A model generated the notes under the pieces. The model did not search any database and was not told the origin of the DNA. It saw nothing but the letters and a program-made list of their open reading frames with translations. Position numbers and translations under genes: made by a program. Below are positions 1-64,000 of a stretch of DNA of 64,000 nucleotides, in pieces (the first letter of the stretch is position 1; the number at the start of each line of letters is the position of its first letter). Where the stretch lies: the NCBI GenBank assembly GCA_951406725.2, contig OX597825.1, positions 14,818,001-14,882,000 on the forward strand, written 5' to 3'. This DNA comes from Octopus vulgaris. Its lineage: Eukaryota.

Positions 1-21
1 GCCTACACACAAACACATGCG

Positions 22-69
<48 letters not shown>

Positions 70-271
70 ATAGAAATATTAAAATTACGAAGTCTCTCTA
101 AAAGAGATCGCGACAGCGCTACTGGAAATTAATTGATATACTAATATGGTAGTCTTATATAAGACTAAAACTGTCGCTTATTAGCTCCATGAGGCCATCC
201 GCCTTAAGATAGCTACTTGATACACAAACTGTATCCATATATATATTCCTCTGAATCTAAATTTTGCTGAA

Positions 272-336
<65 letters not shown>

Positions 337-432
337 GGATTAATGAATTATCCTTTGTTTACCGTTAACGTGGAAAATTCAATAAACAGTTACCAGGGTA
401 GCAAAATTCACGCAAGTAACAAGGATGTAGCG

Positions 433-472
<40 letters not shown>

Positions 473-488
<16 letters not shown>

Positions 489-752
489 TAGAAAAAAAAC
501 ACCTTTCATCAATTCAAAATGAATAATTAAATCACACCATCTAGAAAATTACATATAATAGAAAAGTTACAATTAAAATAACAATTAAAAAGTAAAGATT
601 ATTACATTATTCTTGTAACTTACTTAATCTTTACTATTTAATTGTTATTTTAATTTTTACTTTTCTATTATATGTAATTTCCTAGATGGTGTAATTTAAT
701 TATTCATTTTGAATTGATAAAAGGTGTTTTTTTCTAATATTTTATATATATA
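473..752. repeat. Long near-perfect inverted repeat (fold-back), ~128-bp arms, 23-nt spacer, abutting (TA)n; probably Penelope-like element end
   Basis: 473-601 (taaaatattagaaaaaaaacacctttcatcaattcaaaatgaat...agtaaagatta) is the reverse complement of 625-752 with about 6-7 differences. Confidence 0.9.
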
Positions 753-833
753 TTATATTGTGAGGAATTTGATTTAGTATTTCTAAATTGAATTCTTTTT
801 CCCTGTAAGTTTGGATTTTATTCCCTCAACTAA

Positions 834-872
<39 letters not shown>

Positions 873-934
873 GTTATACATGCATGTGTTTATACATGTG
901 TGTGTGTGTCTATTTATCTGTCTGTCTGTGTTGA

Positions 935-998
935 GAACTGGGGTTGATGTAATCGACTCATCCCGTAATTGCTGGCCTCATACCAAAATTCGAAATCA
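935..998 (+). mobile_element. Degenerate 3' fragment of family-B SINE
   Basis: actggggttgatgtaatcgactcatccc...ggcctcataccaaaattcgaaatc matches the tails of the copies at 32855 and 61551. Confidence 0.55.
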
Positions 999-1439
999 CT
1001 ATACATGCACGTAAATATGTACGTATGTGTGTTTGTATAGATAACTATTCAGACATTAAAAAATTCATAGCAATATAAATTGAACATGATATGATATAAT
1101 ATATTCAGTGAATGTATTTATAGCACAAATATTTTACATATTGTATTTTTTTGATTAATTTCCCAGACATTATCAGTTTCAATATTTTTCTGAATATATA
1201 TTTAATTAATTTAAGATATATTTAATTACTTTAAGATATTCTCGCTATAGACTTTCAAATAATATTTTACTACACATTTACTGGCTCTGTGTTCATTACG
1301 GAATCTATTTAATTAATAACTTATATATGGTAAAATTTGTTTCTTTGAATTATAGAATGTTTGCGTAAAGACAAAAGATGGTACAGATTTGGTGTGATAG
1401 TTTAACACTGAAGATTTTGATGAATCCAAGAAGGACATA

Positions 1440-2505
1440 GTTGAAGCCAAGGAGAAACAGATTGATCGCCTGACCATTGGAACAAGAATTTAAATAAGAG
1501 ACACTCCAACCTGGTCAAGCAGTAATAGGGACTAGGCATGACGGTCAGGTGATTAGTGATAACAGAAACGATGTAGGCATTTGCCCGACCTTTCTGAGAC
1601 AGTTTCCTGTGTAAGTTTGACGCTCTGTTTGCCACCTCGTCCCAGTTCTTATCCTGGAGGTCGGGACCGAACCAGACCCCGACCAGTACAGCTGGTCTGT
1701 CGGTCCAGCGTTCGACGACGCCATACTATGGCATCGCCCTGCCTCTCCAAGAGACCAACCGCAAACCCACCGATATGTTGGCGTTGATTTTAGCCCTTGC
1801 AACCGATTCAGATTCCTTGAGAATGGTACTAACCGTCTCCACTTCGGAGGCTTCCCTTCTGTGTCCGACTTTGAAAGGGATGTTCCTTATCTGTTCCAAA
1901 TTCCGCAGCAGTAGCTCGAGTGCCAACACGTACAGACGAGGCGACGGCGAGCAAACCTGACAGACCAAGGGTGCGATGACAAACGGTTCCTCAGATCACT
2001 GAACAGATGTTGCTGTTCATTGCAGCGATCCAAGCTCTGAAAATGGGTCTGCATTTTTAAAACTAATTGCGCTCAACAGAGGATCAAATAGGTCCTGCAT
2101 TCAGGTCGGCTTCTAAGTATCGATGGTCGACCCTATCGAATGCTTTCTTTTGATCCAAATTGATCAGAGGACTGTCGAAGCCAGCTTTGGTCCCAGACCT
2201 CTCTATAATGTAACGCAGAAAGTAGAGGTTGTCGTGGATAGACCTGATCGGGATTGCACACGTTTGCGCTTCTCCGACCAGACTATCGACGGCTAGTGAC
2301 AACCTTTTCTAGAACATCTTGGCTAAAATCTTAAACTCTGCGTTTGACAGAGTTATGGAATGAAAATTCCCTAGTAGGTCCCTATTGTCGGCGTCCTTTC
2401 TCAGCAGTGTCGCCACAAATCGGCTAACAGGACTAGAAATTCTCCCCTTCTGTTTCCAGTTTCGGTAGACGAATACCAATAGGGCATCGAGCAAATCTGG
2501 CAAAA
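1440..2505 (-). mobile_element. Decayed Tx1/L1-clade non-LTR retrotransposon, reverse transcriptase fragment (frameshifted)
   Basis: Successive minus-strand pieces: LLRKD..LGNFHSITLSNAEFKILAK (cf. NWRPISLLNxDYKILAK), QTCAIPIRSIHDN, LINLDQKKAFDRVDHRYL (LDQEKAFDRVDH), VCQVCSPSPRLYVLALE (GVRQGCPLSP), AKINANISVGLRLVSW. Confidence 0.9.
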
Positions 2506-2538
2506 TAGTGATGATGGTGATGCTGATGATGATGATAA

Positions 2539-2730
2539 ATGTCTGGTGCATCCAGAGACTAATTTCAGAGGTGCTTGTCTCCACTTTGAAAACATAAAGA
2601 CACAGGAAATGTGTCAAGTCCAATAGGAAACGTTGTTTCCTAGGGCTAAATAACAGTAGCATTCTTCCTTTTCATGGGACTGTCATATTAAGTTGACAAC
2701 ATACTATCATTTTATTGTGTTGTTATTCAT
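2539..2730 (+). mobile_element. Diverged, 5'-truncated copy of the hammerhead-bearing element at 61201-61484
   Basis: Colinear similarity: ggtgcttgtctccactttgaaaacataaagacacaggaaatgtgtcaag...ttcctagggctaaataacagtag...aagttgac vs ggtgcttgcctccccttcgcaaatataaggacacaagaaatgcgtcaaag...ttcctagggctaaatagcggtgg...aagttgac. Confidence 0.8.
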
Positions 2731-2772
2731 AAATCTTTCTGAGAGATTTAGAAAATTATTATTTCTATTTTC

Positions 2773-3068
<296 letters not shown>

Positions 3069-4814
3069 GAACAGGTATAAAGACTCAGAATCACATTTTA
3101 AAAACTCTACTTGTGCTCAAGAGAGGAATATATTCTTGAGTGTGTGTGTGTGTGTGTGCGTGTTATTCCATTGTTCTCCAAATATTGAACATTTGTAAAT
3201 GCTTTTACACGAAGCTGCGGATATAGAAAGACGCATAAATATAACGAAGTATTTTAAGCCAAAGAAATACTTGATATATGCGAAAATAAACTGAACTAAT
3301 TACATATGAACATTTCCTTCGTACTTGATGTGTTCCCAATTAATTCAGAACCACTTTTGTAAAGTAAACCCAAGTAGCAAACAACAAGTAGTTTTCACGA
3401 GAACTGTAATTTGGACATTTATTCATAGATATTAACTGAAGTATACCATCACATCTAGCGTGAAATTAGAAATACTTTGGCGACTGTCATAAGAATCAAT
3501 GTTTGTCATTTATGTACATTATTAGGGAGACATGTAATTGATCTAAACTTTATCCCCAAAGTATGCGACAGAAATAAATGGCCATATTATATGCCGCAAA
3601 GCAGCAATTACATAAATCTCAGAAAGCATGAAATGATGTTAACATGGCCCGCCTTTCCATTTTATTATGCGGAAGAGGTTTAATACAAAGTAGTATATTA
3701 TCGGAATTCAATTTTTTTTTTGTTTATCAGAGTGAAAGCCAACGGTGTGTCCAAGGGGAGAATTGTCATTTAAAGACTATATCTACTACACTGCACTGTT
3801 CACCATACTTAATGGCCGGCTAATTACCGGAAAAGTTTGCAGACGCATAACTAGCTATAATTGCATTACATTAGTTTCATAGACAGATTCCGATATAATA
3901 TGTTGCGATTTTCTTTAATTCGAATGCAGAACAATTTAGAGTGTATAAATATAACGTTCACGTCGTTGAAGAAATTGAAGCATTCTACAACGCATGGAAT
4001 CTTGCATGTTTAATATAATATATGGCGCACGTTTTAGAATAACTGCGGAACCATTTGAGTTGAATATTAATAAAACAGATGATATTGAATTGTTGCTTTC
4101 ATGGAAGAACACTAAGGGGGAACAAGCACACAAGTATAGGATGTCAGATAACGAAATTAAATATGTAAGCCATGTAATCAAGCTCTCTATAATTTCCGTT
4201 TCTAATATCACTAAGAATGAAATATTTAGATGCTGTGGAGACATTTAAATCTCTCATGGCAATAGAGAAGTAATCTTAACAGACTAAATTACAAGAGAAG
4301 ACACGGTTTCATAAATAGTATTTAAAAATTAACAAGGACTCGATGAACTCTTTGTTATGCATAATGAACTGTTTATTTGATCCTGTCAATGCTACCATAT
4401 TTGAAGTTCAGTTTGGGGAATATTTCCTCTCATATATAAATCACACACTCACATATAAGCGCACAAATACATGTATCAGATTTTATTTTTTCCCGCTAAA
4501 ACTAATGCCACTTAAACAATATACTTCGACTGAGTGATGACACCACCGATCCTACGCATGCTATATATTTTTATTCTGGAAGGTCGCATTAGTTCTCGGC
4601 TGTCACGCCTCGAGTACGGACGTGTAGTGCTCTGTAAATGTGTTTTCGTTATCCACCGAAAGTATAAAACAGACATATTGCATCAGTATACACACACACT
4701 TTACTCCACACAAGGACACATATTGAGACACATTTCCACACATATAGAGATGCACATCCCTACATACAAACATGATACATAGTTGCAAAACACACACACA
4801 AATACAGGCATGCA

Positions 4815-4906
4815 CACACAAGGAGGCAGAGGTACATACATATACAAACACACGCTCACACACACAAGGAGGCAGAGGTACATACATATACAAACACACG
4901 CTCACA
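4815..4906. repeat. Tandem duplication of a 46-bp unit within CA-rich low-complexity DNA
   Basis: cacacaaggaggcagaggtacatacatatacaaacacacgctcaca occurs twice back to back. Confidence 0.85.
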
Positions 4907-5314
4907 CACACACTTACACAAAAAATACGCAAAAACAGACATGCAAGCACATGAATATGCAAAATACATACACACAGAACCACACATATACATACATACA
5001 TACATATATACATATGCATACACACATGTATACATGCACATACATGCATACATACATACACACATACATACATACGTACATGCATGCATGCGTAGGAACA
5101 CGCACACACACACACACACACACACTGATCCACACACATGCGCACAAACAAACAAAAAGGAATGCAGTGTAAATAACGGTCGGAGTCAAGACTATTGAAA
5201 AGGTTGCAAGACGCAACGAACACTTTAGGAAAATAAAAATAAGAAATAAGTGGAAATTTTACCGGTGAGAGTGTTTCAATTATAAGGCACAAAAAGAAAA
5301 TGACCCTCCCCAAA

Positions 5315-5555
5315 CACAACAGAATATTGCATCAAGTTTCGCCCAAAAAGCTCAAATTACACAGGTTATCCAGCTGGCCTTTTGCAATAATGCAATGGGC
5401 AAAACTCAGATCAAAGATTGGTACAGCCGCTCCATACATGACCGTACTTCAATGGAAAATGAGGCACGCTTAAACAGGCCATTCACAAGCCGAAATGAGG
5501 AGCTGATTGAGAAGGGTCGGCGAATAGTCAGGGAAAATGAAAATCATCGTGTAAA
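5315..5555 (+). mobile_element. Mariner transposase N-terminal (HTH) remnant
   Basis: ..CIKF..TQVIQLAFCNNAMGKTQIKDWYSRSIHDRTSMENEARLNRPFTSRNEELIEKGRRIVRE resembles the mariner AMxxxQxxEWxxRFKxGRxSVExxxRSGRPSTS motif. Confidence 0.85.
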
Positions 5556-5683
5556 AAAGACTATTAAATTTCTCGCGAAATTATTCGGTAGCCATGATAA
5601 AACTCCGAGTTTCGGATGCCTACCAATGACTGACTATGCGCTTTTCTCCCTATTACTTATATTTCTCTATTTTATTTTGAATA

Positions 5684-5725
<42 letters not shown>

Positions 5726-5783
5726 TTATACATATATACATATACATATATATCTATATATATATACACATACATATATACAC

Positions 5784-5814
<31 letters not shown>

Positions 5815-5831
5815 CACACATAGATATATAT

Positions 5832-5884
<53 letters not shown>

Positions 5885-6040
5885 CACAAATATATATATA
5901 TACACACATATATACATATATATATATACATATATATACATATATATATATAGACATATATATATGTATCTATATAGGTACGCACATATATGTATGTATA
6001 TATATACATATATAAGTGGGTGTTTGAATGTTTATATGTA

Positions 6041-6088
<48 letters not shown>

Positions 6089-6656
6089 GACACATACACA
6101 AACACACATATGTGAGTGAGCGTATGTCTCTGTGTATATACATGTACGCTTTCCTACATGTATGATGTATGTCCATGCGTCTTTGTGATGGGCGCCCGTT
6201 TTGCGAATTTCTCTTTGCAAGTCGATTTCTTTTTGAGTATCTTTATCTCAAGATCTAACAGAGAAATACCGAGAATAGAAATCGACCAAAGAAATATGCG
6301 ACTAAAATGCTATAAATACTAACATAGTCAGCTGAAAAACAAATAAAATAATTAAATGAACATTTTTGAGAAATTACAATTTAGTGCTGCTGACGAAAAT
6401 TTCCTATTTTCAGACTGTATTTTGCGCAGTTAACGGCATTAAACAATATAATATTGTATAGTAAAATGATCTGATTCTTCTTGTTAAATATGCTAGCAAA
6501 TTTCACTATTTACATTAAAAACAATCTTATTTGATGTTTGCATAATTGATGATACTTTTAAACAACATCAATTCAGGGAGACGTCTTTATTTAGGAGTCA
6601 TTATAAGGAAATATAAAACCAGTTATTGTGTTCCTTAGCTGTCATTGCTAAGTATA

Positions 6657-6874
6657 CGAGTGATTGCTGAATAGTTCCTGGTTTTGGGTAAAATAAAATA
6701 CGAGAGGATTAGTTAATTAAGATTTTATTCAATATATCCCCCTCTCAGATCGACACACTTATTGTAGCGGTCGTTCAGGTTTGCTAAGTCCCATGAAAAA
6801 ACCCCGGATGATTGGAGCCACCAACCTGACTTTCGCGATACCCTTAAATCCAGGGACTTTTCAGCATCTCCTCG
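6657..6874 (-). mobile_element. Mariner-derived MITE (internally deleted), ~33-bp TIRs, TA target duplication
   Basis: TA|cgagtgattgctgaatagttcctggttttgggta ... tacccttaaatccagggacttttcagcatctcctcg|TA; the minus strand retains the transposase C-terminus RYNKCVDLRGGYIE*. Confidence 0.88.
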
Positions 6875-8930
6875 TATATGGCTGTGTGTGTGTGTCTGTG
6901 TGTGTGTGTGCGTAGTGTACATCTACATGAACATATACACATATGTATATATAACTGTGCATAAATATATGTATGTACCTTTACACACACACAAGTGCAC
7001 ATACATACCTACACACATACATACACACATATGTGTATATATATATATATATATATAGCTTAAATTGATATAAGCTATATGAGGGCCTAGTTACAGGAAA
7101 ATGTGTAAGAACCTTTCAGGATTTAGGGGTATAAAACACATCGTATGTATACATGTGATTGGAGTATGAATTTTAATATTATTACCCCCCACTGCTGCGC
7201 AATGAGGAACTATAAAATGTCGCGTATTTCAGAATTCAGCTTCGCAACCATACATCTCTTTAGATTCTTCTCTGCTGCATCTTGCTGACGTGGGTGACTT
7301 TTTTTTTTGCCAAAGCCATATAGTTCCTCTAACGTTAACATTTATGAATGAAATTCATTCAACCGAAACACACCCGTTGCCCAATTAAAAGCCTTCTAAC
7401 TGGGGCATTATTTGCTCTCACACACCTATGCTTATTAATATTCAGATTCCAAGGTATTAAATGACAGAGGGAAATCATTCTGCCCGCATGACGTCAGCCT
7501 GTCCCAAAATTGTATTGTATGCGCTATTAAAACCCATAACACGATCCTGTATTTCACAGTAGTGTTTATCTTCTGACTTCCTACGCAACATTAAAATTAT
7601 CAACCCACGATTCTGTGATATCTGTGCCAAAGATATAACTCATAATCAAAGACCTAATCTCTTTAAGTTCACTGGAAGTAGTTTTTACCGATGTACTATT
7701 AAATATACCTGCCGAAATTTGTAAGTCGGCCACCTGCACGCTTTATAAGTCAGCCACAATTTATTTTTTTATATCATAGTCATCCACGGAATATATGAGT
7801 TATAAATGTAATCCTATATACGCTAATCATTAATAGGTTTAGTTTGTATGTTGAAGAAACATGCGCATTTTCTTTACTGTACAATTAAATGTGGGGCAAT
7901 GGAATGATTTATGTCAATAACCCTGACACGATTCAATATAATAAACTGGATTGATGTGGGAATAGCAGTGGTACCTACTTTATTGAATATGAATGAGAGA
8001 ACTGATATGAAACGCGTTATCTTCGACTTCATTAAATATATATAAATGATACTAAATACCATGTGTGATTTTGTCTAATGCACCGTCATTTCGGCATTTG
8101 TATAGCATAGAAATTAATACCAACTTAAATATGGAAATAGATGCAGTATAAGGTATGCTGCGAAGCTATTGATTATGATTCATGAAGTCGCAATACAAAA
8201 TTCAAAATTGTTCACTTATGGAAAGTCAAAATCTATTGCTTCAAAATATTTGCATATTCATTGACATTAAAGATTTATTAAATCCTCTATAGACTCGTTT
8301 GTTTGACTATTTCACAGTATTTAATATTTCTATACCATTCATTTCCCCCCATTATCTGCTGTACACCGATTGAATAGAGAGATATGCCTGACATTTAATA
8401 GTATTAATAATAGCGCCTTTACTGTTTGCTACCGTCAATGTTCAGCACCATCACTGGTTAATTATTATTTACAGGGCTTTTAGCGTTTGATTCATAGTCC
8501 TTAGTTCCGTTTTCATGCAGATGGGAGATAAATCATACATGAATTACACTTATGTGTATCGTATGCATTAATCCCTGATGATATCGTATTTATGGTGACG
8601 ACTTAAATATACCTAATGTTGAACAGAAGGACAAGTGTATTCCATCAGTGATTATAAATTCCGATCTATGGGGAGAATATCCAGTAAGTTAATCGTTCGG
8701 CCATATTAACTTTGCATATTATTAGGAACGAGCAATTTCAGAAAAGGAATTCTGCAGGAATTATAATTACGAACAAATCTATTGTGACATCGACTTTGAA
8801 ATCAGTAAATGTTCATATATAGAGTTCGTTTAGAAAAACATCAATGTGTATAACTATCAAATATATAGCTGATCTTGATATTTTGTCACCCAGAATTACC
8901 CTTACCTAGGACAGAATAACCCTTACCTAG

Positions 8931-9159
8931 GGCGGCGAGCTGGTAGAACCGTTAGTACGCCGGGCAAAGTGCTTAGCGGCATTTCGTCAGCCGTTACGTT
9001 CTGAGTTCAAATTCCGCCGAGTTCGATTTACCATTCATCCTTTCGGGGTCGATAAATTAAGTACTAGTTACGCACTGGGGTCAATGTAATCGACTTATAC
9101 TTTTGTCTGTCTTTGTTTGTCCCCTCTATGTTTAGCCCCTTGTGGGCAATAAAGACATA
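8931..9159 (+). mobile_element. Full-length family-B tRNA-derived SINE (GGCGGCGAGCTGG head, Nin/Deu-like central domain) with 18-bp TSD
   Basis: A-box-like gagctggtagaa, B-box gagttcaaattcc, central ttcatcctttcggggtcgataaattaagtac; TSD agaataacccttacctag at 8913-8930 and 9160-9177. Confidence 0.92.
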
Positions 9160-10786
9160 AGAATAACCCTTACCTAGGACACCTGTCATAAAATATTGCC
9201 AATCCTAAATATTGAAGACTTCTGTTGAGACCTGTGAAATATATAAACACTCAAATATATCGATCTATTTCCAAAAAAGCTAGCTTGTAGCGCAAGAGAA
9301 TATTGGTTGTTATTTCTAGCAAGCTGAACGGTCACATGAAGTCTTCTGAATTGCTTTAGTCCAGTCAAACTACTGAATGTAGTTATCTAATAAATCGTAT
9401 GCCAGTTTGTTTCTTGGGTGAACAATTGATTTCAAATCCATCACACAGAGGAATGGATTGATTTTCTAAATCAGAATATAGACCCGGGTGCGGAGAAATA
9501 TCAATGGAAGATTCATTCTTGCGTGAAGGCAGAAAAGATTCAACAGTCACACGCTTAGACTCTTTTCAGGTGATAAACATACAGAAACAAGTTCTTGCAG
9601 ACAAACAAATATAATAACTGGATTGTGTAATAATATTCATCTACATTTGAGTATATCACAAGTATAATACTTTATATAATACCAAAACTGAAGAATCAAA
9701 GTGTATGAGGTTATGGACACTCTCTTTTATTAATATTCCAACGCGAAGTTCATACAGCTGTCAACTTCAACTCTATATCTTTCAGTTCCATGGAAATTGG
9801 AAAAGGTTTATATCCTGAAGATATCTCCTACACTAAACGAAATATCCTGTTTTCTCCCGCTACGATACTTGTTTGTTGTGAACCTGGTTAGTTGTTAAAT
9901 CCTTGACACTGCATACATTTCTGTTGCATATCAAATTTTGTACCTACCCATGTACATATACGTGTTATGAGTCCAGCGGACTTACACTACGCAACTCTGC
10001 TCAAATTATAGAATGTATTCTTCCTTATGGGTTAAATTACTTCTATTACAACAGGCATCATAAGTTGTTTAATCATTATTTATTCCTATGCGTCGACCAG
10101 CTCCAAATGTACTAACTACGATAAGCCAGTATTCATGCAGCAACATTCGGGTGTTAATTTACTTCTTGCAAAGCGACATTTTCCTCTCCTGATACACACG
10201 GAAAACCACATATCGAAACCGCATACATAAACCTACGCGCTGTAATATTTTACTTGGTGACTATTCATTTGATATTTTCAAATCAAATTTTATAGATTTT
10301 TCTGCACTGGGGTTTAGTAAGCGACTTTGTTTGCATTAAAACCATTGCAATCTATCGAATTTTCACGCACAGCGCTCATACAAATAGCTTATATACGCTA
10401 CGTAAATAAAACTATTTTATTAGGTCACTAAATGCAGGTTGAAAACTAAAGCTTCTGGAACTGTATTCGAAACGTTCATCATGGAAGGCTGGAGAAATAT
10501 AAAATCAAAACTTGAAAATTTAATTTCTTCAAAAGCCTATATATTGAATTCAAATTTCACTTCTTTTGATCGAATACATATTTACATATATCAGGCAATT
10601 GATATTCTCCGCATTCAAAAGACGGTTAAACTCAAACAGAAAAATAAAACACGGCAATTAGAGATAGTCGCACTACGCTATATCAAACTCATTTGTATGC
10701 AATTTTCTCCAAATATACTATACATAACGTATTAATTCGAACCGATAAGCATATGTATATGTATCTATGTGTTTATGTGTGTATGC

Positions 10787-10842
<56 letters not shown>

Positions 10843-10857
10843 CAATGTAGCTGTGCG

Positions 10858-10898
<41 letters not shown>

Positions 10899-10965
10899 AT
10901 GGATGTAAACAAAATATTTACATATGTAAGGCTAGATATGTAAGTGAATATTTAAGCAAATATAA

Positions 10966-11007
<42 letters not shown>

Positions 11008-11009
<2 letters not shown>

Positions 11010-11136
11010 GCGCAGGAAAGTAGCTTGCTAACCAAACACATGATTCCGGTTCAGTCCCATGCGTGGCATCTTGGGCAAGTGTCTTCTGCTATAGCCCGGG
11101 CTGACCAATGCCAGACGGAAACGAAGAAGCCTGCGC

Positions 11137-11213
<77 letters not shown>

Positions 11214-11397
11214 TGTGTCTGTTTGTCCCCCTAGCATTGCTTGACAACCGATGCTGGTGTGTTTAAGTGCCCGTCAACTAGCGGTTCGGCAAAAGAGACC
11301 GATAAAATAAGTACTGGGCTTACAAAGAATAAGTCCCGGTGCCGAAGCATGGCCGCAGTCAAATGACTGAAACAAGTAAAAGAGTAAAAGAGAGAGT
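11008..11397 (+). mobile_element. Family-A tRNA-derived SINE (ggcgcaggagtggctgtgtggtaag head), internally deleted
   Basis: Matches the copies at 42239, 43842 and 48059, including the internal (TA)n(TG)n and the aagtaaaagagtaaaagag tail. Confidence 0.88.
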
Positions 11398-12017
11398 ATG
11401 CGTCCATATATGTCAAAAGGTTACTAGGATCCAACTATACAAAATGTAGGAATTATGCAGCTAGCACGGAAGACTGTGTATATAATAAAATATATATTTA
11501 TTAGTATCTTCCCTGCAAATATACATACATGTAATTATATATATGTGCGTGTATGTCTGCCTGTGTGTGTTTATGCATGTGCGTTTGTGTGTGCGCATGC
11601 GTACTTTGAAAGGGGGACGAGATAGATAGATATGGATGTTGGTCGGTACTTCCATGAAAGTACAGGTTTTCTTAATATCCTATAGAAAAAGGTGAGTTCT
11701 GAACATTATTCTCCTGCTTATATTCTTCTAACTACTTTTACTCTTTATTCTTCTATTCTGGTCTTTTGATGCTCTATTTTACTCCTTTTAAACTGTGAAT
11801 CTTATTCCTCGTAAGCTGTAAATTTTCCCCGTCTATGAAAACCCAGTGCATGGACATGCTAATCTACTTCTTATTCCAGAAACGGCCGTAAGATCTGAAA
11901 ATATTCTAAATGACTTCAGGTACCCGCTCTGCCTTGGTTGTGATTTTTCCTCTCTTATAATATATACCCGCTATAACGGATCCCACAGTGCTTCTACAAA
12001 TGTATATAACTATATCT

Positions 12018-12210
12018 AGGGAGAGTTTACGAAAAAAAACAACAAAAGACGAAGTCAGATGGTGTACAAAACAAACATGTATTAGTATAACGCTCAGGAA
12101 TAGAGAAAGTCTTTTACGTTTCAGGCCCACGCTCTTCTACAGAAAAGGACACAGAAAACAAGGGGAGAAACAAGGAGAGAAAAAATGTGTGTAGTGGCTA
12201 ACGATCTATG
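12018..12210 (-). mobile_element. Penelope-like pLTR fragment with degenerate minimal hammerhead (12111-12147)
   Basis: Closely similar to 46522-46716; minus strand reads cctttt-CTGTAGA-agagcgtgggcct-GAAAC-GTA-aaag. Confidence 0.7.
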
Positions 12211-12764
12211 CATTACATATCGTATGAGACTTTTTAACATATAGCAGTTTGTAACTTGTGTTTCGATAAAACTTTAAAAACAAATTGCACCCTAGCTTGC
12301 AGAACTATAATAGACTGATCGTTTGGTGTCTACCGCGCTGAAACCCCTGGTTTATCGTGTTGATATCTTCTGAAATCTACAATAAAGTGTTAGTTTATCG
12401 TGAGTGTAATTGTAATATTTCTGACTAAAAAGAATTTCGTAAAAGTGCATCTGAACCAATCATGTGTGAAGGATAACACAGGAACTTACAGAATCAATGA
12501 TGATAATATGAAAGAACCGAGGACAACGTCATCGGTCTCTGATGAGAAATAAAGAACAAAGAACATTTCCATGCAACATTAACGAAAATATTTTTTGCGA
12601 TAACACCTTTGTTTGCTCTGATTCCCTGCAATATTTCTTTTCTTTCGGTTTAATTCTGCCTCATTAATCGTCCAAAAACTGATTTTAACATCACTAACAT
12701 ATCAAGATATGAAAAAAAAAGGTCTCGTTTCGTTAGCAGTCTCCCTTGTGTTGACTACCTATTA

Positions 12765-13028
12765 ATGTTGTTGTTTTTATTGTTGTGGTTGTTTGTTGTT
12801 GTTTTTCTTCTTCTTCTTCTTCTTCTTTTCCGTCTTCTAGTGATGCTTATTTCTCTCCTCCCCTTCCTATGCCGCTTCCTCCTCCTCCTCCTCCTCCTAC
12901 TACTACTACTCCTACTACTGATAATAATGATAATAATAATGATAATTACAATAACAACACCACTACTACTACTATTACTACTAATGCTACTGCTGCTGCT
13001 ACTACTACTTCCACTACAACTATTACTG
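12765..13028. repeat. Compound trinucleotide microsatellite (TTG, CTT, CCT, CTA, ATA, ACT, GCT)
   Basis: Direct reading. Confidence 0.95.
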
Positions 13029-13220
13029 AGTTAGAGACGTTGACAATAGTAGTAAAGAAAACTATTTTCTATACTAAAACAATTGCCAATTCTATAAGAA
13101 GGATGTATGCATGTATGTGTGCGTGCAGGTGTATGTGTGTGCATGCGTGTTTCTGTATGCATATATATATATATATACATATATACACGCACAACCATTC
13201 ACACACGTACACATACCCAT

Positions 13221-13253
<33 letters not shown>

Positions 13254-14014
13254 ACATATACATACGTGTGTGTGTATATAAAACGATAATGTAAAATAAA
13301 TATATAGACATAAATGTATATATAAAAAGAGAAACACATTTAAATGAAACCTCTCTGTAGGTGGGTTCTCTACATTAGCATGTAAATTTAACTCGAATTT
13401 AAGTAGAGAAGAATATATTTGTGTGCGAAGATTAAAATCATACCCAGTATACCGTCCCCACTAATAAAGGTTTTTCTGGTCTTTGGAACTGTATATCAAA
13501 CAAGTACGCGTATTAATATATGATATCAATATTTTATCCCCTTGATATGTAGTTTTTCAGGGTATCAAAGTATGTAAATACACATACAGCAATCTCGTCC
13601 ATCATGTAGAAAGAAAACAGTTTGAATTACACTCTTTTAAGCACACATGTCGCTGGCTTGAAGCAAAATACGAAATGTATAGCAAACCAATCTGAAATAA
13701 TGTAAGTGCTTAGCAAAATTTCTCCGGGGATATATTCTCCAAATTAAAGTGCTCGACATTTTCAGATACAGAAATCAAAGCGCACAACTGGAGCTATGTA
13801 AATCTAAATTTTTGGTAAATATATAAAGAATGCTTTTACACGGAAATTCCTTGAAAGGGCATGATATTCGTGAATAGGGCTAGGAAGAGAAAATAAAACA
13901 TATACTGTAAAACGCAATGAAGGAGGAAATAAGTCAAGGCATAGATATTAAAATAAAATACAAGCATATACATAATTTACGCATGACATAAACTTATCTC
14001 CAGGAGATCAAAGG

Positions 14015-14049
<35 letters not shown>

Positions 14050-14418
14050 GCATATGCATGTAAATATAGTTAGAAGTTGCTTCAAACAATTTCGTTAATG
14101 CACACACACCCGTAACATACAAAACGTACATATATTGAAACGGACAGTGGTAACGTGTGAACGAAACTCCTGTGGGTAATTCTCTGCATCAATGTTCTTC
14201 CAAATGGCTTTAAACTACAGAAAATGATAGGTAAAAATATAACTGTAAATAATCTTCCGCTATATCACAATATCAAGGCTGTCATTCCGTGAAAATTGAC
14301 CTAAGGGCCATGCAAAATTCAATTCGCATCACAGGCCCCTCAATAACTCTATACAGGAAATCAGAGATGAAAACTATAGGGTATTTCCGAGTCACTTATT
14401 GTAAACTACACACATTGC

Positions 14419-14585
14419 GTGTGGCTGAGAAGTTTTCTTTTCAACCGCATGGTTTCGTGCTTAGTTCAAGTGCGCAGTATCTTCTGCGAGTGTGTTTTAT
14501 AAAAACCCTTGCGATCGAATTTGGTAGACATAAACTTTGTAGAAGCCTTTTTGTATGTATATCATATGTGTGTGTGTGTGTATGT
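14419..14585 (+). mobile_element. Old, degenerate family-A-like SINE
   Basis: gtgtggctgagaagttttcttttcaaccgcatggtttcg...gaatttggtagacataaactttgtagaagcc aligns loosely to the family-A head. Confidence 0.6.
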
Positions 14586-15391
14586 TTCTCTTGGTTCGTC
14601 AAAAATTGGAATGTGAGATTGCTGTCATTTCCTACCTCACCCATACGGAGCCATGGAACAACTTTCTTTTAAGAATGAAACTAAATATGTATAGTTTGAG
14701 TGAATTATTCCGCGCAGAATGCATTTTGGGTGCCTTCATATTGTGTATTGTCATGTACTTGTTCAGAATCATTATTAATACAAATCCAAGCAATATACAA
14801 ACATTCTATCACGAATATATCTTGATGGAATTACGGTGCATAATATACACATTTTTTAAGGAACTCGTATCCATTTTAGTTTGTATCATCAGCACACCTT
14901 ATAAAGAAAGATATTTTCTGTGAGATTTAGTCATATAGCTCCACGTTTGTGATTTTAATTAGCGATCTAAATTTATTGATCGCTTTGATGTAGAAAATCT
15001 CTATTCAGAGTCATACTTTCGTAATTGACTAGATTTCTGCATTTACATATGTATAACTTATGTTCATGTTTTGTCTTGTGCTGCTGCAGCTAATATAGTT
15101 TCGAAAACACTCTTCCTGATGCATTCTGTCGGGAGTAATAGATATATTAATATAATATGCATTTTCTTCTAATACATATGTTGCGATCGATTTTCAGAGC
15201 ATTCTTTTTATACACAGCAATCGCTTACACGCCCGATCACGCATATGACCATATACATCTCGTTTAGAAATAGACGGCCTTCATATATATATATATATAC
15301 ATGTATACATACATACATGCATACTTACTTACATACATACATATACATAAACAAATACATATATATATATAAATATGTATATATATGTATG

Positions 15392-15444
<53 letters not shown>

Positions 15445-15512
15445 TTGTGTGTGTATGTTTACATATAAGTGTACGTACGCCGCTATTAATATATATATAT
15501 ATATATATATAT

Positions 15513-15775
15513 GGTTGAAATTTTCAGAAAACGAAGACAGGTGTAAAATCAACAAGCAAATGTATTAGCTTAACACTCAGGAAAGGTGAGTCTTTTACGT
15601 TTCGAGCCTCCGCATTTCAAGAGAAAGAAACACGAGTAGATAAACATATAGAGTATGAAAGAAATCTTTTGGAGCTAGTGGTCCATCATGACGGCTGGCT
15701 GGACAAAGGTAGTTAAACAGGCCAAACAAGGAAAAAGGGAGAAAATAAAGTACTCGTGATCCCAAAACGAAGGTA
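15513..15775 (-). mobile_element. Penelope-like fragment related to 12018 and 46522, next to (TA)n
   Basis: acgaagacaggtgtaaaatcaacaagcaaatgtattag...ctcaggaaa...gtcttttacgtttcgagcctccgc is shared with those copies. Confidence 0.65.
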
Positions 15776-15977
15776 TACGTGCTTGTATTTGAGTGTGTCT
15801 TTGTGTGCGTGTGTATACATGCATGTGTGTATGCATGCATGTATGCATATGTATACACAAATATATGTGTATGCATGTGTGTATGCATATATATATCTAT
15901 ATATGTATATATATATATATATATACATATATGTGTAATTTATATATGTGTGTGTATATAATTATATATGAATATAT

Positions 15978-16021
<44 letters not shown>

Positions 16022-16099
16022 TTGTATATATATGTATCTATAATTATATGTAATTATATATATATATGGATAGATAGATAAATAGATAGATAGACGGAT

Positions 16100-16145
<46 letters not shown>

Positions 16146-16935
16146 GGATGAACATTATTCGATATGGAATTGCTGTTTTCTTCCGATGATAATCTTTTAT
16201 TCATTGATAGCATGTATAATCCACCTACATTCGAGGATAATTTGGGTATTTTAGTAATATAATGCTACATACACTAGGGAATACTAACCGAGATTCAACA
16301 TGTAGTGATAACCTCTTTTTATGGAAATCGTGCAATAAATGTATGCTGCGTGTTCAGATAATTATTTACACCAAAAAGCTTTTGGAGAAACAAATCAGAA
16401 TCTAAGATACACATTTATATACATTATCAATACCTTTGATTATTCCTTTTTTTTTTTTTGCAAAGATACACTCATCCTTTATTGTATGCTTGTTTATTCT
16501 ACTACAAAATTTGTGAGAAGCGTGAACATCAAGTTATGAGTTTGAGTTGTTTATGTTACAGGGGTGATCCTTGTGAGTCGGTAATTATATGCCATATTGA
16601 ATAAAGATTATAGAACTCATTTGAATTATTTTCTCCTTCATAGAATATTCTTACCGGATAACTTTAAGGCTTCTCTATTCCATAAATAAACATTGACAGA
16701 ATACGTCTAGTTGAAGTTCTATTAAGAATGCTATCCGTGTAACGGGTAACGGATGGGTATATTGTCATCAGATTCACTATTGATCATCGATATCGAACGC
16801 ATTAAAATGTTTGCCAGCTATTCTGCAAGTGTGATACTTTTTAATATACCTAGATTGATTGTGGCAACACTTCTTTTTAGTAAACTCGTAAAAGTTAGAA
16901 TACTACAATGTGTCTTTGCAAACTATGTCCCATTT

Positions 16936-16982
<47 letters not shown>

Positions 16983-17053
16983 TCACACACAGAGACATAT
17001 ATACATATGCACACACATATATATTCTCATTCATACACATATATACATATATA

Positions 17054-17105
<52 letters not shown>

Positions 17106-19251
17106 GAGACATATATACATATGCACACACATATATATTCATACATATATATACATATACATATACATATATATATATATAAACATACATACATGACTGT
17201 GTATATATGTATATACATACGTGTGTGTGTGTGTGTGTGAGTGCTGTAATCTCAAGTTCCCTGATTTTATGAGATACACACAACAACATATCAAGTTCCT
17301 TGTATGTATAGCACATTTGTAATTAAGATGTTCAATCCGAAAATTCCACCAAGTAATGCACTAAAATTCTAGCTTTATTTCACTTTTGTATTTACTGGCC
17401 ATATATAACTTTGATAGGTCTCTTAACGTACCTACTCTGTCTCTTTGGGATTTGCAATAAAACATATGTATGTATGGACAGCAGGAAACCAGAGAAGCAA
17501 TGTACTTATCCCAATGCAGTTTCTAATCTTTCGACAGAAATCCATGTCAAAATTTTATGCTTAAATAACAAAAACTCTCAAATATATATCGTATACCTAC
17601 CTTAATTTAATGTGAGAAATGTTTAGTACCTTAATTTTTGAAAACTTTGACAATATCTGGTAACAGACAAGAAAGCGTACTAGAATAACACATTGCTACA
17701 ATAATCCTTTTCGTTGTTGATAGCACTTCAATCCAATCGAACGGGGAGTTTTTTATTAATGCCGATTATATGATAGAATCTATCTGACAAGAAATAACAA
17801 AAGAACAGATCATAAACAAGTTGTATAAGGTATACACATTGATTAAAATGTGAATACTTAATGTATTTCCGCTTTTGGATTTGCAGTTATGTGAAATATA
17901 TATAACCGTAGGGAAGCCTACGTGTGTGGGTGTGTTGTTCGTATCACGAGTCAAATATAGGGAGAATTTTAGGAGAAAAACGAAATCAAGCGCTGATTTA
18001 GCAAGTCTTTTGATCCTAAGAATTCATCCAATGGAAGATGAGTCAAAAACTTTTATTCTGCTATACAGCATACCGCAATTTCACATTTTAATTGAATTAA
18101 CGAAACGTTATAACTGGATGAAATAAATCATCGAACAAAAAACCAATCAAAAAGAAAATGCTAACCGCATTTTGTTTACCTAATCATGTTCCCTGTACAA
18201 ACATGTAAACATTGTAATATCTTTATAGTTATTTCTATATTTATGCAGAGTTTATATGTTGTGATCCTCTGCTAAAACGTTTATCATCAGTTTGTTTTAT
18301 GACTGTAGAAAAATAATAATGTTTAACCAATATTAAACGCGATTTATAAGCATATCATCATAGAACAGATTTATATATTTTGTTTACGATAACGTATTAA
18401 GATTATGGTTTGTTTTATATTTTTCACGAATGAAAACGTATAGATCTTGAAGCATTCTGCACAATGTACATAGAAGAAAATAAATAGATCCGTCCTTTCA
18501 CTAGGTAGTAATTGTTTTCAGTATCCTTGCAATGTAGACATCAAAAGGACAAAAAAAAAAGGGATAAAAAATGAAAAGATAACAAGGATTTAAAAAAAGG
18601 AAAACAGAATCTCTGTGGTTTTTGTCTTTGAAAAACAATACAAAGGGAATTTTCGTTAATAATAATATATTATAAAAACATCTTTTGATGAGATAGGAGA
18701 GTCCTTTTCTTTTGTTATTTTTTGTAGACTCCCTTAAAACAGAATTTATAAAGGGTATATATCTATAACAATATTGGAAGGTGTTGCGTTATACGGAACG
18801 GTGTTTGCCTCAAAGACAATTTTCTAAAGTAATGATGGTCTTCGTAAATGCTTCGAATTATTCTTCAAAGTGAGCCGATGTTAATACAGTAAATATTTAT
18901 ATTAAATACACTTGTTTATGTATTCTGATATTGTTATATTTATCAACCATGATTCTTACATTCGTACAATCACGTTATTCTTCTTTCTCATTCTACTACA
19001 ATAAATGGATATCATGCTGAGAAACATGGAAACGTACAGATTTACATGCAGGTTCATGTGATTTACGTGTTGGTCTGTGGTTGTGTATATGTATGGTAGT
19101 GACTCCATGGGTCACACATGAGGTATTTGGTTGTCCGACAGAGAGAAATTCTCATTCTAGTACGTTTCTCAGTTTCGTAAATTTACGTGTAAGCGTCAAA
19201 TAATTATCGGTCGAACAACGTGCTGCGGTTGGACATTCGAAGTATAGCTAT

Positions 19252-19511
<260 letters not shown>

Positions 19512-19871
19512 AGTCTGATAAGTTTATATCTCAGTCAAATTGAAATCTTAGAATGTGTGGAAATGTAAACAAATATTTTCAGATTCTACAAAGTAATCGC
19601 AGTAAATGAAGCCCAAAACCTGAGGCATAGTCCTGTGGGTTTGGGCCCTAACGTTATTACTATTATCTGAAATTGGGCACAACTTGTATCAGCTAGAAAC
19701 CTCATCATGGTGAATGATAAGTACATTATGTCAAAGGAATCCATTCATCATTCAAGAATTAAATCCTCATTTTCGACACTAGAAATGATAACGGAAGGAA
19801 AAACAAAAAAATGAAGATCGCATTCACATTGCCATTCCGTATGATAGGAATTTATACAATAAGGTAACCAT

Positions 19872-20145
19872 AGGCGTAGGATTAGCTGTGTGGTAATTAG
19901 CTTGCTTACCAACCACATGGTTCCGGGTTCAGTCCCACTGCGTGGCACCTTGGGCAAGTGTCTTCTACTATAGCCTCGGGCAGACCAAAGCCTTGTGAGT
20001 GGATTTGGTAGACGGAAACTGAGAGAAGCCCGTCGTATATATGTAGATATATATATGTATGTGTGTATATGTATGTGTGTATATGTTTGTGTGTCTGTGT
20101 TTGTACCCCCAACATCGCTTGACAACCGATGCTGGTGTGTTTACG
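19872..20145 (+). mobile_element. Family-A SINE, 3'-truncated
   Basis: ggcgtaggattagctgtgtggtaattagcttgcttaccaaccacatggttccgggttcagtcccactgcgtggcaccttgggcaagtg...gatgctggtgtgtttacg. Confidence 0.9.
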
Positions 20146-20955
20146 CTTAAGAAACTTTTTATTGTACAGTAAATATAATCTACAATAATAATAATAATAT
20201 ATATAAATGTTTGTATGTGTGTGTGTATATTAATTTCTTTGATATATATATTTCTTACATATATACTTAAATATACACACATACGCGTATATAATTTAAG
20301 TACTGTTATAATAAAAATAATTATTTCATCATCAATATCTGACGCAGTATTCCTGTTTTTAAGGATGCCACGAAAGGCCCGACAGAAGGTCCTACCCTCG
20401 TATTTCTTTTACAGAGCTTAAGAAAATAGGACATCTGCAGTAAGTGTATGAACCTGACTATGTTGAATGACATCATTTTACTTACAGATCGTCCTGTATT
20501 ATCTTTTACCCAGAGCCAGGAAATTTCCAGCCCCTACTTGTATACGTTCATGAATTTTTACAGAATACCTTTTGAAACACTATAGATCAGTGAAGTATAT
20601 CGTGGTATAATTGAAGCCATACTAATCAGCCATTAGTGTTACCTCATCAATCCTTTTTATGCAGGATACTACATATATCTAAGCCTTTCACTCAATTTAA
20701 CCATCTATTTTATTTTTTTCAACATAATGTCTATATTCCCCAGACTGCATATCTACAGACATTGACGTTATTTCACAAATGTTACTTAAGAATCAGCTAA
20801 AAATCTCATACAGACGATAGTATATCATCGAAACAAAAATACAATAAAAAGTATTTCACTAAAAACTTTAAAAGTTTATTCAGGCGAAGTATGAAATATC
20901 ATTGCTGTATTTGCCCTGACGCACACCTACTTAATCATGTACATTTGTACGTGAA

Positions 20956-20993
<38 letters not shown>

Positions 20994-22664
20994 CTCACTC
21001 ACGTACATGTGTGCGTGTGTGTGTATATATGTGTGTGTATATATATATGTATGTATGCATGTATGTATATATATATATTGATATATAGATATATAGATGG
21101 ACGGATAGATGCGTAGATAGATAGGTATACACATGTGCCTATATATCCAGGTATATATACAGACACATATACGTCTGTATACGTGCGTGTGTATGTGTGA
21201 GTGTGTGTACACACATACACACACACACACATATATATATATCTATACATAGGAACGCTTAAACACGCATGTGTATATTTTATGCGTAATATAACCAAAC
21301 AGGCAGACATATGCATATATGCGTGTATGTGTGTGCTTGTGTGTGTGTGTGTGTGGTCGAAAATGCTGCACCAAATGTATATAAGAATGCTATATACGTA
21401 CCTACATCATTTGCCGATGAAACCACTTTGAAGAATACTGCCAAAACCTTTCTAAAATTACCATCAATATTTGATGTCGTACATTATCAAAATAGCTTTT
21501 AAACACACCTAGATATGCCAGGAACTAAAATCCTCTAACATTTTGCAAACATTCTCTCTGTAATCTTTGATTGCTGGAGCTTTTGAAACTGTCCGTACCA
21601 TATCCGTCAAAGTATATTATTCTTTATGAAATTTCTTCCTTATTTTTATTTGCCTATGTATACACTTAAAATTCCGTGATTACTTTGTAAATGAACGCTG
21701 ACAAAATTCAAAAGCTTTCCTATGCATTCGTCAATTATCCCACTTCTTGCTATCGTGTTGTCACTCTATTTAATTTCGTTTTACATATTGGAAGTATGAA
21801 GTAAATATTGTTCATTGCTTGGACATATTCAATGGGAAATACACATTAACAAACATGTCTAAATCTTAGATTAAAAAAAAAACCCATTTCAACTCAAGAA
21901 AGAAAAATAAGAGCACATAATCAATGAAATGGAATTCCAAGCTCGTACGGAAATACAGAGGAGGAAAATTAATGTATATGGATTTTTGAAGTCTTCAGAC
22001 ATCTACATGAATTTTTGTTTAATCAGAATAAGGGGCTATTTTGTTAAGCAACCATCATTAAAGACATATGTTATATATCACAAAACTTATATAAATGATG
22101 TACCATCAATATCATAGTTTGTCACATATACTGAAATTTATGTTCCCTACGTAATCGGTTCTGTCCTTAAGAATTATTGTTTCCTTTAAATAAAGCCCGA
22201 ATAAATCTTCTAAGTAATAAGGTTTTGTTGGTCCTGTAGTATTCAAAAAGAAGTAAAATTGCTTAAAGCTGTAATAAGAAACTCCGTTTTTCCTGTGTTC
22301 AGGCAATTGCAAAGCTTGGAGTTAGGTCCTTTCGCTCGTTAGCAGGACACAAACAACGAATGCCTGCTACCTTTTTACGATATCACTGGCTGGAGGTTTC
22401 ATTGATGCTCGATGTAGCATACACTGTTCTGCTGTCGGTCGCTAATGGTAAACAACTTGGTGAAATCACAGGAGATCCCAGTGGCATCCGCTAACGCGGA
22501 CGGAATTTGACCAACGGATATTATTCGTGCCTTTTAGTGTATGTCGTCTGCACAAGATGATAGCTTGGAACATTTAGCATATGGTAACGCGTTAGAGAAT
22601 GACGCAACAAAATGAGGTTGGATGTACTAATTATATATATATATATATATATATATTTTTGCAT

Positions 22665-22890
22665 TCTTGCCTTTTGTTATTTCAGTCGTTGGACTGCGGC
22701 CACACTATGGCACCGTCTTGAAGAATTTTTTGTAGAAATTATTATTATTATTTCTCCTTTTTTTTGCCAAGACTGATACATATTCTAAAAGACTCTTTTT
22801 CTGGACAGCTAATTTATGGAAATGTAAACACACCAACACGTTGTGAAACGGGGTGGGGGGGCATACATAGACACAAAGATACACGCACAC
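22665..22890 (-). mobile_element. Degenerate family-A SINE 3' half
   Basis: tttcagtcgttggactgcggccacactatggcaccgtc...gtaaacacaccaacacgttgtgaaacg is the reverse complement of the family-A tail. Confidence 0.6.
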
Positions 22891-22965
22891 ACATCTGTAT
22901 ATGTGTGGGGTTTATGTATATATGTATTTATATATGCATGTATGCATTTACAAATGTATATATGC

Positions 22966-23020
<55 letters not shown>

Positions 23021-23028
23021 CATATATA

Positions 23029-23146
23029 TTGGCCTGCTCGCTTAGCCAGCGGGGTGGCGTCATTTAAAGGCTAAAACAATGCGAAGCGCATTGTGACCAG
23101 CGATGTGTAGCAACATCTGATAGCCTGGTTGGTCACGGTGATCGGC
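23029..23146 (+). mobile_element. Isolated LINE-like 3' tail module (same as the tail of the SINE at 62610) inserted in (TA)n
   Basis: ttggcctgctcgcttagccagcggggtggcgtcattt.aaggctaaaacaatgcgaagcgcattgtgaccag is nearly identical to 62801-62913. Confidence 0.85.
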
Positions 23147-23732
23147 GATATATATATATATATACACACATGTTTGTATGTGTATGCATTGGTTTATTTG
23201 TAAGCTTGCATAATTTTTTCTTTGAATTTCAATAATATTATTTGCAAAACTCTTTAATCTTAAGAGGCATCTACAATTTTTCTTTACAACCCAGTAGAAT
23301 ATTTTAAACACAAAATTCATTTAATCAGATTATGAATAATATTCTGTAGGCTTTTGATCATCGTTCATGACCATTGTAAGTCCCATTTCGTATTTTTGCT
23401 GATATTCACATCAATAGAAACATTTCATATTCTGATGATTGCATATTTCAGTTCGTAGAACTCTCATGTTCCTCCCTAAGGGTAGACATTGAGATGAACT
23501 CTGTAGAAGAAGTAGCATTCATCTCCAAATAAACTCGAAGGATCCAATTAATTTCAAATTAAGAATTATACAACTAATGGCAAATTCAAATTTGTTTGAA
23601 ATTGTTTCGAAGCAACAGATCATAACTATAATTACATACAAAGAAATGCAATATCTGAATGCATTTCGAAGCCTTAAGAAATACGCTTAAGAAACTCGCA
23701 CAAATCTATTTAAACTGCTTTATGTATATATA

Positions 23733-23788
<56 letters not shown>

Positions 23789-23821
23789 TAGCTTGATATA
23801 TGTATGGGCTTCTGAATATAT

Positions 23822-23858
<37 letters not shown>

Positions 23859-24822
23859 CATATATATATATATATATATGTATGTATTGTATATATAGTG
23901 AGAAGAACCGATATTATTTAAGAAAAAGTTTCTATAATTTCAAGATTTTATCTTATTAATATTAATCTTTCAAATTTTGCTGCGCTGAAATCTAAATTAG
24001 GTTTTTCGTAGCCTAATGATATCAATTCCTTATGGGATCTAATGAATATTCCAAAATTTATTCGGCTTCATTCACGGATTAGAATTATATAACCTGCGCA
24101 GATATTGCACCAATTTTTCAAGTTACCTTAATAGTTTAATTCTTTCATATTTACTTATATGAGTTGCGAGTGCATTGGTACAAAGAGTGCAACACAAATT
24201 TCTGTTTATACTTACGCTACTCTTAGGTTTCAATGAAATATATTTATTAACTATACTTAAATAATCATTATATTGTGAACAACGCTTGTTTTCCGGGAAA
24301 TGGAAAACATTTTCGATGCGCCATTTGAATAAGAATATCAAGATATTTTTCTCTGCAAATAATTGTTCCAATCAAAGTCACATTTCTATATAGAATGGAG
24401 AAATCTTTCGTCACAATTCCCCCCAAAATTTGAATTTCTGAAAATGAATTATCAACTGATCGCTTAGATGCTACACATATTTTTTTCCTCAATCAGATAT
24501 CACCATATATTACGCACGAACCTTGTGTATTTGACCTCAAATAAAATTTATTTAGTTACTATGAAATCTGTGCCCAAAATACAAAACCGATGTATTAAAA
24601 AATATTCAAATCGCAGTTTATATATGTATTAAGAAAGCATCGCGCAGTGAAACGTTATCAGTGTCTCTTTTACCACATACAACGGTACCAACTTGTACCA
24701 CTTTTCCACATCGATGACCAACTACACCGGCACAGCTACCACCATCACCATCATCCTTAGCATCAACAACAACAATAGCGGCATTATATTTATCACTCTC
24801 TTTATCAACAACTTTATATTAT

Positions 24823-25415
24823 CTATTTCTTTACTACACAGAAGGAGCTAAACACAGAGAAGACAAACAAGGACAGGCAAACGGATGAAGTCGATTATGT
24901 CGACCCCAGTGCGTAACTAGTACTTATTTAATCGACCCCGAAAGGATGAAAGGTAAAGTCGATCTCGGCGGAATTTGAACTCAGAACATAGCGGCAGACG
25001 ACATACCTATTTCTTTACTACCCAGAAGGGGCTAAACACAGAGAGGACAAACAAAGACAGACGAACGGATCAAGTCGATTACATCGACCCTAGTGCGTAA
25101 CTGGTACTTATTTAATCGACCCCGATTAAAAGCAAAGGATGAAAAGCAAAGTCGACCTCGGCGGAATTTGAACTCAGAACATAGCAGCAGACGACATACC
25201 TATTTCTTTACTACCCAGAAGGGGCTAAACACAGAGAGGACAAACAAGGACAGACGAACGGATCAAGTCGATTACATCGACCCTAGTGCGTAACTGGTAC
25301 TTATTTAATCGACCCCGATTAAAAGCAAAGTCGACCTCGGCGGAATTTGAACTCAGAACGTAGCTGCAGACGAAATACCGCTAAGCATTTCACCTGGCGT
25401 GCTAACTTTTCTGCC
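24823..25415 (-). mobile_element. Family-B SINE with triplicated body (one head, three tandem body/tail units)
   Basis: Units of ~185-215 bp start at ctatttctttactac (24823, ~25007, ~25200); head remnant gcgtgctaacttttctgcca at the right end. Confidence 0.9.
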
Positions 25416-25885
25416 ATTATCGTCATCTCATTATCGCCAGCTGTACCCTTATTAGCAATAGTTGCAACTTTACAATAATTGTTATCTCATTCATTCTCTG
25501 AGGGAATAAACAAAAACAGAAATCATTGATATTCTAACAAATTATTATTCTTGAACTCATTATATAGTTTGAAATCCAGCGAAGTGTTTGTTATGAAAAT
25601 AATGATTACTTTCCATTATTCAAGAGGGAGATAGACATGAACGATGTTTCGGTATATTTCAGGTGTACGTACGAAAGAAATAATTTCTTTGTGTAATGTT
25701 CTATTACGTTTTGGTATTTATAACAAATATTCTGCTAGAAATTCTATTGAGCATCAGGTGCACACAAATATTTATAATAATAATAAAGATTAAATATTTC
25801 TTGGTGAGTTCTTAACAATTGTATATCCGTTTGATTCCGATTCATTAAAGATAATTTCCTCAATGATATTAGATTTTCTGTTGAA

Positions 25886-26299
25886 GGCGGCGAGCTGGCA
25901 GAAACGTTTGCACGCCAAGCAATATGCTTAGCGATATTTCGTCTGTCGCTACGTTCCTAGTTCAAATTCCGCCGAGGTCGACTTTGCCTTTCCTCCTCTC
26001 GGGGTCGATTAAATAATTACCAGTTATGCACTGGGGTCGATATAATCGACTTAATACGTTCGTCTGTCCTTGTTCGTCCTCTCTGTGTTTAGCCCCCTGT
26101 AGGTAGTAAAGAAATAGGTATTTCGTCTGCCCCTACGTTCTGAGTTCAAATTCCACCGAGGTCGACTTTGTCTTTCATCCTTTCGGGGTCGATAAATTAA
26201 GTACCAGTTACGCACTTTGGTCTATGTAATCAACTTAATCCATGTGTCTGTCCTTGTTTGTCCCCTCTATGTTTAGCCCCTTGTGGGCAGTAAAGAAAT
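25886..26299 (+). mobile_element. Family-B SINE with duplicated body and 19-bp TSD
   Basis: ggcggcgagctggcagaaacg head, two body units; TSD atattagattttctgttga (25866-25884) vs atattaaattttctgtgga (26301-26319). Confidence 0.92.
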
Positions 26300-27602
26300 C
26301 ATATTAAATTTTCTGTGGACTAAAAACTACAGAATTGACAAAACACTTTAGTGTAGACTTTTCTATATCAAGTATAATATGTTCAGCTTGTAATTTCTCC
26401 TTTCCCAAGAAATATCTGTTGTACCGTGGGAACGAACGCTAAGAATACTCAGCGGTATATTTCAAACACTACTAATACATCAATTAGTAAAACTGACTTT
26501 TATATAAGTAAATACCCACATTAATAAAGAAGGTGAATTAGGCCCAGAACTTTATATTGCAATACTTAACTTAAGATTTTGACCGATCAAATGAATGTGT
26601 ACCCTCTAAAATGTGGAGTACCTAAAGCGTTCATCAAAATCAGAACAAAACAAAGTTACCTGAGCTCACATACCTACCTCACGTATATGAATGCTTTATC
26701 TTTTGACATGTAATTCTTGGAATTAAGATGGTCAAATATTAACGTAACGGTGATTCTTACATCATCTCTCCTATGAGACAAACTTAGATTCCGATTATAA
26801 AAAGTACAATTACAAGAATCAGACAGCAATGAAAGATTTCCAAGACTATAGACATTTCAACTAGACGTATGTTGATTATATAGTTGAAATACTATCATAT
26901 AAATCAAATTCTTACGAATAAGATCAATTGCATGGGTGTTCGCTTGAATTTCAATACAGTATGTAGGCTTCTTTAAATCATAATTGTGAGGTGGTAATTA
27001 TCTTCCATGTATATAGTGGAAGTGTTATGATATTAACTAATGTTGTAAAATATAATTGATAGTTACTGCATGTAATAATGCTCCAAATTTAACAGGGGTA
27101 ATTTCTGAATTAATTTTTCATATTCATATGATCTGTATTCCCTGCTGGACCCACAAAAGGACAGAATTTAATCAGTTAAATTTAGAGATTAGTCATATAA
27201 CATTACATAGACAGTTTAATCATGCTGGGTATATACAGGTTCCCACAGATATGTGTGTGTGCAAGTGTGCGTATGAGTGCTTGTATGTTATCTTCTGTTT
27301 TTAACTACCTAAATTCTTCCGCTGAAGAAGTATCTGGTTTCTAACAAATACACAAAACTTCGTCGTTTAAATGTAAATTAGAAAAGAATGCAACTTAAAT
27401 TTGAGAAAATTCTTGCACATTTTTACTGTTCCACTTACAGGTTGTATTTCTAAAGTGTGAATTGGTTTATTTATTTTTAGTGAAACCTAGGCCTATCCAG
27501 ACTGTCACTTAGGAATTTACTCACAAAACCAAGGGCACCAATTATTATTGGTATAAATATGAATTTATATTCTGGACATAATTCCTGGAGATTCCGAAGC
27601 AG

Positions 27603-28145
27603 TTGTCCTTAGGCCTGAAAATTCATCGACACCAATGCGTAACTGGTACTTATTTCATTCACCCTGAAATGATGAAAGGCAAAATCGACCTCGGCAGAAT
27701 TTGAACTCAGAACGTAGCGGCAGACGAAATACCTATTTGTTTACTACCCACAAGGAGCTAAACACAGATGGGACGAACAGGGACAGACAAACGGATGAAG
27801 TCGATTATATCTACATCAGTGCGTAACTGGTACTTATTTAATCGATCCCGAAAGGATGAAAGGCAAAGTCGACCTGCGCGGAATTTGAACTCAGAACGTT
27901 TCGACGGTCGAAATACCTATTTCTATAACTACCCACAAGGGGCTAAACACAGAGAGTATAAACAAGGACAGACAAACGGATTAAGTCGATTATATCGACC
28001 CCAGTGCGTAACTGGTACTTAATTTATCGACCCCGAAAGGATGAAAGGCAAAGTCGACGTCGGCGGAATTTGAACTCAGAACGTAGCGGCAGACGAAATA
28101 CCGTTAACCATTTTGCCCGCCTAAAGTTTCTTCCAGCTTGCCGTC
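27603..28145 (-). mobile_element. Family-B SINE multimer (about three body units)
   Basis: Repeated gcgtaactggtactta...gatgaaaggcaaagtcgacc...gaatttgaactcagaacg blocks; head ccagcttgccgtc at the right end. Confidence 0.88.
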
Positions 28146-30644
28146 TTAAAAAAGATGAAATATTGCATTTAGGCGGCCAACGTTGGATCTGGACACTTTA
28201 ATGTCTATTGTAAATTAATCTTTGTCTTAAAATTCGTTGTTATTAAATGGATGAGGATCTTTTGAAGCAATGTGAACGTATGAAAGAATTTACACCATCG
28301 AGGACATTGGTCTCTAATTTGTGCGATTGCATGTACAAAGAGGTGAAAAATACGGTGAAATATAAAGTGGAGAGAAGTGAAGTTGAGCGTAATTGAAATT
28401 GTACATATGGTGTGTATCACAGTAGGTAGAACGTGCACAAGTGTGCTTCGCTGCGCGCACGTGTGTGTGTTTGTGTGTATGTGTGTGTGTATTTATGTAT
28501 GTGTGTGTGTGTGTTTCTGTTTGTGTGTGTAAGTGTGTGGCTCCCAGGAAATAATAGGGACGATATATGTAGTCTACGCTAGCATGAGCAGTGGATGGTT
28601 TCCTCTCATGCATGTGCATTAGATTTCAATTACTTTTAATGAGTTTTGGTTTTATAAAAAAACATATTCTGTTTTGCCTCTTGAGTGGAAGACAATTATT
28701 TCGTAGAGTTTTAAACATCACTGCAATGTGTACTCCCCTCCATTGTAAAATTCGGTTGGAGTGAGTATATTGCAATTCAGAATGTACCATGTGTTATTGG
28801 ATTCGATGCTTAAGATGTGTTTTTTTGGAGAGGCATTTACATGGAGTTATGGCACAAATAAATTGTGCGATAGTTTTCTCTAGTTCGTGCTGAATTGATA
28901 GTGTAGATTCTATTATGTTATATAATGGCGTCGGCTATTATGAGTCGCATGAAGAGAGTTTAGTAAATTCTCTATTTGTCTTAGGTGGGTGTCTGAGATT
29001 TCTATATTTTCCAAAACAATGTATTGGCCACCAGTAAAAGTTCTAGAATCTATTAAGCAATGGATCGTAGATAGGTTGAGATGAGAAATATTTCTTACGA
29101 TGGAAATTTGTGTGTGTGTCTATGTGTTACTTTTGCAAATTATAGACTTTATAATATAGTACACCTGCAAATATTTGCTTTTCCATTCTTATAATTCATT
29201 ATTCAATATGGAGAATTGCTGTAACCTACGATTACGAGATCATTATCCCGTTACAGACCCACCCAAAGGGAAAAAAATTGCTTCATTTCAGGCTGGAGAG
29301 TAAAAAAGTTAATACTGTGTTGGTCACCAATGAGGAACCGCTTTCAGTGTATTGATATGGAACGGAATGCGAAAAGATTGCTTTTGGTCATATGGTGCTT
29401 TTATAAGTAATGATTGAATTCGCGGCTGGTATTTCTATGTCAATTCTTACTTCGCTGATTTCTGAGTGATGGATTGGAAGCCGTCGTAAGATTTCATCAC
29501 AAATAGTTTCCTAATTAAGACTTGATAGTATATTTTGATACGTTTATCAAATTATACGAGCTAGGGTTTCTCTGTGTCAAAAAGCGATTTACTGTAAGTG
29601 GATATTGATAAGCTAGCTACTTATATCAAAATTAGTGAAAATGGGAATACTTTCGATTTATGTATACTTAGACTAAAACAATCCTGCATACACCTACAAT
29701 CCGAAGTTTAAGATAAATTGCAGCTAACAAATAAAAGGAGGCAGTTTGATTGAATATAAATAGTTTGAATATAATAGTCTGAATCCAAGAGTGAGCGACC
29801 TTCTGCAATACAGTTCGCATGATAAACATAGCATTATGGAACCTACTTATGATCATTCTTTACGACAAATACTGATAGATAATTTGTATTAATTATATTA
29901 CAGCTTAATTTCATTATAAATTTAAAGCACATTCACAAGGCAGTAATATAATTCTTGAGCAAAATATATATTTAAAGAACAACATAAGGAAAAATTAATG
30001 ACACTCTAATAACGAATGCAAAGGAGCTTATAGAAGCCAATTAAATTTTATAGCTGTCTTTCTATCGTAGATTTCCTTTTTAATAACATTATTTAGTGAG
30101 AGAGTACTTTTATGGACATCAGATGGGAGATATTATTTTACATATAATTGTAGTTAATAGAGTCGTGTAATTATTCAAAATGCGTGTGAATTCAATGTCA
30201 GAGAGGACAGAAAGGGTGGTTCTGCACAACAAAATATTTAGTACATATACAATTTCACACAGATGTATTATTTGAGAAATTAATATTTCAGTAGGTTCAT
30301 AGATATTTAGGGACACAATATCGAAAACAAATGATGTGAAGCGTGTAAATCTAAGATTGATGAGTTGGTCACGCGTAATATAGAACAAATCATGCGTTCA
30401 ACTAAAAGGTATTCCCTTCTGAATCCAAGAGTGAGATTCGGTTACAAATACTTAATCATGATAGCAAACACAGCTGATGGAAATGCAACTAATGTTATTT
30501 CTCATATTACGAAACATTAAACACGAATATCCTGAGAAGCAGAAAGCTACTTTTTTTTTCCATCTGATGGCAAAGCAAAGTCAGATATGTTGAAAACGTC
30601 ATTCGTGTCATTCGACCTGTAAAACAATCATAGATGTATGTATA

Positions 30645-30728
<84 letters not shown>

Positions 30729-30735
30729 ATATATA

Positions 30736-30793
<58 letters not shown>

Positions 30794-30939
30794 TTATATA
30801 TATATATATGTATATATCTATTTATATATATATGTATATATCTATATATATATGTATATATATATATGTATATATCTAAATATATATGTATATATCTATC
30901 TATATATGTATATATCTATATATATATGTATATATCTAC

Positions 30940-30989
<50 letters not shown>

Positions 30990-31062
30990 ATATGAACATT
31001 TATGGGTGTGTATATCTGTATCCAAGTATGTATGATACATTGCGTATGAAATATACAAATAT

Positions 31063-31640
31063 ACAGGGTGCGATGGGTAAATTGTCACTATTTGATGTTT
31101 TTAATTTAGAGCAAGCGCTTTGTTTGTTTTTGATTTTGTCGACTACACAGTATAGTACGGTCAGTTGGGCACCGTCTGCAAGCAAAACAGTACCATGACA
31201 CAATTCACCCTGCCAGCAATTAGGAAACTACATGCTGTACTGCTTGGCTTTCGTCCCGGAAGCTTCAATACGAACACTTCAAAATTTGTTTTTTAGTTGT
31301 CAATCTGAAGAAGGCGCAATCTGAAAACATGTACCGAGAGTGATAAAAGTCAAACTTCAAATCAATATCATGGTATTTGGAGTGATCACTAGTGATGGCG
31401 ATGTTATGTCTACATTCGTCTTCTCACATGGCCTCAAATTGGCCCGTAGGAGGTAGCGCAGGCCTGGATCAAAATGGTGGCTGATGGAAGACCCTATGTC
31501 TGACAACAGGACTCTCAACCACGTCACATAAGCAGGAGGACCCAGTCATAGCTGACAGACAATTTCTGTGAACACATCAACCCTGACATCTGGCCACCTG
31601 ATTCCCGAGACTGCGACCCCTTTGATTATTATATGTTGGA
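31063..31640 (+). mobile_element. Tc1/mariner superfamily (maT/DD37D-like) transposon remnant, 5' TIR plus catalytic-domain fragments
   Basis: TA|cagggtgcg TIR-like start; IMVFGVITSDGDVMSTFVFSHGLK, GRPYV*QQDSQPRHISRRTQS*LTDNFCEHINPDIWPPDSRDCDPFDYY (cf. QQDSAPxH ... WPPxSPDxNPxDY). Confidence 0.88.
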
Positions 31641-31679
31641 AACCTCATTCGTGTCAATACAACCTGTAAAACAATCATG

Positions 31680-31751
<72 letters not shown>

Positions 31752-31899
31752 CAAGGAAAACTAATGCAAAACACGATCAAAACAAAGAACTGTTTTCTGT
31801 ATTTTAGGAACCTGAGAAATAAAAAAAGGACTTCATAGTACCTAACAACTATGAAGAAAGAGAGGAAACAACAAAAGCTGTAAAACAACTGAAATCCAA

Positions 31900-32720
31900 T
31901 CTAAACTTGAAACAGGAACGTGTTATAACACGATGGCAAAAATAGCCCTTACATGGTAAGTATTAGGTTAATCTAAACAGAAAAGAAATAAACAAAGCAA
32001 AATCCCATCAATGGCTGAGAAGCTCAGGAAGCAAAGGAGGGACTGAAGGATTTAATTGCAGCACAAGTTCAAAGGCTTCCCACTAGGAATCACGAAAAAC
32101 ATATAATGGAAAGAAATATAAGTGACTGCAGAATATGTGGTGATGGAGAAGAAACAATAAATTTTCTGGCTGCCCAGTCCTGGTTTAGAAGGAATATATT
32201 CACAGACATGACAGAGTTGGGACCAATATACACTGAAATATGTGCCAACACTATGGAATAACAACATAAAAAAAGATGGAATAGACATTCCAGATAACGT
32301 CATAGAAAATTATAGAGAAACAATACTCTGGGATATGCCAATGCATACAGGTAGCGAAATTAAGGCTAATAAGCTGGATATAATTGTCAGAGATTCCAAG
32401 GAAAAATGCTTTCTAATCGATGTATCAATACCAACAGACAACAAGGTTTCTGTAAAAGAAACGGAGAAACTTTCAAAATATAAAGATCTGGAAATAGAGG
32501 TAGCTCGAACGTGGATCCTAAAAACAGAAACAATTCCTATCATAGTTGATGCATTAGGTATGATAAAAAATATTCAGACAAGACACCAGATATTACAAGT
32601 ATAGAGAACTTACAATACAGTGAAAATAAGAGCACCACAATAAATCACAGTACATACCCAAGACATACAGAGCTGCGCTTGATAATACAGTGAAAGCACG
32701 TGATAAAAATAAGATTTCTT
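31900..32720 (+). mobile_element. R4/Dong-clade non-LTR retrotransposon C-terminus (zinc knuckle and restriction-like endonuclease), decayed
   Basis: CRICGDGEETIN..EYIHRHDRV; TILWDMPMHTGSEIKANKLDIIVRD..CFLIDVSIPTDNKVSVKETEKLSKYKDLEIE..PIIVDALG (RLE PD..D and KxxKY motifs). Confidence 0.88.
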
Positions 32721-32854
32721 AATAATAGTGATGATGATAACACACGGAGCTCTGGCAGGTGATGCAGCAGAAATTTGCCTCAATTTACTAAATATTGAAC
32801 AGTTATACAATAATTATAATAATAATGATAATAATATTAATAATAATAATTCTG

Positions 32855-33035
32855 TGAGCTGGCAGAATCGTTAGAATCTTTAGTCGCATTTCATCTATTT
32901 TTTACGTTCTGAGATCATATTCTCTCGCGGTCGACCTTTCGTCCTTTCGGAGGGGATAAAATAAGTACTTTTTAAGCGCTGCTGTGATGTAATCGACTTA
33001 CACCTTCCTAGCTTTGCACCAAAATCTGAAACCAC
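32855..33035 (+). mobile_element. Degenerate family-B SINE
   Basis: gagctggcagaatcgttag...ttacgttctgag...gtcgacc...cctttcgg...gataaaataagtac...gatgtaatcgactta. Confidence 0.75.
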
Positions 33036-33072
33036 CATTACTACTACTACCACTAATAATAATAATAATAAA

Positions 33073-33627
33073 TGCCCTGATGCAGTACCAGGCAGTGGCT
33101 CTCATGGCTGCTGATCTTAACTGATTGGAAGTGTTATCACGTACATTGTTTTGTCTTGGTATAAAAGATGGGCTACAGCAAATATTCTGCTCAATACCAC
33201 AGATTTACTTGTCGGTTGTTTGACCTTAACCAGTTGAGCATGTCCCTTGGTGGCCGACGATATGTGCATCTCTGATCATGAGCAGAAGTAGTGGGGGAGC
33301 ATCATAGCCGTATGCTGAAAGGAATGTTTAGAGGTTTGGCTCATTCACTTTTGGAAACATGGGTGGTTCGCTCAACATCCCGAAACAATCCTTATTCAGG
33401 GACCTTTTGAGTGGGATGGGCTACTCAACCAGAAGAAAATTTTACCTGGGCCCCACCTGCAAGGTCATGCACTGTTTATCTTGATATGAGATCGGCATGT
33501 TGCGCACATATGGTTGTGATGCATGTGCCTGGTGTACCCTTATCAGACGGATAGTCATGATGGGTATATTGGGCTTCGTATATTTTACCCCAGTGTCACT
33601 TTGATGGCATGCACTGCTCTCTCACTC
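33073..33627 (+). mobile_element. ~555-bp non-coding, GC-richer insert bounded by (AAT)n on both sides; probable (TAA)n-targeting retroelement 3' UTR or non-autonomous element
   Basis: Sharp composition change, with (AAT)n immediately before 33073 and a long (AAT)n from 33628 to ~33708; no second copy in the window. Confidence 0.5.
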
Positions 33628-33711
<84 letters not shown>

Positions 33712-34956
33712 GCTTCTACTGCAGCTGCTTTTGTCGATATTGCTTTTTGGAATCGTTCATCTTGGATTTATGCGAACGATCACTACGATAGGACTGCCCA
33801 GCTTTTTCGTAAAGGAGTAACCGTTACACTTACTGAATACATTGTCGATTGTATACTACTTTCCAATAATGCAAGGGTCGATTTTGCTTCTTATTATGCA
33901 AATATCAGTCTTTCATATACTAATAGTAATATATTGTATTTGATTCTATCGACAACATCTGCATATGCTTTATAGGAGATATGGCTGTCTGCTTACGCAA
34001 GATAAATAATCATATTTATTTCACCTACACATATTTTCCGAGAAGAAATTCGATGTAAATTTGAATGAGAATTAAATCCACGATAAACAGTCAACATAGA
34101 GTGAAGAACGTTCTCGTAGAATATTAGATTTTCTAATATTCGGTTCTAATACTTGCAATTCTTGGATAAACATGACATTCCAATACATTATTTTTCATGT
34201 GTAACCTTTATGTTTAACATTCCTTTCTTGTATTTATCTTATATCAAAGCTCAAGAGCTTTCCAAAGTACGAGGCTAAGTTATCTGCAGTGAATTAATAT
34301 GTCTGAGTTTAGCTTTCAACATTCCTAATCTCCTGCAAAACAAACTAAAACACAGAATTTACCCTATTATCAACTGAATTTCTTTTAATGTCATGAGGTA
34401 GCCTACTTGTCATCGTAACTGCTTAATGCATTTACATTTTCTAAGCAGTGAGTAACGCCACAATCCACCGTCACTCAAGGGAAATGAATTTGATTTTTTT
34501 CCACGTCGTAATGCGTTCTGATTTAAAAGGAAGTTTTAGCAGAGTTTCTGTAAAGCAGTTCATTTGTTATTAAACAGTTTTCTACCATGAAAGCACAATA
34601 AAGTTATGACAAATTGCATAGGAATTTGTTAATCGAAATTGAATCGCTTCCTTGCTGATGTTTTAGTGCGTTTTATGCAGTTTTGATGGTAGTGTACATA
34701 TGACATTATAAACTAAAAGTCAATGTTTCGAATTCAACACCTGTCTATAACCAAAAGATTAATAACATGTATACGAACTATAAAAATATATATATATAAA
34801 TACAAACGATGGTGGAATTGATACATTAAATGTTCCGTATAGGGATTATCACCTGTTTTCGGACATAAAAATATAATATGATGTACATGCACTTACAAGT
34901 GATACACCTTCTGATCTTATTCTTTCAAACAGGGAATATATGTCAAGTTTTTAAAA

Positions 34957-35266
34957 TTTTTTTATGCGCCCTTTTCAAGCCTAGCCAGGCTCATAGGCCC
35001 CGTTTCCTGGTTTCTATGGCGTATGTGTTCCCCCCAGCTGGGCGGGACGCTAGTCCATCGCAGCGTCACTCAAGAAACAAGAAGAAAGAGTGAGAGAAAG
35101 TTGGGGCGAAAGAGTACAATAGGGGTTGTCACCAGCCCCTGCCGGAGCCTCGTGCTGCTTTAGGTGTTTTCGCTCAATAAATACACACCACACCCGGTCT
35201 GGGAATCGAAACCGCGTTCCTCCGACCACGAGTCCGCTGCCCTAACTGCTGGGCCATTGCGCCTCC
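34957..35266 (-). mobile_element. Family-C tRNA-derived SINE (ggaggcgcaatggcccag head), tail type 1, poly-A end
   Basis: Minus strand: ggaggcgcaatggcccagcagttagggcagcggactcg...ggtttcgattcccagaccggg...gagcgaaaacacctaaagc; ends gggcgcataaaaaaa. Confidence 0.9.
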
Positions 35267-38200
35267 ATATGTCATGTAGTTTATAAATTTAAAATAATGA
35301 GCACATTTTATCAATTTGAATTAAAGAAATAATTGCCATAAGGACAAATCTATGCCTAAAAGAGGAAGATAACTTGGGATTACTTGATAGGTAGCCGAAT
35401 TTCTAAGATCTTGTCTTTGAAAAGTGCCCTTGTTGGTTTTGCTGTTTTTCTAAATAGCGTCACTAAAATAAGAACGAGTTCCTCAACAAGTAGGTTCTTT
35501 TCGGAACCAGAATGTACTTTAACCTTCTGCAACTCTCATGATTCTACAAAACTTAGGCGTAACCCAAAATGACGAAATTGCGCATATCTCTCCTCCACTT
35601 ATCACGAATATATTCCTCTCCATCCCAAGCCCCACATTTGGCACAACAGCCGTAACTTCGTCTCCTTCTTCAATCCGATCTCCGCAGTTATTCTTCTTGC
35701 AACTATTGATTTGAAGTTGCGTAAGGAAAAGGGTTAACTGAATTGATTACAATATATACACCTGTAAGAAAGTTATTTCCATTGGACCAATCAATAAAAA
35801 TACCCAGATTAGTTCAGCTACAGTGGCCAATATCACATAATCCTCTATCAGTTTTTATCAAATACATCGACATATTTCAGTAAATTTCTAGCGATCATAT
35901 GGTTCTCAATAACATGATGATTACTTTTAAGAGAATCCTACAACGAAAGTAGAATTCATTTAATATATATTCACCTATGAATAGATATGATATATATCAA
36001 CATAAGTGAGACAAAACCTAAGTGTAAACGAAACATAAGCAACCAGAAAAATGTATCTTAAATATTAAGATTTCTTTCTTTCGCATGATATTACATTCTG
36101 GCATTCAATATGATGAATCTATTGTAATTTCGCCGATCGTTTGATAGATGTATATACTTACATAACAAAAAAATATATCACCCAAATTTCAAGATATAAT
36201 AACATAGAGTTAAATACATGGGCAACGTTTTTTTTACGCACAATTTATAGAGATGTATAATATTACTATAAATCTGATATTTATTTTATTATTGGCTTGT
36301 TTCTGTTTATTTTTTTTTATTATTTCCAATACGGAATTTTCTCGGCATATTCAGATATATTTGATATCCCGTTTGGTTAAGTCGATTATTCAGAATAACA
36401 CATTTTCATTGCTAACTATTATATTCACCTATTAATTTCAAGTAATATCATGTTTTGATCGAAGTATGAGGCTTTAGATTTTGCTTGCCTGTCTTACATA
36501 TTCTGGAAGTAAAATTGATATAGCAAGCGCAGCAAAAAGAAAAATAAATAATAATCATATACAGTACATTAACTGTAATCTTATTCAACTGTTAGTGGAA
36601 AAACAGGAAACGTCTGATAGTAGTTGAAATTGGCCTAAGGACTACGATGAGGTCAATGTGTAAATAATCTTTGGATTGATCTAATGTTTCTTACGACTGT
36701 AACTACATCAGAGAGCTGCTTACATATATCTCGAGGAACAAAACGTAAGGATGTTTAGGAAATCGATATTGTTACAAGGCTCTGCAATAATCGATAACGA
36801 TTCAATAAATTCAAGTGATAGTTGATGTGAGTAACGCTCTAGATATCAAGTGATATTTAACGTTAACTAGCCTCTGGATAACAACTTATATTAAATTATT
36901 ATCCTCTCATAATCATCTTTTGTTATATGATTAATCTATCACAGAACATTACTGGTATTCAATTTATTACCATCAGCCTTTCTTGAAATTGAAAGTAATG
37001 AAGTTTATATTACCAAATTTTCATTCCTCCTTTACTATTCCTTCCATCATATTTAATATAGTATTATTGATTTTAGATTTAACAAGGTGCAAGTCCAATA
37101 TTTGCAGTCAAGCAGTATCTTAATCGACTCATTCCATCTTTCCCACTATATTAAGGGTGCTCATTATATTTAGGGCAGTTAAATGTAAGAACAATAAATT
37201 CATCTTACACCAATATTTGGTAACCGATCGTAGTCGTAGGAAATTAATACTCTCCAATAATATACGATTTCTCTATAATCTCATCGCGGTTTACTCTGAT
37301 CTATTATAGAATTTCTTCTATGTAGAACAGAGATTCGGCAGAATAGTAAATCTAACGTAATGGTTTATATCATTTAGTTGTAACAATCCACTTTCTCGTT
37401 TCGATTCTAGCTGACATGGACATATATTTTACTCGCGTCATTTCATCGATAAAATTAGTAGCTGTCCAGAATTCGGGTCAATTTGATCGTCTAAAATATT
37501 CCTCCAAATTCTGTAGCCCTATGCCTATATCGGAAATCACTTTTTAAATCCTTTATTTAACATGTGAATTAGTATACTGGAGATTTGTCCTCATCCCTCT
37601 GCCCTACTGTTTTCAAATATGGATGCAGGCAGTGTCAAATTAACAGTGGAATACGAGACTATTCTGCGGTCCTCCTCAACGAAATAGTTGAGCTACCGTA
37701 AGAGAATGGTTGCGTCTCTGCTCCAAAGAGCAAAGACGAGTGATATATGTAGTGGTATATGCTAAAGAGACTTGCATAAATATTAACATCGTGAGTTATA
37801 CTAGCCCCCAAATGCATGCCTCTGTACTAGAATAAAGAGTAGTCAATGCAATAGCTTCGGATTCAAAAGAACATACGACTTGCTGAGAACACATAAGCAA
37901 CCTACTTGGAGATGGGGTATATATTTCCATGAAGATTTGGCTTCTCTATTCCAAGATGACATAAGAACCTACATGACAGCAAGAACTTTTCCACCACAAA
38001 GGGAACAATATCAAACTCCTTCAAAAGCCAGCCACCTGAGAATGTCCTTCGAAAGTTAATGATACTAGTGTTGCCTCATATATATATATATATATATATG
38101 TATATATTTATATGTGTATATATGTGTGTGTGTGTATATAATCAAAATAAGCAACATGATATCAAGTAGTGATGCAGTACGACCATTCCAAGCGGCTTCA

Positions 38201-39163
38201 GTTAACTGAACAATGCAATCAATGCATCAATCTAAATGCAATGCCATCTTCAGCTGCACAAATAAATAAATAGAATTTTAACAGGTAGGACACATTAATA
38301 TATTTTTTCTGATATATCTTAACAGGGCAAGAGGGAAGACATTCATGTTACTGCTATTGTAGCTAAGGAAAGATTACACTTCTGAGAATCGCATGAAGCT
38401 TATTGGGATCATAATGTTGTAAGAGATTGTAATTCATTTCTAATTCCTCGATCTCTTTATCAACTACTACATCTTAGATTACATGACTGTGTCTATTTTG
38501 AAATATGGTTATAAATTCATGACCATATGTAGCCATGAGCAACCAACTCACTCTATGCTTTTATTCATAACAGACAGTCTTCTAGCCTTAGAATTAGTAG
38601 CTGATAAAGAGAAAATGAATTAGGAATGAATTGCAATCCCTTACAACACTATGAGCACAATAGGCTTCATGCGAACCTTGGAAGTGTAGTCTGTTCTTAG
38701 CTACAAAGAAAAGCGGAAATTTGACAATATATGACTGCCTGAAAAATTAAAATACTGGAATGTAGAATTCGGTGCACATTCTCATAATTCATTACTTATA
38801 TTTCTCAATCGTCAACGCATATTTTTTCAACATTATGCTACCTCCTCTACTTGGAAATATGCTAAAATTTAATGTTTGCTGTACAAGAAAAATGACACCC
38901 TTTTTAGATTTAATCGATATATCATATCATGAAACATGCTTGCTCATCTGCGTATCAAATATTACACCCTTATATTAAAACAGTAGTTATAAAAATGATA
39001 TATTATTACTGTATGACAAGGTTACTAGCTCTACAAAGTTTAAATTATGAGAAAATATCTTAGAATCCTATTAAGCGTTGTATCACACCAAATGACAAAA
39101 GTACCATTCATGTCGCATGTATAAACAATTAGAAGACGTAATAGGAAAACCAAAGCAGAACAC

Positions 39164-39510
39164 GGAGCTGGCAGAATCATTAGCACGCTGGACGAAATTC
39201 TTAGCGTTATTTCGTCTGCCGTTACGTTCTGAGTTCAAATTCCGCCGAGGTCGACTTTGCCTTTCATCTTTTCGGGGTCAATGAAATAAGTACCAGTTAC
39301 GCACTGGGGTCGATTGAATCCACTATCACCATTTCCCCGAATTTCAGGCCTTGTGTCTATAGAAGTAAAGTATATTTTATTCTTTCGAGGTCGACTTTGC
39401 CTTTCATCCTTTCGGAGTCGATAGACAACTGCCAGTGCGTACTGGAGTCGATCTAATCGACTGGGCCCCTCCCCCAAAATTTCGGGCCTTGTGCCTAGAG
39501 TAGAAATGTA
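39164..39510 (+). mobile_element. Family-B SINE with partial body duplication and alternative tail (ggccttgtgcctagagtagaaa)
   Basis: gagctggcagaatcattagcacg...gagttcaaattccgccgaggtcgactttgcctttcatc; the gaggtcgactttgcc block occurs twice. Confidence 0.88.
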
Positions 39511-39750
39511 TAGGAAAATCAAAGCTATATAATGTTCCGCATAATATATTACTAAAATTATAAGAAGTTTAACTAAACGCATGTCTGTCCAAAATACAAT
39601 TGCTTTATATGATACATAATTTGGACCTGAAGTAAAAGATGTACCTCAAAACGTTTGTTGCAGGCAATTGATCTAGTTTCAGTCACGTCTATCTCATCAT
39701 CATCGTCGTCGTCGTCGTCAACGGCGTCGCCGTTGTCGTCGTCATCATTT

Positions 39751-41090
39751 GTCCACGGTTGTAACAATGAATTTTGCTCCACGGTTGCAACAATGAATTT
39801 TGCTCCACGGTTGTAACAAGGAATTTTGGTCCACGGTTGCAACAAGGAATTTTGGTCCACGGTTGTAACAAGGAATTTTGGTCCACGGTTGCAACAAGGA
39901 AATTTGGTCCACGGTTGCAACAAGGAATTTTGGTCCACGGTTGCTACAAGGAACTTTGGTCCACGGTTGCAACAATGAATTTTGGTCCACGGTTGCAACA
40001 AGGAATTTTGGTCCACGGTTGCACCAATGAATTTTGCTCCACTGTTGCAACAATTAATTTTGGTCGACGGTTGCAACAAGGAATTTTGGTCCAAGGTTGC
40101 AACAATGAATTTTGGTCCACGGTTGCAACAAGGAATTTTGGTCCACGGTTGCAACAAGGAATTTTGGTCCACGGTTGTAACAATGAATTTTGGTCCACGG
40201 TTGCAACAAGGAATTTTGGTCCACGGTTGCAACAAGGAATTTTGGTCCACGTTTGCAACAAGGAATTTTGGTCCACGGTTGAAACAAGGAATTTTGGTCC
40301 ACGGTTGCAACAAGGAATTTTGGTCCACGGTTGCAACAAGGAATTTTGGTCCACGGTTGCAACAATTAATTTTGGTCCACGGTTGCAACAAGGAATTTTA
40401 ATCCACGGTTGCAACAATGGATTTTGGTCCACGGTTGCAACAAGGAATTTTGGTCCACGGTTGCAACAAGGAATTTTGGTCCACGGTTGCAACAATTAAT
40501 TTTGGTCCACGGTTGCAACAAGGAATTTTAATCCACGGTTGCAACAATGGATTTTGGTCCACGGTTGCAACAAGGAATTTTGGTCCACGGTTGCAACAAG
40601 GAATTTTAATCCACGGTTGAAACAATTAATTTTGGTCCACGGTTGGAACAAGGAATTTTGGTCCACGGTTGCAACAAGGAATTTTGGTCCACGGTTGCAC
40701 CAATGAATTTTGATCCACTGTTGCAACAATTAATTTTGGTCGACGGTTGTAACAATGAATTTTGCTCCACGGTTGCAACAAGGAATTTTGGTCCACGGTT
40801 GTAACAATGAATTTTGGTCCCCGGTTGCAACAAGGAATTTTGGTCCACGGTTGCAACAAGGAATTTTGGTCCACGGTTGCAACAAGGAATTTTGGTCAAC
40901 GGTTGCAACAAGGAATTTTGGTCCACGGTTGCAACAAGGAATTTTGGTCCACGGTTGCAACAAGGAATTTTGGTCCACAGTTGCAACAATGAATTTTGGT
41001 CCAAGGTTGCAACAATGAATTTTGGTCCACGGTTGTAACAATGAATTTTGCTCCACGGTTGCAACAATGAATTTTGTTCCACAGTTGCAA
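39751..41090. repeat. 26-bp tandem satellite/minisatellite, ~51 copies (consensus GTCCACGGTTGCAACAAGGAATTTTG)
   Basis: Direct reading; no indels seen, substitutions only; generates the overlapping repetitive ORFs on both strands. Confidence 0.98.
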
Positions 41091-42238
41091 CTTACATTTT
41101 GGTATCTTAGTGACTTCTTATATTTGGGAATACGCGGTATTATTTCCAAACACTGAATCAAATTATTCCGCATCAGTTCTAATTTATGTTTAACACTTCT
41201 GATACAGAATATGAATATTAATACTACTCATAATATATGTTATAATATTGTTAAACTAAGCGCATAATACTATATCCGTCTATTTCATCATGGAGGTTTA
41301 ACGGCAACATGTAAAACACGTGACTGCTTTGGCTAATTATGCAATAAATTCGTTGCACAAGGTAGGGGAAATGTCATGCAGGAACTCTTGATGTTCTGCA
41401 GATAATAGATCTGAGTAAAGATACACATTTCATAGAGCTATTGGGCAACACTATTCTTAAACACCGTTTCTTCTATTCGTTGAATTCTTTATTGATAACC
41501 ATTATGGCATTCACTATTATACGTTAGTAAAGTAGCTTTTCTCCGATTTCAGTAAAATTGAGTGTAACACGACCATCAAGATCCATTATCTCTGCAGTCG
41601 CTTATTTCAACTTCCAGAAAAAAAAAAGACTTAAGTAATTGCAATTGGAAAAGTTACATGAGGATATAAAAATATGAAAGATGATAACCAGGAAGGTTGG
41701 AATACACGCACGTTATATCAGATTACTGTTGGAAATTTACGAAAACCTTTCGGTGATATCGCTCTATATCTCACAGAAAATATGTATTGAAGTCCAGAGA
41801 AGTTTATGCATTTCTGCATATTTTGAACTCACCTACTATTTAGGAATCCCTTTCCGAGCCTTCAATCATTCAAATATGTGTTTTTCGTAGACTGTCGTGT
41901 GAGTAGAGCTTACTTAGATTTTGTTTGCCCGAGCACTGGCTATGATTGTTAAAGCGATGGGTGGTGCTCTCGGGTCAACAATAAAAGAAGCAATAATGTT
42001 CATCTCCCAAAGAGCTGTTATCTCTTGCTGCATCTACTGCTTTCTATTTCCCTTTATCTTCTTCTGGCTTCTCTGCGCGAGAGACATTGAAGACGACTTA
42101 CTACCAGTCTTAGAGATTTGGAGCCCTACTAGTGTGCACTTGCAACACGAATGACCTTCACTTTGCTCCATTATTGACTATATGTCAAAGACTGCTGTGA
42201 GAAACCTGTCCTACTAAAAATTTGTGCGAAATCTATAT

Positions 42239-42637
42239 AGGCGCAGGAGTGGCTGTATGGTAAGTAGCTTGCTTACTAACCACATGGTTCCGGGTTCAGT
42301 CCCACTGCGTGGCACCTTGGGCAAGTGTCTTCTGCTATAGCCTCCGGCCGCCTTGTGGGTAGATTTTGTAGACGGAAACTGAAAGAAACCCCTCGTATAT
42401 ATGTATATGTATATATATGTATCTGTGTCTGCGTGTCTGTGTTTGTCCCCCCAACACCGCTTGACAACCGATGCTGGTGTGCTCACGTCCCCATTAATTT
42501 AGCGGTTCGGCAAAGAGACCGATAGAATAAGTACTAGGCTTACAAAGAATAAGTCCTGGGGTCGACTTGCTCGACTAAAGGCGGTACTCCAGCATGGCCG
42601 CAGTCAAATGACTGAAACAAGTAAAAGAGTAAAAGAT
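42239..42637 (+). mobile_element. Family-A SINE, near full length
   Basis: ggcgcaggagtggctgtatggtaagtagc...gggttcagtccc...gatgctggtgtg...gcatggccgcagtcaaatgactgaaacaagtaaaagagtaaaag. Confidence 0.93.
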
Positions 42638-43841
42638 AGAGACAGACCATATTTTTCTCTGAGTCATCTCTGCAATCAAATGCGTTATTTATAACGCCAG
42701 CGTTGCAACATCGCTGTGACGACGTCAGTAGGTATATATATGGCGGGGTTTCGTTCCAAACAAATGAGCTAGCGTACCACTACGCGCTTACGTTGATAAA
42801 TCGGTTAGTGTTATCTTCTAATCCACAATATTAGACAACACACCCACACCTCTATTAGACTTTCTGCAGTTTATGAATGACAAACACTGTCAGACATTAG
42901 CAGCAGGCCTACACAAGCTTTTGTAGTGAGATGTTTAATACAATTCTCCTGTTTAAATCAGTAGGTGTGCAAATCTCTAGATTTTTCCGATCTGAATGAT
43001 ATCGTCAAGTGATAAAGCTGGGGCGTATTTTTTTCGAGACTTGTCTTGTATTTGGGGTTTTTTTTTTTTTGTTTCATTTTCACTGTCAACATTATCACAA
43101 GATATGTTTGTCTTTTGCTGCTGTTGACAGAAAACTTTTATTGTTATTTGAGATTTTATTCGGCAGTTTTCGTTTTATGTTTGTGAAAACATAGCTATAA
43201 CTTTCCATTTACATCGTTTTAAATTTCTTTTTTATGGCTTCACATGTTCCATAAAATACTGAGCATGGACAGAAATGAACTTCCTCTCTGGTCGTTGGTT
43301 GGATTCATAGTCTAACATATTTAAAATACCATTTTCTGCAAACTTAGATATACATCAAGTAAAAATTATAACCAAACGCATATGAATATACTAATTATGT
43401 CTAAACACTCTGACAGACATTGCATGCACATACGTTTACATATTTATATTTAAGTGAGTGCGTATGAGGTAATATATGGATGTATGTACATAAATATATA
43501 TGTTTATTTGTAACTGAATGTATAATGGTACCTTCCTTAAAGTAGCCAGTCATTTGTTCAGCACGTATGCTAGGATGGGATTTGACCGAGATCAATTTTA
43601 CGTCAGGTCAGTTCTTCCGCTGTTCAACATCAATGATTTCCAGCGGGAAAAAAAGGACGTAACTATCTTGGTATCAAGGTCTTTAAAGAAGTTATCATAA
43701 GGACGGTGAAACCAACTGCGGAATGCCAGAAAGTGCTTAATACCGTATTTATACGCACAGTTTACGTCCCAAACCGTCCTTAATCAATATTATGACCATA
43801 TTGTTTTGAGGTATAGAATGGATTTTCTTTCTTTTACTCAT

Positions 43842-44256
43842 AGGCGCAGGAGTGGCTGTGTGGTAAGTAGCTTGCCAACCAACCACATGGTTCCGGGTTC
43901 AGTCCCACTGCGTGGCATTTTGGGCAAGTGTCTTCTGCTATAGCCCCGGGCTGACCAATGCCTTGTGAGTGGATTTGGTAGACGGAAACTGAAAGAAACA
44001 TGTCGTATATATGTATATATATATATAAGTGTGTGTGTATATATTTGTGTGTCTGTGTTTGTCCCCCTAGCATTGCTTGACAACCGATGCTGGTGTGTTT
44101 ACGTCCCCGTCACTTAGCGGTTCGGCAAAAGAGACCGATAGAATAAGTACTGGGCTTACAAAGAATAAGTCCCGGGGTCGATTTGCTCGACTAAAGGCAG
44201 TGCTCCAGCATGGCCGCAGTCAAATGACTGAAACAAGTAAAAGAGTAAAATAGAGT
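43842..44256 (+). mobile_element. Family-A SINE, full length
   Basis: Same head, core, internal (TA/TG)n and tail as the copy at 42239. Confidence 0.94.
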
Positions 44257-44679
44257 ATATCCTCGGTTGTCTGACATGAATCATATAGGGAAAGAATTGA
44301 TTCATACAACGGCACGATCAGCAATCATCTATTGTCTTATCAGTAACTTAAAAAGTACGCAGGGAGAAGCGAAGATAAAAGAGATCAATAGAAATTGAAA
44401 TTGATCAATTGGAGGAATTTTGAAACTCATAACAAGAAGAGAAAATTTTAGTGAGGAAGCATTATAGGTAATATTATGCTGATATCATAAGTGGTAAATA
44501 TATTACGATATTACTATATATATTTATATACTTCTTCTATATCGCTTTCCTATCTACTCGTGATTCGCTGTTGCAGAGTTCCTGAAGAAGCAAATACTAT
44601 ACACAACACCTCTTACACGCACACACACTCATCTATCTATCTATCTATATATATATAGATAAATAGATAGATAGATAGG

Positions 44680-44710
<31 letters not shown>

Positions 44711-44881
44711 ATAAATAGACAGTGACAAATAAATAGATATATTCCTTGATATACATATATACACAGGCGTGAATACATATAAATGTATCTTTATACGTAT
44801 ATACATAATTTCATTGATACACCCACACACACTCTCTCTCTCAGACACACTCAGATACACGTTCACACATATACATACATA

Positions 44882-44927
<46 letters not shown>

Positions 44928-44968
44928 ATACACACACACACGTATATACACACACACACACACACACA

Positions 44969-45018
<50 letters not shown>

Positions 45019-45438
45019 AGTGCCTTTCTGCAAATAAGTGCGAGTGGTGTGCTACGTGTTTTGAAGATTATTGAAAGGTCAGCATTGTTCAGGAAAATCG
45101 AAATACTGTGTTCATGTACAAGAAGCCAGAAATTTCACATTGTACTCATAATTTTCATATTGCAAAATCTATAAGTTTAATCAAGAAAGCAATAAAAGAA
45201 TTCCGAACGTGATCTTTTTTTATGCAGTATAAAAATGTAATAAAATATTGTGAATTTTCATTTCTAATTTCGAAAGATTGCCACTTACAGAAACCAGCAG
45301 GAAATTACATATAAGAATGTTCGAAGAATTTAAAGGATTTTCTTTGAAAATCCGATTTCACATAAGAAAGTTCACACCTAATGGCACGAAAAATTTCCTA
45401 CATTTCTCAATACGGCATTTAGTACATCTCTCTCCCTC

Positions 45439-45479
<41 letters not shown>

Positions 45480-45715
45480 GTATCTATATCTATATCTCTC
45501 ATTCACTCATTCCCTTTCTCGTTCTTTCTTTCTTTCTCGCTTCCCCCCCTCTTCATTTATATAGTCACAAATATATATGTATATATACACACACGCACAC
45601 ACCTATATATATATATATATATATACACGCACACACCTATATATCTGTGTGTATATATATATATATATATATATGTATAATATACTCACACACACATTTG
45701 CATATATATGTATAA

Positions 45716-45746
<31 letters not shown>

Positions 45747-45797
45747 ACGTAATTGGTCAGCTAATATATGTGTGTGTATCTTTATATACATACGTAT

Positions 45798-45842
<45 letters not shown>

Positions 45843-45846
<4 letters not shown>

Positions 45847-45898
45847 GGTGCCCCAGCATGGCCACAGCTCGTGAGCAGAAACTAGATAAAATAGAATA
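45843..45898 (+). mobile_element. Short SINE/LINE 3'-end fragment in (TA)n
   Basis: ggcggtgccccagcatggccacag...gaaactagataaaatagaa resembles the family-A terminal ggcggtgctccagcatggccgcag. Confidence 0.6.
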
Positions 45899-46451
45899 CA
45901 ATATAATTATATATATATATATATATTTATATATGTATATATATATATTTTATCTTAATTATAAATACACATGCACACACACACATATATGTATATATAC
46001 ATGAAGGTTACCTGGTTCCCAAATCTTCGAAATTTATCGATATTTCCACAAATTCCAATACTAACCTAGATCTTTCTACGCATTTCAAATTCACCACTGT
46101 TTATTCCTATCCGTAGCTAATCCAATCGATCACGTATGTTAATGTGCTCTCATACTCTTAGCTGTAATAATATAACTAAACTTAACCTAGCATCACGTAA
46201 GTGTATATCTATATGCATGTATTTGTACGTATGTTTTTATATATAAATATGTGAATCTTCGTATATATGAGTGTGCACCCAAATTCATAACTATATGTAT
46301 ATTTATACAAATGAGAAAATTGTAGTGATTATCTATAATAAGTTCGTGAAATAGATGGAAAGGAAAAATATAAACATCGATTCTCTGACCTATTTTCTCT
46401 TATGTGTTCTCGTTGTTTACCATCTCTGTTGGAGATGGATATATATATATA

Positions 46452-46521
<70 letters not shown>

Positions 46522-46525
<4 letters not shown>

Positions 46526-46712
46526 AGAGTTTACGAAAGAAATAACAAAAGACGAAGACAGGTGGTGTACAAAACAAACAGATGTATTAGTATAACGCTC
46601 AGGAATAGAAAAAGTGTTTTACGTTTCGAGCCTACGCTCTTCTAAAGAAAGGGACACAGAAAACAAGGAAGGAAACAAGGAGAGAAAAAATGTGTGTAGT
46701 GGCTAACGATCT

Positions 46713-46716
<4 letters not shown>
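46522..46716 (-). mobile_element. Penelope-like pLTR fragment between (TA)n tracts, with degenerate hammerhead at 46616-46653
   Basis: Homologous to 12018-12210; minus strand reads cccttt-CTTTAGA-a-gagc-gtag-gctc-GAAAC-GTA-aaac. Confidence 0.72.
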
Positions 46717-46746
<30 letters not shown>

Positions 46747-46792
46747 AGATCGTTTTTGTTGTTGTGTATATATATATATATATATATATATA

Positions 46793-47330
46793 CACAACAA
46801 CTTAAAAAAGTGACTTATTAGCAATTAAAACCTACAGGTGAAATTAATAGACAGTTAACCCTAGGCGTTGGCAGCCGCTGTTGAGGATTGAGATGATCTA
46901 CATCAAAAGTTCAAATCGCGGTCCGGCTATGTACGCTGCGGGCATACCTCCTTTTGTCAATCATTCTAGACAGTGCGTTTGTGGCTCTGAGTTGCTAGTC
47001 ACTTTTGTGACCTGTATTAATTTTACCTTTATGTTCTAATTGCTAATAAGCCGACCTTTTTGATTTGTTGTTTACACTTGAACCGATTTGGAAATCAGCA
47101 AACTTTATGAGACTAACAGAGGCGGTTGAGCTTACTCCTAGGCGTTAGGAGCTGCTGATGAGGAATGAGATTGGAAGAAACGTAATTATATCAATAAAGA
47201 AATAACTTGTGTATAAATTAAGTGTGATGTTATTATTTATTAACAAAAAACTATCATCATAATACCCCTATCAGAAGAGGGGTAAGACCAATGTCCATCC
47301 GACAACGTAATTGGTCAGCTAATATTTAAA
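46793..47330 (+). mobile_element. Penelope-like composite: inverted repeat (~46795-46860 vs ~47008-47071), direct repeat (46860 vs 47137) and degenerate hammerhead cores
   Basis: cttattagcaatta vs taattgctaataag; cctaggcgttggcagccgCTGTTGAgga vs cctaggcgttaggagctgCTGATGAgga; agccg/cggct stem I around ...aaatcgcgGTC. Confidence 0.6.
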
Positions 47331-47552
47331 AACACTATCGTTCGATTGGGTCCGTTAAAAGTAATCAATAAAATACGAAACAAATTGAAGAAAAATTCAA
47401 GGAAAATTTAACAAAATAATTGCCTGAGGGGTTTTAAATACCAAGTGTCAATAAGAATAAATGAATAAACATGTACTGAAAGGAATCTGTTATTATGTTT
47501 TGAATACTTCTAAAATAATTTTCGTATTGAAAAACATATATATATATATATA

Positions 47553-48040
47553 AAGTTAATCGAAACATGAAAACACAACAACGCGTGGACGTGAAACAAA
47601 TATAGTATTATTGGACAGTCAGGAAAGAAGGGAAGAAGGAGGGCTTAACGTTTCGAGCGGAGCTCTTCGTCAGAAACAGAGGAAAAGGAAAGATCCAGAG
47701 AAGGGAAGACGTGTGTGTGTGTGTGTTGTGTGTGTGTGTGTGTATACCAAAGTAAGCACATAAATGCGAAACAAGGTGGAAAGTATAGTACTCGAATACC
47801 AGAGGTATGAAAAAGCAGCAAAAAATCACAAAATATATCAGAAATACTGTTACTCAGTTTCACGTTCCAGTTCATCGGACAGTTTTGTTTAGAATGGAAC
47901 GAAAATAAGATTATAAGCAAACATATAGGATTAGTTTAATGGATACACATTTTTTTCCATTCTAAATAAAATTGACAAACGAACGGGAACGTAAAACTCT
48001 GGGTAAGTTTTTGTGATATCTTTGCTGCTTTTTAATAAAG
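47553..48040 (-). mobile_element. Penelope-like fragments between (TA)n tracts, including an imperfect inverted repeat 47811-47905 / 47950-48032
   Basis: aaaagcagcaaaaaatcacaaaa vs ttttgtgatatctttgctgctttt; tttagaatggaa vs ttccattctaaa; hammerhead at 47644-47676. Confidence 0.65.
47644..47676 (-). ncRNA. Minimal type I hammerhead ribozyme motif (Penelope-type), core intact
   Basis: Minus strand: ttt-CTGACGA-a-GAGC-tcc-GCTC-GAAAC-GTT-aag; palindromic AACGTT stem III as in PLE minimal hammerheads. Confidence 0.7.
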
Positions 48041-48058
48041 TATATATATATATATATA

Positions 48059-48221
48059 GGCGCAGGAGTGGCTGTGTGGTAAGTAGCTTGCTAACCAACC
48101 ACATGGTTCCGGGTTCAGTCCCACTATCTGGCATATTGGACAAGTGTCTTCTCCTATAGCCCTGGGCCGACAAAAACCTTGTGAGTGGATTTGGTAGACG
48201 GAAACTGAAAGAAGCCTGTCG

Positions 48222-48254
<33 letters not shown>

Positions 48255-48480
48255 ATATGTGTGCGTGTTTGTGTGTCTGTGTTTGTCTCCCTAGCATTGC
48301 TTGACAACCGATGCTGGTGTGTTTACGTCCCCGTCAATTAGCGGTTCGTCAAAAAGAGACCGATATAATAAGTACTGGACTTACAAAGAATAAGTCCCGG
48401 GGTCGATTTGCTCGACTAAAGGCGATGCTCCAGCATGGCCGCAGTCAAATGACTGAAACAACTAATAGAGTAATAGAGTA
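48059..48480 (+). mobile_element. Family-A SINE, full length
   Basis: Same structure as the copy at 43842. Confidence 0.93.
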
Positions 48481-48773
48481 ATATATATATATATATAGTG
48501 AGAATTTATAAAAAAATAAAAACAGACGAAGACTGGTGTGTAAACAACAGACAGATGTATTAGTTTAACACGTACATACATACATACATAAATACGTGAG
48601 TGCGTGTGAATGGTAATAGCGCAGACAAAAACAGAAAAAGAAAATGACATTCCCAAACATCTTTAATTTTAAAATAATTATAAAGCAAAAGACATGAAAT
48701 TATCTATATTGCGACACTAATTGTAAGCAAGAGATTTTGACAACTCCAATATAATCGTACCGCAGAAATAGTG

Positions 48774-48830
<57 letters not shown>

Positions 48831-48968
48831 CTGTGTGTGTGCGTTTATGTGTTTGTGTGTGTGTATGTTTGTGTATGTGTGTGTGTGTGGTTCAATTTCT
48901 TTATATTTTGCAAATATTTACAAACCTAAAGAATCTGTTCTTAACACTGCTCAATATACATTGTGAAT

Positions 48969-49117
48969 TGTGGTAAGTAGCTTGCTAACCAACCACATGG
49001 TTCCGGGTTCAGTCCTACTGCGTGACATCTTGGGCAAGTGTCTTCTGCTATAGCCCCGGGCCGACCAATATCTTGTGAGTGGATTTGGTAGACGGAAACT
49101 GAATGAAGCCTGTCGTA

Positions 49118-49184
<67 letters not shown>

Positions 49185-49402
49185 TTGTGTGTGTTTGTGT
49201 GTCTGTGTTTGTCCCCCTAGCATTGCTTGACAACCGATGCTGGTGTGATTACGTCCCCGTCACTTAGCAGTTCGGCAAAAGAGATTGATAGAATAAGTAC
49301 TGGGCTTACAAAGAATAAGTCCCGGGGTCGAGTTGCTCGATTAAAGGCGGTGCTCCAGCATGGCCGCAGTCAAATGACTGAAACAAGTAAAAGAGTAAAG
49401 AG
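48969..49402 (+). mobile_element. Family-A SINE lacking the first ~15 bp, with expanded internal (TA)n
   Basis: tgtggtaagtagcttgctaaccaaccacatggttccggg...aagtaaaagagtaaagag. Confidence 0.92.
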
Positions 49403-49703
49403 TATAACAAAATTTATTTCAGAGTGTCAGGGAAATACTATTTATCATTTTTTTTTTTTATTTTATGCTTCTTTTTTTTAAAAAATAATTTTGATTATTT
49501 TCTCAGCAATATTTCTAAATTAATGTAAGGAATTTTCTCTTTCCGAAACAATTTCATGTCGGAAATTACTGACACCTATGTGTCACTGAATCTGTCTATA
49601 TTAAGGAACGAATTTGTAAGGCCTTGTTACCCCTATGGTAAAAGTAACGGAAAAGATCATGGGAACCTTGGGCAATAGTGTCATGCAAAACGAAAAAACA
49701 TTT

Positions 49704-49820
49704 CAGATAGATAGACAGACATACAGACTTATAGATGGATAGAAAGATAGACAGACAGATAGATAGACAGATAGACAGAGAGAAAAACAGACAGACAGAT
49801 GGATAGAACGATAGACAGAC

Positions 49821-49915
<95 letters not shown>

Positions 49916-50020
49916 CAGACAGATAGATAGACAGATAGACAGAGATATAGACAGACAGACAGATGGATAGAAAGATTGACAGACATATAGATAGACAGAT
50001 AGACAGACAGATAGACAGAC

Positions 50021-50053
<33 letters not shown>

Positions 50054-50106
50054 TAGATAGAAAGATAGACAGACAGACAGACAGACAGGCAGACATACAG
50101 ACAAAC

Positions 50107-50147
<41 letters not shown>

Positions 50148-50192
50148 TAGATAGATAGATAGATATATATGTATATATATATATATATATAT

Positions 50193-50284
<92 letters not shown>

Positions 50285-50315
50285 GCAGATTGATTGATTG
50301 ATTGATTGATTGACA
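49704..50315. repeat. Long (GATA)n/(GACA)n/(GATT)n tetranucleotide array
   Basis: Direct reading; source of the LSIY/LSVC ORFs. Confidence 0.97.
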
Positions 50316-51302
50316 GAAGTATTCAGATTACTAAGACACAGATACATATCTGCTGAAATGTGTACACATGTATAGTTACACTATGGCATGCTGTGTGTTT
50401 CGTATTGTACATCCACATACTGCGCTGTATACGTGTGCACCGCTCACAACGACCACCTGTCTCTATCACGCAACCACATACATGTTCGATTTACTGCATA
50501 AAATGGACGAAACACATACACATACGATTTTTTTTCTGATTTTCTATTCGATTTCAAGTGCATGTAAACAAAATACAGTGTTAACACATATAATCGAATA
50601 AACTGAGATCTCTTTGCATTTTTTTCCCTTCGACATAAATATTTTCCTTTTTACTTTTAATTTCCATCGTATTTAATACTTACTTGGACGAGTTTTGTAT
50701 TCATTTCCATATACAGACATGTAAACCTACTTTTATATATTATACTCTGTGACCTCATAAATACTTTACAGGAAAATAACATAAACACGAAAATATCAAC
50801 AATCATAAATATAATCGTGTAGGTTTAAGTAATGTCTACAAACTTTAACAATCTCATAGGCATTTCACAGATAACAGAACTCTAATCTGAAAGGATTCTA
50901 TCATTTCAAATTATCTTCTGGATGAATGGTTCTAATTCTTTTTAAAACTGTGGAAACCAGCATTAGTTAATATATTTATTTCGTTGCTTATATTTTAACA
51001 AATTCAGTTGTATTTATTTCCGTTCGTTTTATATAACATAGTATGAACTTGATGGAGTGTAAAATATTTAAAACATCAACCAGCATTGTTATACAGGAAA
51101 TATAATCCTTTCCTAAGAACATAAAACATGTCTGGATGCATATTCTCTATAGGAAAACTAAGTAAAGAGAAACAAATCTGCAACGAAGTTAGCAAAAATT
51201 ACACCTGCGGAACGCTTACGCACTAGGAGGGATTATAGGGAAATTTACCCAGTTCATTATGTCACATGATCTGACTTTTCAAGCCTTGGACACAATATTT
51301 GA

Positions 51303-51540
51303 CCGAAATATGTTATATGAGCGAAAACTAATATGTTGTGTGAGGGAAATATGGTATATGATCGAAAACCAAGGTGTTATAATAGCGGAGACTGAGATGT
51401 TTTAGAAGCAAAATATGCTATATGAGCGAAAACTAAGTTACTATATGAGTGAAATGTATTTTATGAGCGAAAACAAAGATGTTAAATGAGCGAAATATGT
51501 TATATGAGCATCAATTAAGATGCTATATGATCGGAATATT
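51303..51540. repeat. Degenerate minisatellite of mostly alternating 18-bp and 23-bp related units
   Basis: gaaatatgttatatgagc / gaaaactaagatgttatatgagc, about 11 subunits. Confidence 0.8.
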
Positions 51541-53093
51541 CTGCAGTGCGCATTTTTATTTGTACTGCGACTTTCATACACCATTGAACAAGAAATTACA
51601 TTTTCTTCTGACCGTGTAGCCTATACTCGTATTTTACTTGTGTGTCAGATGAGTAGATTTTAATATTGTTTTCGAATTGAATTATCTTAAAGACAATAAC
51701 ATGGTTACAGACCATAAAGAAAATTGCGCTAATATTATCTGATAATAACAGTACACTTACAGATAGTTACAAAATATATTTTGGTCAATATAAAAATTGT
51801 TGAATTTCGGGATGGTTACATTTTTTGTTTTGTTTTTCTTTACAAATACGCACTCATTTTGCAGCTAGCAGCGGGATGTTAGAACATACAATTATGTAGA
51901 GCATATGAATAAACAAACACTGACAGAAACACAACTTCTGAATCCTCATTCGACATAGCCATTCTGGTTGAAGCGATTTTTAGTTAGAGGACTGGATTTT
52001 AGTTACGAAAGAAGGAAGGATATAATGTATAAAGAAAACAGCGATACTGGCCTACAAAGTGTCACCATTGAGGGTTAATAATGATTAAAATCTGAAACCT
52101 GATTGTTCTGTTGCATTCGAGCACCATTCGTAACATTTTTCAAATGAGACAGCATAAATTGGTAAGCTGATGGAATTGTCGGCAATAAGAATTTCGGAGT
52201 AAGGCAACAATACTGTTTTCAAAAGAAGTATAGTAACAAGAGTAATCTTATCAACATTAACGTTGAGTTGTGACAACGAGATTAATATTACACTATAAAT
52301 ATTTTCTTCTATTAGCAGTTAGACATCTTCCTTTTCAAATATTCCGAAACGACGCCATGCTGTCCACATTAAAGAAAATGGTAGTGTTATTATATGCACG
52401 CCATTTACAAAATCCTAAGTGCACCTAAATTCATTTGATTTGGTTGATGAGCTACTGAAAATAACTTGGGGAGCACTGTGTTTTTTTAGTAAGCTTATAC
52501 CGTAGAGTTTTTCACTCATTCAAAATATTGTGTTTACAAACGTCGATTCATAAGGTTCTCATTGTAAATAATTGAGTAACCCTCCACCAAGAACTGATCA
52601 TAATATAAAAACAAGAAATAGTCTTGTGTGCCTGATGATCCCTACATAAGTGGCGACTGTCAGAAGATGCTGATCTAAAATTCCTAAGGTGGTAACAAAT
52701 TGTTTCATGAAAATAAATTCTTAAAAATTGTAGCAAAATAATATTCATTATTGAATCCCACGTCAATGATCAATTATGTTGTTCAATGCTAAATGACATA
52801 TGGAATAATGTGGCAACATATCTTTCGTGTAATCTTAGGGGAACACCGTATCTCGATTATTTACAAGTGAACTGTAAAAGCTATCGAAATATTCCTAAAG
52901 AGAGATGGTTATTGATAACAATACCTGTAGTTTGTCTCCCCTCTCTCTGCCACACATGACTGTCTCTCTTTCTACCTCTCTCCTCTTACTCACTCTATTT
53001 CTATCTAACTCTATATATTTACATAAGCATTTATGCTTCTAAGTAAACATCTATACTTATGACTCGCAATCTCTCTCTCTCTCTTTCTCTCCC

Positions 53094-53181
<88 letters not shown>

Positions 53182-53326
53182 CACATATATACATATACAT
53201 GTATAAATATCCCTCTCACTTTCTCTCCCTCTCACTTCCTATTATATATATATATAGAGGAAGAGAGGGGGAGAGCCAGCTAGCTAGATATGTAGATAGA
53301 TAGACAGACAGACATACAAATAGACG

Positions 53327-53433
<107 letters not shown>

Positions 53434-54145
53434 CCATTTAATGTAAAATGAAAAGAAATCAGCTATAAATTTATGGAAAAAATAATGAATGTTGAATGGA
53501 AAATAAAGCACAAATTTTGAAAGAACTAACATTAATCTATACAGCAATATGAACTGTTACGCCAATTCAGAAGTCTGACATTAAAAGTACACTATATTAG
53601 CTTCCGTATCAAATGAGGTAGTACGTTCAAATCTCTATTTAATTAACTGCCACATATTTGAAAGGTTGATGTCCTGTTCATTTATTTATTTTTTTTCTGT
53701 AACAATTTGTGATTTTTATTTTTGATTCCGTTGGTCAGTTTGCTTTTTATCTGCTTTGAATAAAACACAAACTTATTACAAAGCATCGCATATAAAACGA
53801 ACATACACAATAAATTTAAATGCTAACTACACTATGTATTTATTGTTTAATGTTAATGGAAGTTGCTTCAAAGAGAAATGGGAAATGAAATGGAAGATCA
53901 AAAGCAAATTTATATCGCTGTTTAACTTCGAACATCCTGTTTTCTCTAGAGTTCTTCCACTTATTGTTGTTGATGTCATCTCCACTAGTCGTTTTAGTAC
54001 AAACACTTTGCTGGTACTTTGATATAAGCAGATAATGCATTTTTTGTACGTAGAGGGAATAGATACTATCGACTCGGTACTATCGGTTCAATAGTTTTTT
54101 ATATAGACATAGACATACACACACACATGTATATATATATATACA

Positions 54146-54234
<89 letters not shown>

Positions 54235-54335
54235 TCTGTGAGTTGACACACTCAGGAGAAGTTATGTCTACCACACACAAAAAAAAGGAGGCATAGAGAA
54301 TTCTGGAAGTGAATATATTATGTAATCCACCGGGA

Positions 54336-54430
54336 TTAGTTTGACAAAATACGTTTTGCTTCGGTTATGGTTCTTCTGAAAGTGTTCCCGAAGAGCCATC
54401 GGCGAAACAAAACATATTTTGTCACACTAA
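54336..54430. repeat. 41-bp-arm inverted repeat whose right arm is a variant hammerhead motif; part of a (TA)n-anchored Penelope-like fragment (54231-54430)
   Basis: Arms 54336-54376 and 54390-54430; agtgt-tc-CCGAAGA-gcc-atc-ggc-GAAAC-aaaa-cata-tttt-GTC-acact. Confidence 0.75.
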
Positions 54431-54440
54431 CACAAACACT

Positions 54441-54516
<76 letters not shown>

Positions 54517-56394
54517 TACGCACAAAGTGCATTTGTATAAGTATAATGATAAGGCATGGGCAAGATAGATAAATTCTACATTATACTTCCATGCCCATTG
54601 TGGTTTGACGACGACCATCATCACTCCAGATAGTCTAATGTAAGGACACTATGCACTATATAGAAAAACATAGAAACCATAACCGTTATTTTTTATTTAC
54701 GTAATGTATCCATGTTTCACTAGGGGTATGATCTTTATTTATTTAAACCTGTAATCGTATATTATGTAACATACTACATCCAGCTCACATCATCCGTGTC
54801 ATTGATGAAAGATGTACGCAAACAAATGTGCAAACACTTATATAAACACGTATACAAATAAGTACAATAAGGTTAATATAGCTAAATATTATAGAAGTAG
54901 AAGGAAAACAGAGGTTATGTAAGACTGATAGATAGGCCTGATGAGGTGAAGAGAAGGAGACCGTTTAACACTTGACTCACCAAAACTGTATCACTCAAAT
55001 TTGATAATTGCTGAGAGGCATGTGTTAGCTTTATTGTGAGCATTGTAAGTGAAATCCGTGTTTATAAAAATCTTTTGTCATTCCTGAAGATTAGTTGTCT
55101 GAAGAGAGATGAATAAAAGTACATCATTTGTATAAATTATTTATATAATATAGAGACTGTTATTTATAAAAGATGCATGTGTGTGTGTGGTGAGGATATG
55201 GGTATTAATCTATATTCTAAAACAACAAATAGTGCTTCTGAGAAAGAAGAAACAATGTATACGCATTAATTATTCAGAGATAACAACGAGAATTTTTACA
55301 TTGACTTTGTTTAGGCAATAATATTTTTTTTGTGATTTATGCTCTTACTTTTTGTAACAGCATCCGTTTCTAACTTTACTGTTTTCTAGAACGTTCATTT
55401 GCAACAAAATTTTCATGAAACAGATGTTAGTTTACTTTCAGTAAACTGACAAAAAAAAAAAGCCCCCCCAAAAAACATTACGTGTATTTAATTGAAGCTT
55501 ATTGATTTCTCCGCCATCTTTACTAATCGATAATTATTTCGTTAAAAAAAATTATAGTTACTCAATTCAGACGTATGGATTCTAGTAGTTTCCTATTTTG
55601 AAGAGCTATAATCCTTTCTTAGAGCAATATTTAGCTAATTTATATTTATATTATATGCAGTTTTGTCTTGCTTGCTTTGTTTCAGTTATTTTCTTTTCAT
55701 ATCCTTTATTGTCTCCATATTTCACGTTCGCTATTATTTTTTACGTCATCTATCATAAATCTACCTAATTTACATTTTTTTTCATTGAATACATTTATTA
55801 TTGTTTCTGTGTTACATAGAAAATGTATTTCCTGTATTATATTTGTATATAAATAGCTGAGAGCAATTAGTTATTTTTGTTGCACACGCTTTTGTCATTA
55901 TACCTATTGTAGTTTTTGATGATGTTGATGATGATGATGATGATGATGACGACAACGACGACGACGCTCTACGAATTGCTGTTAGTGTTTTCTTTTTGTC
56001 TTGTGAAAATAATATGTGTGTTTTTGTTTCTACATATTTGCTCTGTATTCCGACACATGATATACTTTCTCTTCGAAATAAATTCCATTTTTATTCATAA
56101 CATAATAATAAGTATATTCATTTGAGTCTTTCTTCTTTCTCTAATATTCCGATTTCTATCGATATAATATTGGCATAAATGGTAAGGTATGCTTCATTGG
56201 TATCGAATCGTTTTCTAAACCTATTAAATGGAGCTATTATTTCAAATCATTCTGCAAATGCAAGTGTTTCCTACTGAATTTCTTGCAAGCATATGTCAGC
56301 GGAATATATAATTCATACGCATGATTATCGTTTCAACGAAATGATGCGTGACTATAGACGAAACATAAATCACCCTCCTTTATTGTCATTTAGT

Positions 56395-56753
56395 GTGGAG
56401 GCGAAATGGCCCAGTGGTTAAGGCAGTGGTCGTAGGATCGCGGTTCCGATTCCCAGACCCGGCGTTGTTAGTGTTTATTGAGTGAAAACACCTAAAGCTC
56501 CAAGATGTTCCGGTAGGGGGTGAATCCTGCTGTACTCTTTCACCTCAACTTTCTCTCACTCTTTCTGTTGTACCTGTATTTCAAATGGCCGGCCTTGTCA
56601 CACTTTGTATCGCGCTGAACCTCCCCGAGAACTACGTTAATGGTATACATGTCTGTGGAGTGCTCAGCCACTTGCACGTTAATTTCATGAGCATGCTGTT
56701 CCGTTGATCAGATCAACTTGGCCCCTCGTCGTCGTAATTGACGGAGAGCCACA
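56395..56753 (+). mobile_element. Family-C SINE, tail type 2
   Basis: ggaggcgaaatggcccagtggttaaggcag...cgattcccagacc...gaaaacacctaaagctcc, then a unique tail ctgttgtacctgtatttcaaa...gacggagagccacaa. Confidence 0.88.
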
Positions 56754-57646
56754 ATTGTCGTTTAATAGCCAAAATCATTTGGGACTACTTAATTTTCAAA
56801 CTCAAATCACTATATCAACTACTATTGAGATATATTTACAACCAAATTAGAATTTTTGCTGGTAATATATATATATTGCAGTTTAGAGTGCAAAATTGCA
56901 AAACTTACTTATTTTTCTCTCCTATCGCATTTATTGAGAAACAAAATTATTTGTTTGTTCACAGAGGTCGATCACCAACTCAATTGAATTGTGAAAGAGA
57001 AATGTGACAAGATAATCTGATAGATTTCATGAGAAGAAGATAACAAGCAGAATATGCTTCAAATGCTTTCTGAACCTGTTTGTGTCGAATATTTACACAT
57101 GATAGCTTAGACTTAGATAGCTTAGATATGTTTCAACCAAAGATTCGATCAGTCCATGTCTAACTTAATAGTACCACCTGATAGGATTTGCTAAATCCTT
57201 TATAAGTCAGGTTTTGTGACACCATGGCCTTTTCGAGTTCTTGTTGACTGAGTCGTATCCAGGTATAGGTGACTTATCTTGTATCTCTTGAAGAAATTTG
57301 TTCAGATTCAATTTAAAGGTGATGGGATCTTTTTCCTCTTTGGTTTCTTTGGAGACAGGGTCTTTTGAGGAAAAGATATGGTGTTGGGTAGGGGGCGTGT
57401 GGTCCGTGGTCCTAGCCTTGGATGAATTCTGAACCTAATGTTGAGGTCGTTTGGGAATTGCTGGTGGTTGGTATATTCTTCACATTGTGCATATGATGTA
57501 TTCCTCACCGTGGCGCTGGAGAAAACAGATTTTCAAAGCTGTAGGGCATTCCAAATACTCAAGGTAAATCATGTCCGTAATTATTTTTGGTGACTATACA
57601 TACATATGTATACATATATATATACACACGCACAGACATACATATG

Positions 57647-57715
<69 letters not shown>

Positions 57716-57730
57716 TATATATGCCGTTGT

Positions 57731-57974
57731 GTCGACCAGTCTATCAGACTTTGTTATATACCACTGGTCAAAATGGACTTCGCACTGATGTAGCTATCGC
57801 ATAATGGCATCTGGCTGGCTAAGCAGCCGATCCAACATTTACTCTGAAGCGGACCGGAGCAACGGTAAATAAGCTGTTTTGCTCAAGAACAAAACGTATC
57901 ACCGATCGGAGAATCGAAACGAAGATCTTTCGATAGTGAGTGCTACAAATGAGCTCTAGGCCACGATCTTCACA
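57731..57974 (-). mobile_element. Old tRNA/CORE-like SINE carrying the same 3' tail as the SINE at 62610
   Basis: Minus strand: gtggcctagag...gtttcgattctcc...gttcttgagcaaaacagcttatttaccgttgctccggtcc, then tgttggatcggctgcttagccagc...gcgaagtccattttgaccag...tctgatagactggtcg. Confidence 0.65.
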
Positions 57975-58287
57975 TACACACACAGATGCACAAACATACA
58001 TATATACATACACACATACACATATATATATATATATACATACATATCCACGCACACACTGACACACACATATATATACACACATGATAGATAGACATAT
58101 AGGTAGACAGCTAGATAGATACATACCTACATGCATACATGCATACATACATACATACATACATACATACATACATACATACATACATACATACATACAT
58201 ACATACATGTTTATGTCCGTCTCACACTTATATAGCAGCTATATTTTGAAATTTCTTGCTCTTAAACAAAAAAGTTTTTGATAGTGA

Positions 58288-58323
58288 CTTCGAAATTTCG
58301 GTCATCTGAGCCATCATCGGAAT
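58288..58323 (-). ncRNA. Degenerate Penelope-type hammerhead motif
   Basis: Minus strand: att-CCGATGA-tggctcagatgacc-GAAATTTC-gaag; one core change, palindromic GAAATTTC. Confidence 0.45.
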
Positions 58324-59332
58324 GCCATGTATTGAAGTTCATCTCAGCTAAATATAGGCTTTGCTGAGTTAAAATCTTTCTTGAACAAATGAATTCGAGT
58401 GGAATAGTAATTATGTTGTAGAGTGGGTAGCGATATTTTGCAGAAATTTTTATCGATTAAATTTTGGTTTATGTTATAGCTTAGAAATTATTCATGCATG
58501 CAGTACACTGCGTATATTTCGGTGTTTCCGCTTCAGATCATGGGATCGCTTTTAGTGGTTCACAAAAATGATTTAGGTAGGTAGAGGAAGTTGCTTTTTG
58601 ATCAGCGGATGTGTCAGTAATAGTTATTTTTGGTTATATTGGATTTAATCATTTACTTTGAAAATGTAGACTGCTCAAAGATTAATCTAGTAGTTAAAAA
58701 AAACTTAGTAATTGGGTATGTCAACTTTTTTTGTAATGGAATTTTCCAAGCATGTCATGGAGTTGTTAGTTTAGAAATCTGTTTAAACTTGTGCTTTGAT
58801 GTTCACGAGAGGGTGTGGTTTATCTAAAAGGTTGTTGGTCGATACGTTTCTCTCTGGGGGTTCATTCGACTATGAACAATTTGTTTAATATACAGAAATT
58901 TTAACTTTCGACGTTTATGGAGGTAGATTTTGTGGGTTATACATTTACAAATATTTCTTCAATCACGTTTCGAAGGTAAGTATTATATATGTGAAAGTGA
59001 GTGTGTGCGTGTGTGCGTATGTGTGTGTATGTGCATGTGTGTGTCTGTGTGTTTGCTTGTGTTTTTATGCGAGCGTGGTGTGTTGGTATGTGAATATATA
59101 TATATATATATATATACGTATATTACATGTTGGTCTGCAAGTGGAAGAAGTGACCTCTTGCAGTCATCCGTAATCATAATGCTGTTAATATTCAAAGTCA
59201 AGAACTAAAACGAGGGCAGTAAAAGAGGTGGAGTTCCAGAGTGGGTTGGCATTCTTGGGAGGAATAACAGAAAGTAGTGTTAAGTGCCGGGCCAAGTAAT
59301 TTAGACTCGCAAAAATGAAGAGTTGTGGAAAA

Positions 59333-59460
59333 ACTTTGCCTTTCATCTTTTCGTGGTTGATAAGTCAAATACCAGTAGCATATTAGAGTCGATCTGATCG
59401 ATTCCCCACCCCCACCCCCCAAGAAAAAAATTCGGGGCCTTGTGCTTAGAATAGAAAAGA
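59333..59460 (+). mobile_element. Family-B SINE 3' half
   Basis: actttgcctttcatcttttcgtggttgataagtcaaataccag...ggccttgtgcttagaatagaaaaga. Confidence 0.75.
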
Positions 59461-59704
59461 ACAGAGCCTGAGATCGCAATATTGAGAAATCAGCTTCTTA
59501 AGCACTTCCCAATCTTACATGAATAATTTTCTTTCAATATATTGCTTTGTATGAAAAGTTCGTTTGCGTGAAACAGTAGAACACTTGCAGTATCAGTCAT
59601 CCATTTTTTTTTCATTTCCCCAGCGTGTGTGTGCACACTAATACATACGTGATTATAACTATCTATCTATCTGTTTGTCTGTGTGTCTATCTCTCTATCA
59701 CGTC

Positions 59705-59746
<42 letters not shown>

Positions 59747-59832
59747 AGTGTGTGCATGTGTGAGTATGTATGTGTATCTACTTATGTATCACTATCTAAC
59801 TATCCTTCTATATATAACTATATATCTATTTA

Positions 59833-59887
<55 letters not shown>

Positions 59888-61200
59888 ATGCACACTTATG
59901 CTGAATGCATGTATGTATGAGGGTGAGATATTATTACTGGTAGGTGCGATCTCTACTACACTTCTTAAAGTTTATTTTCTTATAGTTGGCTGTTTTATCG
60001 AAAAGGCATCTATTCTACAATTGACAAAACATCGACTGTAATACTATATTAATTGAAAGAAAATAATTACAATAATCTTATGAGAACCTGTAAATCTACG
60101 CTTCTCCATCGATGTAAAATATAGTTACAGGGCAGGGATAACTAATTTGATTTAACGTATAACTTAAATTCAACTGCAGCTCTTGTTTCTATTTTTTGAG
60201 GATCTTGTTACACCTTGTCTATCGAGCATTTGCTTTCTAAATCAGTTCATAAAATCTATAAATCTTATTTTCACAGCCTATATATTAAACCGGTATTGTA
60301 TTAATGTGTATCTGTTCAAGAACATAGGTATGCATCTGTACATGTATGTATTTAAGTATGAATCGCTACTGAATTTGTAACCTTGTTGTAGTTTTGTGTT
60401 TCCAGTCATTGATATTCATTTATAATGAGAAACATTGATACACTTACACCGATACGTAAAAGAATTAAACACTTTTAGAATACTAAAAGAACATAAAAAA
60501 ATGAATAAATGTATAGTAACTTAAATTAAATAGAATATAAAACTATTTCTATATAGAAGACAATCCGATAGTTGAGTGATTGCAGTTAGCGGAGAATAGA
60601 TTCGACAGAGACCACCACACGATGGGAACAAATCTGGTACGCTGAACAACACGTTTTGACATTTCTAATTAACCTAAGATTGCGGTTAAATAAATAAATG
60701 GATGTCATGCGATTTTCGGTGACCAATCCTTTGAAGCTGGTTTGCTGAACATTGAGCGTTATTTGATTTCTGGCACGATTGGCTAGAACTATGCAGCAAG
60801 GATATATATATATATAGTTACTGCTTTATATCCATTGATGTCATCCTGGTTTTGAAACAGGTCTTCGAGAATCGCTTTTCATTCATCATCAATTTCAGCA
60901 GCAACATTTTTGCCGAGGTGACTTTAATTTCAGACTCACCGCAGACCACATATCATGGCATTCAGAATTGTGGAATTTCAATGTGGACAAAGTGAGCAAT
61001 ACTGAACAGCAACTGCTCCAATTGTGAATAACAATCTCTTGCGTATTACCAGAATTAAGCATCATTGTGTCTCACATTTAGCCGAAGACCTAGCAGAAAT
61101 ATTTTACAATTGCATCTCCAATCCAGTAATTATGTACTGATTACTTGTACCCCATGGATATTTCTATTCTAAACTTGTTTGCGTGTAATATTATGCGAAG

Positions 61201-61484
61201 TTATATTATTGCGAAGCCATGGCAAGCATCGCAACTTGCTGGACTTGATACCCTGGACTGATGACGAGCAAAGACTCAGAAACATGCATGTCTCTAGGTG
61301 CAGGCCCCAGCTGGTGGGGGTGCTTGCCTCCCCTTCGCAAATATAAGGACACAAGAAATGCGTCAAAGCCGACAGGAAGCGTCGATGCTTCCTAGGGCTA
61401 AATAGCGGTGGTGTGATTCCCTTTACGGGACAGTTACGATAAGTTGACTGTATACAACCACTATATCCCTCCACCACCGCTCAT
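61201..61484 (+). mobile_element. Candidate non-LTR retrozyme: ~280-nt structured non-coding element with type I hammerhead
   Basis: GC-richer island, hammerhead at 61252-61298, extensive internal pairing, homologous copy at 2539-2730. Confidence 0.7.
61252..61298 (+). ncRNA. Type I hammerhead ribozyme, predicted cleavage after GUC at 61292
   Basis: Stem I cctgga/tctagg; CTGATGA 61258-61264; stem II gag/ctc (closing c.a mismatch); GAAA 61279-61282; stem III palindrome ACATGCATGT; GTC 61290-61292. Confidence 0.82.
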
Positions 61485-61550
61485 GTCTCTTTGAGACATT
61501 TAGAAATTCTATATTTCTAATATATTATTTTCATATTACTGTAATATTAA

Positions 61551-61740
61551 GGAGGTGAGCTGGCAGAATCATAAGCACGCCATTTGTACGTACTGAGTTC
61601 AAATTTCGCAGAGGTTGACGTTGTCGTTTGTACTTTCGAGGTCCATAAATTCAGTACCAGTTGAACACTGGGGTTTAATGTAATTGACCAGCATCCTTCC
61701 CAAACTTGTTAGACTTATGCCACAAATTGAAATCAATATT
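61551..61740 (+). mobile_element. Degenerate family-B SINE
   Basis: ggaggtgagctggcagaatcataagcacgcc...ctgagttcaaatttcgcagaggttgac...gtaccagttgaacactgggg. Confidence 0.78.
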
Positions 61741-62431
61741 AGTGAAATATCAGTATTAGATTTCAATTAAAATCATCTGATGAATCTCCGCGGCTTTAAA
61801 TATAATACATCTGGAGGCAGAAGTGACAACTTCTAAAGAGGAAACAGAAAATTCTAGAAGCAATGCTCTTGTATGGAATTCAAATACACATGTACATAAA
61901 GAGAAGCAAGTATATACATATTGGCTTAATTCAACATTTAAATATATACCTAAAAACACACACAGAGGCAGAGACGCACTTGTTAACACTGAGGCACGCA
62001 AGTATATATACACATGTATATACACACAACTCTGAAACCATCATATTTTGGCTTGTTCTGATATAGCAGTTTTCTTAACAGAAAACAGGCAACTCAGTAT
62101 CATTAAATGTGTAATTTCCATTGCTTTTGGTGAGATCATTGTATATTTATATATTTTAGCTTTGATTAGGTTTCACCACTGAAATCTTATTGCCAGAAGC
62201 ATTGCTCCCGTCAGCAATTTGTTTGTTGTGGTGAAAATATTATCACGTTTGCTGCAAAACCAGACATTTGTATTAAAGTCAGTTACTTGAAGGAGAGATA
62301 AATTTGATTATTGCGTTCGTAGTTTTGTTGAAACCACAAAAGATTAACACAGAGCGCTAAATACATATTAAATGGCTGAATCCGTTTTAACTGCAGACGC
62401 CCATATACGCAATGTATTTATATAATATAAA

Positions 62432-62490
<59 letters not shown>

Positions 62491-62609
62491 CATACACATT
62501 TATACGTAAAACTATGAATGCATACACATACATTATATATACATATATACAAACACAAACGCATATATATATATATATTAGACATGCATACACATACACA
62601 CATATATAT

Positions 62610-62913
62610 GTCGAGGCACAATGGCGCAGTGGTCAGGGCAGCGGACTCGCGGTCGTAGGATCGAGGTTTCGATTCCCAGACCGGGCGTTGTGAGTGTTTA
62701 TTGAGCGAAAACACCTAAAGCTCCACGACCCTCCGGCAGGGGAATGGTGGCGATCTCTGCTATAGTCTTTCGCCACGACTTTCTCTCACACTTTTATCTG
62801 TTGGCCTGCTCGCTTAGCCAGCGGGGTGGCGTCATTTGAAGGCTAAAACAATGCGAAGCGCATTGTGACCAGTGATGTGTAGTAACATCTGATAGCGTGA
62901 TCGGTCACGGTGA
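62610..62913 (+). mobile_element. Family-C SINE, tail type 3
   Basis: gaggcacaatggcgcagtggtcagggcagcggactcgcggtcgtaggatcgaggtttcgattcccagaccgggcg...; tail tgttggcctgctcgcttagccagc...ggtcacggtga. Confidence 0.9.
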
Positions 62914-63029
62914 TATATATGTATATGTTTAAAAGGTCTGATCAATAAATATGCAGACTGTTGTCATAGTAGCAAAACTAAAGCACGCAGTCTAAGGCCG
63001 CTTGGCACACTAACCGTTCTACCTGCATT

Positions 63030-63163
63030 ACCAAGGATGAGGTGGTTTGCAAGAATCAAGGAGGTGTTAACGACATTCACAGATTGAAAGTGAGGAAGGC
63101 ATGGACCAGGTGTCGGAGCAGTCTTTAGGCCGTGGTGGGAGATGAGGGCGGCTACTTTGACTT
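63030..63163 (+). mobile_element. Tc1/maT transposase C-terminal remnant
   Basis: With frameshifts: TKDEVV/ARIKEVLTTF../VRKAWTRCRSSL*AVVGDEGGYFD (cf. AC..FRxRLEAVVxAxGGYFE). Confidence 0.75.
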
Positions 63164-63928
63164 AACTCTCATCTCCAGGTCGTAACTTATTTGACATGTT
63201 TTGAATTGTTAAAATGCATTTTCGGATAAGGTAATATGCTTGCATGTGTCTCTATGGTTCTTAGTACTTACTTGTGTGTTTAACTTCATTTACGTATGTA
63301 TAGACACAAGTAAAGATATGCATACTAAATAAATCCTTATAACGATATATAAAAATTTAAATTTGTAAATATACATACACATACATATCCTTCAACGTCA
63401 ACACATGTTTAAAAGCTGACTGTAAATATGTCATTAATAGATTATACGTTTCTTTATTCATTTATCCAATTTATATATTACACTTTAATTAGCTTTCAAT
63501 TTTGGTGCATGTTTTGTTTATTCCATTAGTTATTTAATTAGCTATTTAAGTTAATAGTAAATACATACGTATATTTAAATATTACCACAAGATTACGAAG
63601 CCATAATATGGACGCGTATTTCTCGAGAATTTATTCATGTCGTTTCGTTATAAGTTTACCTATAAATCCTTGATATGATTAAACTGAGTAAATATCTTTT
63701 TTACTTTTAGGAACCAAATTCGATCAGAATATTTCAGTCATTAAAAAATCTAAAATAATTTATCTCCGTTTACAGATTCTCACCCTTTCCTTTCCTGTGA
63801 AATATTTAATAACGAGAGGAAGGAAAAACAACGAACAAACAATCATCTTCCGTTACTTATAGCAATCTGTATTGATACATCTTTGAAATATTTGGAATAC
63901 TAACTGCATTGAATTTAGTCAAGTATAT

Positions 63929-64000
63929 ATCACGTGACCGACCAGACCATCAAGTGTTGTTACATATCGCTGGTCACAATGCGTTCGCATTGTTTTAGTC
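63929..64000 (-). mobile_element. Tail type 3 module, cut by the window edge
   Basis: cacgtgaccgaccagaccatc...gctggtcacaatgcgttcgcattgttttag is the reverse complement of the distal part of 23029-23146. Confidence 0.8.

Follow-up and report, generated by a model that had tools for sequence, protein, structure and literature searches.

A 5’-truncated hammerhead repeat copy in the octopus genome: a candidate retrozyme family with a Penelope-type insertion footprint

The closest described relatives of the repeat analyzed here are the non-LTR retrozymes of metazoans, which, as presented in PMC7229834, combine a canonical type I hammerhead with a non-coding monomer in head-to-tail units, 350–390 bp long in mussel, and include the axolotl Rtz_353 with its ribozyme HHR_Amex2. 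The octopus repeat has the same design and a monomer of 353 bp. It departs from the published cases in that its copies, for the most part dispersed, truncated and inverted, end 3’ at two fixed sites (neither ‘truncat’ nor ‘inverted’ occurs in the main text of PMC7229834), and in that cleavage and circles, demonstrated for the metazoan retrozymes, are putative in the octopus family. Which enzyme and which RNA template stand behind animal retrozyme copies has been open since their description; Penelope-like elements (PLEs) have been proposed from co-occurrence and sequence likeness. Li, Clavereau and Pollet (2026; 10.64898/2026.07.22.740005) arrived at the same proposed dependence on PLEs and at the same monomer, dimer and multimer forms. 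Their case builds on co-occurrence in vertebrates and likeness to PLE pseudo-LTRs (pLTRs), molluscs not figuring in the list of classes that they sampled, while ours builds on the insertion footprint, no homologous pLTR having been found. PLE insertions are described as showing an inverted 5’ copy or pLTR, a tail at one end and a duplication of about 10 bp (PMC3846280, PMC8557442), and the anole PLE in vitro cuts and elongates each strand of AT-rich targets, using two internal start sites that lie in an AC-rich stem-loop and have the tail between them (PMC11167929). Tx1 LINEs, relevant here as putative visitors of the repeat, are known to insert specifically into transposons, microsatellites and U2 genes (PMC4494074). 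Our literature search returned no octopus retrozyme family; Repbase, Dfam, subscription papers and supplements lay outside the search and may list it. For the giant squid, 235 Hammerhead_1 matches have been mentioned (PMC6962438). We provisionally regard the octopus repeat as a new candidate non-LTR retrozyme family.

The window, i.e., the whole stretch of 64,000 nt from Octopus vulgaris that was analyzed, contains one hammerhead-bearing copy of this family, the features of which are collected in Table 1. Its monomer begins 43 nt late, its identity with the family majority amounts to 92.4% (compared over monomer positions 36–353), and it extends beyond position 61484, where the initial annotation had let it end, to 61520, thereby gaining two hairpins. 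The 9-bp duplication at its borders is AT-rich, swapped-flank controls reaching at least 8 bp in 3–4.5%, and it is only a candidate because the empty site is unseen. The single-register rod that had been proposed as the continuation of stem I is borne out: 27 of the 34 positions of its 5’ arm pair with the 3’ arm, 25 of them as Watson–Crick pairs, and folding yields z = −5.1 for the rod and z = −6.2 for 61201–61484 (0 of 200 shuffles each). The downstream 10-bp stem likewise proved to be as proposed, and so did the lack of a credible ORF or tRNA head, as the five ATG-started ORFs over the element encode 20–44 aa and the window holds no tRNA gene anywhere. Since it has a single hammerhead only, the window copy would be unable to give a cut-to-cut monomer alone.

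Table 1. Features of the retrozyme copy (window positions; S1 and S2 denote the first and second fixed 3’ end of the family)
Feature	Position	Strand	Remark
Candidate 9-bp target-site duplication, left	61202..61210	+	same 9-mer as 61521–61529
Rod 5’ arm extending stem I	61209..61242	+	LINEs insert in the equivalent part of other copies (monomer 62–81)
5’-truncated retrozyme monomer copy	61211..61520	+	approximately monomer 44–353 of 353 bp; similarity to other copies ends at 61520–61521
Type I hammerhead	61252..61298	+	stem I 61252–61257/61293–61298; core 61258–61264; predicted cut after 61292
Hammerhead inner parts	C.A 61265/61278; stem II 61266–61268/61275–61277	+	stem III 2 bp
10-nt palindrome spanning stem III and loop	61282..61291	+	would permit a double hammerhead
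Rod 3’ arm	61307..61340	+	pairs with 61209–61242
10-bp stem around two hairpins plus an unpaired AC-rich segment	61404..61481	+	61404–61413 is the exact reverse complement of 61472–61481
S1, upstream one of the two fixed 3’ end sites	61456..61466	+	AC-rich loop; monomer ~299 = window 61466; inferred reverse-transcription start
54-nt Penelope-type tail	61467..61520	+	hairpins 61483–61499 and 61500–61520; ends at S2, monomer 353
Candidate 9-bp target-site duplication, right	61521..61529	+	same 9-mer as 61202–61210

The type I core reported for this locus is present at 61258–61292 as the sole pattern match in the window, the motif alone being weak, with at least one match in 12 of 100 shuffles, unlike its structural context. 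In a comparison of 28 copies (the window copy plus 27 of 30 loci chosen by the core pattern), 85.5% of cells are paired, as against at most 42% in slid controls, and two-sided changes number 36 versus 14.2 after shuffling; for two of the five measures the shuffles did equally well or better, and common descent inflates such counts. Compensated pairs were found in stem I (three) and stem II (one). Stems I, II and the rod are covarying in this alignment, the family majority keeps the conserved core, and of the segments selected without reference to the core, 23 of 35 and 14 of 18 still have it in intact form. The pairing and the two-sided changes suggest that the hammerhead is under selection. 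The C.A mismatch at the base of stem II had been taken as a weakness of this particular copy; it is instead the family norm (61 of 77 copies, with U-A in 13), so that damage specific to the window copy is ruled out. Stem II also lacks the usual closing G-C pair. Folding gave a divided picture, as the rod forms stably while the minimum-energy fold does not contain the catalytic core: forcing the core costs 5.5 kcal/mol in the window copy, and the active form lies 5.5–5.9 kcal/mol above the minimum in nearest-neighbour folding. An advantage of a dimeric ribozyme was considered and rejected, the prediction being −309.7 versus −309.5 kcal/mol, with no gain over two single hammerheads. The Rfam scan that the initial annotation had suggested did not recognize the motif, as Hammerhead_1 (RF00163) gave no match for the window copy at E up to 10, and no hammerhead was matched in seven other loci at E up to 1. 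A described parallel exists in axolotl, where HHR_Amex2 is likewise mismatched at the base of stem II (U.U) and is a weak monomeric ribozyme, the monomer having been cleaved to 22% in an hour and the dimer more (PMC7229834). The octopus family hammerhead is, by prediction, likely to be active in self-cleavage.

The family, as derived from the first 30 loci, consists of a 353-bp non-coding monomer with 46% GC. A genome search gave 2,602 first-look candidates, 40 of which were scored, the best at 86–91% identity. Exact patterns occur 555 times for the terminal 28-mer and 332 times for the family’s 22-nt hammerhead core, with none in the control for either. Rough estimates corrected for divergence put the terminal hairpin in about 2,200 segments (exact in 10 of 40) and a hammerhead in 800–1,500 (exact in 15 of 35 and in 4 of 18); overall, the family comprises roughly 2,000 copies in the 2.8-Gb genome. 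The copies are dispersed over at least 20 chromosome-size contigs, and head-to-tail units occur in an array of ~4.1 units at C14 and as 2–3 units in L357 and L369. Copy number and tandem arrangement, for which the annotation had asked, turned out in favor of a retrozyme: the repeat shows a canonical type I hammerhead, a head-to-tail monomer within 150–450 bp, a GC content below 50%, and neither protein nor tRNA head, and the circular monomer is predicted to be strongly self-paired (z = −11). What had been proposed, a multicopy, non-coding family with a (as found here, covarying) hammerhead, stands in these respects; its true boundaries were missed, and so were the twin 3’ ends of Penelope type, the existence of inverted insertions and the targeting by LINEs. 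A looser hammerhead-core pattern matches 19,136 times genome-wide versus 2,263 times in the control, and 8 of 19 hand-picked loci read from this set belong to related ~350-bp families with the same layout. The surplus of core matches (~19,000 vs. 2,300), together with the lack of an Rfam match in all eight loci, suggests that ribozyme repeats are under-annotated in such genomes. Contigs from three presumed-RNA runs and one unlabelled large run match copy L002 mainly in its 3’ part, often within longer contigs, and carry no information on ends, strand or circles. Deep contigs of run X4 (presumed RNA, organism B) cover a hammerhead-less 3’ piece at L002:1499–1716 that is bordered by unique sequence to the left and right, as would be seen if an abundant host transcript contained a truncated copy.

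The free 3’ ends of the copies cluster at two sites. Among 70 such ends from 43 hammerhead-picked loci (28 by the exact core, 15 hand-chosen and favoring one variant), 33 lie at S1 (monomer 286–310, mode 299), 24 at S2 (340–353) and none at the cut site (125). A second set, comprising 142 arms from 84 loci picked by the S2 28-mer with three duplicates dropped, has 58 ends at S1 and 68 at S2, together 126 of 142, the sites being 54 nt apart. The 5’ ends of these arms are scattered over the whole monomer; a cleavage footprint sought among them did not appear, with no excess at monomer 126, two ends at 127 that both belong to one inverted junction, and three at 120–122. Inverted insertions (48) combine S1 with S2 in 33 cases, S1 with S1 in three and S2 with S2 in one, 11 having another end; in a partly overlapping set, 24 of 35 join S1 with S2. 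Target duplications of 10–15 bp accompany 15 of the 48 inverted insertions (17 others being located in (TA)n), compared with 11 of 352 swapped controls, and are seldom seen with direct insertions (2 of 41; 9 of 69 in a partly overlapping set). The copies display 5’ truncation, partial tandems, inverted 5’ copies and target duplications in AT-rich DNA, and by analogy with described elements this insertion pattern is the footprint of PLEs. We infer that one target strand was primed at S1 and the other at S2, and consider it very probable that the retrozyme was copied in by a PLE route. In 5’ truncation, partial tandems and the inverted 5’ copy the family resembles Pen2a_Av (PMC3846280), Poseidon of Anolis (PMC11167929) and non-autonomous Chlamys elements such as MRC1 (PMC8557442), as it does these endonuclease-bearing PLEs in the one-ended tail, the two internal starts, the AT-rich targets and the ~10-bp duplications. 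Unlike them, it has no ORF, a canonical instead of a minimal hammerhead, and a 54-nt tail; also unlike described PLEs, its hammerhead precedes S1 by 174 nt and S2 by 228 nt.

Candidates for an autonomous partner were sought among 6,136 GIY-YIG candidates in the genome, 150 of which were scored and 30 loci returned. Intact PLEs are present, including a young family with a 781-aa RT plus GIY-YIG ORF. No DNA common to the unit and a PLE was found among these 30 loci (150 of the 6,136 candidates having been scored) and four Nematis-like loci, the sole contact among the 30 being one adjacent insertion in opposite orientation; the 781-aa family, six smaller GIY-YIG groups and the Nematis-like family A were rejected as partners on these grounds. 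L178 was discarded as a retrozyme–PLE chimera, as it sits among several unrelated insertions, and so was the PLE fragment upstream of L177, which is separated from the unit by a SINE and 870 bp. Two observations on the resident PLEs themselves may be added. Two Neptune-like families have minimal hammerheads with swapped core pairs, U3-A8 in one and, by eye, A3-U8 in the other (L061 ~4565–4600 on G000:C16; 3’ ends of L051 and L178), and in the 781-aa family the main ORF is overlapped by another one upstream, this family also having two ends of its own ~38 nt apart.

Comparison of flanks revealed a common 1.64-kb insert at monomer 62–81, just 5’ of the hammerhead, with an AATAAA end and one ORF that terminates in a CCHC knuckle region (match just below cut-off). 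For 34 of 49 distinct 3’ ends of this ORF1-only element, the clan hammerhead region follows within 45 nt; by eye, eight of the others start with a target remnant and seven are unrelated. Junctions and retrozyme subfamilies vary between copies, short duplications occur, and the elements stack in arrays with a period of ~1.8 kb. An autonomous LINE of 5.3 kb encodes a CCHC ORF1 and an ORF2 with APE, RT and zf-RVT; of its 30 best 3’ ends, 27 precede a clan hammerhead, one is nested and two are off target. It sits mainly in sister families, with 1 of the 27 in a subfamily of the window copy’s family. Full-length members are flanked by the repeat on both sides with a ~20-bp duplication in 15 of 16 cases, and the flanks often have one private variant on both sides, two being discordant. 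Because duplications of ~10–20 bp lie inside the unit and the same subfamily occurs on both sides, we take the retrozyme to be the target of these LINEs. Among loci picked by the 3’ end only (L311–L330), 16 of 20 are full length, an unusual share for LINEs. By domain order, the inserted elements appear to be L1/Tx1-type LINEs and ORF1-only derivatives. Tx1 elements count as target-specific when one kind of sequence makes up more than 20% of flanks (PMC4494074), and the shares found here are 27/30 and 34/49. One-spot insertion and nested arrays are also known from Tx1L in Tx1D, Keno in U2 genes and Tx1-Mar in Mariner-N4 (PMC4494074); unlike in those cases, the target of the octopus elements is a hammerhead retrozyme clan. 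Our literature search found no Tx1 LINE targeting a retrozyme; the insertions would add a hammerhead repeat to the known site-specific LINE targets. Some inverted insertions (L180, L208, L212, L247) include LINE DNA within their arms, which implies that LINE–retrozyme composites were sometimes copied by the PLE route. As side observations, ORF1-only arrays in L260–L279 (e.g., G000:C4:70041500-70056000 and C4:27052000-27069000) hold many intact frames of 450–480 aa in head-to-tail order, and several of these arrays have no retrozyme-clan DNA nearby, so that their elements use another target; at L209 (G000:C10:40596559-40600227) an ORF1-only element is preceded by a 5’ piece of U1 snRNA, and at L350 (G000:C3:20816122-20819315) a LINE-like 3’ end stands immediately before a U2 gene start.

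An snRNA-type promoter has been reported for newt satellite 2, with the PSE ~58 nt upstream of the start (PMC2220036). In octopus, the hexamer ATCAGT lies 57–61 nt upstream of 14 of 14 U1 and 11 of 12 U2 loci (three read by eye), the twelfth U2 locus having a LINE-like 3’ end directly ahead of the start. Sister families have the same hexamer ~56 nt ahead of the LINE duplication, and so do 29 of 66 copies of the window copy’s family, a further 23 having a one-letter variant. Local alignment of the U1 upstream region with the unit gave a score that was matched by 79 of 1,000 shuffles, and a U1/U2 weight matrix, in which three U2 loci were mis-anchored, did not rank the site in the window copy’s family. 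A putative snRNA-type promoter in the retrozyme is thus to be taken as a lead; the window copy itself is devoid of the candidate promoter region.

We consider it moderately probable that the window copy is a 5’-truncated copy of a 353-bp hammerhead repeat pasted in by a PLE enzyme from a likely circular, unit-length RNA. According to this model, rare arrays with two or more hammerheads would be transcribed, the ribozyme would cut, and the unit-length RNA would be ligated; a PLE protein would then nick both strands of AT-rich DNA some 12–13 bp apart, and one cDNA would be primed at S1, the other at S2, each running round the RNA until falling off. The window copy would represent a product begun at S2 and would probably be a dead end. 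Against this explanation stands the S1–S2 tail of 54 nt, compared with 30–40 nt in described PLEs, and of nine predicted Xenopus retrozyme dimers only one was reported to be cleaved in vitro (10.64898/2026.07.22.740005). The lack of DNA common to the unit and a PLE among the 30 returned loci, the rarity of duplications at direct insertions, the energy cost of the active fold, the missing G-C closure of stem II and the absence of a dimer gain count against it as well. As to the template, 34 of the 142 arms cross the monomer junction. Tandem units within one insertion differ by 6.8% versus 13.6% between insertions and have 42 rare variants in common versus 2.3 expected, with the reservation that 10 of the 41 pairs stem from one array and that gene conversion could add likeness; inverted arms of one insertion differ by 7.2% versus 13.2% and have 19 common rare variants versus 1.9 expected. 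Lower divergence and common rare variants argue for one source of both arms or units, even though the partner unit is, on average, more distant than the nearest other insertion (5.5%). As arms cross the junction and units of one insertion have rare variants in common, the template would have been continuous, in agreement with the initial reading of the internal cut site as a sign of copying from a circular or multimeric RNA. A circle is the simplest account of these data, which uncut multimers or template jumps fit as well, and, given the PLE route, we judge a circular template to be fairly probable. That the same element and enzyme instead used an uncut linear multimer, or jumped between linear monomers, with circles absent or a side product, is possible but in our view rather unlikely. 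The S1/S2 footprints do not separate the two, arrays exist (C14, L357 and L369), the core is predicted to misfold, and the anole PLE used uncut RNA as its main template, hammerhead cleavage being dispensable and occurring in vitro only with protein (PMC11167929). Yet only 4 of the 142 arms hold two hammerheads where junction-crossing arms are common, the stems covary and the core has stayed intact in most independently picked segments (see above), and repeats of similar size in mussel, coral and axolotl accumulate as circles (PMC7229834).

Three further readings were weighed. If an autonomous PLE had the unit as its pseudo-LTR, the copies being truncated ends of that PLE, hammerheads and equivalent ends would be expected, since PLE pLTRs have both (PMC4209133, PMC3846280), and the scored GIY-YIG candidates are a small part of the total (150 of 6,136). 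We nevertheless hold this to be quite improbable: the unit has no RT plus GIY-YIG ORF between pLTRs as autonomous PLEs do, the only common non-simple neighbor directly joined in several loci (71 free 5’ and 145 free 3’ flanks) is the LINE ORF1 cassette, and upstream of units there is another unit, unique DNA or that cassette. PLE fragments near L153, L154 and L107 are apart from the unit or of different families. The suspicion that the sequence might be part of a longer autonomous element, voiced in the initial annotation, thus found no backing in these flanks, in which no PLE ORF is commonly joined to the unit. It is very improbable that the resident L1/Tx1-type LINEs moved the repeat, as their 3’ flank or as a SINE-like passenger. 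Such a role could be read from the succession of LINE 3’ end and clan hammerhead for both the autonomous (27/30) and the ORF1-only elements (34/49), and from the LINE DNA within inverted arms; however, the LINEs have their own duplications inside a unit of the same flanking subfamily, most retrozyme copies have no LINE, and the copies show PLE-type twin ends and no A-rich tail. Equally improbable is the reading that the repeat resembles a satellite, was spread through recombination of DNA and has a hammerhead that is an inert relic. The absence of an Rfam hammerhead match would suit it, as would the 3–4% divergence of copies from their own template and the 7.6% divergence of the window copy from the majority, whereas dispersal over many contigs, 3’ ends that are fixed while the 5’ ends vary, duplicated target sites and compensatory changes speak against it. 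The model of PLE-mediated copying from a likely circular RNA accordingly remains the one that we prefer.

The family displays the PLE footprint at the nucleotide level, with start sites that can be named at window positions 61466 and 61520, so that the published in vitro PLE assay would be able to test the PLE route directly. A bolder scheme, which we put forward tentatively and would not be surprised to see fail, has three layers of parasites in cephalopods: a ribozyme circle with an snRNA-type promoter of its own, a PLE that would copy it over repeated turns from S1 on one target strand and S2 on the other despite having no sequence in common with the unit, and Tx1-type LINEs that would home on the start site of the promoter just 5’ of the hammerhead, borrow the promoter, and sometimes travel as PLE-carried cargo.

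The neighborhood of the copy holds further repeats. Older clan 3’ fragments without a hammerhead lie at window positions 2548–2771 (+) and ~70–247 (−), and both terminate in a hairpin of the S2 type, next to which (AAT)n or (TA)n begins. A decayed RT fragment at 1477–2503 (−), 67% like the retrozyme-targeting LINE, adjoins the clan fragment at 2548 on the opposite strand. At 39751–41091, a 26-bp unit is repeated 51.6 times with 91% matches and a GC content above that of its surroundings. A SINE-like repeat of 184–193 bp occurs in tandem copies at 24823–25330, 25935–26299, 27625–28102 and ~61550–61720, and a fragment related to it stands directly 3’ of the retrozyme copy.
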